Positions 1 through 64,000 of a stretch of 64,000 nucleotides of DNA are shown piece after piece. The stretch covers positions 186,001-250,000 of the forward strand of contig NW_026515672.1 of the NCBI RefSeq assembly GCF_025526975.1, read 5' to 3'. The stretch comes from Fimicolochytrium jonesii. Lineage: Eukaryota. The position numbers were made by a program, and so were the translations under genes. The notes under the pieces are model-generated. The model worked only from the letters and a program-made list of their open reading frames with translations, had not been told where the DNA came from and searched no databases. Numbering within the stretch: the first letter of the stretch is position 1; every line of letters begins with the position of its first letter.

Positions 1-848
1 GAGGTGTTCGATGGGATCCCAGGTTCGCTATAGGGTATCGTCTGGCCCGCATTGACCTGACCGAGAAGACACGGCGACGAGACGTCGGGCACGTCGAATT
101 GGATGTAAGCAATCTTGGATAGCTGTTCCAAGCGCTGCAAGAACCCCACAGCGTACACCTCCTTCAGGCCCAATGCGCTTTTGTCAATTGGAATTCCAAC
201 ATCCGTAGGGACCGCTGTGGCCGAATTGCACAAATGCAGTTTATATGCCTTCTGCTTTCCATCGGGAAACGTAACGGTGGCTAATTTGTAGTTTTTGTTG
301 TATGTGACCTGGAAGTTCTTTGCATGCTCTGTCAAGAGAAATCGGTTTAAGTTCCCGGCTTTGTGTCCATACATCTTCACGCTTCTGCCTTCGTTGGGTG
401 CGCTCCCTCCTAATACTTCGGCACTGCGTCGTCATGGCCGTGGACGACTACCATATAACTTGGACGCCTCTCTACATGCGACTCGCGCGCGCCTTCCTAC
501 AATTGACGACATCAAAGCCTTCCTACAATTGACGACCCTTCCCAACCAACCCTGCCACATCTCACAAGCAGCTGCCACATATTGCTCCTACAACTCCCAA
601 TTCTTCTTGCGTCTCCGCCAGAGCCCAACAGACCCCAGCGTCTCCACCTGTTCCACTAGCAGTGAACGACACTCACTAATTTCAACTCGGTTTGCCGCAT
701 CGGCGAAGTAATCCTTATTCGCATCAAACTTGTTCGGTGATTCAATTGGCCCACCGGTGCAAATCGGCGTTGTGGTTTGCGCATTCACGAAAGCCGAAAC
801 GCTCGCAAGTGCCAACAGGCACAGAGACTTGAGATGGAGTCGTAACAT
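1..848 (-). CDS. Secreted CBA1-like / periplasmic substrate-binding-fold protein (cobalamin/iron-chelate binding family); partial, runs off the window start
   Basis: ATG at 848 with signal peptide MLRLHLKSLCLLALASVSAFVNA. Exon 1 848..677, GTGAGT...TTGACAG intron 676..329, exon 2 328..1 open to the edge. Spliced protein: FDANKDYFADAANRVEIKHAKNFQVTYNKNYKLATV...YKLHLC...IPIDKSAL...VGFLQRLEQL...VSSPCL, matching the DYF..V...A.NF.V.Y.NNYK / Y.L..C / IP / SSPCL motif series I recognise from CBA1-type proteins. Confidence 0.7.
491..536. repeat. Direct repeat of the 20-mer GCCTTCCTACAATTGACGAC (2 copies, period 26) inside the intron of the CBA1-like gene
   Basis: Identical copies at 491..510 and 517..536. 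Confidence 0.9.
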
Positions 849-1645
849 GGTGACCGTATTGGTTGGCGACGGTTGTCTCCTGCGAGGATTGTCCATGCAC
901 AGGTGCGGAAACGGAGGAACGGAAAAGACAAGCGCAAGAAGCGCAAAGCTCGCAAAGCGGGAGACGACTCGTCACGTGATTCAACAAGTCGCCTCCTCCC
1001 TCTCTTCCACCCTTCCACCACAGCTTCCACCACGCTCAGCACAACCATCTAACCGTCTGATGCCCACCGGCGCCACGGATGCTATCAGTTGGTGCTCAGA
1101 GCCTTAGGAAGAATACTCACTACAGGGTCGACTGACGCGCAAGTCCGTCTCTGAAGATGCTCTCGGGATTACCTACATGTGCTTTCCAGCTGGAGGCAGT
1201 CACCATGGCGATGCGCTAAGATTCGGTCGGAGCGTTGGCGATGAGGCATCGACGAGGGCGCTGAAGGGTTCAGGCCTGAACAAGAAGTGTGGAAGGAAAC
1301 CGTCCCCCACCCAGAGATATTGAAGGTGGGGACAACGTCTTCCTCCACGAAAACCTCGTACAGTTCTTTCGCTCTCCACACCAGTTGCAAAAGAACAAGT
1401 CATCCTTCAAAAAGGTCCACCTCGTCTCAAAACTCGCTCTCGACTTCTTGAGCGTGGTACGATATAAAGAAACAACAGCTGAATAGACCATGGCAATAGC
1501 TCACCTTTCTGACCTCACAAAGGCACGAAAAAAAGAGCACTTCGTGAATCCAAATGTGAGTGAAAGTCGGTTGCGTTATCTTTGCGTTTTCACACCTTGC
1601 TTGTATTGCTTCTAGCGTGAAACTGATCCGTCTAGGACTCGTCCA

Positions 1646-3121
1646 ATGGAGCAGATGCAAAAGCTCCGAATTAGTCTAGTATCGCTGGATTGGCTGAGAC
1701 CGAAGGATCCGCGGATTGCGCTTGGACATGCGTCGATCAAAGCTAAACTGACACAAAGCCAATTCGCCGAGCGCTTGGACGTCAAGGATCACTCCTTCAA
1801 CGTCAATCCAAGCCAATCGCTTCCGGCAGACTTGCTGAGCACGGCTGAAGAAGCAGCTGATGAGATCTTGGCGAGCAAGCCGGATCTTGTGGCATTTGGT
1901 GGATATGTTTGGAACGAATCTTATGTACAAAATATTCACAAGATCTTGGCGACTTCAAACCCGCGAAACACCTTCAACATACTAATGGGTCCGCAGACTT
2001 CCTATGCTCCAAAAGGGACGCTCGAATCATTCTATCCCTTCAGCGACATCTTCATCCGAGGCTATGCAGAAGACGCATTTCGCGACGTTGTCGAAAACAT
2101 GTTGCTACTTCGCAATGAACGGATTCGCGGAGTCCATCATGCGGGAGGGCACGACGATGGTTCTATGGCCAATGTCGATCTCAACGCCGCCCCATCGCCA
2201 TTTACTGAAGTAATCGACTTGAACAAGCACGAATTTATACGCTGGGAGACACAAAGAGGTTGTCCATTCCGTTGCACATTTTGTCAACATCGCGACTCTT
2301 ACCAGAAGCGATCCTTATTCAATTTACCGAAGCGAATTGCTGGAGAGATCCACGAAATCTGCTCAGAGCGAAGCGCTGTGCGCGATATCGCTGTTCTCGA
2401 TCCTACCTTCAACTCGGGACCGCACTACATTTCGGTCATCGAAGAGTTGACCCAACGTGGATACGCAGGGCGCCTTGCACTGCAGTGTCGCTTCGAGATG
2501 ATGCGGCCCGAGTTCGTTGAAGCCGTTCGGAGGCTTATCACGGTCAACAATGCGAAAGTCATACTTGAGTTTGGGATACAGACGATCATAATGGCCGAAA
2601 TGAAGGAGATTCAGCGCATCAACAACCTGGAGAAGGTCAAGTTCTGGGCGGAGCAACTGCATGCCGCGGAGATTCCCTTCGAGATCTCCCTCATCTACGG
2701 TCGCCCACATCAGACCGTCGATACATTCAAGAGGAGCATCGATTTCTGCCACGAACTGAAGCCAACTACCATGTATGCATGGCCCCTGATGCTACTTCGT
2801 GGCACAGAGTTAGAACGAAAGAAAGGGGTTCTCCAGTTGGAGGAAGGCGTGTTAGAGGAGGAAGGGGAGCAAAGATTCGTGGAGAAGCAGCGGATTCTAG
2901 GTGGAATCCCGCATGTTATGAGCTCGCCATCATTCAGCAAGAAGGAATGGTTTGAGATGCGCGATATAGCCGCAAGTCTTAACCTTCATGAGGATTATAT
3001 GTTGTACATAATCTGCTATTCTTTGCATGTTATGAATGTACGCCAATACTTGCCTGTAGTCACCTTACGGTCATACATGCATAATCCCATCGCAATCCGC
3101 GTACGCAAACTCTCAGAATAA
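1646..3121 (+). CDS. B12-binding-domain radical SAM protein (class B-like), intronless, bacterial-type
   Basis: 491-aa ORF. N-terminal cobalamin-binding Rossmann motifs (ALGHASI, KPDLVAFGGYVWN, ILMGPQTSY, DIFIRGYAE), CxxxCxxC in ETQRGCPFRCTFC, then LDPTFN, LEFGIQT, LIYGRPHQT and PLMLLRGTEL. The last ~45 aa look non-conserved. Confidence 0.88.
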   Translation: MEQMQKLRISLVSLDWLRPKDPRIALGHASIKAKLTQSQFAERLDVKDHSFNVNPSQSLPADLLSTAEEAADEILASKPDLVAFGGYVWNESYVQNIHKILATSNPRNTFNILMGPQTSYAPKGTLESFYPFSDIFIRGYAEDAFRDVVENMLLLRNERIRGVHHAGGHDDGSMANVDLNAAPSPFTEVIDLNKHEFIRWETQRGCPFRCTFCQHRDSYQKRSLFNLPKRIAGEIHEICSERSAVRDIAVLDPTFNSGPHYISVIEELTQRGYAGRLALQCRFEMMRPEFVEAVRRLITVNNAKVILEFGIQTIIMAEMKEIQRINNLEKVKFWAEQLHAAEIPFEISLIYGRPHQTVDTFKRSIDFCHELKPTTMYAWPLMLLRGTELERKKGVLQLEEGVLEEEGEQRFVEKQRILGGIPHVMSSPSFSKKEWFEMRDIAASLNLHEDYMLYIICYSLHVMNVRQYLPVVTLRSYMHNPIAIRVRKLSE

Positions 3122-3250
3122 ATATATGTCACGTCGCATTGTCGGGTTTTGTGCTTTGGCGTTGGGGGTAGGCGGAAGTAACCCGGGGTGAGACGTCTTG
3201 GTCCTTGGCCTGCAGTCCTTGGCTATTTCCATTATTTCTCCAATTCGGGC

Positions 3251-4478
3251 CTAATGAAGAGTGAGCTGACAATATCCGACCTTGACCCATCTCAAACCCC
3301 GAGCTTGGTTCGCACTAACCATTAATGCAGTCATGAAGAGTATAGCCGAAGTAGTGGGGATTTCGTTGCCTCGGTTGAGACTCGCCGGAATGGAAAACCG
3401 CCCTACCTCGACTGCCAGAAGAACCCCGCCGAAGACATAAACCTCGTAGGCGACACAGTCGGTTCCATAGATGGCGGCGGCAATCTTCAAAGATGCCCTG
3501 GATCCCGGATCCTCTGCCTTGAGATCATCGATCAACCATTCTATCGTATGGTCGATGGCCCGCGCTTTATGCTTCCTAGCCTCGCTAGGCTTGGCGTTGC
3601 CCGACTTGGCTTCAAATGCGGCAATCTTTTTCCCCCAACCCTTTGTACGCAATAGTCAGGTCTTAACTTCTTATACTTTTCTTGAGTATCGTCGCTAATA
3701 ACAAAGGATTTACCATTCTCGCTCCCTGCGGCGACAATCAACTTCGGTCGCCGGACTTACTAGAGCCATTCGATATCTTCAGCTACTAGAAAACCAAAAT
3801 GATGCTGGATTATTTCTAGCGGACCATGTCGGCTCGTTAACGTCGGGGCCGGGGATCGGCACAATTTTGCGCTCAAAAGGGGGTTTAAAATCACATTAAT
3901 AACCCGGCTGGCAAAGCGATCCCAAAATTGACAAAAGAAAGCACCCAGAATCCCCTGTGACTTGAATAGCTTCCTCTGGACCGACTTGCAGCGACAAACG
4001 CCACCTGCAGTCAGGTCGGACAGGTCCCGGTGGGCAAACGCGCCAACGAGCCTGCCACGAGAGTTTGGGGGACTACGCCACAAAAGCTAGCCAGCCGCCC
4101 TCCCGCTGTTCATAAAGCAGCCATACAAGTCGGACCGACTTGCAGTGACGAACGCCGCCTGCAGTCAGGTCGGACAGGTCCCGGTGTGCAAACGCGCCAA
4201 CGAGCCTGCCACGAGAGTTTGGGGGACTAAAGCCACGAAAGCTAGCCAGCCGCCCTCCCGGCACGTATGCCTTCGACTTGTTTCAGGGGATCGGCTCATA
4301 CAATAACACTTACCACGTTCACTGCTGCACCGAGCTCGCCATCAATCTTTCCCTTTAGTCGGCGAGCCGCCCGATCGGTCAAGTCCCATTCTGTCTCGGC
4401 AATGTCTTTCTGCGCTGCTGTGAGATCCACCAACCATTCCGACCATGACTTCCCGTCCTCGATGGAAGGGACGCTCAT
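3251..4478 (-). pseudogene. Degenerate PD-(D/E)xK restriction-endonuclease-fold gene (Crinkler/CR-REase-like)
   Basis: Fragments in different frames join into NEPTWSA / EIIQHHFGFLVAEDIEWL / KKLRPDYCVQRVG / GKKIAAFEAKS...YEVYVFGGVLLAVEVGRFSIPAS. At least two frameshifts (one in the G5A5 run at 3627..3636) and an internal duplication. A possible first exon (MSVPSIEDG..., from 4478) ends in a GTAAGT donor. Confidence 0.55.
3978..4260. repeat. Tandem direct duplication, ~128-bp unit, period 154
   Basis: 3978..4105 and 4132..4260 are near-identical (GGACCGACTTGCAG...GCCAGCCGCCCTCCCG) with only a few substitutions and one indel. Confidence 0.95.
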
Positions 4479-4955
4479 AACGCCTGCCGTGTAGGTATCT
4501 TGTAAATCGGAGCGCGGTTTGTTTCTTCCAGCTGCTGGATGGGTGAGATGGGGGAAGATGGGGGGATGCACGACGGGGGCAAGTTAACACTGCACAGGAC
4601 ATCTTCGGTACTTTTCAAAAGTGCTGGCTCTCGATGTCATGAACCACGACGCTGTCCGAAAACGCGTAAGCAACTCCGACTCTACGCGTTGCGAAACAGG
4701 CACCGGTGAACATGATAAAGACTGGGATATCTAATTAACTGTGACTCGCGTATCAGTGAACTTTTACTTGAAGAAATAAGATGGAGATTAGCGCATTTGC
4801 GTACTGCCAATGGGAATGCCATATACGCCGCACCGCAATACTAAGGGAAGACATGGAACCAGACAGAAGCGGAGCAAGATACGGATCGCTATGAACTTCC
4901 TGAGCAAAATGCAGCAACACGACAACGATGCCACGATGGTTGCTCAACTATAGTG

Positions 4956-7900
4956 CTAACCGCGCTCAGCACTGATGGCGGCACCACTCGCTCGGACGGG
5001 CTTCGCGTCGGCCGCAAGAGCTCCAGTTCCAGCTGCTCCGTTGATCTTGCCGGCGATGCCTACACCCTTCGAATCGGGAGTCTTGTCCGTAACAGCGGGG
5101 TCTTTGGTTGCTTTCTGAGGACTGACCGAGCGCGTATTGTCGCCGCTGTCACCGAAGAGCATCTTCCCATACAGCTTCTTTTCCTCGTCTTTGATTTTCT
5201 GCTGTTCTTTCAGAAGCGCGACTTTCGCGGCTTTGATTGCCGGGTCGTCTCGGTCAAGCTGTGAGAGATCCATTAGTAAGCACGTAGAGTTGTCTCCTGA
5301 GGAGGCCGCTTTGGTCAACATACGTCTTCAGCGGTATCCAACGCGCTCTGAGCCCCTTCCCAGTCCTTGAGCATAGTTTTGGCCCTGCCCAACCTATACC
5401 ACATCTTCGTATTTTGGGGGGCAACAGCCAACCCACCCTCACAAGCTCTTACGGCATCAGAAGCATCCAGAGTACGAATGTAAGCCTCGGCCAGATTAGA
5501 GTAGAGGGCGGTGCGGAGCTTCTGAATCTCCATGTCATCGTGCACGGAGGCGCCCCACGTGGTTCGGAGACGGTCTAGACCGGCCTTGTAGCTTTCTTGG
5601 GATAGATGGTAGGCGCCGGTTTTGAAGTGGGCGTTTCCGCGAGTTTTGTGAGTGGTGGCCTCTTCAATGCGTTGCGGGACAGGGTCTTGAGGCTGATGAG
5701 ATGCAAATTGTCAGCTATTGCTCCATTATAGCCTCCGTAGGCCGTTGAAGCCCTACCAGCTCGGCGTGTACGATTTCCAGATGGAAACACAAAGTGGCGT
5801 TGCCAGGCACCATCGGTTGATAACCTTCCTCGCCATAAGCTGTGAAATCAGGCGAATCCGAAGAAATGGTAAGCATCACTCGTATTCACCGGGACGGGCT
5901 ATGATGCGCCCGTGGAAAGTAACATACCGTATTCAGGTCCACAGATGATCTCGCTCTTCTCATTCACGTGCATAGTAGACACAGCCTTTTCCCACGCTTC
6001 GAGAACTTGGCCTGTGAGATAGGAAAATGTCAGGTTCTGTCCGGCGGGACAGAGCGCATGGTTATTCCGATTAAGTCTCACCGTCTCCATGGACATATTC
6101 AAAGGGACGACGGCCAGCGCTACTGTCAAATTCCTTCGGAGGATCGGTGCCATGCACCCAACCGGTGTAATGAACTACGTCCGATATGTAAGTAATGCCA
6201 CATGTGGAGCGACGTAAATCTCTGAACCCTCACCTTGAAGGTAAGACTGGGGAGTAATCAATGGGCCCGAACCACGTCGAAGGACCTTCTTCTTCAGGTT
6301 TCCATTGGGGTCCAGAAGAGTGTAGCCGTCCGCATCAACGCCGTAGTCGTGCACGACGGGTGCCGCCGGATGCGCTGCTGCAGGGGAAAATAGGGTTTAG
6401 TACCTCATTCGCAGATTCCGCATCTCGAACTCGTGCATACCTGGTGCAGGATCCTCGGCATTATTCCACTTTTCCTGGTCACCTTTCTCGGCCGCTTTGA
6501 CATTGCTCTCCCCTCCCGCTTCATCCCAATCCACCGGAGGAAGATCCTTCAATTCGACGCGCTCGCGTTCATTCTTTTGCTGCTCACGCGAAGGACCGAA
6601 CTGGGGTGGTTCGAGAGGGACATGCGATCCATCCTCAGCGATACGCCAGAACCGGCCATCTTTGCCCATCACAAAGCCGTTGGGAACACGACAGTCACCA
6701 ACGACACGGGAATCAGCCAAGTATTCCGGGATATCTTCCCATGTGTGCTCTCCATTGTAATCTCCCTCCCCTGGCTTTGCTTGAAGGAACGCACAGCCTT
6801 TCAAATCATGCCCTGGATGGCCGCATCTACAACAAACGCCGTCATTGCGACGCTGCCTCCAGAGCCAGTCCGGGATGTTACACTTCTGGCTGAGGCGGAG
6901 CTTTGGCTTCGTCGGGATCTCCATGGTGGAGAACTTGTAAGCGGCGCAGTCATTCCAGTCCTTCTTGCCATCGAGATCATCGTAGAGCGCGCAATCCTGG
7001 AGTCGGTGGCTAGGGTGGCCGCAACGGAGACAAACTTGGCACGCCTTGCGATGCTCCCACAACTCATACGAGATTCCCCAGCGACGACCACCACGGTCGC
7101 GATAGAAACTGTGCTCCTTTTTCTGGGCGGGCGCGGCTTGGTCTGGTATCGGAGTCTCCGTCGGTGCAGTGGGCTGCTTCATGATAGCCTCCCCGGCGGA
7201 CATGTCGTCCTGACCGTCAGCTTGGTCCCCATTCTGGTCGGCATCAGAAGCGTTCCTTTTGTTCTTGTTCTTGTTCTTCTTTTTCTTTTTGCGACCTGAT
7301 GTCTCAGCTAGCTCTTCCTCCGTGGGTGGGATAATCACGACAGGTTCCTGAGATGGGTACGGACGACACGATAGGATGAGATGTATATCCCTCCGACAAA
7401 GCCTACAAGAATTCTGGCAAGCCGATGCGGGTGATGAAGCTAGAGGCTACACGTACCCGCTCTTCGGTGTACTTGAGGCAAGAATGCTGGCCTTTCTCAA
7501 TCTCACAAACCTCCATAGGAAAGTAGGTAGGGCCCTGAAAGTTCAGGCATTATGGGCCGAATTAATCATGTCTCAAAACCAAAAAAAAGAGACGCAGTTC
7601 ACGTACCCCGGATTTCCTGACAACGACGCAAGCCAAGCCTGGATGATCCAATTTCTTTCCCCAGCGACTCTCGAAGTAATCGGCCACGCTTTTGCCGTCC
7701 ATGTCTCCGTCGAGGAAGATCTGATCAGCGCGCCTGGCTGTGAACTGCGAGATTCGGTAGCGACGTCTAAACTCTGGATTATGAGTAGTCAGAAAATTGT
7801 AGTTACGCAGCTCCAGCGTCAGGAAGTTGCAGTCTTCTTCACTGAGAGGCCGAGAGAAGGGATCGGCACGGGTCGGATATTGCTGTTTGAGAAGACGACC

Positions 7901-8461
7901 GACTACTTCGAGCATTGGCCCGCCGTCGAGGAACGAGTCTGTGCGAAGATCCGGATGATGATGAAATCCCTCCTCATCCTGAACCGTTTGGCCGGCTTGC
8001 TCAAGGGCTTCTGGGGTGGGCAGTCCACTTTCTTGGTGGTCCAACGTGGTGCGAGCGAGCCTGGAGAGCGCATCGACAGCCTTCTCAGTCAAACTTCGAA
8101 GATTCAGAATATCCCGTGTTGCGTCAGTTACCTGAGTTCCTCTTGCAAGGTTGAAGCCACAGCTTGCTTTTCGGAAATCTTTTGTCGAAGGTTGGCCATC
8201 CATGCTGAGCTGGAAGCATCCTCGTTTTTGACAGCTCTCTCCACGAGAGGTTCATCGACAACTGGGTGGCTTCCCTCGTCAGCGAACAGTTACCGGTTCA
8301 ATCAAGCAAAGAGCGGTCAATATACCTTCACGAAGGCTGACGGCGTTATCAGGAGTCTCCGTGGTGCTTGGTTTCTCAGCTTGTAGAATCTTGTTGCTAA
8401 CGGCAGCTGAAGAACCGTTGGCGTCGCGCTGGGTTTCTTGGGCAGGAGCCACGTTTCCCAT
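4956..8461 (-). CDS. Fusion protein: Argonaute-type PAZ + 2x CCHC zinc knuckle + FKBP-type PPIase + TPR (Hsp90 clamp), ~937 aa
   Basis: Manual model, all introns GT-AG and in frame: exons 8461-8326, 8261-8132, 8093-7607, 7534-7457, 7347-6441, 6377-6234, 6174-6082, 6011-5928, 5839-5757, 5692-5324, 5258-4956 (2814 nt). PAZ: TTHNPEFRRRYRISQFT...SVADYFESRWGKKLDHPGLACV...PTYFPMEVCEIEKGQ. Knuckles: CLRCGHPSHRLQDC and CCRCGHPGHDLKGC. FKBP: VHYTGW...FDSS...PFEY...GQVLEAWEKAVSTM...EYAYGEEG...VPGNATLCFHLEI. TPR: HKTRGNAHF...YSNLA...NTKMWYRLG...EKKLYGKM. The start codon and the 38-nt second intron are the least certain parts. Confidence 0.82.
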
Positions 8462-9457
8462 CCTGTCCGTAGCTTTCTTGAGGGGGAGGAGGGTGGTCTT
8501 TCGTGGAAAATGCAATAATAACCAAGGCAAGCTTGCAGTGAGTTCCAAACGTCCCTCGGTTCCGCAAGCGGAAGACGCTGTCGAAAATCGCCCTGGGAAG
8601 GTTCCAACAATCACCTGGCCTCCAGCAATGAGGTTGAGTGGAACTGACTTGGTAGGTGTGAGGTCGAGAGCCCTAGGAAATTAGGTAGGAGAGCCTTAGG
8701 AGAGGAGGTATAAGTAGAGTGGAGGTCTCTCGCTTTCCCACGGTCTCTGGGAACAGCTCTCCTCCCTCCTCCTGTCTGTTGCGGGGGTTCGTCCCCGCTG
8801 TCAATCTGGTTGACTCATCGCCACTGTCGAAAATTGGACTGTTTCTAATGGTTCCATCCGGTTCCTGGTACCAGCCGCTTTCCTTTCCCGACTGCCGTAA
8901 TGCCACACGTTGGGTCGTTGGGAGGCATGAAATCTGCACGAACCGACAGGTTGAACTCGGTGTGACAGCGGTGGCGTCTGTGGCTCTGTGGCTTTCTTGG
9001 CCAGTTACTCCAGGGCATTTGCCTGCTAACGTCGTACCCACTTCCAAGCAATAGGATCGGCATGAGTATGACGGAAGGTTGTGTCCCCAGCAGTGGCGCG
9101 CATGCCAGGGTCTTGCAACTCTTGTTTTACATGGCAAACTTTTGCAAGTCTGGTTGGCTTCACGGAAAGCCATGTCCGATCGTTTTGCCAGAGGCGGCCG
9201 TGCCTCATGGGGAGGGATCCGTTTGAATAAGCGCGTTCTATATCAAAACCATCAAGAGAAGTTGGCGGGCCCTCCTTGCAGGGGCAAAGACCTTGCTTCC
9301 TTCTTCGTTCTCCGTTCTCCTCTCTCCGCTAAAGAGAGCGACCGGCTGAGGAAAGAAATATATATACAACGCCTGCCTATTCGGTGCCCACGGAGAACCG
9401 GCCCGACGCTTGTACCTCCACCACCGACCGATACCTTAGATACATTACCAGCCCGGC

Positions 9458-11273
9458 ATGGCTCAAAGAGACTTCTTCGGGAAAGGGTCGTCCAGCTCCG
9501 GCGGGGGTGAAGGCCTGTTGGGGGACATCATGGGGGCCTTCGACCAACTGCTGGACAGTCAGGACGACGCAAGCACCAGTGGTAAGTGTCTGTCAGGTGC
9601 TCGTAAGCCACCGGACCAGAAAAGCCGCATACGACCTCGTCTTCACTGCCTGCATGGAGCCCATTTCAAAGTCGCTCACACCGGTTCTTCTCGCATGACT
9701 AGGCCCGTCGACCAGAACTTCACACAGTACGGATGGAGAGACGAGACCTTCCTCCGTCTCGCGGCAGACTCCAACGTACGAATCGTCCCGTGCAGCCAAA
9801 CACGCACCCCCTCCGGCTTTCACTGCGAAGGTACATAAAATCGGCGGTGGGAACATATCGCAAACCAAAGATGACAGCAGAATAGGGTCGAGGGATAGGG
9901 ACTCGGTCTCACCTCGGGACGTGCTCAAGTCGCTACGTGGGCATGCCTCATCCATAGATCTGACGGGGAAGGGCAATGAGGGTGGAGCTCGGGACGACTT
10001 TAGGAGCAAAAATCGAAGAGGTCTGGGGAGGACAGACAGCACACCCGCTGTATCTTCCACTTTGGGGTCGGGGCGATCACATGCAAGAGAGGGACCGGTA
10101 CCGGCGCTGGCGTCAATGTCTTCGTTTCTCGACGATGGGAAGCTCCCGAGTTCGCAATGGCGTCCATCGCAAACCACCCGGGACGCCCCACCACTGAATG
10201 GTAAACCTGCAGCATTCAATCGCGCTGCAAGATACGGACGAGCTCCTCGCGCTGCGTCATCGACAGAATCGGAGTCGGAGGCTTCGGAATGGGATGCCAG
10301 CAACTCTGACAGTGATACCCCAGTTAGGCCAGTGATCACTGGTCCCATGTACGGCCGCGCCGCAAGGAGGATAGCTATGCAGCAAAAAGCAACGCTGGAG
10401 CAGAAGCGGCAGGCGAGTTTAGAAGCTGCTGCTGCTGCCGCCGCCGCCGCCGCTGCCATTGCGCCCTCCACCTCCTCGTCTCTGTCTACATCGAAATCTT
10501 TACATAATTTGACACACCGAGGAAATACCAATACGGCGCCGTCCAACAGCAGCGGCAACTCATCCGGAAGCAGCCCATTCGGGAACGCGGCAAAGGCAAC
10601 GATATCACGCTCAAAATCCGCGGCCCATCTGCCATCACACCTGCAACCCATCATCCCCACACCACCACAGTCACCTGTGAAACTGACACCGCACTTCAAA
10701 GTCCAACCTCTCATCACTGGTTTCCGCGAATACGTCCCAAAGCCGTCAATCCATGACGCTGACAATGAGAACAAAGACTCTCCAGCGACCTCGCCCTCCG
10801 CCACCACACCAGCACCTGAAACTCCGACCGAGACAGGCGCAGTGAATTCGCCAACTATACCGCAAGCCCCACAGACACCCCCACTGGAGCCGTACGCCCA
10901 GTTCTATCAGATTCAACAGCAATACGCAGCGTATGCCGCATATATGATGCAGCAACAGCAAGCGTATGCGCAGATGTTCGGAGGACCACCCGCAGCTGCC
11001 GGAGGATATCCTGGGTATCCGCAGCCGATGGTCTCTGCGGATGGCAAGCAATCGAAGAAGAAATCTTCGAAGAAGGGGGCCAAAAAGTCGAAGAAGAAGA
11101 GGTCCCAGGTTGAGGGCGAACCTGGAGCGGGTGTGGATGCTTCGACGCCCGAAGGGACGCCGGAAGGGACGCCGGAAGGAACGTCTATGGTGGAAGCGGA
11201 ACAGCCGGTCAAGGCCGCAACAGCGAATGATGTGCCACAGACAGACGCAGACATCCCGATCGCCGCCGAGTGA
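9458..11273 (+). CDS. Hypothetical low-complexity/disordered protein (S/P-rich, poly-Ala, Q/Y-rich and K-rich segments)
   Basis: Exon 1 9458..9581 (MAQRDFFGKG...), GTAAGT...ACTAG intron, exon 2 9703..11273 in frame with the 450-aa ORF. No recognisable domain. Confidence 0.65.
10425..10457 (+). repeat. Coding (GCT/GCC)11 trinucleotide repeat encoding poly-Ala
   Basis: (GCT)4(GCC)5GCTGCC read directly. Confidence 0.9.
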
Positions 11274-11591
11274 TCTCATGCATGAGCAATCGTGTCATCA
11301 TCCTCATATCATGGGTGTGTCGCTTCTTTAGTAGACCCTTTCAACCCTTATAGACTTCTATCGTCTAGTGCCACCTCCAATTTTGCCGGCGTATATGCGC
11401 TTCCTCATATGCTTCTTTATATAATTTTTTTTTGCAATAGAATATGCTATGATACGTAGGTTTTCAATCAGATACGTTCACAACGTCGTCGACTCGTTGG
11501 GTTTGCATGTCCCACGCTGAAATTTTGGAGTTCCCACTTTGGCCACTTCCACAAATTTCCAGGCTCTCCTCGAAGTCCCAACAGGTTCGCC

Positions 11592-12204
11592 ATGACAGCC
11601 GACACCCACACGAGTGCAACCCAAGTCCGGGTCGGAGTGGGGGTATTCGTTGTCCGGCGCCGAGACAACCATATCCTAGTCGGCAAGCGGAAAGGCAGTC
11701 ACGGACATGGTGGGTTCACATTCTTCTTCCCTCAGCGATCCGGTTAGTGATGCTGATCTTATCACGGCTTCCGGAAGGAACCTACCAGCTCCCTGGCGGG
11801 CATCTGGACCCGTTTGAGAGCTTCGAAGAGTGTGCGGCGCGGGAAGTCTGGGAAGAAGCACGGCTGAAGTTGCAGAACATTACATATGGAACGACCACAA
11901 ACGATCCAATGCCGAAAGAGAATAAGCACTATGTTACCATTTTCGTGACAGCTGAATGCGTGGACGACGAGCCGTTACCCGAGGTATGCTGATGAAGCTC
12001 GCAAGTCTGTTCACTGGGAGATGCTACTGAATACAGGTCGATTTTGTGAAACAGGTTTGCGAGCCAGATAAGTGCGATTACTGGGAGTTCATCTCCTTCG
12101 AAGAGTTGATGACGAATAGGACGCCTCTCTTCAAACCTCTGGAAAGCTTGGCTGCGACAAGACCATCGTTTAGGCCTGAGACGAACTCCATTGACCGACA
12201 TTGA
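11592..12204 (+). CDS. Nudix hydrolase, NUDT15/MTH2-like
   Basis: Three exons. VRVGVGVFV...ILVGKRKGSHG.GTYQLPGGHLDPFESFEECAAREVWEEA (Nudix box), then TTND...KHYVTIFV, EPDKC and PLFKPL. Confidence 0.9.
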
Positions 12205-12709
12205 TTGACGGACCGGCGTAACATTTTTGGCTCTATATAGGAGCGATCCGCAATTGACGTAGGAAGCTGGGCTCTTCGTCACTTCTCATTTTTCTACCAT
12301 AGGCGTAGATGTATATGCATACATATATATATGTATTATATTACTGTAGAGACGTGGAAGGTAACGACTCCTTCGAGTGCGGTTTGCGAGAAGGCCAGAA
12401 GCAATCCAGCGATGTCCTGTTGTCGTCCGAACGGATTTGCCCCTGTGTCGCTGTGTCGCGCGTGTTTTGTGATGACTGTCCCATGGAACGGCTGAGGGCT
12501 CCCACCGCTGTTTTTCCAGCCGTCGATCGAGCGTTTCACTGCCGTAGCTGCCAACGAGCCAACCAGCCATTGCCATCCTTTGGTTTCTCTCAATCTCTCG
12601 CCGCCACGGCCATACTCTCTAAAGTGCTTCTAGACGCTGTCCTCCCAGCTGCCTGATTACCGCTACATCTTTCCCCAACTCGCGATTTCCCACGACTCGC
12701 TCTGCTCGC

Positions 12710-15448
12710 ATGTTCTCCAACCTGCGAGGCCGGTTAGGGTCCGGCTCGAGCAGCAGCGGATCGGCCGAGCAAGCGCAAAGCCCTCGGTCTGCAGGCAGTG
12801 GGATACCCAGCGGGATTCCAGCTGCCTTCGACAAGCCTTTACCGGTGCCGCACAGTTCGGGTCGGACGGGGCTGCCGACGCCATCACCATCCCCAATATC
12901 CGCCCTACCCACGTCAGCGTCTACCTCAAGTCTTGCACCGAAGAGTCGTCTTATGTCGCCGTCGAAACTATCAAAGCCGCCATCTTTGCTGCCAACGGTC
13001 ACGCTGACGAGTGCGGGTGGAGCGTCGTCTCCGGGCATCCCGAAATCCACGTCGTTCAATTATGGTCAGTTCGACACTCAAAGCATACCAGGGGCAGGAG
13101 CGGATGGTGAATCGGATTCGATCTCGGGAGACGCTTGTCAAGTTGTCGTGAGGATGAGGCCATTGACGCATGCAGAAGAAAACGCCCATCTCCGAACGGT
13201 ATGGGATATCGACCACCAGTATAATCGTGTGTCGCTATCAGCGGAACATGCCGAGTATAGTAGGAAGGCGCCTGCCGAGTTCTACTACGATGCTGTGTTG
13301 TGGGGAAGTGACAATAAGGATCTCTATGAAGCTTCCGCAAAGAGCGTGGTGCGGTCAGCGATGGAAGGATACAATGGGACGGTATTTGCCTATGGGCAGA
13401 CGGCGAGTGGAAAGACCTACAGTATGATGGGATTGGATGAACAGCCAGGAGTGATCCCGCAGGCAGTCGACGAAATCTTTGCTTACATCCGTGAGCAAAG
13501 CGCGGATCGCGAATATTTGCTGAGGGTCTCCTATATGGAGATCTACAATGAGACGATACGGGACCTGCTATCTCCTGAGCAGACGGATTTACGCATCCAC
13601 GAGGACCGCAAACGAGGAGTTTTTGTTTCGCCATTGAAGGAGGAGATTGTGACGAATCCGCGGCAGGTGATGCGAGTTATCCGGAAAGGAGAGGAGAATC
13701 GCCACTTCGGAGCAACCGACTACAACGAGCACTCGAGTCGGAGTCACACTATCTTTCAGATGGTGATTGAGAGTAGGGAACGGGGACAGAGCGGGACGAG
13801 CACCCCGACGATTCCTCGGCCGGACAAGAATCGTGGTACGGTCACTATCTCCCAGCTTAATTTAATCGACCTGGCGGGATCCGAAAAGGCGACAACAGAC
13901 ACAGATAGGAGGAAGGAAGGAGCGTTTATCAACAAGTCGCTGCTCACGCTAGGAACGGTTATCTCGAAACTCACTGACGGCAAAGCCGCTGCCGCTACGG
14001 CACATATACCCTACCGAGACTCCAAGCTTACCAGGATCCTCCAATCTTCACTATCCGGCAACGCCCGCATTTCAGTCATCTGCACCATCAGCCCCTCCGC
14101 GAACAACACGGAAGAAACGCAGAATACCCTCAAATTCGCGTCTCGAGTGAAGAAGGTGACGGTGAACGCACATGCGAACCGGGTCGTTGACGAGAAAGCC
14201 CTGCTGCAGAAGTACAAGCAGGAGATCGAGGAGCTGCGTCAACAGCTATCGGCGACCAACGAGCTTCTGGAACGCGAGCGGCGGCAGCAACAGACTACGG
14301 AGGCTGACAATGACCGAAAGCGTTATGAGGAGGAATTGATGGAAAGTCAAATAGCCAGCACAGCGATGAAGGAACGGCTGGACCATTTGACGAACTTGAT
14401 CCTGACCAGTAAGACGATCACGAAATCGCAGCTGCTGGATTGGAGCGCGCCTACCGACCCACAATCGCATCGGAATTCGGTAATGATGGAAGACGGGCTG
14501 CTACCCAGCAGCCCGAACATGAACGCCAAACGAACCGCCTCAACAACAAGTCCCAACAAACTCTCCCCCTTCAACGACAAGGAGTTTCTGAAGCGGCATA
14601 TCCGCGAGATCGACCAACGCGACGAAAAGATCCGCCAGATGGAGTTCCTCGTCATGCAACTCAAAGCGGCGACCGCCAAGGACGGAAACAGCGCCTGCCT
14701 GCGCGCCATCGAGATGTACGAGATGACCTCCGGGAAGAGCGTGGAGAGCGTGAGCACCCTCGTCGCCGAGCGAGACAAGGCCGTGACGCACATGCACGAG
14801 GTTGAGCTGCTCCGTAACGAGATGGAGGAGCGGATACGCGATCTGGAAGCCACGATTGGGGATAGCATATCTGGTGATTATCCTGCTGGCCCGAGCGCGA
14901 CGGATCTCAAGCGGTTGACGGATAACAACCGGGCGTTGAAATTGACGATCAAGAATCTGCGGGCGGAGATGGAGAAGGTGAAAGGAGGTTCGGGAAGCAG
15001 GGATTCGGGGGATAGTAGCAGCAGTAGCAGGTTTACGAAAGAGCTGCAACAAACGATCTCGAAACAGAGAGAGGATATAGAATCGCTGCAGAATGAACTC
15101 GCGTCCGGGCAACGAACCATCCAATCCCTCCGCGACAGCATCCGCATGCTCGAACTCTCCAATGACATGTTTGTGCAGTCCGCGTCGAGAGCCAACTCGC
15201 CTACACCGGGATCGTCGTCTGCGAACGATCAACTCACGCGAACGAGGACCCAGTCGTCGCAATCGTCGGAAAAGTTAGTTCTGGATCTGGAGGGCGCGTT
15301 GGAGCGTGAACGGAAACTGAGAGGGGAGGAGAACCGGACGGCTATTGAGCGGATTGCGGGGTTGGAGGCGGAATTGGCGTGTATGAAGGCGGAGTTGGGT
15401 GTGTTGTCGCTGGTGGGTGGGTACACCAAGAATGATGGACAGAATTAG
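12710..15448 (+). CDS. Kinesin-7 (CENP-E/Kip2/KipA-like) motor with C-terminal coiled coils
   Basis: 912-aa intronless ORF. P-loop YGQTASGKTYS, switch I NEHSSRSH, switch II LIDLAGSE, HIPYRDSKLTRILQSSLSGNARISVICT. Confidence 0.92.
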   Translation: MFSNLRGRLGSGSSSSGSAEQAQSPRSAGSGIPSGIPAAFDKPLPVPHSSGRTGLPTPSPSPISALPTSASTSSLAPKSRLMSPSKLSKPPSLLPTVTLTSAGGASSPGIPKSTSFNYGQFDTQSIPGAGADGESDSISGDACQVVVRMRPLTHAEENAHLRTVWDIDHQYNRVSLSAEHAEYSRKAPAEFYYDAVLWGSDNKDLYEASAKSVVRSAMEGYNGTVFAYGQTASGKTYSMMGLDEQPGVIPQAVDEIFAYIREQSADREYLLRVSYMEIYNETIRDLLSPEQTDLRIHEDRKRGVFVSPLKEEIVTNPRQVMRVIRKGEENRHFGATDYNEHSSRSHTIFQMVIESRERGQSGTSTPTIPRPDKNRGTVTISQLNLIDLAGSEKATTDTDRRKEGAFINKSLLTLGTVISKLTDGKAAAATAHIPYRDSKLTRILQSSLSGNARISVICTISPSANNTEETQNTLKFASRVKKVTVNAHANRVVDEKALLQKYKQEIEELRQQLSATNELLERERRQQQTTEADNDRKRYEEELMESQIASTAMKERLDHLTNLILTSKTITKSQLLDWSAPTDPQSHRNSVMMEDGLLPSSPNMNAKRTASTTSPNKLSPFNDKEFLKRHIREIDQRDEKIRQMEFLVMQLKAATAKDGNSACLRAIEMYEMTSGKSVESVSTLVAERDKAVTHMHEVELLRNEMEERIRDLEATIGDSISGDYPAGPSATDLKRLTDNNRALKLTIKNLRAEMEKVKGGSGSRDSGDSSSSSRFTKELQQTISKQREDIESLQNELASGQRTIQSLRDSIRMLELSNDMFVQSASRANSPTPGSSSANDQLTRTRTQSSQSSEKLVLDLEGALERERKLRGEENRTAIERIAGLEAELACMKAELGVLSLVGGYTKNDGQN

Positions 15449-15685
15449 GATCCCTGCCCACCCGAAGGCGGAACTGGGGACGCATTTGGTCGAGGCTAGT
15501 ACATTTACTGGCGGACTTGCCAGTGTGTCACGTTTTTATATTATGTATATACACTGGCAGCCGCCTACAGGCGGTTGTCACCAATATTCTCTCATTATGC
15601 GAATATTATCGTTGGCTTCGTGAGGCTATGTACATATGATTATCTCGCGCTCCGCTATTGTATGCTACAGAAATAGGTGTACGTA

Positions 15686-16879
15686 CTATGCTGAAGTTGA
15701 GGGAGGATTATCGCCCGAAGCTGCTGGGTGAACCTTCAAGAACGAGGAAGACGACTTGCCCAATCCTTGATACGCCCCCCGCATGATTTTCGATACCGTA
15801 TCGACGGACAACATTCGATACGCCTTTCCCCTCGGACACGTCGGACAATAGCATGTCTTGCCCGCCTCGCACGTCGGGCTATAACAATCCACCACGTCGC
15901 CCCTCCCATCCTCCAAAAACTGCGCCGCGGTCGATCTCGTCATCTGCGCCGCCTCACGGGTTGTGTTCGCCGCCCATCCCAGAGCTCTGTTGCTCAACCC
16001 ATACAGATCCCGTACGAGCGGGGTCACGCCCGTGGCTTCCAATGCCGGGATAGCAACCTCAGCCGTCCGACTAGCGATACGTTCAGCTTTCTGCCGCGCA
16101 GCGGTCGCCGTATCCGATCCCACCCGTACCGCCGCCGGCACAAGATCCAACAACCCCGTCGCATTAATGACGCTCGCGCCCGCCATCGACAACTGCCCGA
16201 CCGCGGTCCGGATCTCATGCTCGTAGTATTTCCCGATGATGGGCATCTGTTTGATGACGTCCTGCGCGACATGTTTCTCGGTGTGTTCGACGATGCGGAG
16301 GAGGTTGTCGCCGCGCTCGGTGTCGGTTTCGAGTTGGAGGTAGAGGTGTTGGTGGGTAGTTATGGCGATCACGCCGCCGAGGGCCTTGGGTTTGATGACT
16401 TGAGTGAGCTTTATCAGCGCTTTTTGGGTCGTTGGGTCGTAATCTAAAATAGGAGATGCTTCGAGATGAGGAAATCGCCAGCCATCGCAGCTACATGATT
16501 CTCACGCCAGCGGGCATGGACTGCGTAAAAGACTCACCAACGTTGTCCACTATGGCGTAAAGTTCGGTACACGCGTTCGACAGCCCTGCGAACCCTCTTA
16601 TTATCTCTGCCCTGTTTCCAAGAACCTTTTCAATCGTAGAGAGTAGGAGCACAAGGTTAGTCAACGCCGAAGAACGGAGAAAGCGCTCCTTTCCGAATGC
16701 GCCCATAGCCATTCCCACTCAAGCACAGGCCGCCGCATACGTACCAAATAAGGGTTCTGGAGCCTCGCTTCCTGGAAGTAAGCGTGCTCAATCGTTTGCC
16801 GTTGGATAAGTACATCTTTGTTTATCAAGCCTCGAAAGAGGGCCTGGAAGATCTGCTTGTTGATGTGAGCTGGGTCCAT
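15686..16879 (-). CDS. Hypothetical protein: N-terminal NTF2/SnoaL-like domain and C-terminal CYSPTC-x-CYCPTCPR Cys motif
   Basis: Three exons splice into MDPAHINKQIFQALFRGL...YFQEARLQNPYL|VLGNRAEIIRGF...DNV|DYDPTTQKALIKLTQ...HLYLQLE...RIVEHTEKH. The fold call is pattern recognition only. Confidence 0.65.
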
Positions 16880-17419
16880 GATGCGACTATTTTGTAGCTT
16901 CAGTGGTTTCAGCGGGATTAAGCCGGGATATCGGTTTTGCTTTCGGGGGGATAAGGTGGCGTTGAGTGTCTGGGAGAGCCGCTTTCTCCTGTGCCTTCAG
17001 GTCGAGCTTTGCCTTGTAAGCGGAGTGTTGCCTTTTTTCGGGGCGAGGTCTTGGAGTTCTTGGCGTGAAGTTGAGGGGGCTAGCTCACAGTGACGGCAAG
17101 TTGGGAATGGAATCAGCGGCTCTCATCCAAGCGCGTCTGTCTGTCTGTCTGAACAGCCGGATGACTAAGCCGACATCACGTGACGGCTGTGCTTTTCAAA
17201 TCAATCACGGTGAGTAACCGCCTGCAAACGACGCGTTTGCTTTGCTTGCTTTGCTTGCTCACAAACTCTCTGCTGTCTTCAACCTTCAGACTTTTTACAA
17301 AGGAGACTCCGGGGACGACGAACATATAGAAGCAAGCTGGGCAAAACACCGGTCGTCTTATCGTTAGAGAGAAGAGCTTCACACTCAGAAGGTCTTTATT
17401 CACCGACGCTTCATCAATA

Positions 17420-19228
17420 ATGGACGGAGTAGTCTATGACCCCGCTCGAACGGAGCAGCGCATGTGAGTAAAGGCTTCTTTTGGCTATCCTTTGACCACC
17501 TATTTGCTCATGCTTCCACGACTCCCAGTCTTTGCGCTTCCTGTGGAACGGTCATTGCCCCAAACCCGGCAAACATGTGCGTCAACTGTATCCGCTCCGA
17601 CGTCGATATCACCGAAGGAATCCCAAAACAGGCCACAATTCACTTTTGCCGTGGGTGCGACAGATACCTGCAACCCCCCAATATCTGGGTCAAGGCCGAG
17701 CTGGAGAGCAGGGAGCTGCTTGCTCTGTGTCTGAAGAAACTGAAAGGGTTGGCGAAAGTGCGACTGGTGGACGCTGGGTTCATTTGGACGGAGCCGCACT
17801 CGAAACGTGTCAAGGTCAAACTGACTATTCAGAAGGAGGTATGGATCAAATAATCGGCTTTCCCGAGGGAATCGTTATTTCATTGGAAAAGCATCACCTG
17901 ACGCCTCCTTCTTCGAAAACAGGTGTTCGCAGCGACGATCCTCCAACAAGTCTTCGTCACCGAATTTATAGTAGCCGGCCAATACTGCGAGGAATGTCAG
18001 CGAGTAGACGCCCAACTGACATGGAAAGCGGTCGTGCAAGTGCGCCAAAAAGTGCAGCACAAGAGGACTTTCCTGTGGCTCGAGCAGCTGATCCTGAAGC
18101 ATAACGCGCACAAGGATACCACCAACATTAAGGAATACCGCGACGGTCTCGATTTCTACTATGTGCAACGAGGGCATGCCCAGAAGATGATTGAGTTCTT
18201 GCAGGCCGTTGTGCCGTTGAAGATGAAGACTTCCGAACAGTTGATTTCGCAGGATATACATAGCGGGACAAAGAACTTTAAGTTTACGTACTCTGTAGAG
18301 TTGGTGCCCATTTGCAAGGTATGCGATGTCAGTTCGGTAATGGTTGTCCTACTGACAGCGGCTGACTTATATATTTGCCATACCATAGGACGACTTGGTA
18401 TGTCTTTCAGCAAAGCTCGCCCGCCAACTCTCCAACACGAACCCGCTCGTCATCTGCAACCGCGTCAGCAACAGCGTCAACCTTCTCGACCCCAACACCC
18501 TCAAAATCGCCGACATGCGCGCCCAGGTCTACTGGGACGCGCCCTTCACCTCCCTCTGCGAAGCAAAAGACCTCGTCGAGTTCTACGTTATCGACTCCAC
18601 CCTCGAGGGCCCCCAGAACGGCCGGTACGCCCTGGGCACCGTCGAAGTCTGCCGCTCAACCGATATGTCCCGCACCTACCTCGTCCGCACCCACCTCGGC
18701 CGACTGCTCAACCCGGGCGACCACGTGCTGGGGTACGACCTCACACATGCCAATTTCAACAGCGATAACTGGGACGCGCTCAACAGCGTTGGACGGTTGT
18801 CGGGCGGGATTCCCGACGTTGTGCTGATCCGCAAATCCTACCCCAACGCACGCAAGAAGGGCAAGTCCCGTGGCTGGAAGCTCAAGTCCCTCGGCAAGGA
18901 GGAGGAGTTGGAGCTGGTTAACCGGTCCAAGGCCGAGAAGGCCCGTCAGGAGATGGACTATGAGCTGTTCTTGCGGGATATTGAGGAGGATTCGGAGTTG
19001 AGAGGAATGATGAACTTGTACAAAGATCCGAATGCCAAGGCGGGTGCGGCTCAGGCGGCGCCGCAAGAGGAGGTTGATGAGAATATGATGGATGAGGATG
19101 AGGAGGAGCCGGAGGCTGACTTCCCGGAAATCAATGTGGATGAGTTGTTGGAGGATATGGAGGGGATGCGTTTGGGTGGGGATGACGAGGAAGAGGGCGC
19201 GGAAGGCGAGGAGGAGATGATGGAGTAG
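17420..19228 (+). CDS. NMD3: 60S ribosomal export adaptor Nmd3
   Basis: Four exons. LCASCG...NPANMCVNC, FCRGCDRYLQPP, FIWTEPHSKRVKVKLTIQKE, VQVRQKVQHKRTFLWLEQLILKH, and an acidic tail with NES-like INVDELLEDMEGMRL. Confidence 0.97.
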
Positions 19229-19472
19229 AACAGACCTGCTGTCTCCATCGCCTTCCACAGTCTCTCGCGGCGTCTCTAGTGTCACACACGCACACACACT
19301 CTCATTCCATCATTTTAGATAGCAGCATTCATTCATAGACGTATTTAGCATTTTATATGTACTGTATTTACAACAGAAAACAGGAAAAGGGAGCACAAAT
19401 ATGAAATGGTCTTATCCCTTGTTTTGCGACCTATACGTCTCTACCAAAACTTGGCGTGCTTTCGTTTCCGCG

Positions 19473-21356
19473 TCACAGTGCCCCCGGCAAAGGCAACGGC
19501 ACCCCAGTCACCGACCACAACGCCAACGCCGTAACACACACCGTCAACGTAACCGCAATCTGCACAACGGTGTTCTGCATCGACTTCTCCCTAAACCGTC
19601 TCAGCTGCTGACTCCTCGACCTCGCAATCATCCGTTCCTGTTGCCCAGCGGTCAGTTGCCGCGTGCGAGGCGTCGAGAGGAGTTGGTCGATTTTGAGGGC
19701 GTACAGGGCCGCGACGGGTTTGTGGTCGCTCCAGACGACCGAGTGCGCGCAGTGGTAGTAGAGGGGCTCGATGGCGGATGATGTGCGTTGGCGGGCGGAT
19801 TCCCAGGCGTCGCCGATGGGGTTTTCCGAGGTGCCGCTGTCGCCGTCATCGGATGTGTCGGCGGGAGCGGGGTGGAGGGGGTTGGCGAGTTGGAGGTCGA
19901 CGGCACGGTACATGATGCGGTCGCAGTAGGCCGGGACCCTGTTGTTTGCGAAGCGGCGGGCCGCAGGGATTGGTGGCATTTCTGTTCTCGATGAAGGGGA
20001 CTTGGGAGATGCCGGCGAGGAAAGTCCCGAGGGTTCATCCGTCTTCTTGCTGACGGCCGTACCCTTCGATCCCGGGTTCGTTTCCACGGAAGTGTTTATC
20101 GAGTCTTCGCCTCTGAACTTGTACGAAGGGATGAACGTGATAGGCGCCTCGAGGAACCCAGTCAGCGGCTTGAACTTCTTCACATCACGCAACGCCGAGA
20201 GCTCGTCCATAGAGAGAAGCTCCTCGACCTCTTTCGCGTCTATATGTCTCAGCACGCTCTGACGGAACTCTGTCCATGCGCCGGAGCTGGAGACCCCGGC
20301 GCCCATGAGGCGATAGTTTAGGTCTCCGAAGAAGAAGACGGCGTGGAAGTCGCTGAGTAGTCGTATCCGGGTGCTGTCTTCCGAGGAGGAAGGGTCGTGA
20401 TGTGCATGATGGGGTCGATGATGGCCGGAGTCGATCGCACGCTTCTCCAACAAGAGGGTTTCAAAGATATGCTGCACCTCCTCGTTTCGCCATTCGTAGG
20501 GCTCGAAGCCCTCATGCGGCCCAAGATGGGAGTTCCCGAAACAGATGGAGACGGGACTCCGATTCGATTGTGCGTCGATGACTTGGAGGTCCAACCCGAC
20601 AGCCACACACCCTTTGTTGGGGTACTTCCCCAGCAATCCCGTCCCGATATCGCCTTCCCAAACCGCCTCCACCTCATGCCGTGCTCCTGACCCTCTTCGG
20701 ACGAACAATATCAATCCGAGCCCAACCATCCGGCTGATCAGGTACGGCTCATAATACAGATCGTCCTCCTCACTTTCGATCGACGAGCGGCCCAACCCGC
20801 TCTTGGACGCGTCTCCACCTTCGTCGCCATAGATGTTGTGCAGCTCATCCTGCACCAGCCGTATCCACGGATCGAGAAAATCGAGGCGGCCGGTGTCAGC
20901 TTTCTCAACGAGACTCACGTCGCCGTGACATGATCCACCTAGCGGAAGTCGCGCTCCTAAAAACTGAGACACGAGCTCTTGGAACCCGACCACTACAATG
21001 TCCGGTTTGACGCGGTGTGCGGCGCTGCTATCGGCGGGTGGTCGCAGCCACGTTAGCAGGTTCGGGATCTCCCCTGTTTCGATGTTCGGGCCGCGTGTTG
21101 CTAGATTGACTGGAGTAGTCGCCAGAGGAAGATGTTCAGACATTGCCCCCAGCGGAAAAAGACTTGAGAAAGTTTAGTTCTACTCACAGCTCCCGATGAG
21201 AACATGCAGATCGTCGCCGTCGTGGACCGACGTCGCTTCGGAGGTCGGGAGACTGGAAACCGTCGAACGTGAGTTGCCGCCCCCGGATTGTTGCGAGACA
21301 GCCTCGCTGGACGGAGGGCCGACTCTGCGGGACCGCATAGGGATGTCGACCGCCAT
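19473..21356 (-). CDS. Inositol polyphosphate 5-phosphatase with C-terminal membrane anchor (Inp54-like)
   Basis: Exon 1 from ATG 21356 splices into LHVLIGSFNL. Motifs PDIVVVGFQE, NKGCV, NSHL, FFFGDLNYR, PSYKF, PAYCDRIMY, SDHKPV. Hydrophobic C-terminal helix. Confidence 0.9.
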
Positions 21357-21718
21357 GTTGATAGCTCAGAAGTATGAGGGTGGTCGTTTGTGATTCCCTT
21401 GAGAATGCGAAAGTGCTGGCGAGAGACACGGATACCGAGCGCCACGGAGATGTTCAATGCTGGTGGATATCGAGAGAAGGAGGAAAGGACCCTCTATGCA
21501 ACTACTGTAACGCAGCTCGTGTGGATGAGGGTTCTGCCTGCCGGTTGTGCCGCATGGTTTCCAACTCTGACGAGCCAGTGACGGAGGGAGCACTCTTGCC
21601 GATCCTCAGGCCCTTCCTCCCTCACGCGTCTCTTCCACTCCGACCCTTGTGCTGTACATTTCATTACTCAAGTTGTGTATACTATACATTCTTGGGACTA
21701 TCTCAGTCCCTATCCCGA

Positions 21719-22780
21719 TCAGTAAGACTCAAACATGTCGCTCCTCACCCTCGCGAACTTTCCAGACCTTCCCGAGTCTCTACAGTGTGCCCTCCTGCGT
21801 CTACAGTTGCTATCCGTGCAAGGTTTGCGATCCAACACGGTCAAATTACCGGGTGCAGCCACATTCCCCAGCACGTTCGTTTGGGGCGGGAATGTCAATT
21901 GCATGTATAGGCGGTAAGAGAACTGGTCGCCGATAAGTCGTTCGTTTTTGGTGACAAAGTCGCGAAGGTCTTGCGGGACCTTCAGGGTGTATTCGCCTTT
22001 GTCGGCTGCGACGTTGTTGATGGCGTATTGGGGTAGCTCCTCGAAGTAATCGGAGAAGAAGAAGATCGAGAGCAGCACTGAGGATGTGAGTGTTAGCCAA
22101 GCTGGTCTGACAGCCCGTGGATCCGTCAGAGCAAGCCTCTCACCATTCTTCGGGAAGTTGAAGCCCCGCTGGTACTTCCATGTAATCTTGAGCTTGTCGC
22201 CCACGCGCACCGTCTTGGGACTAAAGTGCACTGACTCGAAAAGTGTGTAGTTCCGCGACGGCGGGGCAACTTTGCACTTCAACGGACAGAATGTCTGCTC
22301 GCTGTACCCCTCGGGATTTCCAAGCCCATCCACATCTTTCCCGTATGGCAGGCTTGTTGACAAACTGTATGATGCTAAAAATCAGCATCCTCAACATCAT
22401 AAGAGCTACTGGCATCTGAGAAGTGACTGATCTCACCATAAATTTTGATTCGTGTAGTTCACGAGCGCGGAAGGCCCGTACTGATACCAATCCAACTGCC
22501 CCGAGATATTACTATCCGTCAGCAGATTGGTGCTCGATGGGCCGTTCACCGGCGTCCCAGCATCCTCCGATGCGTTGCTGACAGCGTTTTGCGCATAGAT
22601 CTGCCATGTGAACACGCCTCGTGATGGCTTGCTGTTGTCTTCGCGCAATTTCCATGTTACGTTGACGGAATGGCCTAGCTCCACCTTGGAGGGTTTGCAT
22701 TCGATGTCGTGGAGCGTGGGGACCGCTTGGATGCTTAAGGCTAGTAATAGAGGCAGAGCGAGAAGCGCTGATCTGAACAT
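21719..22780 (-). CDS. Secreted protein with two tandem beta-sandwich-like (Kre9/Knh1-N-like) repeats
   Basis: Signal peptide MFRSALLALPLLLALSIQA. Repeat 1 IECKPSKVELGHSVNVTWK...GQLDW; repeat 2 VHFSPKTVRVGDKLKITWK...GEYTLKVP. One intron near 22435..22347. Confidence 0.6.
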
Positions 22781-23164
22781 CTTGATGAAGCGGTGAATCA
22801 GGCGTGATCTAAGCGATGGTGCAGTGAGAGTAGATCTAGAGATTTCCGCTGACGATGCCGACAAAGAGTGTGTTGTACGAATTGAGTAAATGTATCAGAA
22901 TGGCAGACACCTCTGAGTCTACCGGCCATCGGACAGGAGAATGGGCGCTAGAATATATATGCTTTCCACCCACCGCATAAGGCTTTATGGGGGCTCTATG
23001 TCCAGGTTTCACCCGCGAAAACGCGTGAGGTAAGAATTGTGTGTCATCGACGAGCGACGCGCGGTACGAAATCTCCTAGTTACATGGGAACCCGAGTCCG
23101 CACTTCGACAAACGTCTGCCGGGGTCTATCTCAGTAACCTTGCTGAACACCCAAAAACTCAGGC

Positions 23165-24267
23165 ATGTCCCGCCGCAACCCCACCCTCGGTCTTCTCATC
23201 CCCGCCTACATCTACCCTCGCGCCCACGAATCTGATCCGTATCCATCGCTCCGCAAGTACGTTCTCTTGCCCTCCCTCGCTCCCAATCCACCCCACATCT
23301 TGCATCATCGCTAACCCACTCACCTTCCAGCTGGACCCCCCTCCTAACCCTCCTCCAAACACACCCCACCATCCCCACAACCCTCATCCTCAACCCCGCC
23401 TCCGGCCCCGGCCCCTCCCCACTCCCCGACGAAGTCTACGCCCACGCCATCGCCACCCTCCGCACGACCTGCCCGCACGTCACTTTGGTCGGTTACGTCG
23501 CCACCGGGTACACGCGCGTGTCGCTTGCGAAGGCGGTGGAGGAGGTTGGGCGCTATGCGGGGTGGCGGGTGGGGCAGGGCGTCGCGGAGGTTGGTGGTGG
23601 CGGTGATGCTGGGCCCGGCGTGACGCAGACGCTGGCGCTGGATGGCATATTCTTTGATGAAGTGGGCAGCGATGAGGCTGGAAAGGGGTATTACCATACA
23701 CTTGCGGAGGAGGTTGTGAGGCATTTCGCGGGACGGACGGTAGCGTGTACGACCCCAGTCGTGATACATAACCCTGGGGTGGTGCCGAGTGGGCCGTGGC
23801 CGTTCCGTCCCGCCGCTGTTACCGGAGATGCACCCGGGTGGAATGGGATCGCCGAGCCGATCGTGGTAGTGAGTGAGAGAAAAGCGGTGGATTATTCCCC
23901 CGTATCACCACGAATTGCGGCGCTCGATGCAAAGGAAGCTGAGGGATACCGGGTCATGCCTGAACGATGCGCGGTGATCTTGAACCGGGTAGAGACGCGG
24001 AAGATGGCGGAGGATGTGTTGACGAGGATCCTAATGGACGATCGGGTTGGGTGGGTATGGTTTACGGAGGATGACCAGTAAGTTTCATCGGGGATATGAG
24101 AGCGCCGTATTGCGGGAGAGGCCTTTTCATGCTGAAGCTGAACGGTTTGCAGTTATCACGCGTTTCCGGCCTATCTTCCTTATGTATTCAACACGCTAGC
24201 GCACGGCCCAGGATCAGTCGAGTCGACAAGCAATGAGGGCCGAACTCCAGCTCATAATACCAAGTAG
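23165..24267 (+). CDS. Spherulation-specific family 4 / Sph3-like (GH135) glycoside hydrolase
   Basis: Three exons. LLIPAYIYP, WTPL, LILNPASGPG, LVGYVATGY, LDGIFFDE, VIHNPG, IVVVSE, GWVWFTED, YHAFP. Confidence 0.85.
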
Positions 24268-24372
24268 CTTCGAGTGTGTAACTAGTTAGATTCAGAACTA
24301 CTGAATCTATTGCAAAACTTCTGAGATCAATGACCTCTATGTACATTCGATAGCTGATAGCACCTATGGAAC

Positions 24373-25326
24373 CTAAGACAAAATGATCGCCTGACATCCC
24401 CAAGACTGCGATTAGAGAAGAAATTCCAACAAGCTTTTGAAGCATTAAAACGAGCGAGACGCACCAACATCGACAAAATCCCGATCATCATGAACAACCT
24501 CGAGACGAATGACCCCGGTTGAAATGCGTCAGGTGCTGGTCGTTGGCCCGCTACACCGCCCATTTGCGTTCCAACGCTCTGCGTGAAAAACACCAGTTTG
24601 TGAAAAAGCTGCTTCGCGCCAAATCCAAGCCCTGACGCTGGTACTTACAAAGTGAACCCCAAACAACGACGGAAAGATCCCCAGACCAACAGTAACCCCA
24701 TTCCCCGTCGGTCCGCCTCCACCGAACCCTTGCCACCCGCCCCCGTATCGTGTGACCTGTGGAGGCGCTGCAGCCGTAGGTCTCTTTGGAATCACCTTCA
24801 ATCTGCGCTCTCATATTAGTCCCGAAACTTCCTCCATGAACATCCCGTCTCTCGAACATCCCACATACCGAGGATCCTCCGCCTCCCTACCCCTCCCATA
24901 AATCGGTATAATCTTATCCTGCTCAACCTTCGCTTTGCACACCGGACACGCTTTGGCGAACGCCGATCGAGTCTGCATCCAGTAGTGCAGGCATGGCCAG
25001 CAGAAGAGGTGGCCGCATAAGGTCACGACTGGACTCGAAGCCACTTCCAAACAGACGTTGCACTCGTAGTCGTTGCCTTCGTCGTCGTCCAGAGGCGCAG
25101 TTGGGGAAGTTGGGGCATTGGCGGCCGTTGAAGTGGCGCTCGTTGCGGTAGGGGTGGGCATCTCGTCTGTTGGACCAGGGAGAGGTGGAGACACCGCTGT
25201 CGTAGGCTCTTCTGAGGCTGAGTTGCGCCGCCGGAAAGCGAGTGTCAGAGAGGGATTGTGGGAAGTTGTCGCGGCTGAGCTAGAGCTTGGCACTGGGCGA
25301 TCTGAAGCCGCGGTTGGCTCGCTCAT
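24373..25326 (-). CDS. RNF5/RNF185 (RMA1)-like membrane-anchored RING-HC E3 ligase
   Basis: YECNVCLEVASSPVVTLCGHLFCWPCLHYW...CPVCKA...IIPIYGRG, then IPKRP, GLGIFPSLFG and C-terminal FVSRLFMMIGILSML. Confidence 0.9.
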
Positions 25327-25564
25327 ATTGCAGAAAGTAGACGTCAGTATCGTCCTGAATAACTCTACGCAGACGGTTGGTGCGTTGGTTGCTTTCGAGA
25401 AGGGATGCGAGTGTTATACAAGTGCGTGAATTCGACCTTGGCGCCGTCGACTTGTGACGTAAAGGCCCAACTCCAGAAAACGCGTTGCTCGCAAATAAAC
25501 TCTCCAGGGACCTTCGTATCCTGTATATGCTAACTGTATGACTATGCGATATCTACAGCCATCA

Positions 25565-28500
25565 CTACAGCTCATCCTTCACAGCGGATTTGACCTCGAA
25601 AGTCCGTGCTGGCAGTGCGGTCAATGTCGCCGATGGGCCCGCGGTCCTGCCTTCCGCCTTCTTTGCAACAGCAGCCACTTCCTTGTCCAAACCGTCCCAC
25701 TCTGGCAAGATGCGTCGTGCGCGCTCCAGCTTCGGTTCTTTGGTTAGAGGATTGTTGCACTATTGGGAAGGTGATATCGGTTAGCATACATCTCCGTTTG
25801 CGACAGGTTAATGAGTAGGACTTACAAGATCAATAGTTTTCGCAGTTTTTAGAGATGCATCGCTGCACCACGTCTCGCACCAAAGCCTGTTCATTCCATC
25901 ATTGTATGTTGTGAGCTCGAGAACATGGTGAGAGAAGTTGGGGCCAGGTCACATACCAGTCCTGCGGCAGAGAGAAAATGGGGATCTGGCTGCGGGTGTT
26001 CATATTGTTCGGAAGATCCTGATCCAGATTGGCGAGCGACCCAGCGTCCGCGCTCAGCATCTGATATTGCTGACGGAGACGATCACCAGCAGCCAGTTCG
26101 CGGAAGCGGTTCAGGTCCACTACATACAACGCACTGGTAAATGATTCGTTAGTCTAAGACGTTTATGCTGCGGCAGAAGCCACTTCATGAAGCGCTTACC
26201 TGATATGGTACGGCTTTCCAGCCAGGTGGTCTTTCCAGTAGCCATTCTTCCAGAACCTGAAGCCGTCCATCTCCTTTCGGTCATCGCAGAAAGGTGTGTA
26301 ACCGTACACGGCACCCTCTAGATCCATCTCCACAAGTTCGATCAAGTCGGTACGAACAACCTGGTCGGCATCGACGAATATGACCTTTTCGAGATCGAGC
26401 GGGAAGAGGACATCCAGGAATAAGATCTTGTACCTGAGGTAACATCTCGGGATTAGACCGCGATTTTGAAAATGGTCAACTCAAAAGAAACCAGGCCCAC
26501 CCCCAAATGGTTCTTTGTTTCTCCGTTTGCTGACGAAGCCAATGCGGCCATTTGTCTGTACGGCGGGGGACAGTGTTTCAGCTGATGACCAGCATCACAT
26601 CACAGGATAAGTAAAGGAGTGGATTACTCACATGTCACAAGCTCGTACTCGAACCCGTAGGCCTCCGCGAGATGAGGTATGAAAGCCTTCCGAGAAAATT
26701 AGGATTGAAAAGCCTTCTTACAAACAGCTAGCAAACGTTAACCGCTTACCTTAAAGGATGGCGATAAGAAATTCCGAATGAACCAAAACTTCACAGGATT
26801 CTTGGTTTGTTTGACAACGCTAGATGAGATGGCGACGGTAAGCCGGAAGCGCGCATGATTCGAAAAATGGAAGAGCAATCTAACCTGAGCATCATGATGG
26901 AGAGGAAGCGTTCGTACAAATGTCCAGATGCCACAGAAAAGATGTTGATGGTCGTGTTGCTCGGAGCACCGTTCCCGAAGATGCTGGAGCACAAAGCCAG
27001 AATGTGAGATAACGCGAATCAGACCTTCCTCCTATACTGTTACTCACGTGCTCTTGAATTTGCCCCACAGTTTCGCCGCACCGTGAGCTTCTTCCTTTTT
27101 CTCAACGGTCGCAACAGCTAAAACATCTTCGTTTTCTTTCCCAGCCTTTTTCCTCACAACAGGGAAGATGGTAACGCCCTCAAAGCTGTTGACAACGACC
27201 TTGACAGTATCAAGATCTTGTCCGGAAGGCAGCTTGTCCTGGAAGCTCGTCGACACCGAACTGATCTCGTATATGTCCTTTGACCGGCCGTCACGGAGGC
27301 GGAGTTCCCAGATGCCCGGATTGGCTTTGAGTTGCAGGTATCCGAGGTTTGCCATGGTAATCGTGTCCAGGAGCGCAGGATTCTGCGGCGTGCCCAGAAG
27401 GAACTGTAAACCTCGCGGTGGTCCGTTTGTAGGCAATTCGCGGGCGTGACCTAAAGAGAAAAGTTGCATGATGCGAATGAGCCGTAGACACCAACGAAAG
27501 ACCATTTCTAAAACATACCTTCCACCAAAATGTTCTCGAGGGTGAACTCAGCCTCAACACCAGCGGGCCCATGTACTTTATTCAAGCGGATGTTATCCAA
27601 ATCCTGCTCAGACCGGGTCGGAAAAACAAGCCATGCGTTCGGCACGTCCATTCCCAATGTATAGAGAGGCTCCGTTGGTAGACCATGGAACTCGGCCGTA
27701 GGCGCTACAAGTTCACCCTCGCCATTGAAGGCAGGCTCTGCAGAAAGCACATAGCGGTAGAATCTCGTGATGGGCAACTTCTCAGTGGCCTTGGTCTCCG
27801 GGTTGAACACGATGGTGACGGAGACGCCTTCCAGGGTGCTCAGAACGCGGAGAATTGCAGATGTCTTTTGGGCTGCCTCGCTTAGCGGGTCTACCACGGC
27901 GAAGATACGGATCGTCGCCGTGTTGACATCGCCAGTAATGATGGCACTGTATATCCGAATGTCAATTTCATAACGCTCGGTAGACATGTGAACGAAGTGG
28001 CGTTCTTCACCTCTTCTCGGTCGCCACTGCCGCGAAAGCGTCCAGAGTAAGTCGAGGGGCTGGTACTTGTTCTATACTGGCCTCATTGCTCTGGACACTC
28101 AACGCGCCCAAAGCAGACGTGACCTTCATAATGCCATCCGCCTTTCTTGCTCTAAAGAGTAACAGATGTAAGAGTCACATCGGAATCAGACGTTCCCTAC
28201 TTCATCGTACGCTGTAGCTTCTGAGTCCACATCAGTTGCCCACAAACTGGTGAGCTTCTTGGCCACGGCTTCTATTCTGTGCGTTCGTTCCGCGGTGACG
28301 AGAAGGTGGAAATCCTCTTCGTCAAAAGTTATTGTGGATGCAATAGGGCCCACGATCTGAGAAGGGACTGTAAGCACCGGTGACGGCGCTTGTATGCGAG
28401 CTTACGTCACAATCTCACCCTTCCGTTAACGACAATCCCGGATTCTCCCAAATCAATGCCAATCTTCTTCGCAAAGATCTTCATTGCCGAGGTGAGCGCT

Positions 28501-31500
28501 TGATGCTCTGTGCAGCAATACGTAAATGAGAAGGAACTCGCGATATGTTTCTCCGGTGTTTCTGGGGTGAACATACTATGCAAGATGCTCTCCAGTTCCT
28601 TTCTTTGAACGGGCGACAGGTCTTGGGCAACGAACGCGCCAGAAGTGGGATACGGAGCTCCATTGTGCAGCAACGATAAGCGAACGTCCGAATGAGTGTC
28701 CTGCAAAGGAAAGCCGTCAGGGCTTGCACTCCCGCCGTAGAGATCTACCGTCAACCGCACCATGTAAATGTACGCGTCGCGAGCCAGACGTTGTCCTGCC
28801 TCCGTGGTAAAATCGGCCATCACAATCAACGAGATCATAGAGATGTTATCAAGGCCTATTGAATCCAAATTCTTAGCAAAAGAAGCTGAATCGCATGTGC
28901 GAGGGGCTGTTACCTGATGACAACCATGCAAGCTTCTCCAGCACGCCGCAACCGTCGCATCGCAACAGATCGACGATCCGCGGTGCGCCGAAGACGAGCT
29001 GACTGCGTTTCGCGTGCACATTTGGAAGCGTCATGAAGTATTCGTACAGATCCGTGGTGTCTGTTATTTTGCTTTCGTACACCTAATAAACGGGATGAGC
29101 AGCGCATCACAGCGGTGTCGTCCCCATTTGTTCATCATACCTGGACGGAAAGGTATTCCACCATTTGCATGTAAGTAGATACCAGGGTTTGCTGCCATGT
29201 CTGTCGTTTGAAAAGAGGAGACGTCAGCAGATAGCTATCCAACACGATTGGAACTAAACGAATCCATACATCATCGACGTCAATGTATTTTCCGTTGGCA
29301 AAAATCGCTCCCTGTTCCAATGACACTCCCGTTTTGCGGTCTAGCTGCTGGAGCTTAGCAAACAATCCTCCCCCTTCCGCCCCTTCATCCATCCATTTTG
29401 AGAGTTCCGGCTGCAGTTTCTTTTCAGCGATTTGGAAGTACGCGTCCGCAATGTTCTTTATTGTGATGGTTCCTGACGAAGATCCGACGAGATACAGCTG
29501 CAGGCACCACATTAGCATCTCCCGGTTGGCATCTCTTTCGGCTGCGTATCTTCACCTGCTCGATGAAGGCCTTGCTAGCCTTCAACGACGTAGTCCTCTT
29601 CAGAAGGTAGAAAGTAGTAGCGGCGACTGAAGCTTATACCCAGGCAAGAGAGACATTTAGATGCAATATAGTGCGCCGCAAGTGAGTAGGATGGCCTCTC
29701 CGCAGTTGCCAAATTTTCCTTGAGCGAAGTCCAAGCAGACACATACCTGGCGAAGTTTCACTCTCAGCATCCACAATGGGCGCTATGCCAAGACGCAGAG
29801 GAATATCACGAGGAATCATTTGAAGTGCTTGGACCATCAAACCGAGATGAGATGGATTGCTGAGATCCAGTCGGAACAGAACTTGCACGAGGTTTTTGCG
29901 AATGAATTTGAGTTGCGAAGGGTACGACGGTCTCAGTATCTACAGTGCTAGGCGTCAATGCAACGGCGACAAAAACCACAAGTGCATGCGGTGGTTTGCC
30001 AAGACCTCGCTTATCGATTTCGGCCAGCGGTTGTAGCGACTATCCTTTTCGAGATCATTCCACCATATTACGGCATCGGATCGAACGTCGAAAGCATCTC
30101 CCCAGGTGATTTCCGTCTCGGCCTTTTCGGTCAAAGGCGTGGTCAAGAGCTCCAACGCCTGACCGGAGGAAATATTGAGCGACGCGAGGGATGATATCAG
30201 GGCCAATTCTGCGCGTAAGGTTCGCTGCACACTACATGGCGGTGAGATGTCTCATAACGATCCTATTCGAAAGCATATCCGACAAACCTGAAGATATCGA
30301 CGTGAACCAAGTCCTTCTCCAGCCCGTTGATCCACATGCGATTCTTGATTCCCGCGAGTTTCGGCATGTTTTGACGTAGCTCCGCGACCACTGCATCATC
30401 CAGTTTCGTGTCCTTCAACAGGTGCGCAAACTTGGGGAAGTTCTGCGAGATGTCGACCAGGCTTTTCAGCGGATTGGACGACCCAAGAATGAACTGCGTG
30501 GTCTGGAAGCCCAGGGCTGATGAGAGTAGAATCCGATTAGGTCCAAACCTGCCCGTTAGACTTCAAAGTAATACAAACCTCTTGTCTCATTCGCATGCAA
30601 GGGAACCGTACGGGGAGGGATCTCTCGCAAGATATCGTCATCATCTGGGCGGGTTTTGCTACCCGTTACCTCTTCAGACGAGCCTTTCTCTGTCAAGAGA
30701 ATCCTCATGAGCTCAGTATATTCCAGGCCACCGCATTACATCCCAATGAAGACATCGCACCTTGCTTGACATCACGGTCGTCCAGGACCTTGTACTCTGT
30801 ACTTTTCAGCGCGAGCTCGACGCCGTACCCGGCCACCATCAAAGGCTTTTCAGACGTCAGAAGCCGCGGCTTATACCTCAAAACGTACACGATTTGCTGT
30901 TTCGATGCCATCTCGTGCAAGACTTTGTGCAGTGCTTCGAAAGTGGACGAGAATACGTCCGCGTACAAGATGATGGTCGGAATATTCGCATCTTCAGTAA
31001 GACGCAAGACCTTGTCGAAAGGGTATACGATCGGTTCTGGGCTGCGCCTGCTGATGCGCAAAAGCAGATTCGTCCATTAGGTCGGCGACGCACGGATGGT
31101 TTGACAAACATATATTGAAGATAACGTTCGGACAATCTAGCTGTCCAACAACCATAGCACATATCGGCTCTGTAACCCTGCCCTTTCTCGAAGACTCATA
31201 CGCCATATATCCCAACTCCGGTAAAGAAGATCCCCAGCTCTCAAGCGAACTGCCTACGCCCTTAAGGCTTTGAGACCACTAACCTTGAACTTCCAGCCTG
31301 CATCCGCTCCTGCAGTCCTTCCGGCGTACAGATTTGCGCCCCATACCAATCCATCCATGACTCGCAACTCTCATCAAAAGTCTTCTCAGAGCTGTTCCTG
31401 TGGCCCAGGAGGACCTCGTCAGAATAAAGCCGATATTGCGCCTGTATGCCGGGAGCGTGACTCCGCGTCGCTAATGCAAGCTTCAAGAGGGAAACGAAGG

Positions 31501-31888
31501 CACTGGCAGGCGTCGAGACATCTTCCGCCGTGCGCTGTGCAGGGACAACCGTATCCAAGCTCTCCAAGATGACTTTATAGCTTTGGTGATCTGAGGCATG
31601 GGAGATTTCCGATAACTTGCCCGAAGAGATGAGTGACGACAGGTACACAAACACGACCGGGCCTCCCTCTTGGTGAACGAAATCACTGCAAATGGATTAA
31701 CACCCGGGTTTGGTGTGGGCCGAAGAAACGTCAATTCGACCTACATACAGTGTGTCAAGTAGTAATGAAGGCGCTTGCCAGTCCGTTCGTAGCCACGCAA
31801 CGACTGGTGGCGAGGCACTTGTCGATGCGAGCCCAGACGAAGCCGCCGCCACAGCCAGCGCGGCCCATATTGACCTTACCAATACCAT
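25565..31888 (-). CDS. UGGT: UDP-glucose:glycoprotein glucosyltransferase (GT24), many exons
   Basis: Signal peptide, [91 protein letters not shown]-terminal KDEL-stop at 25565. Confidence 0.96.
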
Positions 31889-32649
31889 TGTGTGTCGGTA
31901 TTAGGGATCGTCGTCGTAAGTTCCTTCCAGAACGCGGAATGCATCGAGGCGAGTGCGGTCAGCCTTGAGAGCGTGTTCTCATGTTTCCCGCCCTATTTAA
32001 ACTTAAGCTTAGTCTTGGTGGTCACGTTGGACGATCACGAGAGTTTATTTAGAGTTTCGCTCCTCAACGTCATCGGGAATATCAGATCTTGCCATCGGCC
32101 TGATCTGAGCGGCGATGGAAACTTGCCGTTTGATTAGGATGTGGATTAGGATTAGGATTAGGCGTTCACAACAACTATGGGCCTACAGCCATGGGGTGCA
32201 GACGTCACAAAGCTCGTTTCTTTACAACCCCTTCGAACTTCCACATCTTGGACTCCCCCATGCAAATTGTGCACCTGGATCCCTGGCATCCACACTCTCT
32301 ACAGTACATACACACTCTCAAACGCACTGCTATAGTCCTCAGCGTCTACCAGAAATTTCTCTTCGGCATTTTTTCTATTTTGTCGAGAACTCCGTCTGTC
32401 CCGGCCGGCGGTGTTTTGAAGGTAATATTGCGCTGGACGCCGCCAGAGGGAGAGCGGACGAAAGCATTCGTGCTCAGACGCACGTCGCAATATCCAGTGC
32501 GATACATCGACTGTCTCTGGGCAGTGGTCCGCGTCTCTTTTTCTTTTGTCTTCGAAGCTGACTTTTTGTCACTTCCCCGCATCAGGACTGTGCGAAACAC
32601 CCGGAAACGCAAACCACCCTTTCAGACAGCCACTTTGCCTGTCAGCAAA

Positions 32650-35636
32650 ATGACTTCCCACGCTGAGGCGGCTCCCCACCCTCTTCTGCCGGCCACTTCA
32701 GTCACGACAATCCACGTCGAGCCGCGATTCACGTCGCGACGGGAGCAACTACTGCAGGGCGTGAAGAAGGTGGAGAATATTCACATCGAAGAGGAGCTGA
32801 ATTATCATGACAAAGATCATTCGAGGGCTCATGGGCACTGGAGGGAGCCTGAGGAAAGCAAGGACAAATCGGAACTCATAAGAAACCGGACGCTGAGCAT
32901 TGTGAGTACCCGAGCAGCCCATACTTTGATACGATTTTGTGGGAATCAAGAGAACGGCGCGCGGCAGATGGAGTCTTTTGGCTTTTTGATTCCAGCTGCG
33001 GCGATGGCCGAAACGGAAAGTGATTCCATACAAGGAGCTTACACACGGATCTTTCTTCTCTCTTCAAGTCCCATAGAAACCTTTACGGCAACGGCGGCCG
33101 AACAACCCCGCAGGATGAGAAAGATGATCCTTTTAAGCGCAGGCGACGAGGCTCCCATGATGAGAAGCTTGTTGGGAAGTCGCGGAAGTTTCTGATCGAC
33201 GTCGAGGAGACGCAAAGACTGATCTTGGCGCAGGAGGATACAGACGGGGATTTCCAGATCACCGTTCAGGATTCAGGGCCAAAGACGTTCCAGCTTGGGA
33301 CTGCAAACTCGAGTGGATACAGGAAATACGAAATCCGTGGGACGTATATGCTGTCAAATCTCCTGCAAGAGCTTGCTTTGGCCGCGGATTATGGTCGGAA
33401 GTTCATCGTGTTAGATGAAGAGCGATTGAACGAGAACCCTCTAGATAGATTGAGCCGTTTGATTAAGTATCACTTCTGGGATGGTTTAACCAGGAGAATC
33501 GATGCCGAAGGTGAGTGTTATGTTCCGCATCTAAACGTGCCTTCTTCCAGGCTTGCTGATACGGCGTACTCCAGGTCTTGAGGTCATCTGCAACGATCCT
33601 AAGAATAGGTCTCATGATCAACGACCCCGTGTCTACGTGCCATATCACGATCAGCTGGCGATGGACTACTACACAGATGTTGCGAAAACGCGACCTCATC
33701 TGAATCTGGACATCGTTCGTCTTCCAGAAATCATAACTCCACGATATGTGAAGTCTTTGAACCAGCACCCCGGGATTCTGTCGCTCGGCCTGCGGAAGAG
33801 CACCGATCCAAGGACGAAGAAGCCTGTGATCCGCGGGACACCGTTTGTTGTGCCAGGTGGTCGGTTCAACGAAATGTACGGCTGGGATAGTTATTTCGAG
33901 GCCCTAGGGTTGTTGGTCGATGGCCGTATCGAGCTCGCTCGCGGAATGGTGGAAAACTTCAACTACGAGATCGAGCATTATGGCAAGATTCTCAACGCCA
34001 ATCGGTCATACTATCTGACGCGATCCCAACCACCGTTCCTGACCGACATGATCCATCAAGTCGGGCTGAAGCTTCCAGAGAAAGCGTGGAAACCCACAGA
34101 ATTGAAAGCATGGCACGCGCAAGGCTACCGGGCGTCTATCAAGGAGCTGCTAAGCGTATGGATGGCAGCGCCGCGACTGGACGCCAAGACAGGGCTCTGC
34201 AAGTTCCATCCCGAAGGCATTGGTATGCCGCCCGAAACGGAAGCGAGCCATTTCACCCACATCTTAGAGCCGTATGCTCACAAGATGGGTATACCTCTGG
34301 AGGATTATATGCGAATGTACGACGAAGACGAAATTCAGGAGCCAGAATTAGATCAGTACTTTGTACACGACCGCGCTGTCCGTGAGAGCGGACATGACAC
34401 CACGTACCGGTACGAGAAGCGGTGCGCGAACCTGGCCACCATCGATCTGAACAGCTTGGTGTACAAGTACGACGTCGATTTAGAGAGGGTGGTCAGAGAG
34501 GAGTTTGGCGGAAACTTTAAACTACGGGTGCGAAGAGGTCCGGATGATACCTTCCTGATTCGTTTCAAAGAGTGGATGAAAGTGCTCGAAGCCAAAGGGG
34601 TAGCGGGCTCGGTTGGAGACGAAGGCGGGTGGGAGTCTGGATGGGCGAAAGGAATCCGGGTCTTCGACGACGAGATTGACGAAGAGTACAAGAAATGGGT
34701 TGAAACCGGGAGCCCCATCACATGCCCGGAAGAATCACCCAAGGGATACCCAGTATACCTAGTCGACGACACGCATTTCACCGTTTACTTCTTCCCATCA
34801 TTCTTCGCCGAACTCGGCGAACGCATGAAGGAACGGATCAATAAGTATCTGTGGAACCCGGTCGACAAGCTCTACTACGACTACGACTGTGCAGTGCAGG
34901 AAATGAGTGTCTACGAGACCGTTACCTGTCTATGGGCACTGTGGGCCGGGATTGCGACACAGGAGCAGGCGAACGCGATGGTTCCGCGTGCGTTGGAGCT
35001 GTTTGAAGTGACAGGGGGTCTGGTGTCTGGAACTGAGGTGTCTCGTGGTCTGATTTCTCTGGACCGGCCCAACAGGCAATGGGATTACCCTTACGGTACT
35101 ATACTCTTCTTGAAACGGTGGGTTATGCATCGAGTACACAGCTGATATGGTCTTCCATGTTTAGGATGGGCTCCGCACCAAATCCTCGCCTGGCCCGGCC
35201 TTGTCAAGTACGGCTTCGTAGAGGACGCACGTCGTGTTGCGTACCGCTGGATGTACACCATCACGAAAAGTTTCGTCGACTTTAACGGTGTCGTACCAGA
35301 GAAGTTCGACGTTGTCGACATGACGCACAAAGTCGAGGTCGAGTATGGAAACGTCGGTGCCGACTTCCGATTTGTCGTCCGAGAAGGATTTGGCTGGATG
35401 AACGCCAGTTTCCAGGTACGTTGTGGGACGCTCCATTTTCTTTCATAGGTCCGGTCACTGACGTTACGTCCTCCTTCTTTTCGCAGCTGGGTCTCACCCA
35501 CCTCACCAAAGGCATGAAGCGCGCATTGGGAGCTCTGACACCTCCCGAACAACTATTCATCAAGAACGGGCAGAAAGCACACATCTTCCCAGATCTCCCC
35601 GTTCAATCGGGGTCATCGAACCCCAATTCCGCCTGA
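32650..35636 (+). CDS. NTH1: Neutral trehalase (GH37) with N-terminal PKA-type sites and Ca-binding motif
   Basis: [89 protein letters not shown]. Confidence 0.96.
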
Positions 35637-36175
35637 GTCTCACCCGGACTTTGGACTATCTCCGCTCCTTTTTGAAAGCAAGCATATCCTCACCTCCCCG
35701 TCTCTCTTGACCTTAAAGCGGAAGCGAGAACTCTGTGTGTTCTCTCATAGACGCGCCGTCGTCATCTACACGGATATGTGATCCGCCTCTTGTTTGGACT
35801 GCAGCAAATGGCGACGGCTTCAAACTCCCCATATGCGGACTGTTCCCCCTCTGATCCCGCTCCTCACATGCTCAAGTTATCTATTTTGATCGGCGGGCCA
35901 GCGCTTTGGGAGGCCGCGCTTCGCTTTGTATTTCGACGGCGAGGGGATTGTGTGGATGTGCTTGTTGTGATTTTCCCACTGCTACTTCTGTTTTTTCTTT
36001 TACATCATTGAATCACATGTCCGCCTGGAACTACTTAGAGTACTTTTTGGATATGTTGTGGCCTGAGTTTTGCATGAAATCGATCACCTACATATACAGT
36101 ATGCCTTTCTGCATACTCGCTGGGGCTCATCGGAATCTATGGATGCTTTTATGGTAAAATGCGTTTCATTGCCAC

Positions 36176-37282
36176 TCACTTTACCCCAAAAATCAGTATG
36201 AAATAATGCAGCAGCATCCCTGCCACCAGCACACCTGCTGCGATGCCCCCCATCATCGACCATCTGACACTATTCAATGATGCTGCGGCCCTACTAACAC
36301 CGCTCCTCCCTGGATTATCAACATACCGCTGAATGTGACCGAGAAGCTGCTTCTTCTCCTTCAGGACATCCACTTTCTGATCTATCTTCTTCTGCATGGC
36401 AAGCACCTTTGCAGCCGCATCATGGCTGGACTGCGTGACTCTGTCCAAGCGCGCCATGAGGTCCTCGTTTTGCGCCTGCAATTCTGCGAGCAACCTGAAC
36501 AATGTCGTGTTGGTCTCCCCAATCTGGAGCCAGTTCTGCTCGGCGGTCTGGAGAAGCGCGGTCTTGGATTGCAGCGTTTCCTGCAGATGCAGAAGTTCCA
36601 TCTGGTAACTGACGCACATCGACCCGTAGCGTTCCATTTTCTTTGCGATGTTTTCGAACTGGCCTACGAGCGGATTCGAGTCTGCACTTCGCACAGAGGC
36701 TTCTTCCCCTTCGCCGTCAGGACCTGTCGTTGAACCCTGAAGTTGAGCCGTCTGCGCTTGCTCGACTATCTCCTCAATTGTGGAAATGATCCGAGCCTTG
36801 TCTTGAACAGTCTGCGCACGGAAAACAAAGACGCCCCCCCGGGTGTTGAGTTGAAAAGCGAGTTTGGGATTCTCAATTTGTGACCCCAATAAAGCGCCCA
36901 AATCGAACGCTAGAACCTGCTCCGTCGCATCCAATACTCGTTCCGCCGTCAGTGCAAACCCCGTGTCGTCTATAACGGCAAGCTTGACCGCCTCTTTCGA
37001 TATTGATAGAATTCCACGTTTATAGAAGAAGAACTGTGGAGTCAGCTGCTCAACACTAAAGCGGAGCCACTCTTTTGAAGGTGAAGCGGTATCGGAGTCG
37101 GAGTCTGCTGGTGCGGTAGTGGTTACCGAGTTGTACGTGTTCGTTGGCGATGTGTCGGTTTGTGGTGCACCGGGGCGATCTTGGGCCGACGGACCCGGTC
37201 GAATTGGTGAGCTATTGGAATGTGGCCGGGAGCTAGTCTGCCTTGAATGAGGCCTGGGCCCTGCTAAGGAGGAGGCCGCCAT
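36176..37282 (-). CDS. Hypothetical PH-like domain + coiled coil + C-terminal transmembrane (tail-anchored) protein
   Basis: Intronless ORF, likely ATG 37282. FQLNTRGGVFVFRAQTVQDKARIISTIEE resembles a PH C-terminus, followed by a long heptad region and the hydrophobic end GGIAAGVLVAGMLLHYFILIF. Confidence 0.7.
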   Translation of the reverse strand: MAASSLAGPRPHSRQTSSRPHSNSSPIRPGPSAQDRPGAPQTDTSPTNTYNSVTTTAPADSDSDTASPSKEWLRFSVEQLTPQFFFYKRGILSISKEAVKLAVIDDTGFALTAERVLDATEQVLAFDLGALLGSQIENPKLAFQLNTRGGVFVFRAQTVQDKARIISTIEEIVEQAQTAQLQGSTTGPDGEGEEASVRSADSNPLVGQFENIAKKMERYGSMCVSYQMELLHLQETLQSKTALLQTAEQNWLQIGETNTTLFRLLAELQAQNEDLMARLDRVTQSSHDAAAKVLAMQKKIDQKVDVLKEKKQLLGHIQRYVDNPGRSGVSRAAASLNSVRWSMMGGIAAGVLVAGMLLHYFILIFGVK

Positions 37283-37643
37283 GCTGGGGTAAAAAAAAGC
37301 GGTGGTTTTCTGAGAAAAAATGCCCACAGCGGAAATCCCCGTTTGCCCACAGCGGAAAGTGGGCTGTTTCAGCGGGGTTCCCGTTATGTGGTGAGCGCTG
37401 CTTGCAGGTGCGATGGACACGTTTATGAGGGCGATAGGGAATCGAACGAGGCTTCGAGCATTCTCAAGCAGTAAGGTGGTGCGCGCTTACGCAACGGACG
37501 CTTGTGATTGGCTGGATTCTGGCAGACTATTATTCCCCAGCGAAACTCGGCTCAACACAGCAGCTGCGTCGTCGAGTCCAATTCACAGAACGAATCGTCG
37601 CTGGCCGCCTGTCGTCGCTAAACAACAGGATCGTCTTCCGAAC

Positions 37644-38871
37644 ATGCGCCCAATCATACCTTGCACAGCCCCCCGGGCAAGTAAGGTCCTCTTCCCCCAC
37701 CTCCGTCAACCACAACGGCCAGCATCCACCGTCAGTGCCCGCGTGCAGCAAATGACCACCACAGCATCCCGGCACCCACCGTCGGACAGCCAACGGTCAG
37801 CGATTCAAAAGTTCGCAGAGAGCAATGAACTTCGCTTTCGGAACGAGGCGCTGCTGGTGGACGCGCTGACGCACTCTTCGTATGCGTCACCTCACACTCC
37901 CTTGGATATTGAAAACAAGCGGTTAGCGTTCTTGGGTAAGGGCTTTTTGTGCGTTGTGAGATCACGGGCGGTGGGCAGGCGGCTTCCCCGCTGCCCTCTG
38001 TCCGTTGTATGGGCATATGCTCTGACACGCATCATCCTGCTCGTGTTTTGGTGTTTTCAGGGCTTAAGGTCCTACCGCTGTACGTTACGGAACATATCCG
38101 CACGCAGTTTCCAGACCTGCCAGCGGACGCCATGGAATCGGTCATGAAGGCGTTCACAGGGCCAGATGTTTTGAAGCAGATTGGGACGAAAGTGGGGATA
38201 CCGAGCGCCGTGAGAGTCAAGGTGGGGGAGGAAACGCTGTTGCCTGACATGCCATGGATATGGGGACTGACCAGGTTGGGGTTCGCAGGAACAGGCTCTG
38301 GGCAGTAGCACTCCCGCGTCCATTTCGGGCCGCATGTTGATATCACTGATTGGGGCAATATATCAGGACCAGGGGCCGCAAGCGGCACGGCAGTTTGTGG
38401 AGAAGCATGTTCTCTCGAGATCGGTCGATGTGAGCATACATAGGAAGATGCTGTACCCACGGACTTTGCTCGACACTATCGTTAAGGAATCTGGAGGCGC
38501 GAGGCCAGTAGCTGAGTACGTTCTTCCGTGGGTACGCTTTGATCTTGTTCGCAGCTGTACTTACACTGCTATTATTGTAGAACGACCAAGGAGGCGGGAA
38601 TAGCATCGGCCACACCGGTGTATGGAGTCACACTAAAACTGGGCGAGAAGAAGATTGGGGAGGGGTTCGGCAACACCGCCAAGATGGCAGAAACACGGGT
38701 ATGGCGGACCATTTACTTCATCAAAGCAATAGCGTTCAACTTGGGTGCTGACTCCTGTATCACAACCAGGCCATCAAGCTTGCTTTACGCACACATTACC
38801 ACGCACAACTGCACAAGACCACGCTGCCATCACAAATAGATGAGGAAGGAATAACATTTTTCCCCGCATAA
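37644..38871 (+). CDS. MRPL3: Mitochondrial ribosomal protein mL44 (RNase III-like + dsRBD)
   Basis: Arg-rich presequence, LVDALTHSSY, NKRLAFLG, TEHIRTQFPDLP, SLIGAIYQDQGPQAARQFVEKHVLSR, and dsRBD-like VYGVTL...IGEGFGNTAKMAETRA. Confidence 0.8.
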
Positions 38872-39065
38872 ACCCGCAGGGCATACATACAACGGCCGCC
38901 CATTACGCACCACCCATCTCCATTCCGCTTCATATTTAAGAGAAGAGAATCTCGACCTAGGGTTTCTGTAGATCACCGCCGAGGGCGACTCCCACATATT
39001 GTACACAACCACATGCTAGTGCTATATACAGATAAATACTGGCTATATAACCATGATAGGCGGCT

Positions 39066-40113
39066 TTACATTGGTTTTGCGCACTTTCTGTGCTCGATAA
39101 CCTGAAAGACGGCGGGAGGTGAGCGACCGCTAGCAATGACGACCATCAATACTGAGAGGACGGGCATACCTTTGTCTTTGGACAGACCATTTCCTCCCAC
39201 GATATTGGAATCATGGTATGCCCGGCGATGCTTTGCGCAAAAATGACACCAAGATCGTTGTTGGCCGTCGACAGGTAATAACTCCTCGCATCTCCAAGGG
39301 ACACGACCTCGGCTCTGCAAAAATAGCCCGCATGAGTTCCCACTGCAGGCGACGACACTTCGACCCTGCCCACCTCCCAAAGCTGACCTGACAACGTCCC
39401 CCGGCCTAAAACTCTTATAAATCTGCACCTTATCCCTCTCCGTCGCCCTCACATCCTGCACCCGTATTATCCCCTGGAAGTTCTCTCTGCACGGCACTGT
39501 CCCGACCACCATTATGCTCATCGTAGCGTGGCGCGGGCTGATGCGGATGATTTTGCCGGTGACGATGGAGCCGACTTCGGGGATGGCGTTGGCTTCTTTT
39601 TTGCGGGTTACTGTTATTTGGGGAGCCTGTGTGGGTACAGTCGAGATCAGCATTCCTTCTGTGGAATTTGGAGGAGTCTTGCGAACGTCTTGGACTTACC
39701 TTCCCTGACCCGGAGGCGGGTAGTATTTGACTCCTCCCAACGGTGGATGCATATATGAAGCCATCCCTACGATGAGCAATATGCTGTATGAGGAACCAAA
39801 TTTCTTCTCCCTGGTGTTCAGTCCGCTCGGCAAGTCACCATGCCAGGGCGAGCATGCTAGATCGAACATGCTACCGACCGACGGTCCCCACACGGTGAAG
39901 CACGCCTCCCGCTGCCCAAGCCGCCTCCGCCTCCGCCTTCTGCATCCACATCCTCAACTCACTTCTCATAAGTCCCAGATGATGCTATGTTGGGAAGAAC
40001 GAGGGTCACTATCGCGAGCCCCACAAATGCGACAAATAAGGGGGAGGTCTGGAAGTACCTTCGAAGTCGCCTGTTGCGGCTAACCGCTGTCCGGGGGTCA
40101 CTATTTGGTCCAT
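39066..40113 (-). CDS. CSL4: Exosome complex component Csl4 (EXOSC1)
   Basis: Spliced MDQIVTPGQRL...GTYEKDGFIYASTVG...IPEVGSIVTGKI...FQGIIRVQDVRATERDKV...SFRPGDVVR.EVVSLGDARSYYLSTANNDLGV...MVCPKT...EHRKCAKP. Confidence 0.95.
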
Positions 40114-40474
40114 GATGGTGTGACTGGAAGACTGTTTCTCGCATGGGGGTGGAAATTAAAGTTGCAACTGGCCTCGGCCTCAGGGCTCAGGGCCTCAGCT
40201 GCTTTTCGCAACTTTCGCGGGAACCGAGTTCTGGACGTGTTCTGGACATGTACCTTGGACAGCACCTGAACTCGAGCCCCTGAAAGTGCAACAAATAGCA
40301 CCCATGGTCGGATTGTAACGAGCGGATCAATTCTGGATATATTCACTAACTATAGTGCTTTATGAGGCAGTTGGATACAAAAAAAAGGACAAAAATCTGT
40401 ACATTGAAAGCACCCTTTGACTACGCCGTCAGCCTTCCAACGGTAATACGTTCGCTGAACGAGAGGAGGCCTAT

Positions 40475-41924
40475 TCAAGCTTCGATGGAAACGTCAAGGT
40501 CCATCTCTCCTGCGTAAGTGTCCGAGTCTTCGTCAATATTGCGGGTGTCGAATTTAATGCACCAGAAACGATGGTAGACCCATGAGTTTAGTTGACATCG
40601 TCGGCTGCACATATGATAATGAATGTTTTAGTGCGTGTTTCAAATGACGCAAATATCAAGCTCGAGCAGCCAATCCTTACCTGCAGTAGACGACTTTCCG
40701 GCATCTCGAGCATCTGTGGAATTTTCGGGTAAGGGACTCTACCCGGAGGCATTGCGGGTTCTCGGATCCATGCGTTCCGATATTTCCACAGGTACGTAGC
40801 GGATGTGCCGGAGCTGGTCTCGACGGAGGAGAGACGAGCGACGACGAAGAGGTAGGAATCATGCTCGGCTGTGCACAACCTTCAGCGCATATGGGAAGGT
40901 TGTGAAGAATAGGAGCATTTGTTGTCGGTGTAGATGGTTCCGCCATGTCGTTCGAGTGCGCGGAGGCAAACAGGCTTCGAGCGCATGCAGACGTCTGCAG
41001 GGAGCTTGGCATATCGGCCGCGGATGCCGGTGTTACGATCGCCAATGGGGTCTTTTTGAATGCATTACGCATGCACAAGACAGCCCACTGACGAAGTTCC
41101 GGGTGGTAGGTCGGGAGGGTATAATGTTGAGTACGGGCAAAGGTCAGGTTTGCGTGAAGGAGCTGGCGGATGTTGGGATACTTGGAGAGGTAAGCGATGA
41201 GCTTCAGGGCCGGAAGGAGGGTGGGGTGCGTCATCTGATAATAGGGCACGGAGGTCGACCAGGCTGGTGCGCCTACTGAACCTGAAGCCACTGTTGGAGT
41301 GGGTGCCGGTGGTGAGACGTTCTGGGATTCATCCGTTGCGGCGTTGGAAGAAGCCGTGTGGCCAAATGTCGTTTGTGTTGCTGGCGCAGACTGTGACATT
41401 GGTGAAGATGGGGTGGTCTCTTCGTGGGAATACATCCTGAACTCGCTGCCGGCAGCACGTCCATCGTTCCCATTGTTATTGACCGGGAGTCTCGCTTGCG
41501 TTAGCTTCAGTTCGTCGCCCAGAATACCGGCTAGCACGCTCAACGTGCCCGCTTCAACGAGTCTGCCCCTCAGTTTCTGATTTCCTCTTATGGCAATATT
41601 TGTGAGGCACGCTACGCCAGCTATTATGCAAGTTTCCCAGTGCTTCCTCTGTTTTCTGGGAGCGGTGTGCAGACGCTGCAGTGCCTTTAGTACCGCTCGG
41701 ACTATAAGCTCCAGGCCGCCGTCGGAACAAAGCGTCGCATTCAGACGGCCGACGCCTGTCAGCTGCATCACTTGGAGTAACGACTGCGACAGAGGTAGTG
41801 GGTCGGAACAGCTGAGGGCTCGCTTGTCGTAGGCGAAGGTGGTGAGAGTAAAGCTCGCAGCGGCGGACAGCGGGTCCCCCCTGCCTTGGTGGGAGACTCC
41901 ATAGAAGTTGTTCGACCGCACCAT
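40475..41924 (-). CDS. MUB1: MYND-type zinc finger protein Mub1/SamB
   Basis: MVRSNNF...YDKRALSCSDPLPLSQSL, CLTNIAIRGNQKLRGRLVEAG, LKLIAYLSKYP, WAVLCMRN, and MYND CGN..C...CSRCRKVVYCSRRCQ..SW..HRFWC across one intron. Confidence 0.88.
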
Positions 41925-42362
41925 CGTAGTAAGCCTTGACAGGTGGTTGTCGGTGTGAAAACAGCTCCGTGAGAAAGAAGGGCCTGTTTGCAGCCTCAAC
42001 CAGTATGCCCTAGCCAGCGATCAATTGAAAGAAGGTGGTGAAGTCGAAACAGGGCAAGCGGACCGGAATATGATGAGAAAGGAGTCGTTAGCCATGCCGG
42101 AGGGATGGTGAGCAGTGTTGAGAGTGTTGAGCCTCCGCGGTGTTTGATGCGGTGTGGTCGACTCCTCGGCGTTTGGGGGTATCGCACAGATTGCATTCAA
42201 AAACGCATCTGTTGTTATTAAATTTTCGCGCAGCTGAACCCCCTGAAGAACAATTTGCCGTTCACGTTGGCTCGCATTTCACAGATGACAGCAAAGCGCG
42301 CTGTCGAAACGAGCGGAGTGGGAGCTTTAGTACTGTAGAAAATACCGCGCAGGTATGGAGGC

Positions 42363-42969
42363 TAGCGGGTCGTCCTGCGCGGGATGGGACGGGATTTGCT
42401 GGTCCCGCGTCCTGTCCCGCAGGACGCGGGACGTCCCGCAGGATATCCCGGTCCCGCTCACAGCACACCCAAACACGAGTCTTTAGTAACTGGTAACATG
42501 AAAATGAGACTAGCCAGCAGGAATTAGACTCTAAGACCGTCTGCACGCCCCAGATAGGTACTCTTCTAGATGCCTGTGCAGTGCCAACCTCATCTGGGTC
42601 AAATCAGAGTTAAAAAGCCTACCACGGTAAAACAATTAGTAAAACAATTAGTAAAACAATTAGTAACTGATAACATGAAAACAAGACTAGCCAGCAGGAA
42701 TTAGACTCTAAGACCGTCTGCACGCCCGAGATAGGTACTCTTCTAGATGCCTGTGGAGTGCCAACCTCAACAGGGTCAACTGCCCATAGGGTTAGGGTAG
42801 GGTTAGGTTAGGGGGGCTTGCTGCTTCCACCATGTCGAAATGCTGTTCAAATGCTGTCAAGGCAGTCCCGCGGGCTTCCCGCAGGATTTTTGCGGCGGTC
42901 CTGCATCCCGTCCCATGCAGGATGGGACGGGACGGGACGCGGGATATCCCACTGCGGGACGACCCCCTA
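42363..42969. mobile_element. Non-autonomous hAT-type DNA transposon (MITE-like), 607 bp
   Basis: TIRs TAGCGGGTCGTCCTGC (42363..42378) and TAGGGGGTCGTCCCGC (reverse complement of 42954..42969) match 14/16. Perfect 8-bp TSD ATGGAGGC at 42355..42362 and 42970..42977. Many subterminal GGGAC/GTCCC motifs. No transposase ORF. Confidence 0.9.
42484..42779. repeat. Internal ~119-bp direct repeat (period 177) plus (GTAAAACAATTA)3 within the hAT element
   Basis: Copies at 42484..42602 and 42661..42779; 12-mer x3 at 42627..42662. Confidence 0.93.
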
Positions 42970-44862
42970 ATGGAGGCCGTCATAGGAAGGCCCAGCCGAG
43001 GCTGTTCCGAGAATCAGTTTGTCGCCGCGATATTTACATTGCTCTATGCGATGACCCACGGCAACCACATCAGCCCGACTCTTGGCCTGATTCTCGCCGT
43101 CGTCTCGCGTTTCCACCTCGCTTCGGATTCAGTGGAGCGCCGACTTGGCTGCCGTATATCTTCAATCCCACGTCGTGGAAGCCCCATGACGATACGTCGT
43201 TTGCCGTTATGTTCTACATTAACTTCATCGTCCCCTGCGCAACAACTTTGCCGACGGTGTTTGCCGGGTTTGAGATGAAGGGCGGCCAGATGCGAGATTC
43301 GTCCATCGTCAAAGTTATCTCGATACGCAGAAATACTGACGCCATCAACAGTGGTTTGGTCTCTGCACGCATTGCGCACGATGACGAACTTGTTTTCGAC
43401 CGTTCTTCTCATCCCGCTCTTGGAGATCTTTCTGCACGCACTTTCCTGCTACGATAACGAGCTTGACAAGCCGCTGCTTCCGGAGTCACCCAGTCAGTGT
43501 CTCTCCGGGCGCTATCTCCCTCCATTCATATTGTCCATTGGAAGCTTGCTTTATCTTACAATCCTGGAAGAGTTCAAATATAGCATCATCCTGGAACTAG
43601 CTCGACAGGAAGAAAAGAGCGATCAGAAGAAAAGAGCGATGCACAGGGCGCTGACAGCGAACAATACGATGATCCAAACTAGCTAGGAGTCCGCCCTGAA
43701 GCAGGTGCTCAAGAACTGCAGCCAGAAGCCTTGAGCAGTTCTTCTGGCTCGGCTGGATAACTGTCGAACGCGGCGAGAAATTGGCGAGAGATTGCGTCTT
43801 TGAGGAATATAATATGGCGTTCCTTGAAGCTCGCCATTTTCCAGAAGAACCAAACAGCTGTCCTTATCTCTCTATGTCCCGTCATGCTCATGATTTCCTG
43901 TTCAGATAAGCGGGAGGCTTTCAGCACCTTCCTGAGCCAATGGTCCGCAGCAGCATTTGATCTCTTGTCCTCCTCACACATGCACTTCTCTTTGGTCTAA
44001 TCGCCGTCACCGTGACAGGAATGCCAATCCCAGCCCTGGTACAAGGAAATGTAAGTGTGATGCAGATCCCACTCGCCGTCTGCTTCGGCACGATCCGAAC
44101 CGTTGCCGGTGTTCGTCCTCAGTATTGGAAAGTCGTCGCAAGCACCGTTGACTCCCGCACGGACCGCAACTTCTCCATCATCAGTTTAATGGCGTACGCA
44201 TATGAGCTCGCGGCATATGAGCCGAATAGCATCCTCCCTCCCGAATCTCATCGAGTTTGGGCAGACTACAACTACAACGAAGATCACAGGATCAAAGATG
44301 GTGGGGTATGCTATCACCGTGATCCAACCTCGTGCAATCCAGCGAAAAGGTGCAACAGGTTTTTTTAGCTTGCCACCGGCCCTTATGAGCTCTTGGTGAG
44401 TGGTATTGAAGCTGTTCCAATCGGAAAAATCTAATCCACTTGCTGTCAGCTGCACGGTGGGAAGTGCACACAACTTTCCTGTCAAGAACGCCTGCAAACC
44501 AGAGTTTGTCCAGTCCGGGGCCAAATTTCATGTAGGAAATACTAGCAGACGTCGTGGGAGGTCCAAGATTAATCAGTGACCTGATTGTTGATGATTTTCA
44601 AGCAAAGGGCATCATCATAGGCGCATTAGTGTTGTTGTTTGATGTGGGCCATATTCTAGTCGTTCGCCGCCTCGTGATCAGGTTCCAGTCGCAGATGGAC
44701 GGGTCTCTGTGGGTGATATTTACGGCTCCACCCGAGATTGCGAAGACTCTACCTGATCACCGAACCCCTATCAAACGCATACATTCTGGTTTTCTGTACA
44801 TAGAAATTCATCGAAAGTGCGGGCGCCATCCTACGGAAAGTAAACACAGCAAACTGGGATGA
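42970..44862 (+). pseudogene. Fragmented TmcB/TmcC (tiny macrocysts)-like multipass membrane protein relic
   Basis: Frame-hopping fragments with stops: ENQFVAAIFTLLYAM; WSLHALRTMTNLFSTVLLIPLLEIFLHALSC...QCLSGRYLPPFILSIGSLL; C-terminal-like ILVVRRLVIRFQSQMDGSLWVIFTAPPEIAKTLP. The family call is by recollection of motifs. Confidence 0.5.
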
Positions 44863-44993
44863 TTTCTTTGATTCATTGATGATCATGTATATTCCACACG
44901 ACAACCAAGGGGTATAGAAGCAAGCTCTACGTCTACATGAGGTGGTACGGCCCTTATCTCTATAGTGACTGTAAGGGAATGTTGGGTACCACT

Positions 44994-45629
44994 TCAGATC
45001 CGCAAAATTTGGCGTAACCTGTGAAGCACTTGAGAATTCCGACGGCCGGCCTTCCCTTTAGAGAACTCCGACTGGACATTGGCTCCGCTTGCTGAGCTCC
45101 GTTGTGACGCCTGTTTTGAGCTTTCAGTCGATTTTGAGCTTTTCCGCGCGAGTCCATCCATTGTGGATGCGCTCGTTGTGTGAGTTTCTATGCGGTCTTC
45201 AAGTTGGTCTTCCAGAGATTCTTGCGAATCAATGCCAGCTGGGCGTGTCCCAATGTCGTTGGGCCTCGCGGCATATGAGGTCATATTCTTGGGTGCCGCG
45301 AAAAGACTTCCTTTCTCCGAGGTCGTGAAGATGTTTGCGCATGACAAAGTTTCTGAGCTGGTTTCGCTTGGTCTGCTGGATGGGAGGCTGTCCGAGGACA
45401 GGACATTGGCCGGCGACATGGCGAAATCACCGGGGAGTTCACCAGCAGCTTGTGAGCTGGGTGCTTGGAAGTCATCGTCGCTGAGATCGGACTCTTGTGG
45501 ACTGAGCAGGATCGGACTTCCCAAAAGCCCTATGTGATGAAAGGATCCCGCACGAGCTCTGAATAGCGTCGTGTCGTCGACGGATTCGGAAAGAGACTCA
45601 GCTGAAATGTTCTTGATGCAGCGCTCCAT
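44994..45629 (-). CDS. Hypothetical Ser-rich disordered protein (211 aa)
   Basis: ATG-initiated single ORF preceded by a pyrimidine-rich leader. No domain recognised. Confidence 0.5.
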   Translation of the reverse strand: MERCIKNISAESLSESVDDTTLFRARAGSFHHIGLLGSPILLSPQESDLSDDDFQAPSSQAAGELPGDFAMSPANVLSSDSLPSSRPSETSSETLSCANIFTTSEKGSLFAAPKNMTSYAARPNDIGTRPAGIDSQESLEDQLEDRIETHTTSASTMDGLARKSSKSTESSKQASQRSSASGANVQSEFSKGKAGRRNSQVLHRLRQILRI

Positions 45630-46429
45630 TGTTATATAGGATAGTTCAATAAGCAGCAGATGAGAGATGTCGTTGAAGGTTCAAAGATGTGAAGGTTGGG
45701 AGGAGAAAAGAAAGTGGGCGGGGCGATTTACCGCTTCCTTTTAAGCATTGCCTGCAGGATGTACCGCCTCGCAAACAACACTCTGTCGACGATATCGCTG
45801 GAATTCCGGAGCATTAAGGTATTATGATACGCAGGAATATCATGCGGGAATAAGCCAAGAATAAAGTGTCTCCCGCAGAACTAATTACGGGACCTTCACT
45901 TGTCGTCACGGCGATCAGGGTCATCCCGCCTGTCGTGGCGAGGTGCGTCCCATGCCCTGGCCAACCCACATACCTGAGTTAGACGTTCCTGACAACAGGT
46001 TTCAGGAGTCATAAAAAAGATACACTCGGATCGTCACGAGAAATCCGGGGAGTCTGAACTTAGACGTTGTCTCCCACCCAATTTCGGGTTATTCCGCACC
46101 GCCAAGAAACGACGGGTTGTCGGTCATCGCAGATCATCGAGCTACATAGGCATGATCGAGAGAGCAATCGACTGAGTTGCTTAGTCAGAAACGTGACAGT
46201 AAATTAACAGCGCGAAGAGGTCCTACCAAGGATGTGGCATCAGACCCAGGCACATGAACCCGGAGCAAAGCGCAAGCACTTTGGTGGTGACGCGAAGTTT
46301 GTGCGAGCAGCGTCATCAAGCCGCAAAAGAGAATCAAGCCGTTTTTTGCATGGGATGCAGGTTCAAAGACTTTTGGGATTCTCTCTTCTCTAATCCTACA
46401 CAAAACACTACTCAAAACCGAAAATAACA

Positions 46430-47527
46430 ATGTCTGGAATCGTCAACCGTGCCACCGAAACCGTCAGCACCACCGCGCAGAACGTTGCGGCGGTCGTCGA
46501 CCCATACGTTCCCCAGGTTGCAAAGGTGATTATCAAGTCATGATGGCCGTACGACAGCTGGGAACGCAACTCGGAACCAGCGAGGTGGTTCTAGATGCCC
46601 TTGCTTCAAAAGACTGTGTTGTTGAGAGATACAGGCGAACTGCGGGGCTGCAAAGAGCTCTCACAAGCACCTGTCTTCTGAAGATTTGGCCCACAGGTGT
46701 TTTCCGAGTTCAGGCGCTCATCCAAAGTTCCCGTTTTACGTTTCAGAATGTTGCGAACTACGCCCTCGGAACTGCTGTTGCTGCCAAGGACCTCGCCGCT
46801 TCTACCGTCACCTCCGCACAGGGTACCGCTGTTGCTGCTAAGGACCGCGCCGTGAACACTGCTACCGGCGCGGTCAACTTTGCCTCCACAACTGTCAACA
46901 ACACTACCTCGTACGGTGAGTATACCATCACCATTGAGTGTCTCTATTCTCTTTCAGCGGTTCTAAATTTTTTCTATAGCCTCCAACAAGGTTACCGAGG
47001 CTATTGACTTTGGGAAGATTGTCGTCACTGGTGCCACCACCACCATCACATCCTACACTCCCAACCCCATCCTCAACTTGGTCCAGGGAACTGTTGAGCA
47101 GGCCAAGTCTCTCCACTCTGACCCTGTCGGAACCGTGAAGAACTACGTGCCCACCTTTGTCATCCACGCTGGAGAGAAGACCTACGAGGTATGGAGCTAA
47201 CTTCACTGCGATGCACATCTTTGTTGAATCACATCTGATCGAGTTCCCATAATTGCGTTACAGGTTGTGCACAACACCAAGGAGCGCGCTGTTGGTACCG
47301 CCAATGCCACCACTGGTTTCGTCGTCACGAAAGTCAACGGTGTCGTCCACTCCGTTACCTCCATCCCCCAGATTCACAACTTGATCGAACAGCTCGAGAA
47401 GTTGGCTGCCCCCGTCTTGAACAAGTTGGGCGTGAGCAAGCATTCCGACACCACCGCCGTCCCAGTGAACGCCGAGACTCCAGTTGACGCCCCCGTGGCC
47501 CCCGTCGACGCCCCTGTGGCTCACTAA
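46430..47527 (+). CDS. Ala/Thr/Val-rich amphipathic-helix repeat protein (perilipin/lipid-droplet-protein-like)
   Basis: Four exons: MSGIVNRATETVSTTAQNVAAVVDPYVPQVAK|NVANYALGTAVAAKDLAASTVTSAQGTAVAAKDRAVNTATG...|...|VVHNTKERAVG...PVAH. Strong C/T-ending codon bias. The gene is well supported; the function is a guess. Confidence 0.7.
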
Positions 47528-47935
47528 GCATTCTGTCACTTTCTCTGCCTCAAATATCTCCTTCTTGGCTCCCCATCCCTTTTCTTTTCGATCATCCTCA
47601 TTCCAGTCACGGCGTGTATGTGGCGTGAAAATGTAACGGTTTTTAGGTCATCTCATAGTTTCTTAGCATCATTATTTTAGTAACCTTCAGAAAACTCACT
47701 TAAGCCGCATAGAGCAAATAAGAGGACGAAAAAACTCTTGCTGTTGAAGAAGTTGCGCAAATGGTGCCGCTGTATTAGTTCGATGAACTTGGTTTACTGT
47801 GCTCGCTTCAAGTTCTCGGAAAGGTCTGCGCCCAAAAGATAAATATATATATATAAACGGACAAACAAAGAATACATATGGCGGTCCCCGACGCCCATGT
47901 CGGAAGGAGGCTTTCCACTAGCTCCTGCGCTCTCG

Positions 47936-48418
47936 CTATCTCCTCTTCAACTTCATCTGCTTCTTAGCATCACTCCTAGCCTTTGCAATCATTTTCTTCC
48001 TGTAAGCGTTCCTGCTCATGAACAGCTTCATCTTCTCCTGCTTCGTCATTGGCGTTCCCTCCGCCGTCGACGCCCCTGATGCACCATCTACTTCCATCTT
48101 TGTCGAGTCGGCGGCTGCCGCGCCTGTGGATATCCGACCTCGCTCTTCTGTTGTTGCTTCTGTTGTGGCGGTGGTGGAAGGAGCGTCTGTCATTGCGGTT
48201 TCTTCCTTCTTCTGCTCGGCTACAGATGCGACGGCGGCTTCCTTCAGACGCTCCATGCGGGCTTTCTCTGCCGGCCCAAAGACCTGAGAAGCACAACGGA
48301 ATAGTAGAATTAGTCAGCGAACGTGCTAAAGGGGCGGAATGCCATACAGAGGCCTTACCATAGTCCTCAGGTGTGCGCGGTTGCGACGCATAGACTTTGA
48401 CCGCAGTCCTTTTGCCAT
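47936..48418 (-). CDS. DUF2423 / YBL028C(LLPH)-like small nucleolar pre-60S factor
   Basis: MAKGLRSKSMRRNRAHLRTM|VFGPAEKARMERL...KMEVD... with a basic C-terminus; one intron. Confidence 0.8.
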
Positions 48419-48755
48419 TGTGTATGTGAAGGTGTGTTGAGGTGTGGAGTGCTGGCTGGTGTGCTTGACTGTGCTTTCGACGGCTGTCGTTGCTGGTGGG
48501 TTATGGGTTCACTGCGGACGAAAAGAAAAGCGCTCAAGTTGGGTGTGATGACAGGCGAGTGCACATCCAAATGGGGGCTGCGCCACTTTTGCAGCCAATC
48601 AGTCTGTCGGACTCGCAGATCCGTGGTGGCCGAAAGTGTGCCTGCGAAGACCTGCAAACGCAACGCACTTTCACGGGAAAATTCATCAGCTATCGGAGAA
48701 GACTATTCAGTGAAGAGCAGAACGAAAGCAACGAACTAGGGAAGTTAACTCGTGG

Positions 48756-52248
<3,493 letters not shown>

Positions 52249-52336
52249 TGGTTTCCGTCTCTATATGCTTGCCCGAGTCCAGCGCTTGTACAACTTTTAC
52301 ACACAACTTTCAACCCAGACCAAACAAGCTGTTAGG

Positions 52337-54391
52337 CTATTGGTGCTCTGTACGCCGTTGTGTACTTGACGGATCATCGCCCGACTCCGTGGTGTCTTCT
52401 TCCTTCGCGTTTCTATCACTCCGCAGGGATCTCTTGAACTTCGTACTAAACGATCTATTTCTACTCAACAAAGGCGTCAACGCTAACCGCTCGTTCTTTG
52501 TTCCCTCAGAAGGCGTTTGAAGTTCGATTGCAGTAAACGTATCCGCAGCCGTCGTGCCCGCTTTACTGGCGGAAGAATCAAGTTTCCGGTCGGCGATGCC
52601 CATTGAGGCGTTCTGGATGATGGACGATAGGTGGTTGCCTTTATCTAAGAAACTTATCGCTGCGAGAAGGAAGAACAAACAGGGTTAAACGTCATTGATT
52701 TGTGAAGTCTCCTTCGCTATTGAGTTTCCATTACCTTCTCCTGTCTTGCCAGCCCGCCCCGTCCGCCCTATCCGATGTAAGTAGGTCGCTGCGTCCCTCG
52801 CGAAGTCCACTTGTATAACGGTCGACACATCTACGAAATCGAGCCCACGAGCGACGTAATCTGTGCAGATCAGAATGCGAAAGTCTCGCGAAGGAGATGC
52901 TCCACCGTGAGGCCTTTCCGGAATGCTCTCAGTTCCTTTCGATTGTTCCTCCTGAGAGACACCGACCGATGCCGGCGCGGTGATAGGTGTAGAAACGAAT
53001 TCCATAATCTTTTGGCTCCTCCCAAGCCGATCCTTTTCGCCGGTACCTTCCAAGACTTCACAATGGATGGTCACCTGTCCTCGATATTCCTCAGGGATGA
53101 AGATATGTTTGGTGCGATCCACAGCCTCATGCATCACCCTCGCTCTCCGCCCGTCATTGCAGAAAACGAGCCACTTTGCCCCACGGTGCGCATGCGCATC
53201 ACGGGCCGCAACCAACAGCTTTTCCGTCTGTTGATATATCAGGCTTAATAGCGCATTGCATTTCAGTCGATCTTCCGCTTCCATCGTAAGCTCTTCGGTC
53301 AATTGGTCGTCGCGGGCCAGAGGGAAAAACCGCTCTGTTATGCCCACCGGGGCTTTGTGAAGTTCCCCGGTGCTCACAGTGACCAAATTCGGAAAATGTT
53401 TGTGTAGGAGAGCCCGAGGAGTTTTCGATTTGGCAGCTCTGATCGGCGGCATCGTCGCAGCGGCAAAAATGAACTTCGATCGTCGCCCCTCCGCTGGCAA
53501 ACATTGCTTTCTTAGGACCCTTTCCGCCTGCGACACGAGCTCCCATGCCTTTTCGTCTCCGACAATGGAATCGGCTTCATCAACAACGACAATCTCGCAC
53601 CGACCCAGGAACGCTCGCAGAAGGCGGTTGTTTCTCCATTCGACATTGACCGAGCCAGGGGTAGCTATCACGATGTCGGGTGATCGAAGTTGAGACAATA
53701 GAACTGACGGCGGTGGAGGAAACAACGTCACTTTGAGGTTCAACCCTTTCGTGAACGCCCGTAGGGCTTTCACCACTTGCAGACACAGATCCCGAGTCGG
53801 TGTCAAAATAAGAACACGGGGAGCAAGAGGCGCACAGGAAGTAGATGCTGCTTTTGCGGGCTGTGCAATGAGATGGGACAAGACTGGAAGTAGGTAAGCT
53901 GAAAGAAATATCACGTCAGTTTTAGGATCTTCTGGACTTTTCATGCCAATAGCTGAACATACCTAGCGTTTTTCCAGAGCCCGTTTCGGCTGTTATGAGA
54001 ACGTCCTTCGAGTCTGCTAGTAGTGGTATCGCCTAAATTTAGAGCATTTCAGACTCCCGTTCGAGAGCAATATGTTTTCCGCCCAAACTTTACGGACCCT
54101 GCGCTGAACGTTACTTGGGACGGTAATCTTTTCGGCCTCCAGGGCCCGCAAGAACAGCTTATTCACCCCGAGCTCGCTAAATCCTTCTTGAGATTGCTGC
54201 ACAGGCGCATTCGGTATATTCGCCGTTCCGGCGTCGCCCGACCCTCCGGACGTGGTGGTATATGGGCTTCGAAATGAAGTCTCCGGACGTTGCAGCGCGG
54301 CTGGACGAACCGCCGTTCCGACCGTTGGGAGGCCTACTTCGTTACAGCATAAGGCAGAGCGCAGGAGGCTGAAGGCTCGTCTGGCGACCAT
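52337..54391 (-). CDS. DEAD-box RNA helicase, probably mitochondrial (Mrh4/DDX28-like)
   Basis: Presequence MVARRAFSLLRS, Q motif FSELGV...PSNVQ, AETGSGKT, PTRDL, TPG, DEAD, AAT (motif III variant), ARGLD, HRIGRTGRAG. Confidence 0.88.
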
Positions 54392-54649
54392 TCTTGAGTC
54401 TCTTGCTGGCCTTGCTTTCCTGCATGTGTGCTCCTTTCAAACCAAGAGGAAAGTGCAGGAGAAGGCCTTGACGCAGGCCTTGACGCGTTGACCTGCGTTG
54501 ACACACCAACAGCACAAACCAGAGCACAAACGTTCGACATCGAGAAAACTTGGTCAGGCCTCGGCGGTGGAAAGCTCATGGCGCTTGAACCGTACGTTCT
54601 GTAAAGTGTGCCTTCGGTCTCCCAAGGGTTTGCCAAGTCAGAAGCGGCA

Positions 54650-55337
54650 ATGTTGCACGCACTGCTCATCATAAATAAAGCCGGTGGGCTGATCTACAAC
54701 CGCGACTTCACCGATGGTCTCGCAAAGCTCACCACCAACGAGTATCTCGTCATGGCAGGAACATTCCACGGGTAAGTGAAGGTGGCAGGTGTTGTCGACA
54801 GGGAAGTCTAATTAGGGCGGGCTCTGGACGCCGTAGGCTTCCAGTCGCCCAGTAGAGGCTATGATGGGCGCCGCGTTTTTGTGCCCTGCTCCTGGGAACC
54901 TGTACTTACGCAGGCTATTAGGGTGCACGCTATTACGTCCCGAATATCACCAGTGCCAGGGTCAAGTGGGATGGAAGTGCTGGAAGCCGATACATTCAGG
55001 ATTTTCTGCTTCCAAACATTAACAGGTTCGTAGATTGGAGATACTGGTCATTTGGGCCGTATGTAACGTGGGGTTTGGACAGGCGTAGACCGGTGGTAGC
55101 TTTCATACTCATCATTCATGTTGCAAATTGATTGGCAATCCCCATGTAGGCGTAAAATTCCTCCTCATCACAGACCCATTGCAACCATATGCGGACAACA
55201 TGTCACGGAAAGTTTATGAGCTTTACGGCGATTTTGTGATGAAGAACCCGTTCTACAATCCTGAAATGCCAATCAGGATAGAACTTTTCGATGCAAATGT
55301 ACAGAAGCTGGCTAAACAACTGAACGCTGGAGGTTGA
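54650..55337 (+). CDS. TRS23: TRAPP complex subunit Trs23 (TRAPPC4)
   Basis: [14 protein letters not shown]...[25 protein letters not shown]...FQTLTGVKFLL...[26 protein letters not shown]. Three exons. Confidence 0.96.
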
Positions 55338-55991
55338 TGTGCCACACCGGGAGAGAGAAAGGTGAAGATTAGTTCTAGATCTGAGCTTGACGAAGGTACC
55401 TGGTTTCCTTACCAAACATGGTTCTGCTTCGGTAGATGCCACTATTTGCCATGGTCTGATTGTGCCTTGCTTGTATGTAGTATGTAAAGGCTCATGAAAA
55501 ATCTAGAACATTTTGGACATGAATTCATTCCCTGAGGAGCATGGGTCCATCACTCGCTGCTCCAGCAGACATGCTTTTACTCAGCAAGAAAGTGACCAGC
55601 AGCCATCCCCCGGTCGAAAACCGATAAATGCAAATGCCTCCCAATGCAAAATTCATATATTTGAAGTAGGTTACATCTCCCAAACAGAAATACAAGTTTT
55701 GGAGACAAAACAGACGTCGTCCCCGAAACAAAACATAACGGAATTTTCACGGAGATCATGACAAAGGTAGCAAGCAACCTTCTGCCGTATTGTTTGCTGT
55801 CGCTCATGCTTGCTCATAGTGATCCCTTTCGCGAGATCAAGAGATGAGTCCAAGTCGGCTTGGGAAACGCTCATGGCCTTCGACCGGAGTGACATTCGAG
55901 GATGTTGTCCAGTCGTTGTGCGGGGATGCGTGAGGAGCGCTTGCTCGAGAAAGAGCCCCCACCGCCTTCCCCACACGTCAAGCGGGTATGT

Positions 55992-57908
55992 TCAAAAACT
56001 GATGGGTTTCTGTGCTTCCTTTGGATCAAGGTTCTGGCCCTCAGCGTGTTTAGTCTTCTTCTTCTTCTTCGGCTTTGTGGCACCATCACCGCCATTTGCG
56101 TCGGCGCGGGCAGTCTCGACGCCAGCAGTCTGTTCCGAAACGCTCGCCTTCCGCTTCTTTTGTTTGTGTGAGTGTTTGTGAGAGAAAGACGTCGAAGTGA
56201 CTGCAGCGGTCGGGGCAGTGGAAGGAGCGTCCTCGCGCGCTTGAGACGCCGTGGCCTGGTTCGATTCGTGGTCGGTCACCTTAGTTTTCTTCTTGGACTT
56301 CTTTGTTTTAAACGGTATCTTTCCCGTAAGGTCGTTGACGTCCGCAGATCTTGCTTCCGTTAAATCGTCGAGTCCTTCCGCAATCTGTGCTTGGATCGAG
56401 TTCGTCATTTGAGCATCCGTGGACTCCGGCAATTCGTCAACTGATACTCCAACGATGGAGGTCATATCTGCACCACGCTCGAGGGATTCCATCGCGGCAA
56501 GGGATGCCATGGCAGCCTCCTTGGCGGCCGTTTGGTTCTGCATGGATGGTTTTGGGACGAGTGATGTGAAGGTCATCATCTCTTCCTCTTCCTCTTCCTC
56601 CCACTCTTCATCTTCATCGTCCCCTCCCTCCTTATTTCCCTCCACCGCATCGACACCGTCAGAGGCGGGAATGCTTTGCGTGTTGCCATCATCATCGTAA
56701 AAGTCTAGGCCCAGTCCAAACCCAGATGCAGGTTCGAGAGGCAGGTTGTCCGGATTGTTGTCCACCTCGTCTATATGAGTATCGTCTATGATCCCCTTCG
56801 CTTGTCGGCTCGCTTTCTCCTCGACGAGAGAATGAGCCAATCGAACTCCTTCAAGGAAGGACATATAGTCGAAATCTTTCACCCTCTTGCGGCATCTCCG
56901 CCAACGGTTTCGCAAAAATGTAATGGGTAAATTGGACCAGTCCTCGCCCCGAAGCCCTGCCCATTCGATCTCATCTTCATGTTCGGCTTTGTCATGAATT
57001 GCCAGTATGCGAGTAAGGAGTTCGCGGTCGTCCGCTGCCGTCCATCGCTCTTTGCCTAGCACGAACCATGGTTTGCGAAGAAGAAAATGATCGGCGCAGG
57101 CTCTTTCATCCCTGCTTCCGACAACTTTGGAAATCTCCACCCATTCCGTTATTTGCGAGTGATTCGTATATCCTTTCTTTTCCATGACATCATTCATGGC
57201 GTCGGTTAATCGCTTTTGCTCTTCGGACGTCCACTGAGCATTGTTCTTTTTCGGTTTCGCCGCCTTTTGTCCCGCCATTGAACTCGGGGCACCGTCCGCT
57301 CTACGGCCATTGGTAATGTCTTCGTACCTACGGCGCGCATTGGGACGCCCCAGCTTGATATTGATGTCTCGCCATTTCTCCCCCCTCTGAACCAACTCTA
57401 CAAGCTCTCGATCTTCTTCCGGTGTATAAGGCCGCCTCTCGCGCTTCTCACCAACTTCTCTGTCACCATGGCCAATAAGAGTCCGCTTCACGAATACAGC
57501 GAGTTGATATATCGTGCGATTGAGTCGTGAGGTCTTCAGAATCTCCCTCATGACCTTTTTGCTCCCATGCGTGGCATCTTTGGGATCCGCAGGCACGCCC
57601 TCCGCAGTTTTGTTGCCGTGGTTCCTTTTTTGCGCCAGTATAGCAAAAAAGTCGTCTTTTGAGATGTCATGGTCCTCCATGTATTTGTTCATAGCAGCTT
57701 CCACAGCCTGTCGCTCCGTACTCTTGAACCTTCCTTGGCTATACGAATCCAGATACTCTTTGTGCTTTTCGTAGTTTAAGCTGTGCGTGAAAACGATTGA
57801 AGGAGGCCTCTCGTCGGTTTCCGGGTCGATGAAAAGGGGTGGGGCAGGTTTGGTGCCAAAATATTCGGCATGGTTGCGGTGCCTGTTGGGTGTGGACGTG
57901 GTTGCCAT
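55992..57908 (-). CDS. Myb/SANT-repeat DNA-binding protein, Reb1/TTF1/DMTF1-like
   Basis: QGRFKSTE, YTPEEDRELVELV...W..I...LGR, WTSEEQKRL...W.EISKVVGSRDERAC, WTAADDRELL...EDEIEW, then an acidic and K-rich tail. Confidence 0.82.
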   Translation of the reverse strand: MATTSTPNRHRNHAEYFGTKPAPPLFIDPETDERPPSIVFTHSLNYEKHKEYLDSYSQGRFKSTERQAVEAAMNKYMEDHDISKDDFFAILAQKRNHGNKTAEGVPADPKDATHGSKKVMREILKTSRLNRTIYQLAVFVKRTLIGHGDREVGEKRERRPYTPEEDRELVELVQRGEKWRDINIKLGRPNARRRYEDITNGRRADGAPSSMAGQKAAKPKKNNAQWTSEEQKRLTDAMNDVMEKKGYTNHSQITEWVEISKVVGSRDERACADHFLLRKPWFVLGKERWTAADDRELLTRILAIHDKAEHEDEIEWAGLRGEDWSNLPITFLRNRWRRCRKRVKDFDYMSFLEGVRLAHSLVEEKASRQAKGIIDDTHIDEVDNNPDNLPLEPASGFGLGLDFYDDDGNTQSIPASDGVDAVEGNKEGGDDEDEEWEEEEEEEMMTFTSLVPKPSMQNQTAAKEAAMASLAAMESLERGADMTSIVGVSVDELPESTDAQMTNSIQAQIAEGLDDLTEARSADVNDLTGKIPFKTKKSKKKTKVTDHESNQATASQAREDAPSTAPTAAVTSTSFSHKHSHKQKKRKASVSEQTAGVETARADANGGDGATKPKKKKKTKHAEGQNLDPKEAQKPISF

Positions 57909-58603
57909 GACTGGACACGTCCCAAAAAACCAGCGGGGAACGGATGCAAGTGAAAAAGTTACCGAAGCGGAAGGGTAAGCTGGTTCGGTTTTCTTACTTG
58001 TCGCGGGTAACAGTTGCTGCGGGAATGCTTGCCGGGGGTTGGACGAAGGTGCTCTGCAAGGACGACACGCTCCAAAGCGACGGTTTTTTCGATGATTCTC
58101 AGGCCCGACGCTACTAACCCTAACCACCAAGGGCATCTCGTCGTTCTCACATGGTCATACTGTACCTCGTATGTGCCCACTGGACATTGAAGACCTCCCT
58201 GGACCTCCTGGACATTGGACACTGGCGCCCACATGAATTGATAGGCAATATGCCTTGGAACTGTCATGGTCATCCCAATGCACGTCTCCAGAGTCCACAT
58301 CCATCCACATGCCTGTCTCAGTTTTGTGTTGGCGTTGAAAACTGTTCGTGCATTTGCAAGCCACGGGACAGAAATCCTTTCGTCTCACTTTTATGATCAG
58401 CCGCACCTGCTAATCTATTGGCTATGGCCAGTGCGCATCCGCCCTTGTAAGACTGTCTTTGCACATGCCCTGAAGTCAATGATGAACATTTGAGAAAAGT
58501 CCAGCACATTCCCCGCAGGCGCGTCAGTCAGTCACCGCGACAGTGGTGGTAACCGAATGACAGTAATGTCAATTGAATGTCAATGGCATCACCCTTTAGT
58601 CAC

Positions 58604-58618
58604 TTTCCAGATGGTTCT
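58604..58618. promoter_or_regulatory. Putative heat-shock element (nTTCnnGAtnnTTCn)
   Basis: tTTCcaGATggTTCt, one mismatch from a three-unit HSE, ~100 bp upstream of the HSP70 TATA box. Confidence 0.55.
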
Positions 58619-58714
58619 ACGCGCAACGAGTCGGAAATAGTGTGGAGAAGCAGAAATCCACCCCCGCATAGAACGATGAACTGCACCAAATTGCTCGAGG
58701 ACATCCCCCGCTCC

Positions 58715-58722
58715 TATATAAA
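58715..58722 (+). promoter_or_regulatory. TATA box of HSP70
   Basis: TATATAAA about 125 bp upstream of ATG 58847. Confidence 0.75.
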
Positions 58723-58846
58723 GGGCCCGCCAAACTCCCCAGTGCAGATTTTCGCATTCACTTCACTTCTGATCGTCACAACCCGAAAAATATTACATTT
58801 GCAAATAACCTAACAGCATCTGCAACATCCCACACCTTTACTCAAT

Positions 58847-60772
58847 ATGAGTAGCGCTGGCACTTCGAAAGCCGTCGGAATCGATCTCGGCACAACCTAC
58901 AGCTGTGTCGGAGTCTTCCAAAACGACCGGGTAGAAATTATCCCAAACGACCAAGGCAACCGTACAACGCCCAGCTATGTGGCTTTCACCGATACTGAGC
59001 GTCTCATTGGAGACGCAGCGAAAAACCAAGTCGCCCTGAACCCACAAAACACTGTCTTTGACGCCAAGCGACTCATCGGCCGCCGGTTCACTGACAAGGA
59101 AGTTCAAAGCGATATGCAGCACTGGCCCTTCAAGGTCTGCTGCGAGGGCGACGGAAAGCCAGTCATCGAAGTCGAATTCAAGGGCGAGAAGAAGAGGTTC
59201 ACACCCGAACAAATCTCTTCGATGGTGCTCACCAAGATGCGCGAAATCTCCGAAGCCTACCTCGGCCACCCTGTCAAAGACGCAGTCATCACGGTCCCAG
59301 CCTATTTCAACGATTCTCAACGACAAGCAACGAAAGACGCTGGAACCATCGCCAACCTCAACGTTCTGCGCATTATCAACGAACCTACTGCCGCGGCGAT
59401 TGCGTACGGGCTTGACAAGCGCAAGGGCCATGAGCAAAACGTCCTCATTTTCGATCTTGGAGGCGGCACGTTTGACGTGTCGCTTCTTTCCATCGAAGAC
59501 GGCGTTTTCGAAGTCAAAGCTACCGCCGGCGATACCCACCTAGGCGGTGAAGACTTTGACAACCGCTTGGTCTCACACTTCGTCGACGAATTCAAGCGCA
59601 AATACAAGAAGGACATCCGAAGCAACCAGCGAGCACTTCGCCGCTTGCGTACGGCTGCCGAGCGCGCTAAGCGAACACTCTCGTCATCAGCCCAAGCGAG
59701 TCTCGAAATCGATTCTCTCTACGAAGGCATCGACTTCTATACGACAATAACCAGGGCGCGGTTTGAAGAACTCTGCGGCGATTTGTTCCGCGCCACGCTC
59801 GAACCGGTTGAGAAGGTTCTGCGAGACGCCAAAATCGCAAAGAATGAAGTCCACGAAGTCGTATTGGTCGGCGGCTCCACTCGCATCCCCAAAGTTCAGA
59901 AGCTCGTCTCCGACTTTTTCAACGGCAAGGAACTAAACCGGTCGATCAACCCGGACGAAGCAGTGGCCTACGGTGCTGCTGTCCAAGCAGCGATCCTCAC
60001 CGGTGTTCAATCCGAAAAGACGCAAGATGTGCTGTTGATGGATGTGGCGCCTCTCTCGCTCGGTCTCGAGACCGCCGGCGGAGTCATGACGCCGCTCATT
60101 CCTCGCAACACCGTTATACCCACCAAGAAGAGTCAAGTCTTTTCGACCTATTCGGACAACCAACCCGGCGTCCTGATTCAAGTCTACGAAGGCGAACGCA
60201 AGCTTACCAAAGACAACAATCTTCTCGGCAAATTCGAGCTCAGCGGTATCCCTCCTGCGCCTCGGGGCGTCCCGCAGATCGAAGTCGTCTTCGACATGGA
60301 TGCTAACGGCATCTTGAACGTATCTGCGCAAGACAAGACAACGGGGAGATCTGGCAAAATCACCATCACGAACGATAAGGGCCGTCTCAGCAAAGAGGAC
60401 ATTGAGCGCATGGTCAGCGAGGCTGAGAAGTTCAAGCAGGAAGATGCCGCGGTCGCTGAACGAGTCTCTGCTCGCAACGAGTTCGAATCGTACACATACA
60501 ACCTTCGTAACACCATGGATGACCCCAAACTGAGTGGCAACCTTTCCGATGAGGACAAGGCCAGCTTGAAGAAGCTCGTCGATGAAGCTATTCAATGGCT
60601 CGATCACAATCACGAAGCCTCAACCGAAGAGTATAAGGAACGTCAGAACGAATTGTCCAAGGCGACCGAAGGCATCTTGAAGAAGATGTATCAAGGCGGA
60701 GGAGGTAACACGGGAGGAGCTACCACAGACGGCAGTGCTCCCTCTGGTCCTACCGTGGAGGAAGTCGATTGA
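58847..60772 (+). CDS. HSP70: Cytosolic Hsp70 (Ssa-type), intronless
   Basis: [35 protein letters not shown]-terminal GPTVEEVD. Confidence 0.98.
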
Positions 60773-61313
60773 AAAGGAGTCGATGGAACAGCCCCGCCTC
60801 TGTTTGAAAAATGTATATAGCTAGCAACCCCAATTTTGTAACCTATCCATGTATCGTTGTTTGTAAATGGCTTCAATTGAATATGATCAGTATGGCAATC
60901 TTGTCCATGCATTGTCTGACCGTCGTCGAATAGTCCGTGAAGGGGAAATGGCTCAAGAACTGGGATTCCCACTGTCCCTATTCCCACTGTGTTATTTAGC
61001 GAAACCACAGCCAAGGGAACGGTTCACCGAGATTGATGAACGTTAATGGCCATTCCTCGAGTCGCACGAGTCCTGAAGGCCTTGCCATGTCCACATGTCG
61101 AAAGAGCATAGCAAGTCCAGTAGACTCACGATTCGAGATTCTACCAATTCCACTCAAACAACACTTCCATCGGGCTCGCCACTCCGACTCGTGCAAACAT
61201 AAATGGTTTCTGGATATATTGTAATGTAGGCAAATTTCGTTTAACGCGAGCAGAGGACTCTATATATATTCTCCTCACGGTCTGGCGGGGTAGATGTTGC
61301 ACCAGTACCGCAC

Positions 61314-62340
61314 TTAGTGGTGGTGGTCGTGGCTATGATCCTGGTTGTATTTGAAAACGTTTCCGCAATGAGGGCATCGGTCGAACTTCTTCTTGCCATA
61401 GTCGCGAATCGTCAACCAGATGGCTTCGTGGGAGTCAGCGGGGAATCCTATAAGAACCAGAAGAGTTAGAACACCAAGTCGTTCAAACTCAGTCATATCG
61501 CAGCTCACCGGTGCAAGCAATGTATCGTTCTGGGTCAGCACCCTTGATGACAATAGGGTTGGAGGGTGTTCCACGAGCAGTGAGGTAGATGGGTTGCATT
61601 TCTTCCCAAGGCTCCTTTCCAGCTAAGCGAGCCAAGTATTCGTAACGCTCGTTACCAGTCATCAATTCGTGGTTGGTGGGGATCTGGCCCTCCTCACGGA
61701 AACCAACAAGAGTATCTTCGGCGGAGTCCTTCGTTGCTGGGGTAGCTGAAAGTGAACCGGAGTTGCCAGCGGTTAGAAGCGTGTATACGCAATTAAAGTC
61801 GCATGGTGCCTCTCGAGGCTGATCTCATAAGGCCATCCAGAACTTTCGTTTTCTCCAACGTTTCCCATCCTCAGCGACGGAATGCCTCGATTCGCTGCCC
61901 CTCTTCCCAGTAACCCCACCATCTCTCTCCGTTGTGCCCAGCGTATTCATTCCGCCCAGAGACAGTCTGGCTCCTCCTCGCCACTTCGCACAAGCGCCTT
62001 TTCGCCCGCGTGCCATACATTTCCTCGGCTATGCAAGCTTCACTCTCTCCCGGCGTTCACAGGCGACCGATCCTGGGCCTTTGAACCGACCAGCGAGCCA
62101 AGCCCACTCAAGAATAACAAGAAGAGTGCTTCAGCTTCTCAATTATCTGACCGGGGAGGCCCTTCTCCCATAGTCCGACGTCGTCTGTTTCGGTCAGGGA
62201 AAGTCGACTGTCATATTCATTCGCAACTCACCTTGACGTGTGACGGCGGCGACAGAGAAGGCCCTGGTAGCCATCGCTGGCCTAACAGCGACGGCGAACG
62301 CCCTTGAGGAGCGAGCAACGGCACGGATGAGAGGCGACAT
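61314..62340 (-). CDS. COX4: Cytochrome c oxidase subunit 4 (fungal Cox4 = animal COX5B), Zn-binding
   Basis: Presequence MSPLIRAVARSSRAF, long first intron (~62231..61747), IPTNHELMTGNERYEYL, RYIACTGFPADSHEAIWL, RCPHCGNVFK. Confidence 0.93.
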
Positions 62341-62647
62341 GACTTGTGATTGATTGCTAATTGAGTTTCCGTTGGAGTTCGTATAGTACGCAAACGTGAG
62401 GTTCAAGGTCCAGGTTGTCTTTCCCGTCGTCACTGGACGGTGATGAGAGAGTTTAATGTAAAGCACGTGAAACCGCAATAAACTCACGAACGCGCGTTTG
62501 TCACTCTGGACATGGACACCGCGCTGCTGTTGAATTTCCAGAACTCGAAGTAAGCGGAAACGGACGGCGAGAATTGTCGGAATTGTTGGAATTGTGTCGG
62601 CCGTTCGTCAAAGCCTATGCCTGTGCCCTCGCTATTAGGAGCCGAAA

Positions 62648-64000
62648 ATGAGCGACGAAAAGAGAGCGGAGAGGCTTTTGAAGCGGGCGAAGCCATTCCT
62701 CGACGAAAAGCTGAAAGCTAAACAGAGACTGACCGCTCTGTCCAGCTTTGTCGGTAACTTGAACGTCGTTTACTTTGTGCAGAAGTCTGGGGATAGACTC
62801 GACGCTAATATCAACATCCTTGTTTGTGCCTTCCTTCAGAGAACTCCAATGTGCAGGAGCAACAGAAGTTTTTTCACGAGCATGATTACCAGATATACAC
62901 CGTCATGTTCGATTGCTTTACGCATCAGGTGGACAAAATCAAAAGTAGGATCAGGCGATATCACTGCGGTGTCCGCTTTTGATAATCTCTGATGTCCATG
63001 CGCGTTCCAGCACGAGAAAAACCAGACAAGCCGGTTTCCATAAACAGTAAAGAGGTGGCTGATTTACTGCGATCTTTGCAGATCTTGAAGAAGATCATAG
63101 TCTATCTCCCCGAGAAGATGAGAGCTGGTTGGCAAAGGCGAAGCATAGGTACCGGCTGTGTCCTCTCTTGGGTATTGTGCAACCATTGTGCTTACCCCTC
63201 TCCATCCTCTTCAGTGGGAATCCTCCAGGCCTTACTCGTAACAGGCAACCATGTCAAGCTACGCATCGAAGGACTCCGACTTTTGCTTCTATACCTCGCC
63301 CAGCAACCGCCAGAAGTACAGGATACGATCCCTCTGTACGCCAACGCTATTTCATTATCCGTATTTGATGCTTTCGTCATCCCCCCGCCAATAGCAACTG
63401 CGCATACCTACTGCGAAAATCAGGGAATAGATAGTCTGTTGCCGACGGAGGGTGTTGCCGTCTGGAAGGGGGAGGGCAAAGGACAACTGAATCAGGATGT
63501 CATAGAATGGGAGAGACGAATACATACGCTCAACGGGCCCGCATCCGTGGGCGGTTCAGGAGGCAGCAGCAGTATGTGCAATATTTGTCATCTTTCGCGA
63601 GAGCAATCAATTCAGACGAATCTTCCACCCTTAGCCATGGATAGAACGGTGCTGCTTCCTAGCTCGACGCCCTTTACGATTTACGACGCGATGGACATGT
63701 TCGAGGAGATCTTATCACATCTGGTTATAGTGGCTGGTGAAACACCTGCAACTCAATCGACGGCGACGGCGAGCCTGCAAGTTCCAAGTGTAAGAGGTCA
63801 TCGGGGCTCGGTCGTGGAAAAGGTACACCCGGAAGCTAAGGAGACGGAAGTCGGGACTGATGCCCCGAACGTGAGCACGCCCTCAGTGAGCAGAAACGGT
63901 TCTCTCGCCGCCACGGACACAACGCCAGCGAAATCCATACTCGACATTTCTGCTCAGCCGGCGGATGGCCTCTCCATTATGTGGGGCCATTTCCGAAATC
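62648..64000 (+). CDS. Ral GTPase-activating protein alpha subunit-like, N-terminal part (runs off the window)
   Basis: Spliced KPFLDEKLKAKQRLTAL...FFHEHDYQIYTVMFDCF...ILKKIIVYLPEKMRAGWQRRSI.GILQALLVTGNHVKLRIEGLRLLLLYL matches the RALGAPA N-terminal pattern (LPERI..RWQ.HSI...LLHTGN..KIR.EG.RLFLLWL). Confidence 0.8.

What the first reader, a model, noticed from the sequence alone, without database searches (positions are those of the whole stretch)
1..3121. Head-to-head cobalamin module: CBA1-like B12-capture protein plus B12-binding radical SAM enzyme in a fungus
Seen: the two ATGs (848 minus, 1646 plus) diverge across 797 bp. One gene is secreted and intron-containing with CBA1/substrate-binding-protein motifs visible only after splicing. 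The other is an intronless B12-binding radical SAM. Established: CBA1 is required for B12 uptake in Phaeodactylum and Chlamydomonas; early-diverging fungi retain B12-dependent enzymes; the recognised eukaryotic B12 enzymes are MetH, methylmalonyl-CoA mutase and class II RNR. Inference: this may be a co-regulated acquire-and-use B12 gene pair supporting a further type of B12 chemistry in a eukaryote. The adjacency could also be chance.
Basis: partly seen in the sequence, partly recalled or inferred. Interest (0 to 1): 0.82.

Follow-up and report, generated by a model that had tools for sequence, protein, structure and literature searches.

The report
Fungal B12-type antiviral-candidate radical enzyme
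A chytrid fungus carries a vitamin-B12-type radical enzyme from a family listed as an untested bacterial anti-phage candidate, so early fungi likely have an unrecognised kind of B12 chemistry, possibly antiviral; but this copy has motif changes that may cripple it, and its place beside a divergent B12-uptake-like gene is probably chance.

Summary
Both genes are real: a spliced minus-strand gene (ATG 848) and an intronless radical-SAM gene (1646-3121), 797 bp apart, in a chytrid-type genome. The 'capture-and-use module' reading is weak. The minus gene is a CBA1 homologue (11 of 16 published landmark residues) but has lost three of the four residues predicted to line the B12 pocket; its orthologues occur in seven chytrid genera, none of which appears among the enzyme's 120 best relatives. 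The better story is the enzyme: it matches, full length, the anti-phage candidate PDC-M51A (E 1e-107), folds like B12-dependent TokK/CysS, and lies in a well-supported clade with Nowakowskiella, Allomyces and mycorrhizal-fungal copies, nested among patchily spread bacterial copies whose basal members pair with a viperin-type nucleotide kinase. Likely role: B12-dependent radical modification of a nucleotide for antiviral defence (untested; defence-neighbour enrichment was not significant). This copy has a Gly missing from GGPQ, an L353R change unique among 120, and a probable read-through tail, so it may be decaying. Earlier scan notes described PDC-M51 on bacterial DNA, one mentioning fungal relatives.

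The parts
677..848 (-). CBA1-like gene, exon 1 (signal-peptide-like N-terminus)
   Evidence: spliced product matches P0121 residues 1-166; hydropathy
329..676 (-). 348-nt GT-AG intron of the CBA1-like gene
1..328 (-). CBA1-like gene, exon 2 (runs off the window; full protein P0121, 502 aa, class III substrate-binding fold, C-terminal TM helix, WFE pocket motif replaced by TRY)
849..1645 (.). 797-bp divergent intergenic region; no Rfam match, no notable repeat
1646..3121 (+). Intronless B12-type radical SAM gene (P0001), PDC-M51A family
1658..2140 (+). N-terminal Rossmann-type cobalamin-binding domain (approx. residues 5-165), invariant W89
1985..1990 (+). GGPQ motif reads MGPQ: one Gly apparently missing (GGPQ in 117 of 120 family proteins)
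2261..2284 (+). CxxxCxxC [4Fe-4S]/SAM motif (C206, C210, C213 invariant in 120 of 120)
2702..2704 (+). Arg at position 353 of the GxIxGxP-type motif, Leu in 119 of 120 family proteins
2981..3121 (+). 46-residue low-GC, low-confidence tail beyond the family end; probable read-through
   Evidence: tail GC 0.41 vs 0.51; 17 nearest relatives have 0-14 residues here

Best explanation
The plus-strand gene is a fungal member of the PDC-M51A family of B12-type radical SAM enzymes, which likely uses cobalamin and SAM to modify a nucleotide into an antiviral analogue, while the head-to-head CBA1-like gene is a divergent chytrid homologue whose adjacency is probably incidental. Shown here: family membership by profile score and tree, the two-domain fold in a predicted model, the Fe-S motif, patchy bacterial spread with varied insertion sites, a thymidylate-kinase-like partner in the basal bacterial members, and a supported fungal clade nested among bacterial copies. 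Inferred: cobalamin binds base-off in the N-terminal Rossmann domain; the [4Fe-4S] cluster cleaves SAM to a 5'-deoxyadenosyl radical that abstracts H from a nucleotide; methylcobalamin then methylates it (TokK/CysS-like) or a rearrangement follows (OxsB-like); a host kinase replaces the bacterial partner; the product hinders viral polymerases, as viperin products do. The family would have entered early fungi from bacteria once and been kept patchily in B12-using lineages. This particular copy may be impaired.
For: PADLOC PDC-M51A match over model positions 4-416/420, E 1.3e-107, 358 bits, whereas generic B12-rSAMs in the same genomes score at most 103 bits and 0 of 14 control genomes ring at E 1e-60. 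Model pLDDT 83.8; best folds TokK (E 1.6e-24, TM 0.73) and CysS (Z 34.9, rmsd 3.0, 414 aligned). Bacterial copies in 6 of 400, 16 of 301 and 4 of 401 sampled genomes, centres included, with no shared operon. PDC-M51B kinase (Pfam Thymidylate_kin; also hits PADLOC VakA) directly downstream in 3 of 25 genomes tested plus 1 of 5 metagenome loci; these copies branch at the base of the family. Neighbours include BREX, dCTPase, Thoeris TIR, AbiE, PD-Lambda-1, SIR2-like, NACHT, CHAT-TPR and DUF4258-like small genes; HicA/RelE genes are reported next to prokaryotic viperins (PMC10865869, passages). Fungal clade support 100/100 and 100/99; Rhizophagus and Allomyces copies lie on Mb-scale contigs in several assemblies. 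Named eukaryotic carriers are Glomeromycota, Allomyces, a chytrid, dictyostelids, a diatom, a nematode and a sponge; no Dikarya or land plant is named in the top 120, and Glomeromycotina and Blastocladiomycota are the fungi with the full B12 enzyme set (PMC8085122 section 6). OxsB is a precedent for a B12-rSAM making an antiviral nucleoside (PMC11659888, passage).
Against: PDC-M51 is an untested candidate from guilt-by-embedding (bioRxiv 2024.01.29.577857 section 10). 22 of 25 tested genomes lack an adjacent kinase, and the eukaryote-rich clade nests among kinase-free copies; the window has no such kinase. Specific defence neighbours within 3 kb: 4 of 27 family loci vs 1 of 23 control loci, Fisher p = 0.36; 3 of 26 vs 1 of 23 after merging two related loci, p = 0.61; taxa were not matched. 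Some gammaproteobacterial copies sit among metabolic genes (L264, L265, L165). B12 use is not shown: Pfam B12-binding is under its cut-off, and by my count on the alignment the family has Gly where TokK has the DMB-binding Ser72 and His where TokK has Trp215. No substrate evidence comes from the eukaryotic side. The chance-adjacency part rests on absence from a ranked hit list, not on a synteny test.
Confidence: 0.45

Rival explanations
1. One reading: a co-regulated acquire-and-use module, in which the CBA1-like protein captures B12 at the membrane and a shared bidirectional promoter drives the enzyme that uses it.
For: 797-bp divergent layout; P0121 is a CBA1 homologue with 11 of 16 landmarks, signal-peptide-like start and C-terminal TM helix as in CrCBA1; CBA1-like sequences co-occur with METH in five of six B12-using fungi, Spizellomyces included (PMC10828217 section 10); a given gene landing next to a CBA1-like gene is a rare event in one genome (own reasoning, no call).
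Against: Pocket residues W394/F395/E396 are T/R/Y and D408 is N; the whole chytrid subfamily lacks WFE, while Glomeromycota-type homologues keep 15 of 16; best structural matches are iron-siderophore and heme binders, all within about 3 Z units; orthologues in seven chytrid genera without a top-ranked enzyme orthologue; land plants keep CBA1-like genes without B12 use; the enzyme copy may be impaired.
Confidence: 0.18
2. The enzyme family is a B12-dependent methylase or rearrangement enzyme of accessory metabolism (small-molecule, lipid or RNA modification, or detoxification), swept into defence islands only occasionally as mobile cargo.
For: Closest structures are natural-product methylases; most bacterial copies are solo with no kinase; defence enrichment not significant; transposases and metabolic genes near some copies.
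Against: No conserved biosynthetic operon in 27 loci; basal members are coupled to a nucleotide kinase, one inside a BREX system; repeated conflict-type neighbours (NACHT, SIR2-like, CHAT, AbiE).
Confidence: 0.22
3. Whatever the family does, this copy is a decaying or mis-sequenced gene with no present function (compatible with the best explanation for the family).
For: Missing Gly in GGPQ (117 of 120 keep it), L353R (119 of 120 Leu), 46-residue tail where 17 nearest relatives have 0-14; 2 radical changes at 97%-conserved columns, where 103 of 120 proteins have none and only 3 of 120 have two or more.
Against: 445 codons without stop or frameshift, coding-type GC pattern (GC1 0.56, GC2 0.38, GC3 0.58), 112 of 117 conserved columns kept, end branch 0.51-0.57 like other clade members; Allomyces deviates more.
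Confidence: 0.3
4. The gene is bacterial contamination or an endosymbiont fragment in the assembly.
For: Intronless; a sister clade mixes bacterial MAG copies with eukaryote-labelled ones such as Gigaspora, dictyostelids and Attheya.
Against: On a 1.22-Mb contig 797 bp from an intron-bearing fungal gene; GC like the host's; falls in the clade whose named members are all fungi.
Confidence: 0.03

Closest known systems
PADLOC phage-defence candidate PDC-M51 (PDLC04689/04690; PDC set of Payne et al., bioRxiv 10.1101/2024.01.29.577857)
   Same: Full-length match to the A subunit, E 1.3e-107; same clade in trees.
   Different: Eukaryotic host, no PDC-M51B kinase in the window, three unusual changes in this copy; the candidate itself is untested. 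The paper's main text does not name M51; its Fig. 6E legend lists SAM and dNK among example domains.
Cobalamin-dependent radical SAM enzymes TokK, CysS (methylases) and OxsB (oxetanocin ring contraction)
   Same: N-terminal Rossmann domain plus radical SAM barrel; Z 22-35; CxxxCxxC; YVWN-type strand with Trp matching TokK W76 by my count.
   Different: About 445-residue core without their long C-terminal domain; 16-21% identity; Gly for TokK Ser72, His for Trp215; all are bacterial.
Viperin / prokaryotic viperins
   Same: Works-like analogy: radical SAM enzyme shared by bacteria and eukaryotes, with nucleotide-kinase (VakA-like) and small RNase-like neighbours in bacteria.
   Different: Not a viperin: extra B12-type domain, Z only about 14 over the barrel alone, no viperin model hit in PADLOC.
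CBA1 (Chlamydomonas, Phaeodactylum; PMC10828217)
   Same: 26% identity over 204 columns, E 5e-17, to P0288, a protein with all 16 CrCBA1 landmark residues at the published positions; 11 of 16 kept; same topology.
   Different: W394, F395, E396, D408 and P251 replaced; member of a chytrid subfamily lacking WFE; ligand unknown.

Membership tests
Radical SAM superfamily | CxxxCxxC motif and partial TIM barrel | tested here: met
   Pfam PF04055 above cut-off; cysteines invariant; fold
Cobalamin-dependent radical SAM (class B type) | N-terminal Rossmann cobalamin-binding domain | tested here: met
   414-424 residues align with CysS/TokK over both domains; Pfam PF02310 E 8e-6 but 26.1 < 32.1 bits
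Cobalamin-dependent radical SAM (class B type) | Intact cobalamin-contact motifs (Ser/Thr to DMB, GGP loop, hydrophobic axial residue) | tested here: inconclusive
   W89 invariant; family Gly at TokK Ser72; GGPQ lacks one Gly in this copy. Role of TokK W76 as axial residue is recalled, paper not held
Cobalamin-dependent radical SAM (class B type) | Binds cobalamin and needs it for turnover | not testable with these tools
   needs biochemistry
PDC-M51 candidate system | Protein A matches PDLC04689 full length | tested here: met
   score gap to generic B12-rSAMs
PDC-M51 candidate system | Adjacent PDC-M51B kinase gene | tested here: not met
   tblastn of two M51B proteins against the window, best E 0.5; rest of genome unavailable
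PDC-M51 candidate system | Antiviral activity | not testable with these tools
   untested even in bacteria
Viperin | Single-domain radical SAM matching viperin models | tested here: not met
   no viperin model hit at E 0.01 in PADLOC; extra N-terminal domain
CBA1 | Homology, BtuF-like class III binding-protein fold, signal peptide and C-terminal anchor | tested here: met
CBA1 | Helix cluster K78, P118, L136, E206, F214, F215, N216, E218 | tested here: met
   8 of 8 kept
CBA1 | Predicted B12-pocket cluster W255, W394, F395, E396 | tested here: not met
   1 of 4 kept (W-T-R-Y); the cluster is itself a model-based prediction in PMC10828217
CBA1 | Score under the published CBA1 HMM (E < 1e-20) | not tested
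   supplement not readable
CBA1 | Required for B12 uptake | not testable with these tools
   needs knockout or complementation

The most novel reading that the evidence does not exclude
Early-diverging fungi, and scattered amoebae, algae and animals, keep a bacteria-derived, B12-dependent radical SAM enzyme that makes an antiviral nucleotide: a fourth kind of B12 enzyme in eukaryotes and a second viperin-like arm of innate immunity that depends on a vitamin taken from bacteria; in this chytrid it may share a promoter with a CBA1-type uptake gene.
Probability: 0.25. Interest if true: 0.9.

Novelty: new variant of a known kind. Interest (0 to 1): 0.57.

Why it matters
The papers read list methionine synthase, methylmalonyl-CoA mutase and class II ribonucleotide reductase as the eukaryotic B12 pathways (PMC8085122). 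A B12-type radical SAM family kept in mycorrhizal fungi, Allomyces and chytrids would add a new class, and its link to an anti-phage candidate makes a direct test possible: do fungal copies make the same nucleotide as the bacterial enzyme-kinase pair? It would also offer a reason for B12 uptake in fungi that have B12-independent alternatives. For this locus itself the stakes are lower: the pair is probably not a module and the copy may be impaired, so Rhizophagus or Nowakowskiella copies are the better test objects.

Tried and rejected
No whole genome is held, so synteny, paralogue counts, METH presence and the region left of the window could not be examined. RNA runs: none was listed; no evidence either way. 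Rfam 1-5000 at E 1: 0 matches, so no cobalamin riboswitch. Pfam/NCBIfam give nothing for P0121 or its exons; PDB by sequence 0 hits. BtuF is not among the listed fold matches of P0121, which does not exclude it; the wide fold search was not run. No NCBIfam B12-rSAM family reaches its cut-off. Defence-neighbour test not significant; for it I gave 115 ORFs of 27 family loci and 135 of 156 ORFs from 23 of 27 control loci (L006, L040, L042, L043 left out for size), and did not count generic kinase, ABC, helicase, AAA, subtilase or cysteine-desulfurase hits on either side; Pfam was run on 44 chosen family neighbours only, not on controls. Two window ORFs (49585-50166, 62986-63999) were left out of the Pfam scan. 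Trees used 65 and 50 chosen rows, not all 120 hits; the second dropped two long branches and 16 near-duplicates. Literature: ten searches; 'PDC-M51' gave 0 papers, and no listed title or abstract describes a eukaryotic B12-rSAM family; subscription journals are not covered, and supplements of PMC10828217 and of the PDC preprint, which may list these proteins, were not seen. No complex prediction was sent: cobalamin is not an offered ligand and no protein-protein binding is claimed.
Full report
Observation. The two genes are as described. The minus gene starts at 848, has a 348-nt GT-AG intron (676..329) and runs off the window; the spliced 166 residues equal the start of database protein P0121, 502 aa, from the same 1.22-Mb contig. 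The plus ORF 1646-3121 is intronless, 491 aa. The ATGs are 797 bp apart; the spacer has no Rfam match and no notable repeat. The host is a chytrid: the nearest named relatives of P0121 are from Geranomyces, Thoreauomyces, Spizellomyces, Powellomyces, Phlyctochytrium arcticum, Borealophlyctis and Rhizophlyctis (29-38% identity). No whole genome is held. None of 37 window ORFs scanned is another B12 gene.

The minus gene. P0121 has a hydrophobic N-terminus, a C-terminal transmembrane helix and a predicted class III substrate-binding fold (pLDDT 84.6; best matches iron-siderophore and heme binders, Z 14-16, essentially tied). Among the search hits, P0288 carries all 16 landmark residues of Chlamydomonas CBA1 at the positions printed in PMC10828217 (section 10 read), so I used it as the CBA1 reference. 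P0121 aligns to it at 26% over 204 columns (E 5e-17) and keeps 11 of 16 landmarks: all 8 of the helix cluster, but only W255 of the four residues that the paper places round B12 (W394, F395, E396 read T, R, Y; D408 reads N). The other chytrid orthologues also lack WFE (8-12 of 16), whereas three other homologues shown, one from a mycorrhizal fungus, keep 15 of 16. So it is a CBA1 homologue with a changed pocket; its ligand is open. The paper does list Spizellomyces among fungi with both METH and a CBA1-like sequence, and notes that land plants keep CBA1-like genes without using B12.

The plus gene. It has CxxxCxxC, Pfam Radical_SAM above and B12-binding just below cut-off, and no NCBIfam family at cut-off. 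The model (pLDDT 83.8) matches TokK and CysS over both domains (TM 0.73; Z up to 34.9) but lacks their long C-terminal domain. 981 relatives were found among 7997 candidates; the best 120 are 40-51% identical. Named ones include Nowakowskiella, Acaulospora, Diversispora, Rhizophagus, Funneliformis, Glomus, Gigaspora, Allomyces, Polysphondylium, Tieghemostelium, Attheya, Panagrolaimus, a Rickettsiaceae MAG and, in one cluster, the sponge Oscarella. No Dikarya, land plant or Spizellomycetales name is among them. In both trees the query falls in a clade (100/100, 100/99) whose named members are all fungi, with unnamed environmental proteins; its sister clade mixes proteobacterial MAG copies with other eukaryote-labelled copies, some of which may be symbiont contamination; both nest among myxobacterial and other prokaryotic copies. 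Bacterial origin is inferred from this nesting with an outgroup of generic B12-rSAMs; no one-clade test was run.

The family. The protein matches PADLOC PDC-M51A over the full model (E 1.3e-107), far above generic B12-rSAMs (at most 103 bits). PDC systems are untested candidates found embedded in BREX, DISARM or RM loci (preprint section 10 read; M51 not named in the main text). The family is rare and patchy in bacteria (6 of 400, 16 of 301, 4 of 401 genomes, centres included; 0 of 14 controls) and has no shared operon. A thymidylate-kinase-like PDC-M51B gene, which also hits the VakA model, follows it directly in 3 of 25 genomes and 1 of 5 metagenome loci; the three such copies placed in the tree branch basally. 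Other neighbours are BREX, dCTPase, a Thoeris TIR, AbiE, PD-Lambda-1, SIR2-like, NACHT, CHAT-TPR and small DUF4258-like genes. Against this, a controlled count gave 4 of 27 versus 1 of 23 loci, p = 0.36, and most copies, including all that are close to the eukaryotic ones, have no kinase.

Mechanism. Shown: architecture, motif, family, contexts. Inferred: base-off cobalamin in the Rossmann domain, SAM cleavage at the cluster, H-abstraction from a nucleotide, then methylation (as TokK, CysS) or rearrangement (as OxsB, which makes the antiviral oxetanocin ring; PMC11659888 passages), and a product that blocks viral polymerases by analogy with viperin (PMC10865869 and PMC12926258 passages). The many conserved Arg/Lys residues would suit a phosphorylated substrate; they were not mapped on the model. 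By my count on the alignment, invariant W89 matches TokK W76 (its axial role is recalled), while TokK Ser72 and Trp215 correspond to family Gly85 and His215, so the cofactor site differs and B12 use needs proof. The fungal carriers belong to the groups with the fullest B12 enzyme sets (PMC8085122 section 6), which fits B12 dependence.

This copy. It keeps 112 of 117 conserved columns but reads MGPQ for GGPQ (117 of 120 have GGPQ), has Arg at 353 (119 of 120 Leu) and a 46-residue low-GC tail where its 17 nearest relatives have 0-14 residues; an out-of-frame TAA overlaps the usual end. These may be decay or assembly errors; no reads were available.

The pair. The CBA1-like gene is old and vertical in these chytrids, the enzyme is not found at orthologue rank in the same genera, no CBA1-like gene lies in 30 family loci from prokaryotes and metagenomes, the pocket is altered and the enzyme may be impaired. 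A real link cannot be excluded without synteny or expression data; I put it at about 0.18.

Novelty. Ten searches of the open-access library (listings and abstracts seen) found no paper on PDC-M51 or on a eukaryotic B12-rSAM family; PMC8085122 (passages and section 6) names three eukaryotic B12 pathways; PMC11439496 and PMC13459092 (passages) add none. Supplements were not seen. This scan had already noted PDC-M51 on bacterial DNA, with one note of fungal and algal relatives; I had reached the family assignment before that look-up. Verdict: observation confirmed, module unlikely, family-level lead good. Interest 0.57.

Noticed in passing
window 6400-8614 (-): Spliced-looking gene with a PAZ domain (Pfam E 1.9e-8) followed by an ORF with CCHC-knuckle-like repeats and no PIWI hit in the ORFs scanned: an Argonaute-like fragment or unusual small-RNA-binding protein 3 kb from the enzyme.
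   Followed up: partly
window 3978-4260: Two tandem copies, 154-155 bp apart, 96% identical over 98 nt, in non-coding DNA downstream of the enzyme.
   Followed up: no
window 4959-6153 (-): Multi-exon FKBP-type plus TPR gene.
   Followed up: no
window 491-536: Exact 20-nt direct repeat, 26 bp spacing, inside the CBA1-like intron.
   Followed up: no
L001:2-2275 and L003:79-5943: NACHT-like NTPase genes directly upstream of family members in two unrelated bacteria; in G002 the order appears to be NACHT, enzyme, kinase across two contigs.
   Followed up: partly
L161:7627-7986, L280:7232-7582, L281:2912-3229: Small DUF4258-like genes immediately upstream of the enzyme; in L277 and L280 a related 890-aa unknown protein is transcribed divergently.
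   Followed up: partly
L270 and L272: PD-Lambda-1, SIR2-like and a lipoprotein-like gene upstream of the enzyme in two myxobacteria.
   Followed up: no
P0311 (Oscarella), P0039 (Panagrolaimus): Animal-labelled members of the family; contamination not checked.
   Followed up: no
P0147-P0153, P0156: A chytrid-wide CBA1-like subfamily that has replaced the WFE pocket motif: candidate for a changed ligand.
   Followed up: partly

Follow-up and report, generated by a model that had tools for sequence, protein, structure and literature searches.

A predicted gene, conserved in chytrids, that joins an Argonaute-type PAZ domain and twin CCHC knuckles to an FKBP-TPR module

In mouse, fly and Tetrahymena, proteins of the FKBP-TPR class help to load Argonautes (PMC3851725, PMC3463805, PMC4331008). 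FKBP4 and FKBP5 (FKBP52 and FKBP51) associate with mouse Ago2 and support its loading (PMC3851725), Shutdown needs the lysine of its clamp for function and colocalises with unloaded PIWI proteins (PMC3463805), and Coi12p, the Tetrahymena FKBP-TPR factor, promotes the loading of small RNAs both in the presence and in the absence of Hsp90 (PMC4331008). FKBP6 is reported to lack PPIase activity, and plant CYP40 is cited in the FKBP papers as a PPIase-TPR co-chaperone for AGO1 loading (PMC3463805, PMC3851725). Hsp90 keeps both AGO2 and PIWI in an open state that RNA can enter, as set out in a preprint on apo-PIWI-HSP90, in which the RNA-binding module was unresolved and missing RNA or a missing FKBP co-chaperone was suggested as the reason. 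As far as the available descriptions go, no RNA-binding domain is described for the known Argonaute-loading Hsp90 co-chaperones.

The locus considered here lies in a stretch of 64,000 nucleotides from Fimicolochytrium jonesii, which was analysed as a whole and is called the window; an Hsp70 is also encoded within it. On the minus strand, from 8461 to 4956, 11 exons join in frame into a single open frame of 926 aa, interrupted by 10 introns of 59-109 nt, all with GT-AG ends. An in-frame stop lies inside every intron and, therefore, all 10 must be spliced out. The splicing of this predicted 11-exon gene rests on homology. A sequence-only reading of the same DNA had proposed the 11 exons, the GT-AG introns and the junctions 7457/7347 (phase 0) and 6441/6377 (phase 1), all of which we recovered. 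Its single chain also stood, but the length of 937 aa that it gave did not: of 20 alternatives that each add 33 nt at one place, one alone reaches 937 aa, and this model was rejected because it requires a 38-nt intron 2, shorter than the other nine introns. Intron 2 falls within the unconserved N-terminus. The Pfam search of the window gene was run on the 11 exon pieces separately. The features, from the N- to the C-terminus, are as follows.

8326 to 8461, minus strand: exon 1, aa 1-45; ATG at 8461; low-complexity, unconserved, no Pfam match
8132 to 8261, minus strand: exon 2, aa 46-88; N-terminal region, unconserved; coding score computed; no Pfam match
7607 to 8060, minus strand: exon 3, aa 89-240; most of PAZ (Pfam PAZ, E=2.1e-8), preceded by the end of Argonaute linker L1
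7457 to 7534, minus strand: exon 4, aa 241-266; C-terminal strand of PAZ (PAZ profile 92-112), followed by the first residues of L2
7348 to 7456, minus strand: intron 4, 109 nt, phase 0, GT-AG; joins PAZ to the knuckle exon
6441 to 7347, minus strand: exon 5, aa 267-568; twin-knuckle module, with a lysine-rich linker before it and an acidic one after it
6991 to 7032, minus strand: CCHC knuckle 1, aa 372-385; pattern in 5 of 5 family members
6793 to 6834, minus strand: CCHC knuckle 2, aa 438-451; within the second copy of a tandem repeat of 66-68 residues
6234 to 6377, minus strand: exon 6, aa 569-616; the FKBP domain begins here, aligned with the FKBP starts of the orthologues
6082 to 6174, minus strand: exon 7, aa 617-647; FKBP, with pocket residues Y619, F632, D633 and F641
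5928 to 6011, minus strand: exon 8, aa 648-675; FKBP, with V650, L651 and W654 (FKBP_C, E=3.8e-4)
5757 to 5839, minus strand: exon 9, aa 676-703; FKBP, with Y677 and F694 (FKBP_C, E=0.012)
5324 to 5692, minus strand: exon 10, aa 704-826; TPR, with clamp residues K719, N723, N769, K799 and R803 (TPR_2, E=3.2e-8)
4956 to 5258, minus strand: exon 11, aa 827-926; post-TPR helix to about 5157, then an unconserved tail and the stop

The coding score of exon 1 was +10.0 in frame, versus 0.1 and -31.2 in the other frames. Among 15 candidate acceptors for intron 4, the one used here has the longest AG-free run (41 nt) and the most pyrimidines (14/20). In exon 5 the earliest in-frame ATG is at 7203, and the 48 codons upstream of it look coding (+20.9 versus -17.3 and -10.3); a separate knuckle gene starting at that ATG was rejected on this ground.

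The encoded protein has an Argonaute-type PAZ, two CCHC knuckles, one FKBP domain and a TPR, in this order. A search of 1.84 billion representatives with exon 5 returned three relatives (E 1e-40 to 1e-50), and the same order is found in all three full-length predicted proteins, from Thoreauomyces humboldtii, Geranomyces variabilis and G. michiganensis; in blastp, identity was 43% over 732 columns and 38% over 772 columns. The alignment across the junction between PAZ and the linker runs without a gap in three species, at about 40% identity. That the order is kept and the junction gap-free in the relatives makes a chimera unlikely, and the proposal that the four kinds of domain sit in one chain was thus borne out. 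The predicted gene is conserved in several Spizellomycetales chytrids; two of the relatives belong to the Spizellomycetales, Powellomycetaceae, in line with the early-diverging fungal setting suggested beforehand, and the fusion is not missing from relatives. A literature search found no description of the PAZ/knuckle/FKBP/TPR architecture. Two metagenome scans gave 319 and 278 pattern matches but no relatives, and single-exon word-seeded searches for longer proteins (0 of 1802 and 0 of 214 candidates) were uninformative, since relatives exist. Two relatives carry the database label 'cytochrome P450 monooxygenase 9', which we rejected as neither has any P450 family match. Like the window gene, the relatives are predicted genes; as unrelated N-terminal extensions occur in two of the three, the pipeline behind them can probably merge adjoining genes.

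Among the four proteins, 40 of 148 columns are invariant in the PAZ, 57 of 162 in the knuckles, 40 of 119 in the FKBP domain and 37 of 160 in the TPR, against 5 of 77 and 3 of 77 in the two linkers. A predicted structure model has ordered domains on disordered linkers. Between the two Geranomyces species the PAZ is the best-conserved domain, at 82% identity (knuckles 75, TPR 69 and FKBP 64%). It is therefore under constraint, and the possibility that it is a relic was rejected.

PAZ, FKBP_C and TPR were all matched by Pfam in the window exons, as expected from the sequence-only reading. The Pfam PAZ match exceeds the cut-off and spans profile positions 20-92 in the exon-3 ORF, with the remainder, 92-112, in exon 4 (E=0.15). 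All 12 PDB matches of exon 3 at E<=0.01 are Argonautes, the best being AGO10 (1.5e-7), all four matches of exon 4 at E<=1 are Argonaute PAZ chains, and Foldseek placed the G. variabilis model with AGO1 at 7.7e-8. The PAZ belongs to the Argonaute clade. T181, Y190, Y217, T243, Y244, P246 and E248 are invariant in the four proteins and residue 187 is R or K. In contrast, at three positions that we take to line the PAZ pocket, F204 is M, R and R in the relatives, F218 is F, L and L, and position 242 is P, W, M and M across the four proteins. Judged from the alignment, part of the pocket has drifted in the relatives.

The likeness to Argonaute goes beyond the PAZ on either side, taking in the last part of L1 and the first part of L2. 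However, Pfam matched no MID or PIWI domain in the exons or in the relatives, nor among 72 flanking or overlapping ORFs, in which no ArgoN, MID or Piwi remnant was found either; a broken Argonaute was rejected accordingly. Having no N, MID or PIWI domain, the fusion cannot act as a guide-directed effector. Tandem RNase III domains, a trait of Dicer, were found neither in the window protein nor in the relatives.

The C-terminal half is closest to FKBP4/FKBP5 (phmmer 1.9e-35; Foldseek 2.7e-17, with FKBP52, FKBP51 and FKBP38 matched by the FKBP-TPR half). FKBP_C followed by TPR was found in the window exons, where the FKBP_C match covers profile positions 43-69 in exon 8 and 71-93 in exon 9, and in the three full-length relatives (E 2e-17 to 7e-21). 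Exon 10 matched FKBP5 at 2.7e-8 and FKBP4 at 8.2e-8. The residues that we take to form the two-carboxylate clamp (K719, N723, N769, K799 and R803) align with FKBP4 and are all present in the window model, P0002 and P0005, with four of the five in Thoreauomyces (P0001); the post-TPR helix of the orthologues aligns with the C-terminal helix of FKBP4. Both the clamp and this helix are thus kept in the fusion. FKBP4/FKBP5 carry a pair of FKBP domains and lack an RNA-binding domain, whereas the fusion has a single FKBP_C stretch per protein, next to the TPR, plus the PAZ and two knuckles.

For the FKBP active pocket we assumed the set Tyr, Phe, Asp, Phe, Val, Ile, Trp, Tyr and Phe. Y619, F632, W654, Y677 and F694 are invariant in the four proteins; in P0005, D633 is replaced by E and F641 by V, the Ile position is Leu in all four, and the Arg position is not conserved. 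The pocket looks largely intact, predicting a PPIase. The single PPIase-type domain with a TPR recalls Shutdown/FKBP6, but FKBP6 is PPIase-inactive, and the available accounts of these two proteins, which serve animal PIWI proteins, do not describe a PAZ or knuckles. Coi12p differs in having two FKBP domains with undetected PPIase activity, and no RNA-binding domain in the architecture given in the accessible text (PMC4331008). The degenerate, inactive PPIase of Shutdown, FKBP6 and Coi12p is therefore not what the fusion appears to carry. The earlier assignment to the FKBP-TPR class holds, with a pocket nearer to FKBP4/5 than to isomerase-inactive Coi12p and FKBP6. Plant CYP40 gave only a weak TPR match (E=0.0028); it lacks a PAZ and carries a cyclophilin rather than an FKBP domain.

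Two exact CX2CX4HX4C patterns lie 66 residues apart in the window protein, and two copies with this spacing occur in all five proteins of the family. Repeat 2 is recovered by a profile of repeat 1 with 46-65 bits, against 10.0 for the best shuffle; with the knuckle masked, the score is still 12-20 bits, against 4.4 for the best shuffle. No Pfam family was reached by the knuckles of the window; only those of the relative P0003 gave E-values, of 0.35 and 0.63, below significance, and comparison with Atlas clusters gave a weak lean to zf-CCHC and Gag-type (0.79-0.84; best 0.85). With a knuckle model as the query, Foldseek returned nothing from PDB or BFVD at E<=0.001, and VIA-align found no PDB structure at Z>=2. 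From the pattern we infer RNA binding, and the module is a candidate RNA-binding fold with no solved relative.

We favor, at a probability of about 0.5, a PAZ-bearing co-chaperone of Hsp90 whose task would be to bring RNA 3' ends to Argonaute. The TPR clamp would bind the C-terminal EEVD of Hsp90; the PAZ would grip a free RNA 3' end while the knuckles hold the single-stranded body; and the two flexible 77-residue linkers would give the RNA-binding half the freedom to swing towards the opened Argonaute, the FKBP domain meanwhile steadying the client. Where a carrier lacks Dicer, single-stranded guides would make up the cargo. Counted against this predicted role are the reported lack of Dicer in G. 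variabilis, the drifted PAZ pocket, knuckles without a significant family, relatives that are themselves gene predictions and the weak negative from Spizellomyces and Powellomyces described below. A published survey lists 'No Dcr detected' for G. variabilis GCA_025399175.1 (96.5% completeness), alone of the 10 chytrid proteomes that reach >=90% completeness, and gives Dicer as present in Spizellomyces and Powellomyces. A literature search for Geranomyces with Argonaute or RNAi found nothing. Given the reported lack of Dicer, guides may be Dicer-independent, or the PAZ may serve another RNP.

The latter is the alternative that survives best, although we hold it to be rather unlikely: the PAZ would have been kept after decay of RNAi, and the fusion, acting without Argonaute, would bring Hsp90 to another RNA-protein client, reading the 3' ends of the RNA in retroelement, viral or cellular RNPs, whose assembly it would chaperone or block. 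G. variabilis, a carrier reported without Dicer, nevertheless has the PAZ as its best-conserved domain, and the chytrids reported with Dicer, Spizellomyces and Powellomyces, gave no named match to the family, a weak negative owing to clustering and word filters. The Gag-type lean of the knuckles and the 72 ORFs free of Argonaute remnants also fit. However, the absence of Dicer is a single annotation-based call on one assembly, to which P0002 was not traced, the Gag likeness is under significance, and an Argonaute domain and a known Argonaute co-chaperone class would have to pair by coincidence.

The same anatomy would also suit an exit-side role, which seems to us improbable, in which the fusion takes the passenger strand or sliced product by its 3' end from Hsp90-bound Argonaute, for decay. 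FKBP6 has a clearing role with Hsp90, and the N-terminal Asteroid/XPG-type nuclease-like domain of the Thoreauomyces model (Atlas 0.94) would suit decay, if the join is real. This extension, however, is found in one of the four full-length models and is missing from the window gene, and loading is what the published FKBP-TPR work describes in the text available. That the PAZ no longer binds RNA and is a protein-contact or decoy module on an otherwise ordinary immunophilin is more doubtful still: the substitutions F204R and F218L in Geranomyces would agree with it, but the seven invariant PAZ residues and the R or K at 187 argue against it, as does the second nucleic-acid-type module adjoining the PAZ. 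Least credible are two adjacent genes (PAZ-only and knuckle-FKBP-TPR) joined by gene prediction alone, for although a 54-nt alternative with its acceptor at 7403 would stop the protein 32 residues past the PAZ, a retained intron would likewise truncate it and two relatives have probable N-terminal merges, the junction aligns gap-free in three species, coding-like codons precede the ATG at 7203, and the exons are just 109 nt apart.

If the co-chaperone reading is correct, a natural fusion of PAZ and FKBP-TPR means that both functions can work in one place, and the protein would be a single-chain tool for trapping the RNA-to-Argonaute step. It is tempting, though speculative, to picture a Dicer-less chytrid lineage with Dicer-independent silencing and the fusion as its dedicated loader, the PAZ capturing the 3' ends of single-stranded guides, the twin knuckles holding them and an Hsp90-opened Argonaute receiving them, in what would be a fungal counterpart of piRNA loading. 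Should the absence of Dicer from the carriers prove real, the gene would mark either a Dicer-independent fungal small-RNA pathway or a PAZ put to new use beyond RNA silencing.

The gene on the minus strand of the window at 8461-4956 was assembled by splice joining from eleven exons, separated by ten GT-AG introns, into a single open frame of 926 amino acids. This bears out the sequence-only reading, which had proposed an eleven-exon protein in one frame with GT-AG introns: the reconstructed frame is open across all joins, and the two junctions it had singled out, 7457/7347 and 6441/6377, were confirmed as proposed. The introns are 59-109 nt long and all ten contain an in-frame stop. The length of 937 amino acids given earlier was not retained. 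Of 20 single +33-nt alternatives, just one yields it, that with a 38-nt intron 2, and we prefer an intron 2 of 71 nt because its size agrees with the other introns; the two models differ within the unconserved N-terminus alone. The acceptor at 7348, which ends intron 4 and joins the end of PAZ to the knuckle exon (exon 5), ranks first among 15 candidates both in AG-free run (41 nt) and in pyrimidine count. Use of an acceptor at 7414 (43-nt intron 4) would keep the frame and add 22 residues, possibly giving a longer linker, and one at 7403 (54-nt intron 4) would lead to a stop 32 residues past PAZ, possibly giving a PAZ-only isoform. The 48 codons of exon 5 ahead of its first in-frame ATG have a coding score of +20.9 (against -17.3 and -10.3) and thus score as coding, so that an upstream exon is required. 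The fusion protein was absent from the protein collection searched, although the Hsp70 of the window is present there; it is possible that the annotation of its genome lacks this gene.

Pfam scanning of the 11 exon pieces detected PAZ in the exon-3 ORF (E=2.1e-8, above the cut-off), its profile continuing in exon 4 at 92-112 (E=0.15), successive portions of FKBP_C in exons 8 and 9, and TPR in exon 10 (E=3.2e-8). PAZ, FKBP and TPR lie in one predicted chain, as had been claimed. Argonautes accounted for all 12 PDB matches of the PAZ query at E<=0.01, and Argonaute PAZ chains for all four of the exon 4 query at E<=1. The top alignment of the PAZ region starts at the end of a segment that we take to be Argonaute linker L1. 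These matches place the PAZ with those of Argonautes. Across 72 of the 90 ORFs listed for the gene and the flanking sequence, no further Argonaute domain was found, most of the others being scanned separately; the fusion protein is neither an Argonaute nor a Dicer. A full-length predicted model of the Geranomyces variabilis relative (mean pLDDT 58.9, pTM 0.29) has ordered domains with disordered linkers between them, and in Foldseek it matched FKBP52/51/38 and human AGO1/AGO2.

Whether this is a single gene was addressed by comparison with relatives. A full HMMER search of 1.84 billion representatives with the knuckle exon gave three matches, Thoreauomyces humboldtii KAJ3024370.1, G. variabilis KAJ3175604.1 and a 319-aa fragment on a short contig, and G. 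michiganensis KAJ3151648.1 came from a profile search. Two other profile-search matches (E 3e-5 and 3e-4) were rejected as unrelated FKBP proteins. The predicted proteins of all three full-length relatives have the order PAZ, knuckles, FKBP_C, TPR, so that the orthologue survey suggested earlier recovered the same architecture. Two of these relatives align with the window model, one at 43% over 732 columns and the other at 38% over 772 columns. Seven of the eight exon junctions displayed, including the PAZ-linker join, are gap-free in the three relatives; junction 6441/6377 lies inside an unconserved linker and so outside the reach of this check. The alignment of the fragment begins at the start of exon 5 and ends at the end of exon 6, pointing to shared positions for both introns. 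The N-terminal extensions differ between two relatives. Residues 10-335 of KAJ3024370.1 resemble an Asteroid/XPG-type nuclease domain (Atlas 0.94), with a weak treble-clef match (E=0.016), and residues 1-1190 of KAJ3151648.1 a TmcB-like protein (TPR_TmcB 1.3e-14). Neither has a counterpart in the window, and both are therefore probably gene-prediction merges with neighbours; if the former were real, a nuclease would adjoin PAZ. Unlike the extensions, the PAZ-knuckle-FKBP-TPR core is the same in four species. The relatives are themselves gene predictions, two of them with differing extensions, which counts against the inference, yet the comparison makes it very probable that the fusion is a single gene. 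The label 'cytochrome P450 monooxygenase 9' on both Geranomyces records is unsupported, the P450 domain being absent.

Columns invariant across the four full proteins make up 40/148 of PAZ, 57/162 of the knuckle module, 40/119 of FKBP and 37/160 of TPR; the two linkers have 5/77 and 3/77. Identity between the two Geranomyces proteins is 82% in PAZ, 75% in the knuckles, 69% in TPR and 64% in FKBP. The residues taken to form the clamp and pockets align to FKBP4 and Argonaute chains. The presumed TPR clamp (K719, N723, N769, K799, R803) is complete in three proteins and 4/5 in the fourth. The presumed FKBP pocket (Y619, F632, W654, Y677, F694) and PAZ residues T181, Y190, Y217, T243, Y244, P246 and E248 are invariant in all four, whereas in the three relatives F204 is M, R and R and F218 is F, L and L. 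By these sequence tests, the C-terminal half passes as an FKBP-TPR co-chaperone.

Two CX2CX4HX4C patterns, 66-68 residues apart, occur in all five proteins. With a profile built from the first unit, the second is detected at 46-65 bits (top of 1000 shuffles, 10.0) and, with the knuckle masked, still at 12-20 bits (top shuffle, 4.4), indicating that the whole unit is duplicated. AlphaFold2 with five sequences gave a block of pLDDT 73-90 over residues 11-170 of the knuckle piece (pTM 0.55). This model had no match in PDB or BFVD at E<=0.001 (Foldseek) and none among 48,161 chains at Z>=2 (VIA-align), which does not by itself prove a new fold; Atlas neighbours reach 0.85 at best, with zf-CCHC clusters among them, which is no more than a lead.

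Other genes and ORFs noted in the window are as follows.
1649-3121, plus: a B12-binding radical SAM protein encoded in one long, seemingly intronless ORF (Radical_SAM 2.3e-10; B12-binding 7.9e-6, below cut-off) and possibly acquired from bacteria.
9699-11273, plus: low-complexity ORF of 524 codons without Pfam match, upstream of the fusion gene on the opposite strand.
23236-24081, plus: Spherulin-4 family gene (7e-37).
37395-38147, plus: beginning of a domain resembling RNase III (Ribonucleas_3_3 2.4e-5, under the cut-off), likely not a Dicer, judging from the one ORF scanned.
58847-60772, plus: Hsp70, encoded in a single long ORF with EEVD at its end and a possible TPR ligand; the fusion gene is 50 kb away.
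11453-58154: ordinary eukaryotic neighbours, namely a Nudix hydrolase, kinesin, NMD3, an inositol-phosphatase-type enzyme, a RING ligase, UGGT, neutral trehalase, Csl4, an AAA ATPase, a DEAD helicase and a Myb protein; no Argonaute, Dicer or RdRP family was found among the ORFs scanned here.

FKBP-TPR co-chaperones aid the loading of Argonaute-family proteins: Fkbp4/5 that of mouse Ago2 (PMC3851725), Shutdown in flies (PMC3463805) and Coi12p in Tetrahymena (PMC4331008). Hsp90 keeps AGO2 and PIWI in an open state in which the RNA-binding module lies to one side, and PAZ binds RNA 3' ends (bioRxiv 10.64898/2026.07.04.736496). The simplest use for a PAZ attached to a co-chaperone of this kind would be to bring RNA to the opened client. 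The fusion protein is not FKBP4/5, as it has one FKBP domain, and its FKBP pocket is unlike those of Shutdown, FKBP6 and Coi12p.

A fungal Dicer survey covering 19 chytrid proteomes reports Dicer in nine of the ten that are at least 90% complete, the exception being G. variabilis GCA_025399175.1 (96.5%); it lists a Dicer for Powellomyces hirtus and for two Spizellomyces (PMC12663654). P. hirtus belongs to the same family as G. variabilis, and neither it nor the Spizellomyces gave a named match to the fusion in the knuckle-exon and profile searches, a weak absence. If Dicer is truly absent in a carrier, the cargo would not be Dicer duplexes, or the client not Argonaute. The reported absence runs against simple loading and raises the alternative that a PAZ retained after decay of RNAi serves a client other than Argonaute. 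The Dicer absence is a proteome-based call on one assembly not established as the source of KAJ3175604.1, and we regard this alternative as rather unlikely.

The literature searched, mostly outside subscription journals, gave no description of this architecture, in line with the sequence-only reading. On sequence grounds we regard the fusion as real: it is conserved, restricted to one lineage, and joins a PAZ of Argonaute type to a duplicated knuckle module and an FKBP-TPR co-chaperone that is intact. We infer that it would dock on Hsp90 and bind RNA, with an Argonaute-family protein as its putative client; at a probability of roughly 0.5, it would be a co-chaperone that brings RNA to the opened client.

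Follow-up and report, generated by a model that had tools for sequence, protein, structure and literature searches.

A predicted gene in Fimicolochytrium jonesii encodes a 926-aa protein from 11 exons on the minus strand, in which an Argonaute-derived PAZ module is followed by two CCHC zinc knuckles, an FKBP domain and a TPR domain. It lies in a 64-kb stretch of DNA that was analysed as a whole (the window). The FKBP–TPR partner, absent from the initial annotation of this DNA, gives the PAZ module its meaning: we put at about even the chance that the predicted protein is an RNA-holding Hsp90 co-chaperone for Argonaute small-RNA loading, working like Coi12p or Shutdown.

Gene model

The predicted protein was compared with three Spizellomycetales proteins, P0001–P0003 (from Thoreauomyces, Spizellomyces and Geranomyces), which carry PAZ, FKBP and TPR in one chain. 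It is 43% identical to P0001 over 732 columns and 38% identical to P0003 over 772 columns.

4956..8461, minus strand: predicted 11-exon gene; one open frame, 10 of 10 introns GT-AG, similarity to P0001 and P0003
8461-8326, 8261-8132, 8060-7607, 7534-7457, 7347-6441, 6377-6234, minus strand: exons 1–6
6174-6082, 6011-5928, 5839-5757, 5692-5324, 5258-4956, minus strand: exons 7–11
7952..8461, minus strand: N-terminal region, aa 1-125 (exons 1, 2 and start of 3); 13-21% identity to homologues
7607..7951, minus strand: AGO-derived module, part 1, end of L1 and most of PAZ, aa 126-240; sequence and fold matches
7535..7606, minus strand: intron 3, 72 nt, phase 0, inside PAZ; GT-AG, two in-frame stops
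7457..7534, minus strand: AGO-derived module, part 2, last PAZ strand (T243, Y244, F245) and start of L2, to R266
7348..7456, minus strand: intron 4, 109 nt, phase 0, join of PAZ to the remainder; GT-AG, longest of 10 introns
7120..7347, minus strand: linker with Lys/Asn-rich tract, aa 267-342; P0001 and P0003 carry shorter Lys tracts here
6793..7032, minus strand: two CX2CX4HX4C knuckles, aa 372-385 (7032-6991) and aa 438-451 (6834-6793)
5757..6333, minus strand: FKBP domain, four exons, aa 584-702 (Y619, F632, D633, W654, Y677, F694); Pfam FKBP_C on single exons
5157..5692, minus strand: TPR domain and C-terminal helix, aa 704-860 (clamp K719, N723, N769, K799, R803); Pfam TPR

The peptide motifs quoted in the initial annotation do form one minus-strand frame, made of exons 8060-7607 and 7534-7457 with a 72-nt phase-0 GT-AG intron between them, and the homologues align gap-free across this intron (7606-7535). 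Part 1 of the module holds H182, R188, R189, Y190, L205, Y217, F218 and W222; part 2 alone covers Pfam PAZ positions 92-111 at E=0.06 and matches the AGO HMM at E=3.5e-5. The least certain part of the model is its start codon and first two introns, and the exon-1 frame matched no Pfam family.

The one doubtful intron is intron 4, across which P0001–P0003 align. A competing acceptor at 7402 would end the protein after aa 298, and the locus might then consist of two adjacent genes, a 298-aa PAZ-only protein and a knuckle-FKBP-TPR protein, joined only by the gene model; we regard this as very improbable. Intron 4 is indeed the longest (the others span 59-88 nt), is without a strong branch motif and has this 54-nt alternative, while the homologues are themselves predictions and P0001 has 445 additional N-terminal residues unmatched here. 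Against two genes, PAZ is joined to FKBP–TPR in three separate annotations, and in P0001 the three residues that open exon 5 also stand directly after the PAZ module. Codon use across the intron favours the fused frame (0.27 vs -0.10 and -0.27), and the gap from the stop to the next ATG would be only ~100 nt. A short minor isoform may also be made.

An AGO-clade PAZ module outside Argonaute

The module had been described as an Argonaute fragment comprising the end of L1, PAZ and the start of L2, and this description holds for 7951-7457 on the minus strand, split by intron 7606-7535. Pfam PAZ was matched at E=2e-8, above the family cut-off, the PDB matches of 7607-7960 were Argonautes in six cases out of six, and the Atlas clusters PAZ and ArgoL1/PAZ matched at 0.97. 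An HMM of 16 AGOs aligns D126 (7951) to R266 (7457), in line with the earlier statement that similarity stops at exon end 7457. In each of the four chains (the window protein and P0001–P0003) the HMM detects a single domain, at nodes 132-268 in the window model and 137/138-268 in the homologues, so that the match has like ends throughout the family (nodes 132-138 to 268). The absence of MID and PIWI was likewise borne out: among 1887 six-frame peptides of the 64-kb window, the AGO HMM matches only the two PAZ exons, and thus detected nothing of N, MID or PIWI there. As to Argonaute membership, neither Piwi nor ArgoMid was detected in P0001–P0003 with Pfam or in the window with the AGO HMM; as to Dicer membership, Pfam detected no RNase III, helicase or platform in P0001–P0003 or the window exons. 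Pfam ArgoL1 and ArgoL2 gave no match, the L1 and L2 pieces being short. Unlike an Argonaute, the window protein is without N, MID and PIWI, and hence would have no guide 5′ pocket and no slicer.

An AGO-clade rather than a Dicer origin, as proposed initially, is upheld by similarity. The family PAZ profile gives 65-80 bits on human, plant and fly-AGO1 chains and 30-34 on fly AGO2, compared with 14-19 on PIWI and 17 on DCL3; the AGO-clade L1-PAZ-L2 segments that it resembles include those of human AGO1-4, Arabidopsis AGO10 and fungal AGOs. A model of the PAZ exon, folded on an AGO-rich alignment (pLDDT 85.6), reaches Z 10.9 against AGO1 PAZ (rmsd 2.9, 101 aligned), compared with 7.4 against fly Piwi and no more than 6.4 against Dicers. 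At Z 5.0-7.4 on the exon model, Dicer and PIWI PAZ domains share its fold family, with mammalian and fly Dicers aligning only to model residues 49-113. The P0003 fold aligns with 1si2 at Z 16.0 (rmsd 2.6, 119 aligned). Together, sequence and fold support placement of the window PAZ in the AGO clade. Capture of the module by exon shuffling, also proposed initially, is not shown by the exon layout: the 3′ end of the module coincides with a phase-0 intron, and its 5′ end lies ~36 codons inside exon 3, whose upstream intron is phase 2.

A family of fusions in Spizellomycetales

In a search of 1.84 billion representatives with the PAZ exon, the top 3 of 27 matches were PAZ, FKBP and TPR proteins without Piwi, and these homologues belong to three Spizellomycetales genera, which represent two families. 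In a tree of 29 rows, all of AGO type and with a weak backbone (3 of 26 inner branches starred), the four PAZ domains fall on one side of a branch with support of 100/99; the stem branch of the family is 0.61. This shows, at the level of sequence, that the four domains share a single origin among the AGO rows compared. We consider it likely that the PAZ–FKBP–TPR fusion arose once, before the Powellomycetaceae/Spizellomycetaceae split, and likely that it did so when an incomplete AGO copy was joined to a gene for one FKBP and a TPR. Across the three genera, PAZ identity is 38-46%, no lower than that of TPR (33-42%) and above that of the second linker (14-25%), which supports selection on PAZ at the protein level. 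The PAZ folds are confident (pLDDT ~90), and the whole-chain model of P0003 (pTM 0.38) has its domains without a fixed arrangement.

Word-seeded homologue searches with the knuckle exon and the PAZ exon gave no matches, though relatives exist. A family-profile search returned five proteins, two of them family members, and missed P0002; the known range of the family is a lower bound. Two metagenome scans yielded 319 and 221 pattern matches and no confirmed locus. We found no description of a PAZ–FKBP–TPR fusion in the literature searched, most subscription papers lying outside that search.

The 3′-end pocket

The initial annotation had read the 3′-end pocket as intact, naming counterparts of human AGO2 H271, Y279, F294, Y311/F312 and T337/Y338. 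With human residues hand-counted on the AGO1 chain (range 224-356, the same as in AGO2 chains), most of these stand, as H182, Y190, Y217/F218 and T243/Y244, and 7 of 10 PAZ10 residues are identical. F294 does not: the profile register places L205 in its column and F204 one column earlier, and the claim of an intact pocket was therefore overstated. Phmmer pairwise alignments to human AGO1 and AGO4 give a counter-reading, placing F204 there by means of a one-residue gap; the alignment to plant AGO10 does not. The column reads L/L/L/I in the four-member family vs F in 25 of 27 AGO rows and L in 1 of 27.

PAZ10 identity in P0001, P0002 and P0003 is 8/10, 7/10 and 6/10. Among AGOs, too, K278 is often replaced by R and L339 by F (7 and 6 of 27 rows, respectively). 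Positions R277, Y279, Y311 and Y338 are invariant in all four family members and H271 in three; among the AGO rows, Tyr occupies the Y279 column in 17 of 27 and the Y338 column in 14 of 27. These four positions are PAZ10 residues in the accessible part of PMC11240694 and 3′-overhang contacts in that of PMC5896489, and isolated AGO1 PAZ binds 2-nt overhangs, as stated in the portion available of PMC9262622. Over the same 125 columns the net charge is -1, +2, +2 and +3 in the family vs a median of +8 (range -1 to +12) in 24 AGO rows, which are related, hence no p-value is attached. RNA 3′-end binding by the window PAZ is thus plausible on its residues, and the F294 column and lower charge suggest a weaker or changed pocket.

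The most altered pocket is that of the Geranomyces member, P0003 (H271 to Y, F312 to L). Geranomyces variabilis appears in the available Dicer listing as 'No Dcr detected' at high completeness, and Geranomyces keeps the fusion; P0003 possibly comes from another assembly. Spizellomyces and Powellomyces have three Dicers each in the part of the PMC12663654 supplement available. We rejected the possibility that the fusion makes good a Dicer without PAZ, since PAZ was detected in 7 of the 9 Dicers listed there for these two genera. The supplementary text of PMC5751038, in its available part, holds no Spizellomyces entry.

Knuckles, FKBP and TPR

Each CX2CX4HX4C knuckle is preceded by a Trp/Arg helix, and both lie within a conserved region (aa 343-505) that is 59% identical to P0001 and 48% to P0003. 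The window protein, P0001 and P0003 have two such motifs and P0002 a single variant (CX2CX3HX4C). Pfam zf-CCHC did not match the region; Atlas leads were zf-CCHC, AIR2-like and Gag knuckles, all <0.9, and whole-chain searches, whose lists were filled by FKBP and TPR matches, gave it no fold match.

Pfam FKBP_C matched the homologues at E 1e-26 to 7e-21. Seven of seven positions that we take to be the core of an active FKBP PPIase (Y26, F36, D37, F46, W59, Y82 and F99, FKBP12 numbering) are invariant in all four chains, and H87 and I90 vary; on these residues the core looks active as a PPIase. Three TPR repeats and a C-terminal helix follow, the layout of FKBP–TPR immunophilins. TPR domains and EEVD tails are a textbook pair, and the set K719, N723, N769, K799 and R803, mapped through the FKBP4 alignment and presumably the dicarboxylate clamp for EEVD, is complete in the window protein and P0003 and 4/5 in P0001. 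The equivalent FKBP51 residues K352/R356 are required for Hsp90 binding in the accessible text of PMC10896785. FKBP5 and FKBP4 are among the best natural PDB matches of the TPR domain, behind SPAG1. P0002 lacks the second knuckle as well as 21 TPR3 residues, two clamp positions among them, possibly through a gene-model error.

The closest overall likeness is to FKBP52/FKBP51, FKBP38 and Plasmodium FKBP35-type proteins, in which an FKBP precedes a TPR with clamp and C-terminal helix: by sequence, P0003 matches FKBP4 best (E 2e-35), and the best fold matches of the family are FKBP52, FKBP38, FKBP51 and Plasmodium TPR 2fbn. Unlike these, the window protein has one FKBP, its core kept, directly before the TPR, and carries an N-terminal PAZ and knuckles, found in none of them.

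Proposed role

In the proposed loading role, the TPR clamp would dock on the Hsp90 C-terminal EEVD while Hsp90 holds an empty Argonaute, and the PAZ would cap the small-RNA 3′ end, probably more weakly than Argonaute, because its F294 stacking residue is aliphatic and its surface less basic. The knuckles may contribute single-strand contacts, and flexible linkers could let the RNA pass to Argonaute or a passenger strand or by-product be removed; a grip weaker than Argonaute's own would suit hand-over. FKBP–TPR or Cyp–TPR co-chaperones act in Argonaute/PIWI loading in Tetrahymena, fly, mouse and plants, according to the available parts of PMC4331008, PMC3463805 and PMC5084781. The invariant R277, Y279, Y311 and Y338 positions, the clamp residues and the three Dicers each of Spizellomyces and Powellomyces also count in favour of the loading role. 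The likeness to Coi12p (Tetrahymena), Shutdown/FKBP6 (animals) and Cyp40 (plants) lies in the proposed role and in a PPIase-type domain with a TPR of the Hsp90-binding type; in the parts of the sources available, none of these is described with PAZ or knuckles. The accessible text of PMC4331008 describes Coi12p as carrying two FKBP domains and as devoid of PPIase activity; the apparently active FKBP core of the window protein speaks against a Coi12p-like role. The retention of the fusion, with its most altered pocket, in Geranomyces, listed without Dicer, also weighs against a loading role, as do the aliphatic F294 column, the low net charge and the P0002 gaps.

Other readings of the fusion start from the same residues. 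The fusion may be real and its PAZ no longer bind RNA ends, serving as a protein surface or AGO mimic on an active FKBP–TPR co-chaperone (a built-in Hsp90 client face, for example, or a decoy regulating AGO partners). The F294 column, aliphatic in 4/4, the low charge, the long stem branch (0.61) and a fusion kept, its pocket altered, in Geranomyces, which is listed without Dicer, would fit; the invariant R277, Y279, Y311 and Y338 positions, H271 kept in 3/4 and the adjoining knuckles, which suggest nucleic-acid binding, argue otherwise, and we consider this unlikely. No likelier is a role outside RNAi, where RNA 3′ ends would be bound to bring Hsp90 to another ribonucleoprotein (retroelement, viral or non-coding RNA complexes, for instance) for assembly, refolding or decay. 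The Geranomyces listing again fits, as does the knuckle region, the best-conserved part against P0001 (59%), with its Atlas leads to zf-CCHC, AIR2-like and Gag knuckles (all <0.9); yet the PAZ is AGO-derived, the available parts of PMC4331008 and PMC3463805 repeatedly tie FKBP–TPR proteins to Argonaute loading, and another client is without direct evidence. A PAZ without function, left over from an AGO copy and now decaying, is the least probable of all: several pocket changes and long branches point that way, against an open, gap-poor alignment with 38-46% identity across two families while linkers diverged, and confident folds (pLDDT ~90).

Beyond the loading role itself, we advance as a tentative idea, less likely than not, that Spizellomycetales evolved a RISC-loading factor with a guide-end pocket of its own. 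Such a co-chaperone would have acquired the PAZ of its client, would keep the small RNA bound at Hsp90 and would pass it to an empty Argonaute. If true, RNA presentation and chaperone recruitment, which lie in separate proteins in animals and plants, would be united in one chain. PPIase–TPR help in Hsp90-dependent Argonaute loading is known from genetics and lysates, which do not tell which partner carries the RNA; a co-chaperone naturally fused to the RNA-end pocket of its client suggests a direct link. The family also presents a eukaryotic PAZ that selection appears to have maintained in a protein that is neither Argonaute nor Dicer. It adds a candidate RNAi factor for chytrids, a group with small-RNA pathways that have received little study. 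Its PAZ, knuckles, PPIase and clamp, each mutable, would make a separable test system.

An Argonaute-type PAZ in a predicted fusion protein

The window is intron-rich eukaryotic DNA whose genes, as read from translations, include a kinesin and an Hsp70. The peptide motifs quoted in the initial annotation were found on the minus strand, in two exons that match Pfam PAZ (E = 2e-8) and whose PDB matches are all Argonautes (6/6; best, Arabidopsis AGO10, 1.6e-7). A hidden Markov model made from 16 Argonaute (AGO) proteins aligned with the spliced model over a single stretch (D126–R266, 107.5 bits), and the two PAZ exons were its sole matches among 1,887 six-frame peptides of the window. Given this extent and the six-frame result, the predicted module runs from the end of L1 through PAZ into the start of L2; as had been proposed, it lacks MID and PIWI, and its similarity to AGO stops where the exon ends, at 7457. 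Downstream, still on the minus strand, an open frame containing two CCHC motifs is followed by exons for FKBP and for TPR.

Features of the fusion locus
4956–8461 (−), predicted fusion gene
8060–7607 and 7534–7457 (−), PAZ exons
7456–7348 (−), intron 4
6630–7120 (−), knuckle region, amino acids 343–505

The predicted gene has 11 exons, ten introns (all GT–AG) and a single open frame of 926 aa. Its weak point is intron 4, of 109 nt compared with 59–88 nt in the other nine, in which an alternative acceptor at 7402 yields a predicted protein that stops after 298 aa. When the PAZ exon was searched with phmmer, 27 of 1.84 billion representatives matched. The top three (E = 5e-23 to 1e-17) carry PAZ, FKBP_C and TPR on a single chain without Piwi; the remaining 24 comprise 18 proteins with further AGO domains and 6 PAZ-only pieces of 133–155 aa. 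The three homologues, from Thoreauomyces humboldtii (P0001), Spizellomyces sp. 'palustris' (P0002) and Geranomyces variabilis (P0003), span two families within Spizellomycetales; judged by these relatives of this one gene, the source is probably a chytrid of that order. The window model is 43% identical to P0001 over 732 columns, unbroken over intron 4, and after its PAZ P0001 has the same three residues that start window exon 5. Because the homologues hold these domains in one chain that aligns across the intron, they settle the question, at the level of predicted sequence, for a single fused protein. A codon model trained on 3,900 codons from seven long window frames scored the fused frame over 7347–7204 at 0.27 per codon, against −0.10 and −0.27 for rival frames. 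The test is rough, as the stretch that encodes the knuckles comes out near 0.

In NCBI the homologues are annotated as 'hypothetical protein' or, mistakenly, as a P450: P0003 (KAJ3175604.1) is called 'cytochrome P450 monooxygenase 9', yet domain searches found no P450 domain in it. P0001 also has a long N-terminal part (residues 1–445) with no counterpart in the window and only a weak treble-clef match; it may be a neighbouring gene merged into the model or an additional domain of the fusion.

Origin of the PAZ module

A profile built from three sequences of the fusion family gave 48 PDB matches, with human AGO1–4, plant AGO10 and fly AGO1 at 65–80 bits, fly AGO2 at 30–34, PIWI at 14–19, DCL3 at 17 and yeast KpAGO at 13. 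The predicted PAZ-exon structure (pLDDT 85.6) matched human AGO1 PAZ with Z 10.9 (rmsd 2.9, 101 aligned), fly AGO2 with 9.1, archaeal HrAgo1 with 7.9, fly Piwi with 7.4, plant AGO10 with 6.8 and Dicers with at most 6.4, and Foldseek gave Argonautes in every row among the matches listed; these fold matches are not independent, because AGO sequences were abundant in the alignment used for folding and the final strand is missing from the model. In a 29-row PAZ tree (near-copies P0028 and P0032 dropped; P0029 and P0030 have no PAZ), the four fusion domains lie on one side of a branch (100/99, stem 0.61). The closest AGO by path is a chytrid AGO of Borealophlyctis, without firm support and with the bootstrap unsettled. 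The proposed origin from AGO rather than Dicer holds by similarity; the tree covers AGO-type rows, so the phylogenetic comparison suggested with it is answered by similarity only. A 208-aa protein of Chytridium lagenaria (P0027), annotated on a 260-kb contig with ArgoL1 and PAZ and no PIWI, falls outside the fusion group and represents either an AGO whose gene model was split or a further chytrid PAZ that stands alone.

The ends of the AGO match are identical in all four fusion proteins, so their sequences fit a fusion that arose in one event. Exon shuffling, the route first suggested, is not demonstrated in its classical form, because the module ends 3′ at a phase-0 intron but begins within an exon that follows a phase-2 intron. 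A partial duplication is equally compatible with these ends.

A conserved but remodelled pocket

Seven window residues (H182, R188, Y190, Y217, F218, T243 and Y244) are the same as in the human protein at the corresponding PAZ10 positions (PMC11240694), and K278 and L339 are replaced by R189 and F245, substitutions common among AGOs. Positions R277, Y279, Y311 and Y338 are invariant throughout the fusion family. The F294 column, where an aromatic ring touches the last base (F292 in PMC5896489), holds L205 in the window, L, L, L and I across the family and F in 25/27 AGO rows; aligning the profile to PDB chains leads to this register too. The F294 match claimed earlier is not confirmed: it arises when human AGO1 or AGO4 is aligned pairwise, with a gap that sets F204 on F294. 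Across 125 shared columns the fusion proteins have a net charge of −1 to +3, versus a median of +8 in 24 AGO rows (30/31 rows passed the gap filter). The pocket, initially described as apparently intact, is mostly but not fully so, and from these alignments is best called conserved but probably remodelled.

Partner domains

In the predicted structure of P0003, whose best PDB match is FKBP4, PAZ, FKBP and TPR are folded (pLDDT mostly 85–98), the two knuckle units reach about 75 and the linkers are disordered (pTM 0.38). By fold, the partner domains match FKBP52, FKBP38, FKBP51 and Hsp90/Hsp70-binding TPRs. Seven FKBP core residues (FKBP12 numbering) are invariant in 4/4 family members. Trp-rich motifs outside the knuckles are kept in P0001 and P0003; this region gave no Pfam match and no confident Atlas match, and may be an undescribed zinc-containing domain.

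Identity of the window protein to P0001/P0002/P0003, and TPR clamp
PAZ module: 46/42/38%
Knuckle region: 59/31/48%
FKBP: 55/46/53%
TPR: 34/33/42%
Second linker: 25/16/14%
TPR clamp, five positions: K719, N723, N769, K799, R803

The individual domains are already known, and no description of the PAZ–knuckle–FKBP–TPR chain was found in the literature searched. The fusion is a real, conserved, lineage-restricted variation on FKBP–TPR co-chaperones.

Possible role

FKBP–TPR and Cyp–TPR co-chaperones (Coi12p, Shutdown, FKBP6, Cyp40) serve Hsp90-dependent AGO or PIWI loading, and isolated AGO1 PAZ binds 2-nt overhangs (PMC4331008, PMC3463805 and PMC5084781, and PMC9262622, respectively). On these precedents, the TPR would dock on Hsp90 while PAZ and the knuckles would grip small-RNA ends beside an empty Argonaute; we infer every step of this scheme and give it about an even chance. 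The main fact against a role in RNAi is Geranomyces variabilis, listed without Dicer in the supplement to PMC12663654 and keeping the fusion with the most altered pocket of the family. That pocket could instead reflect decay after Dicer loss, and one species does not decide. Of two rival readings, a PAZ that now serves as a protein surface seems improbable, and a protein that binds RNA outside RNAi is equally unlikely.

The fusion is no replacement for a missing Dicer PAZ, because 7/9 Spizellomyces and Powellomyces Dicers retain their own (same supplement).

Other frames of the window are also of note. An intron-free, cytosolic-type Hsp70 with a C-terminal EEVD (58814–60772, +) may be bound by the TPR clamp in addition to Hsp90. 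An intron-free frame of 500 codons (1616–3121, +) has B12-binding and radical SAM domains, with CysS and TokK as PDB matches; by its sequence it appears to encode a cobalamin-dependent radical SAM enzyme of bacterial type, which in a fungal genome makes it a candidate for horizontal transfer.
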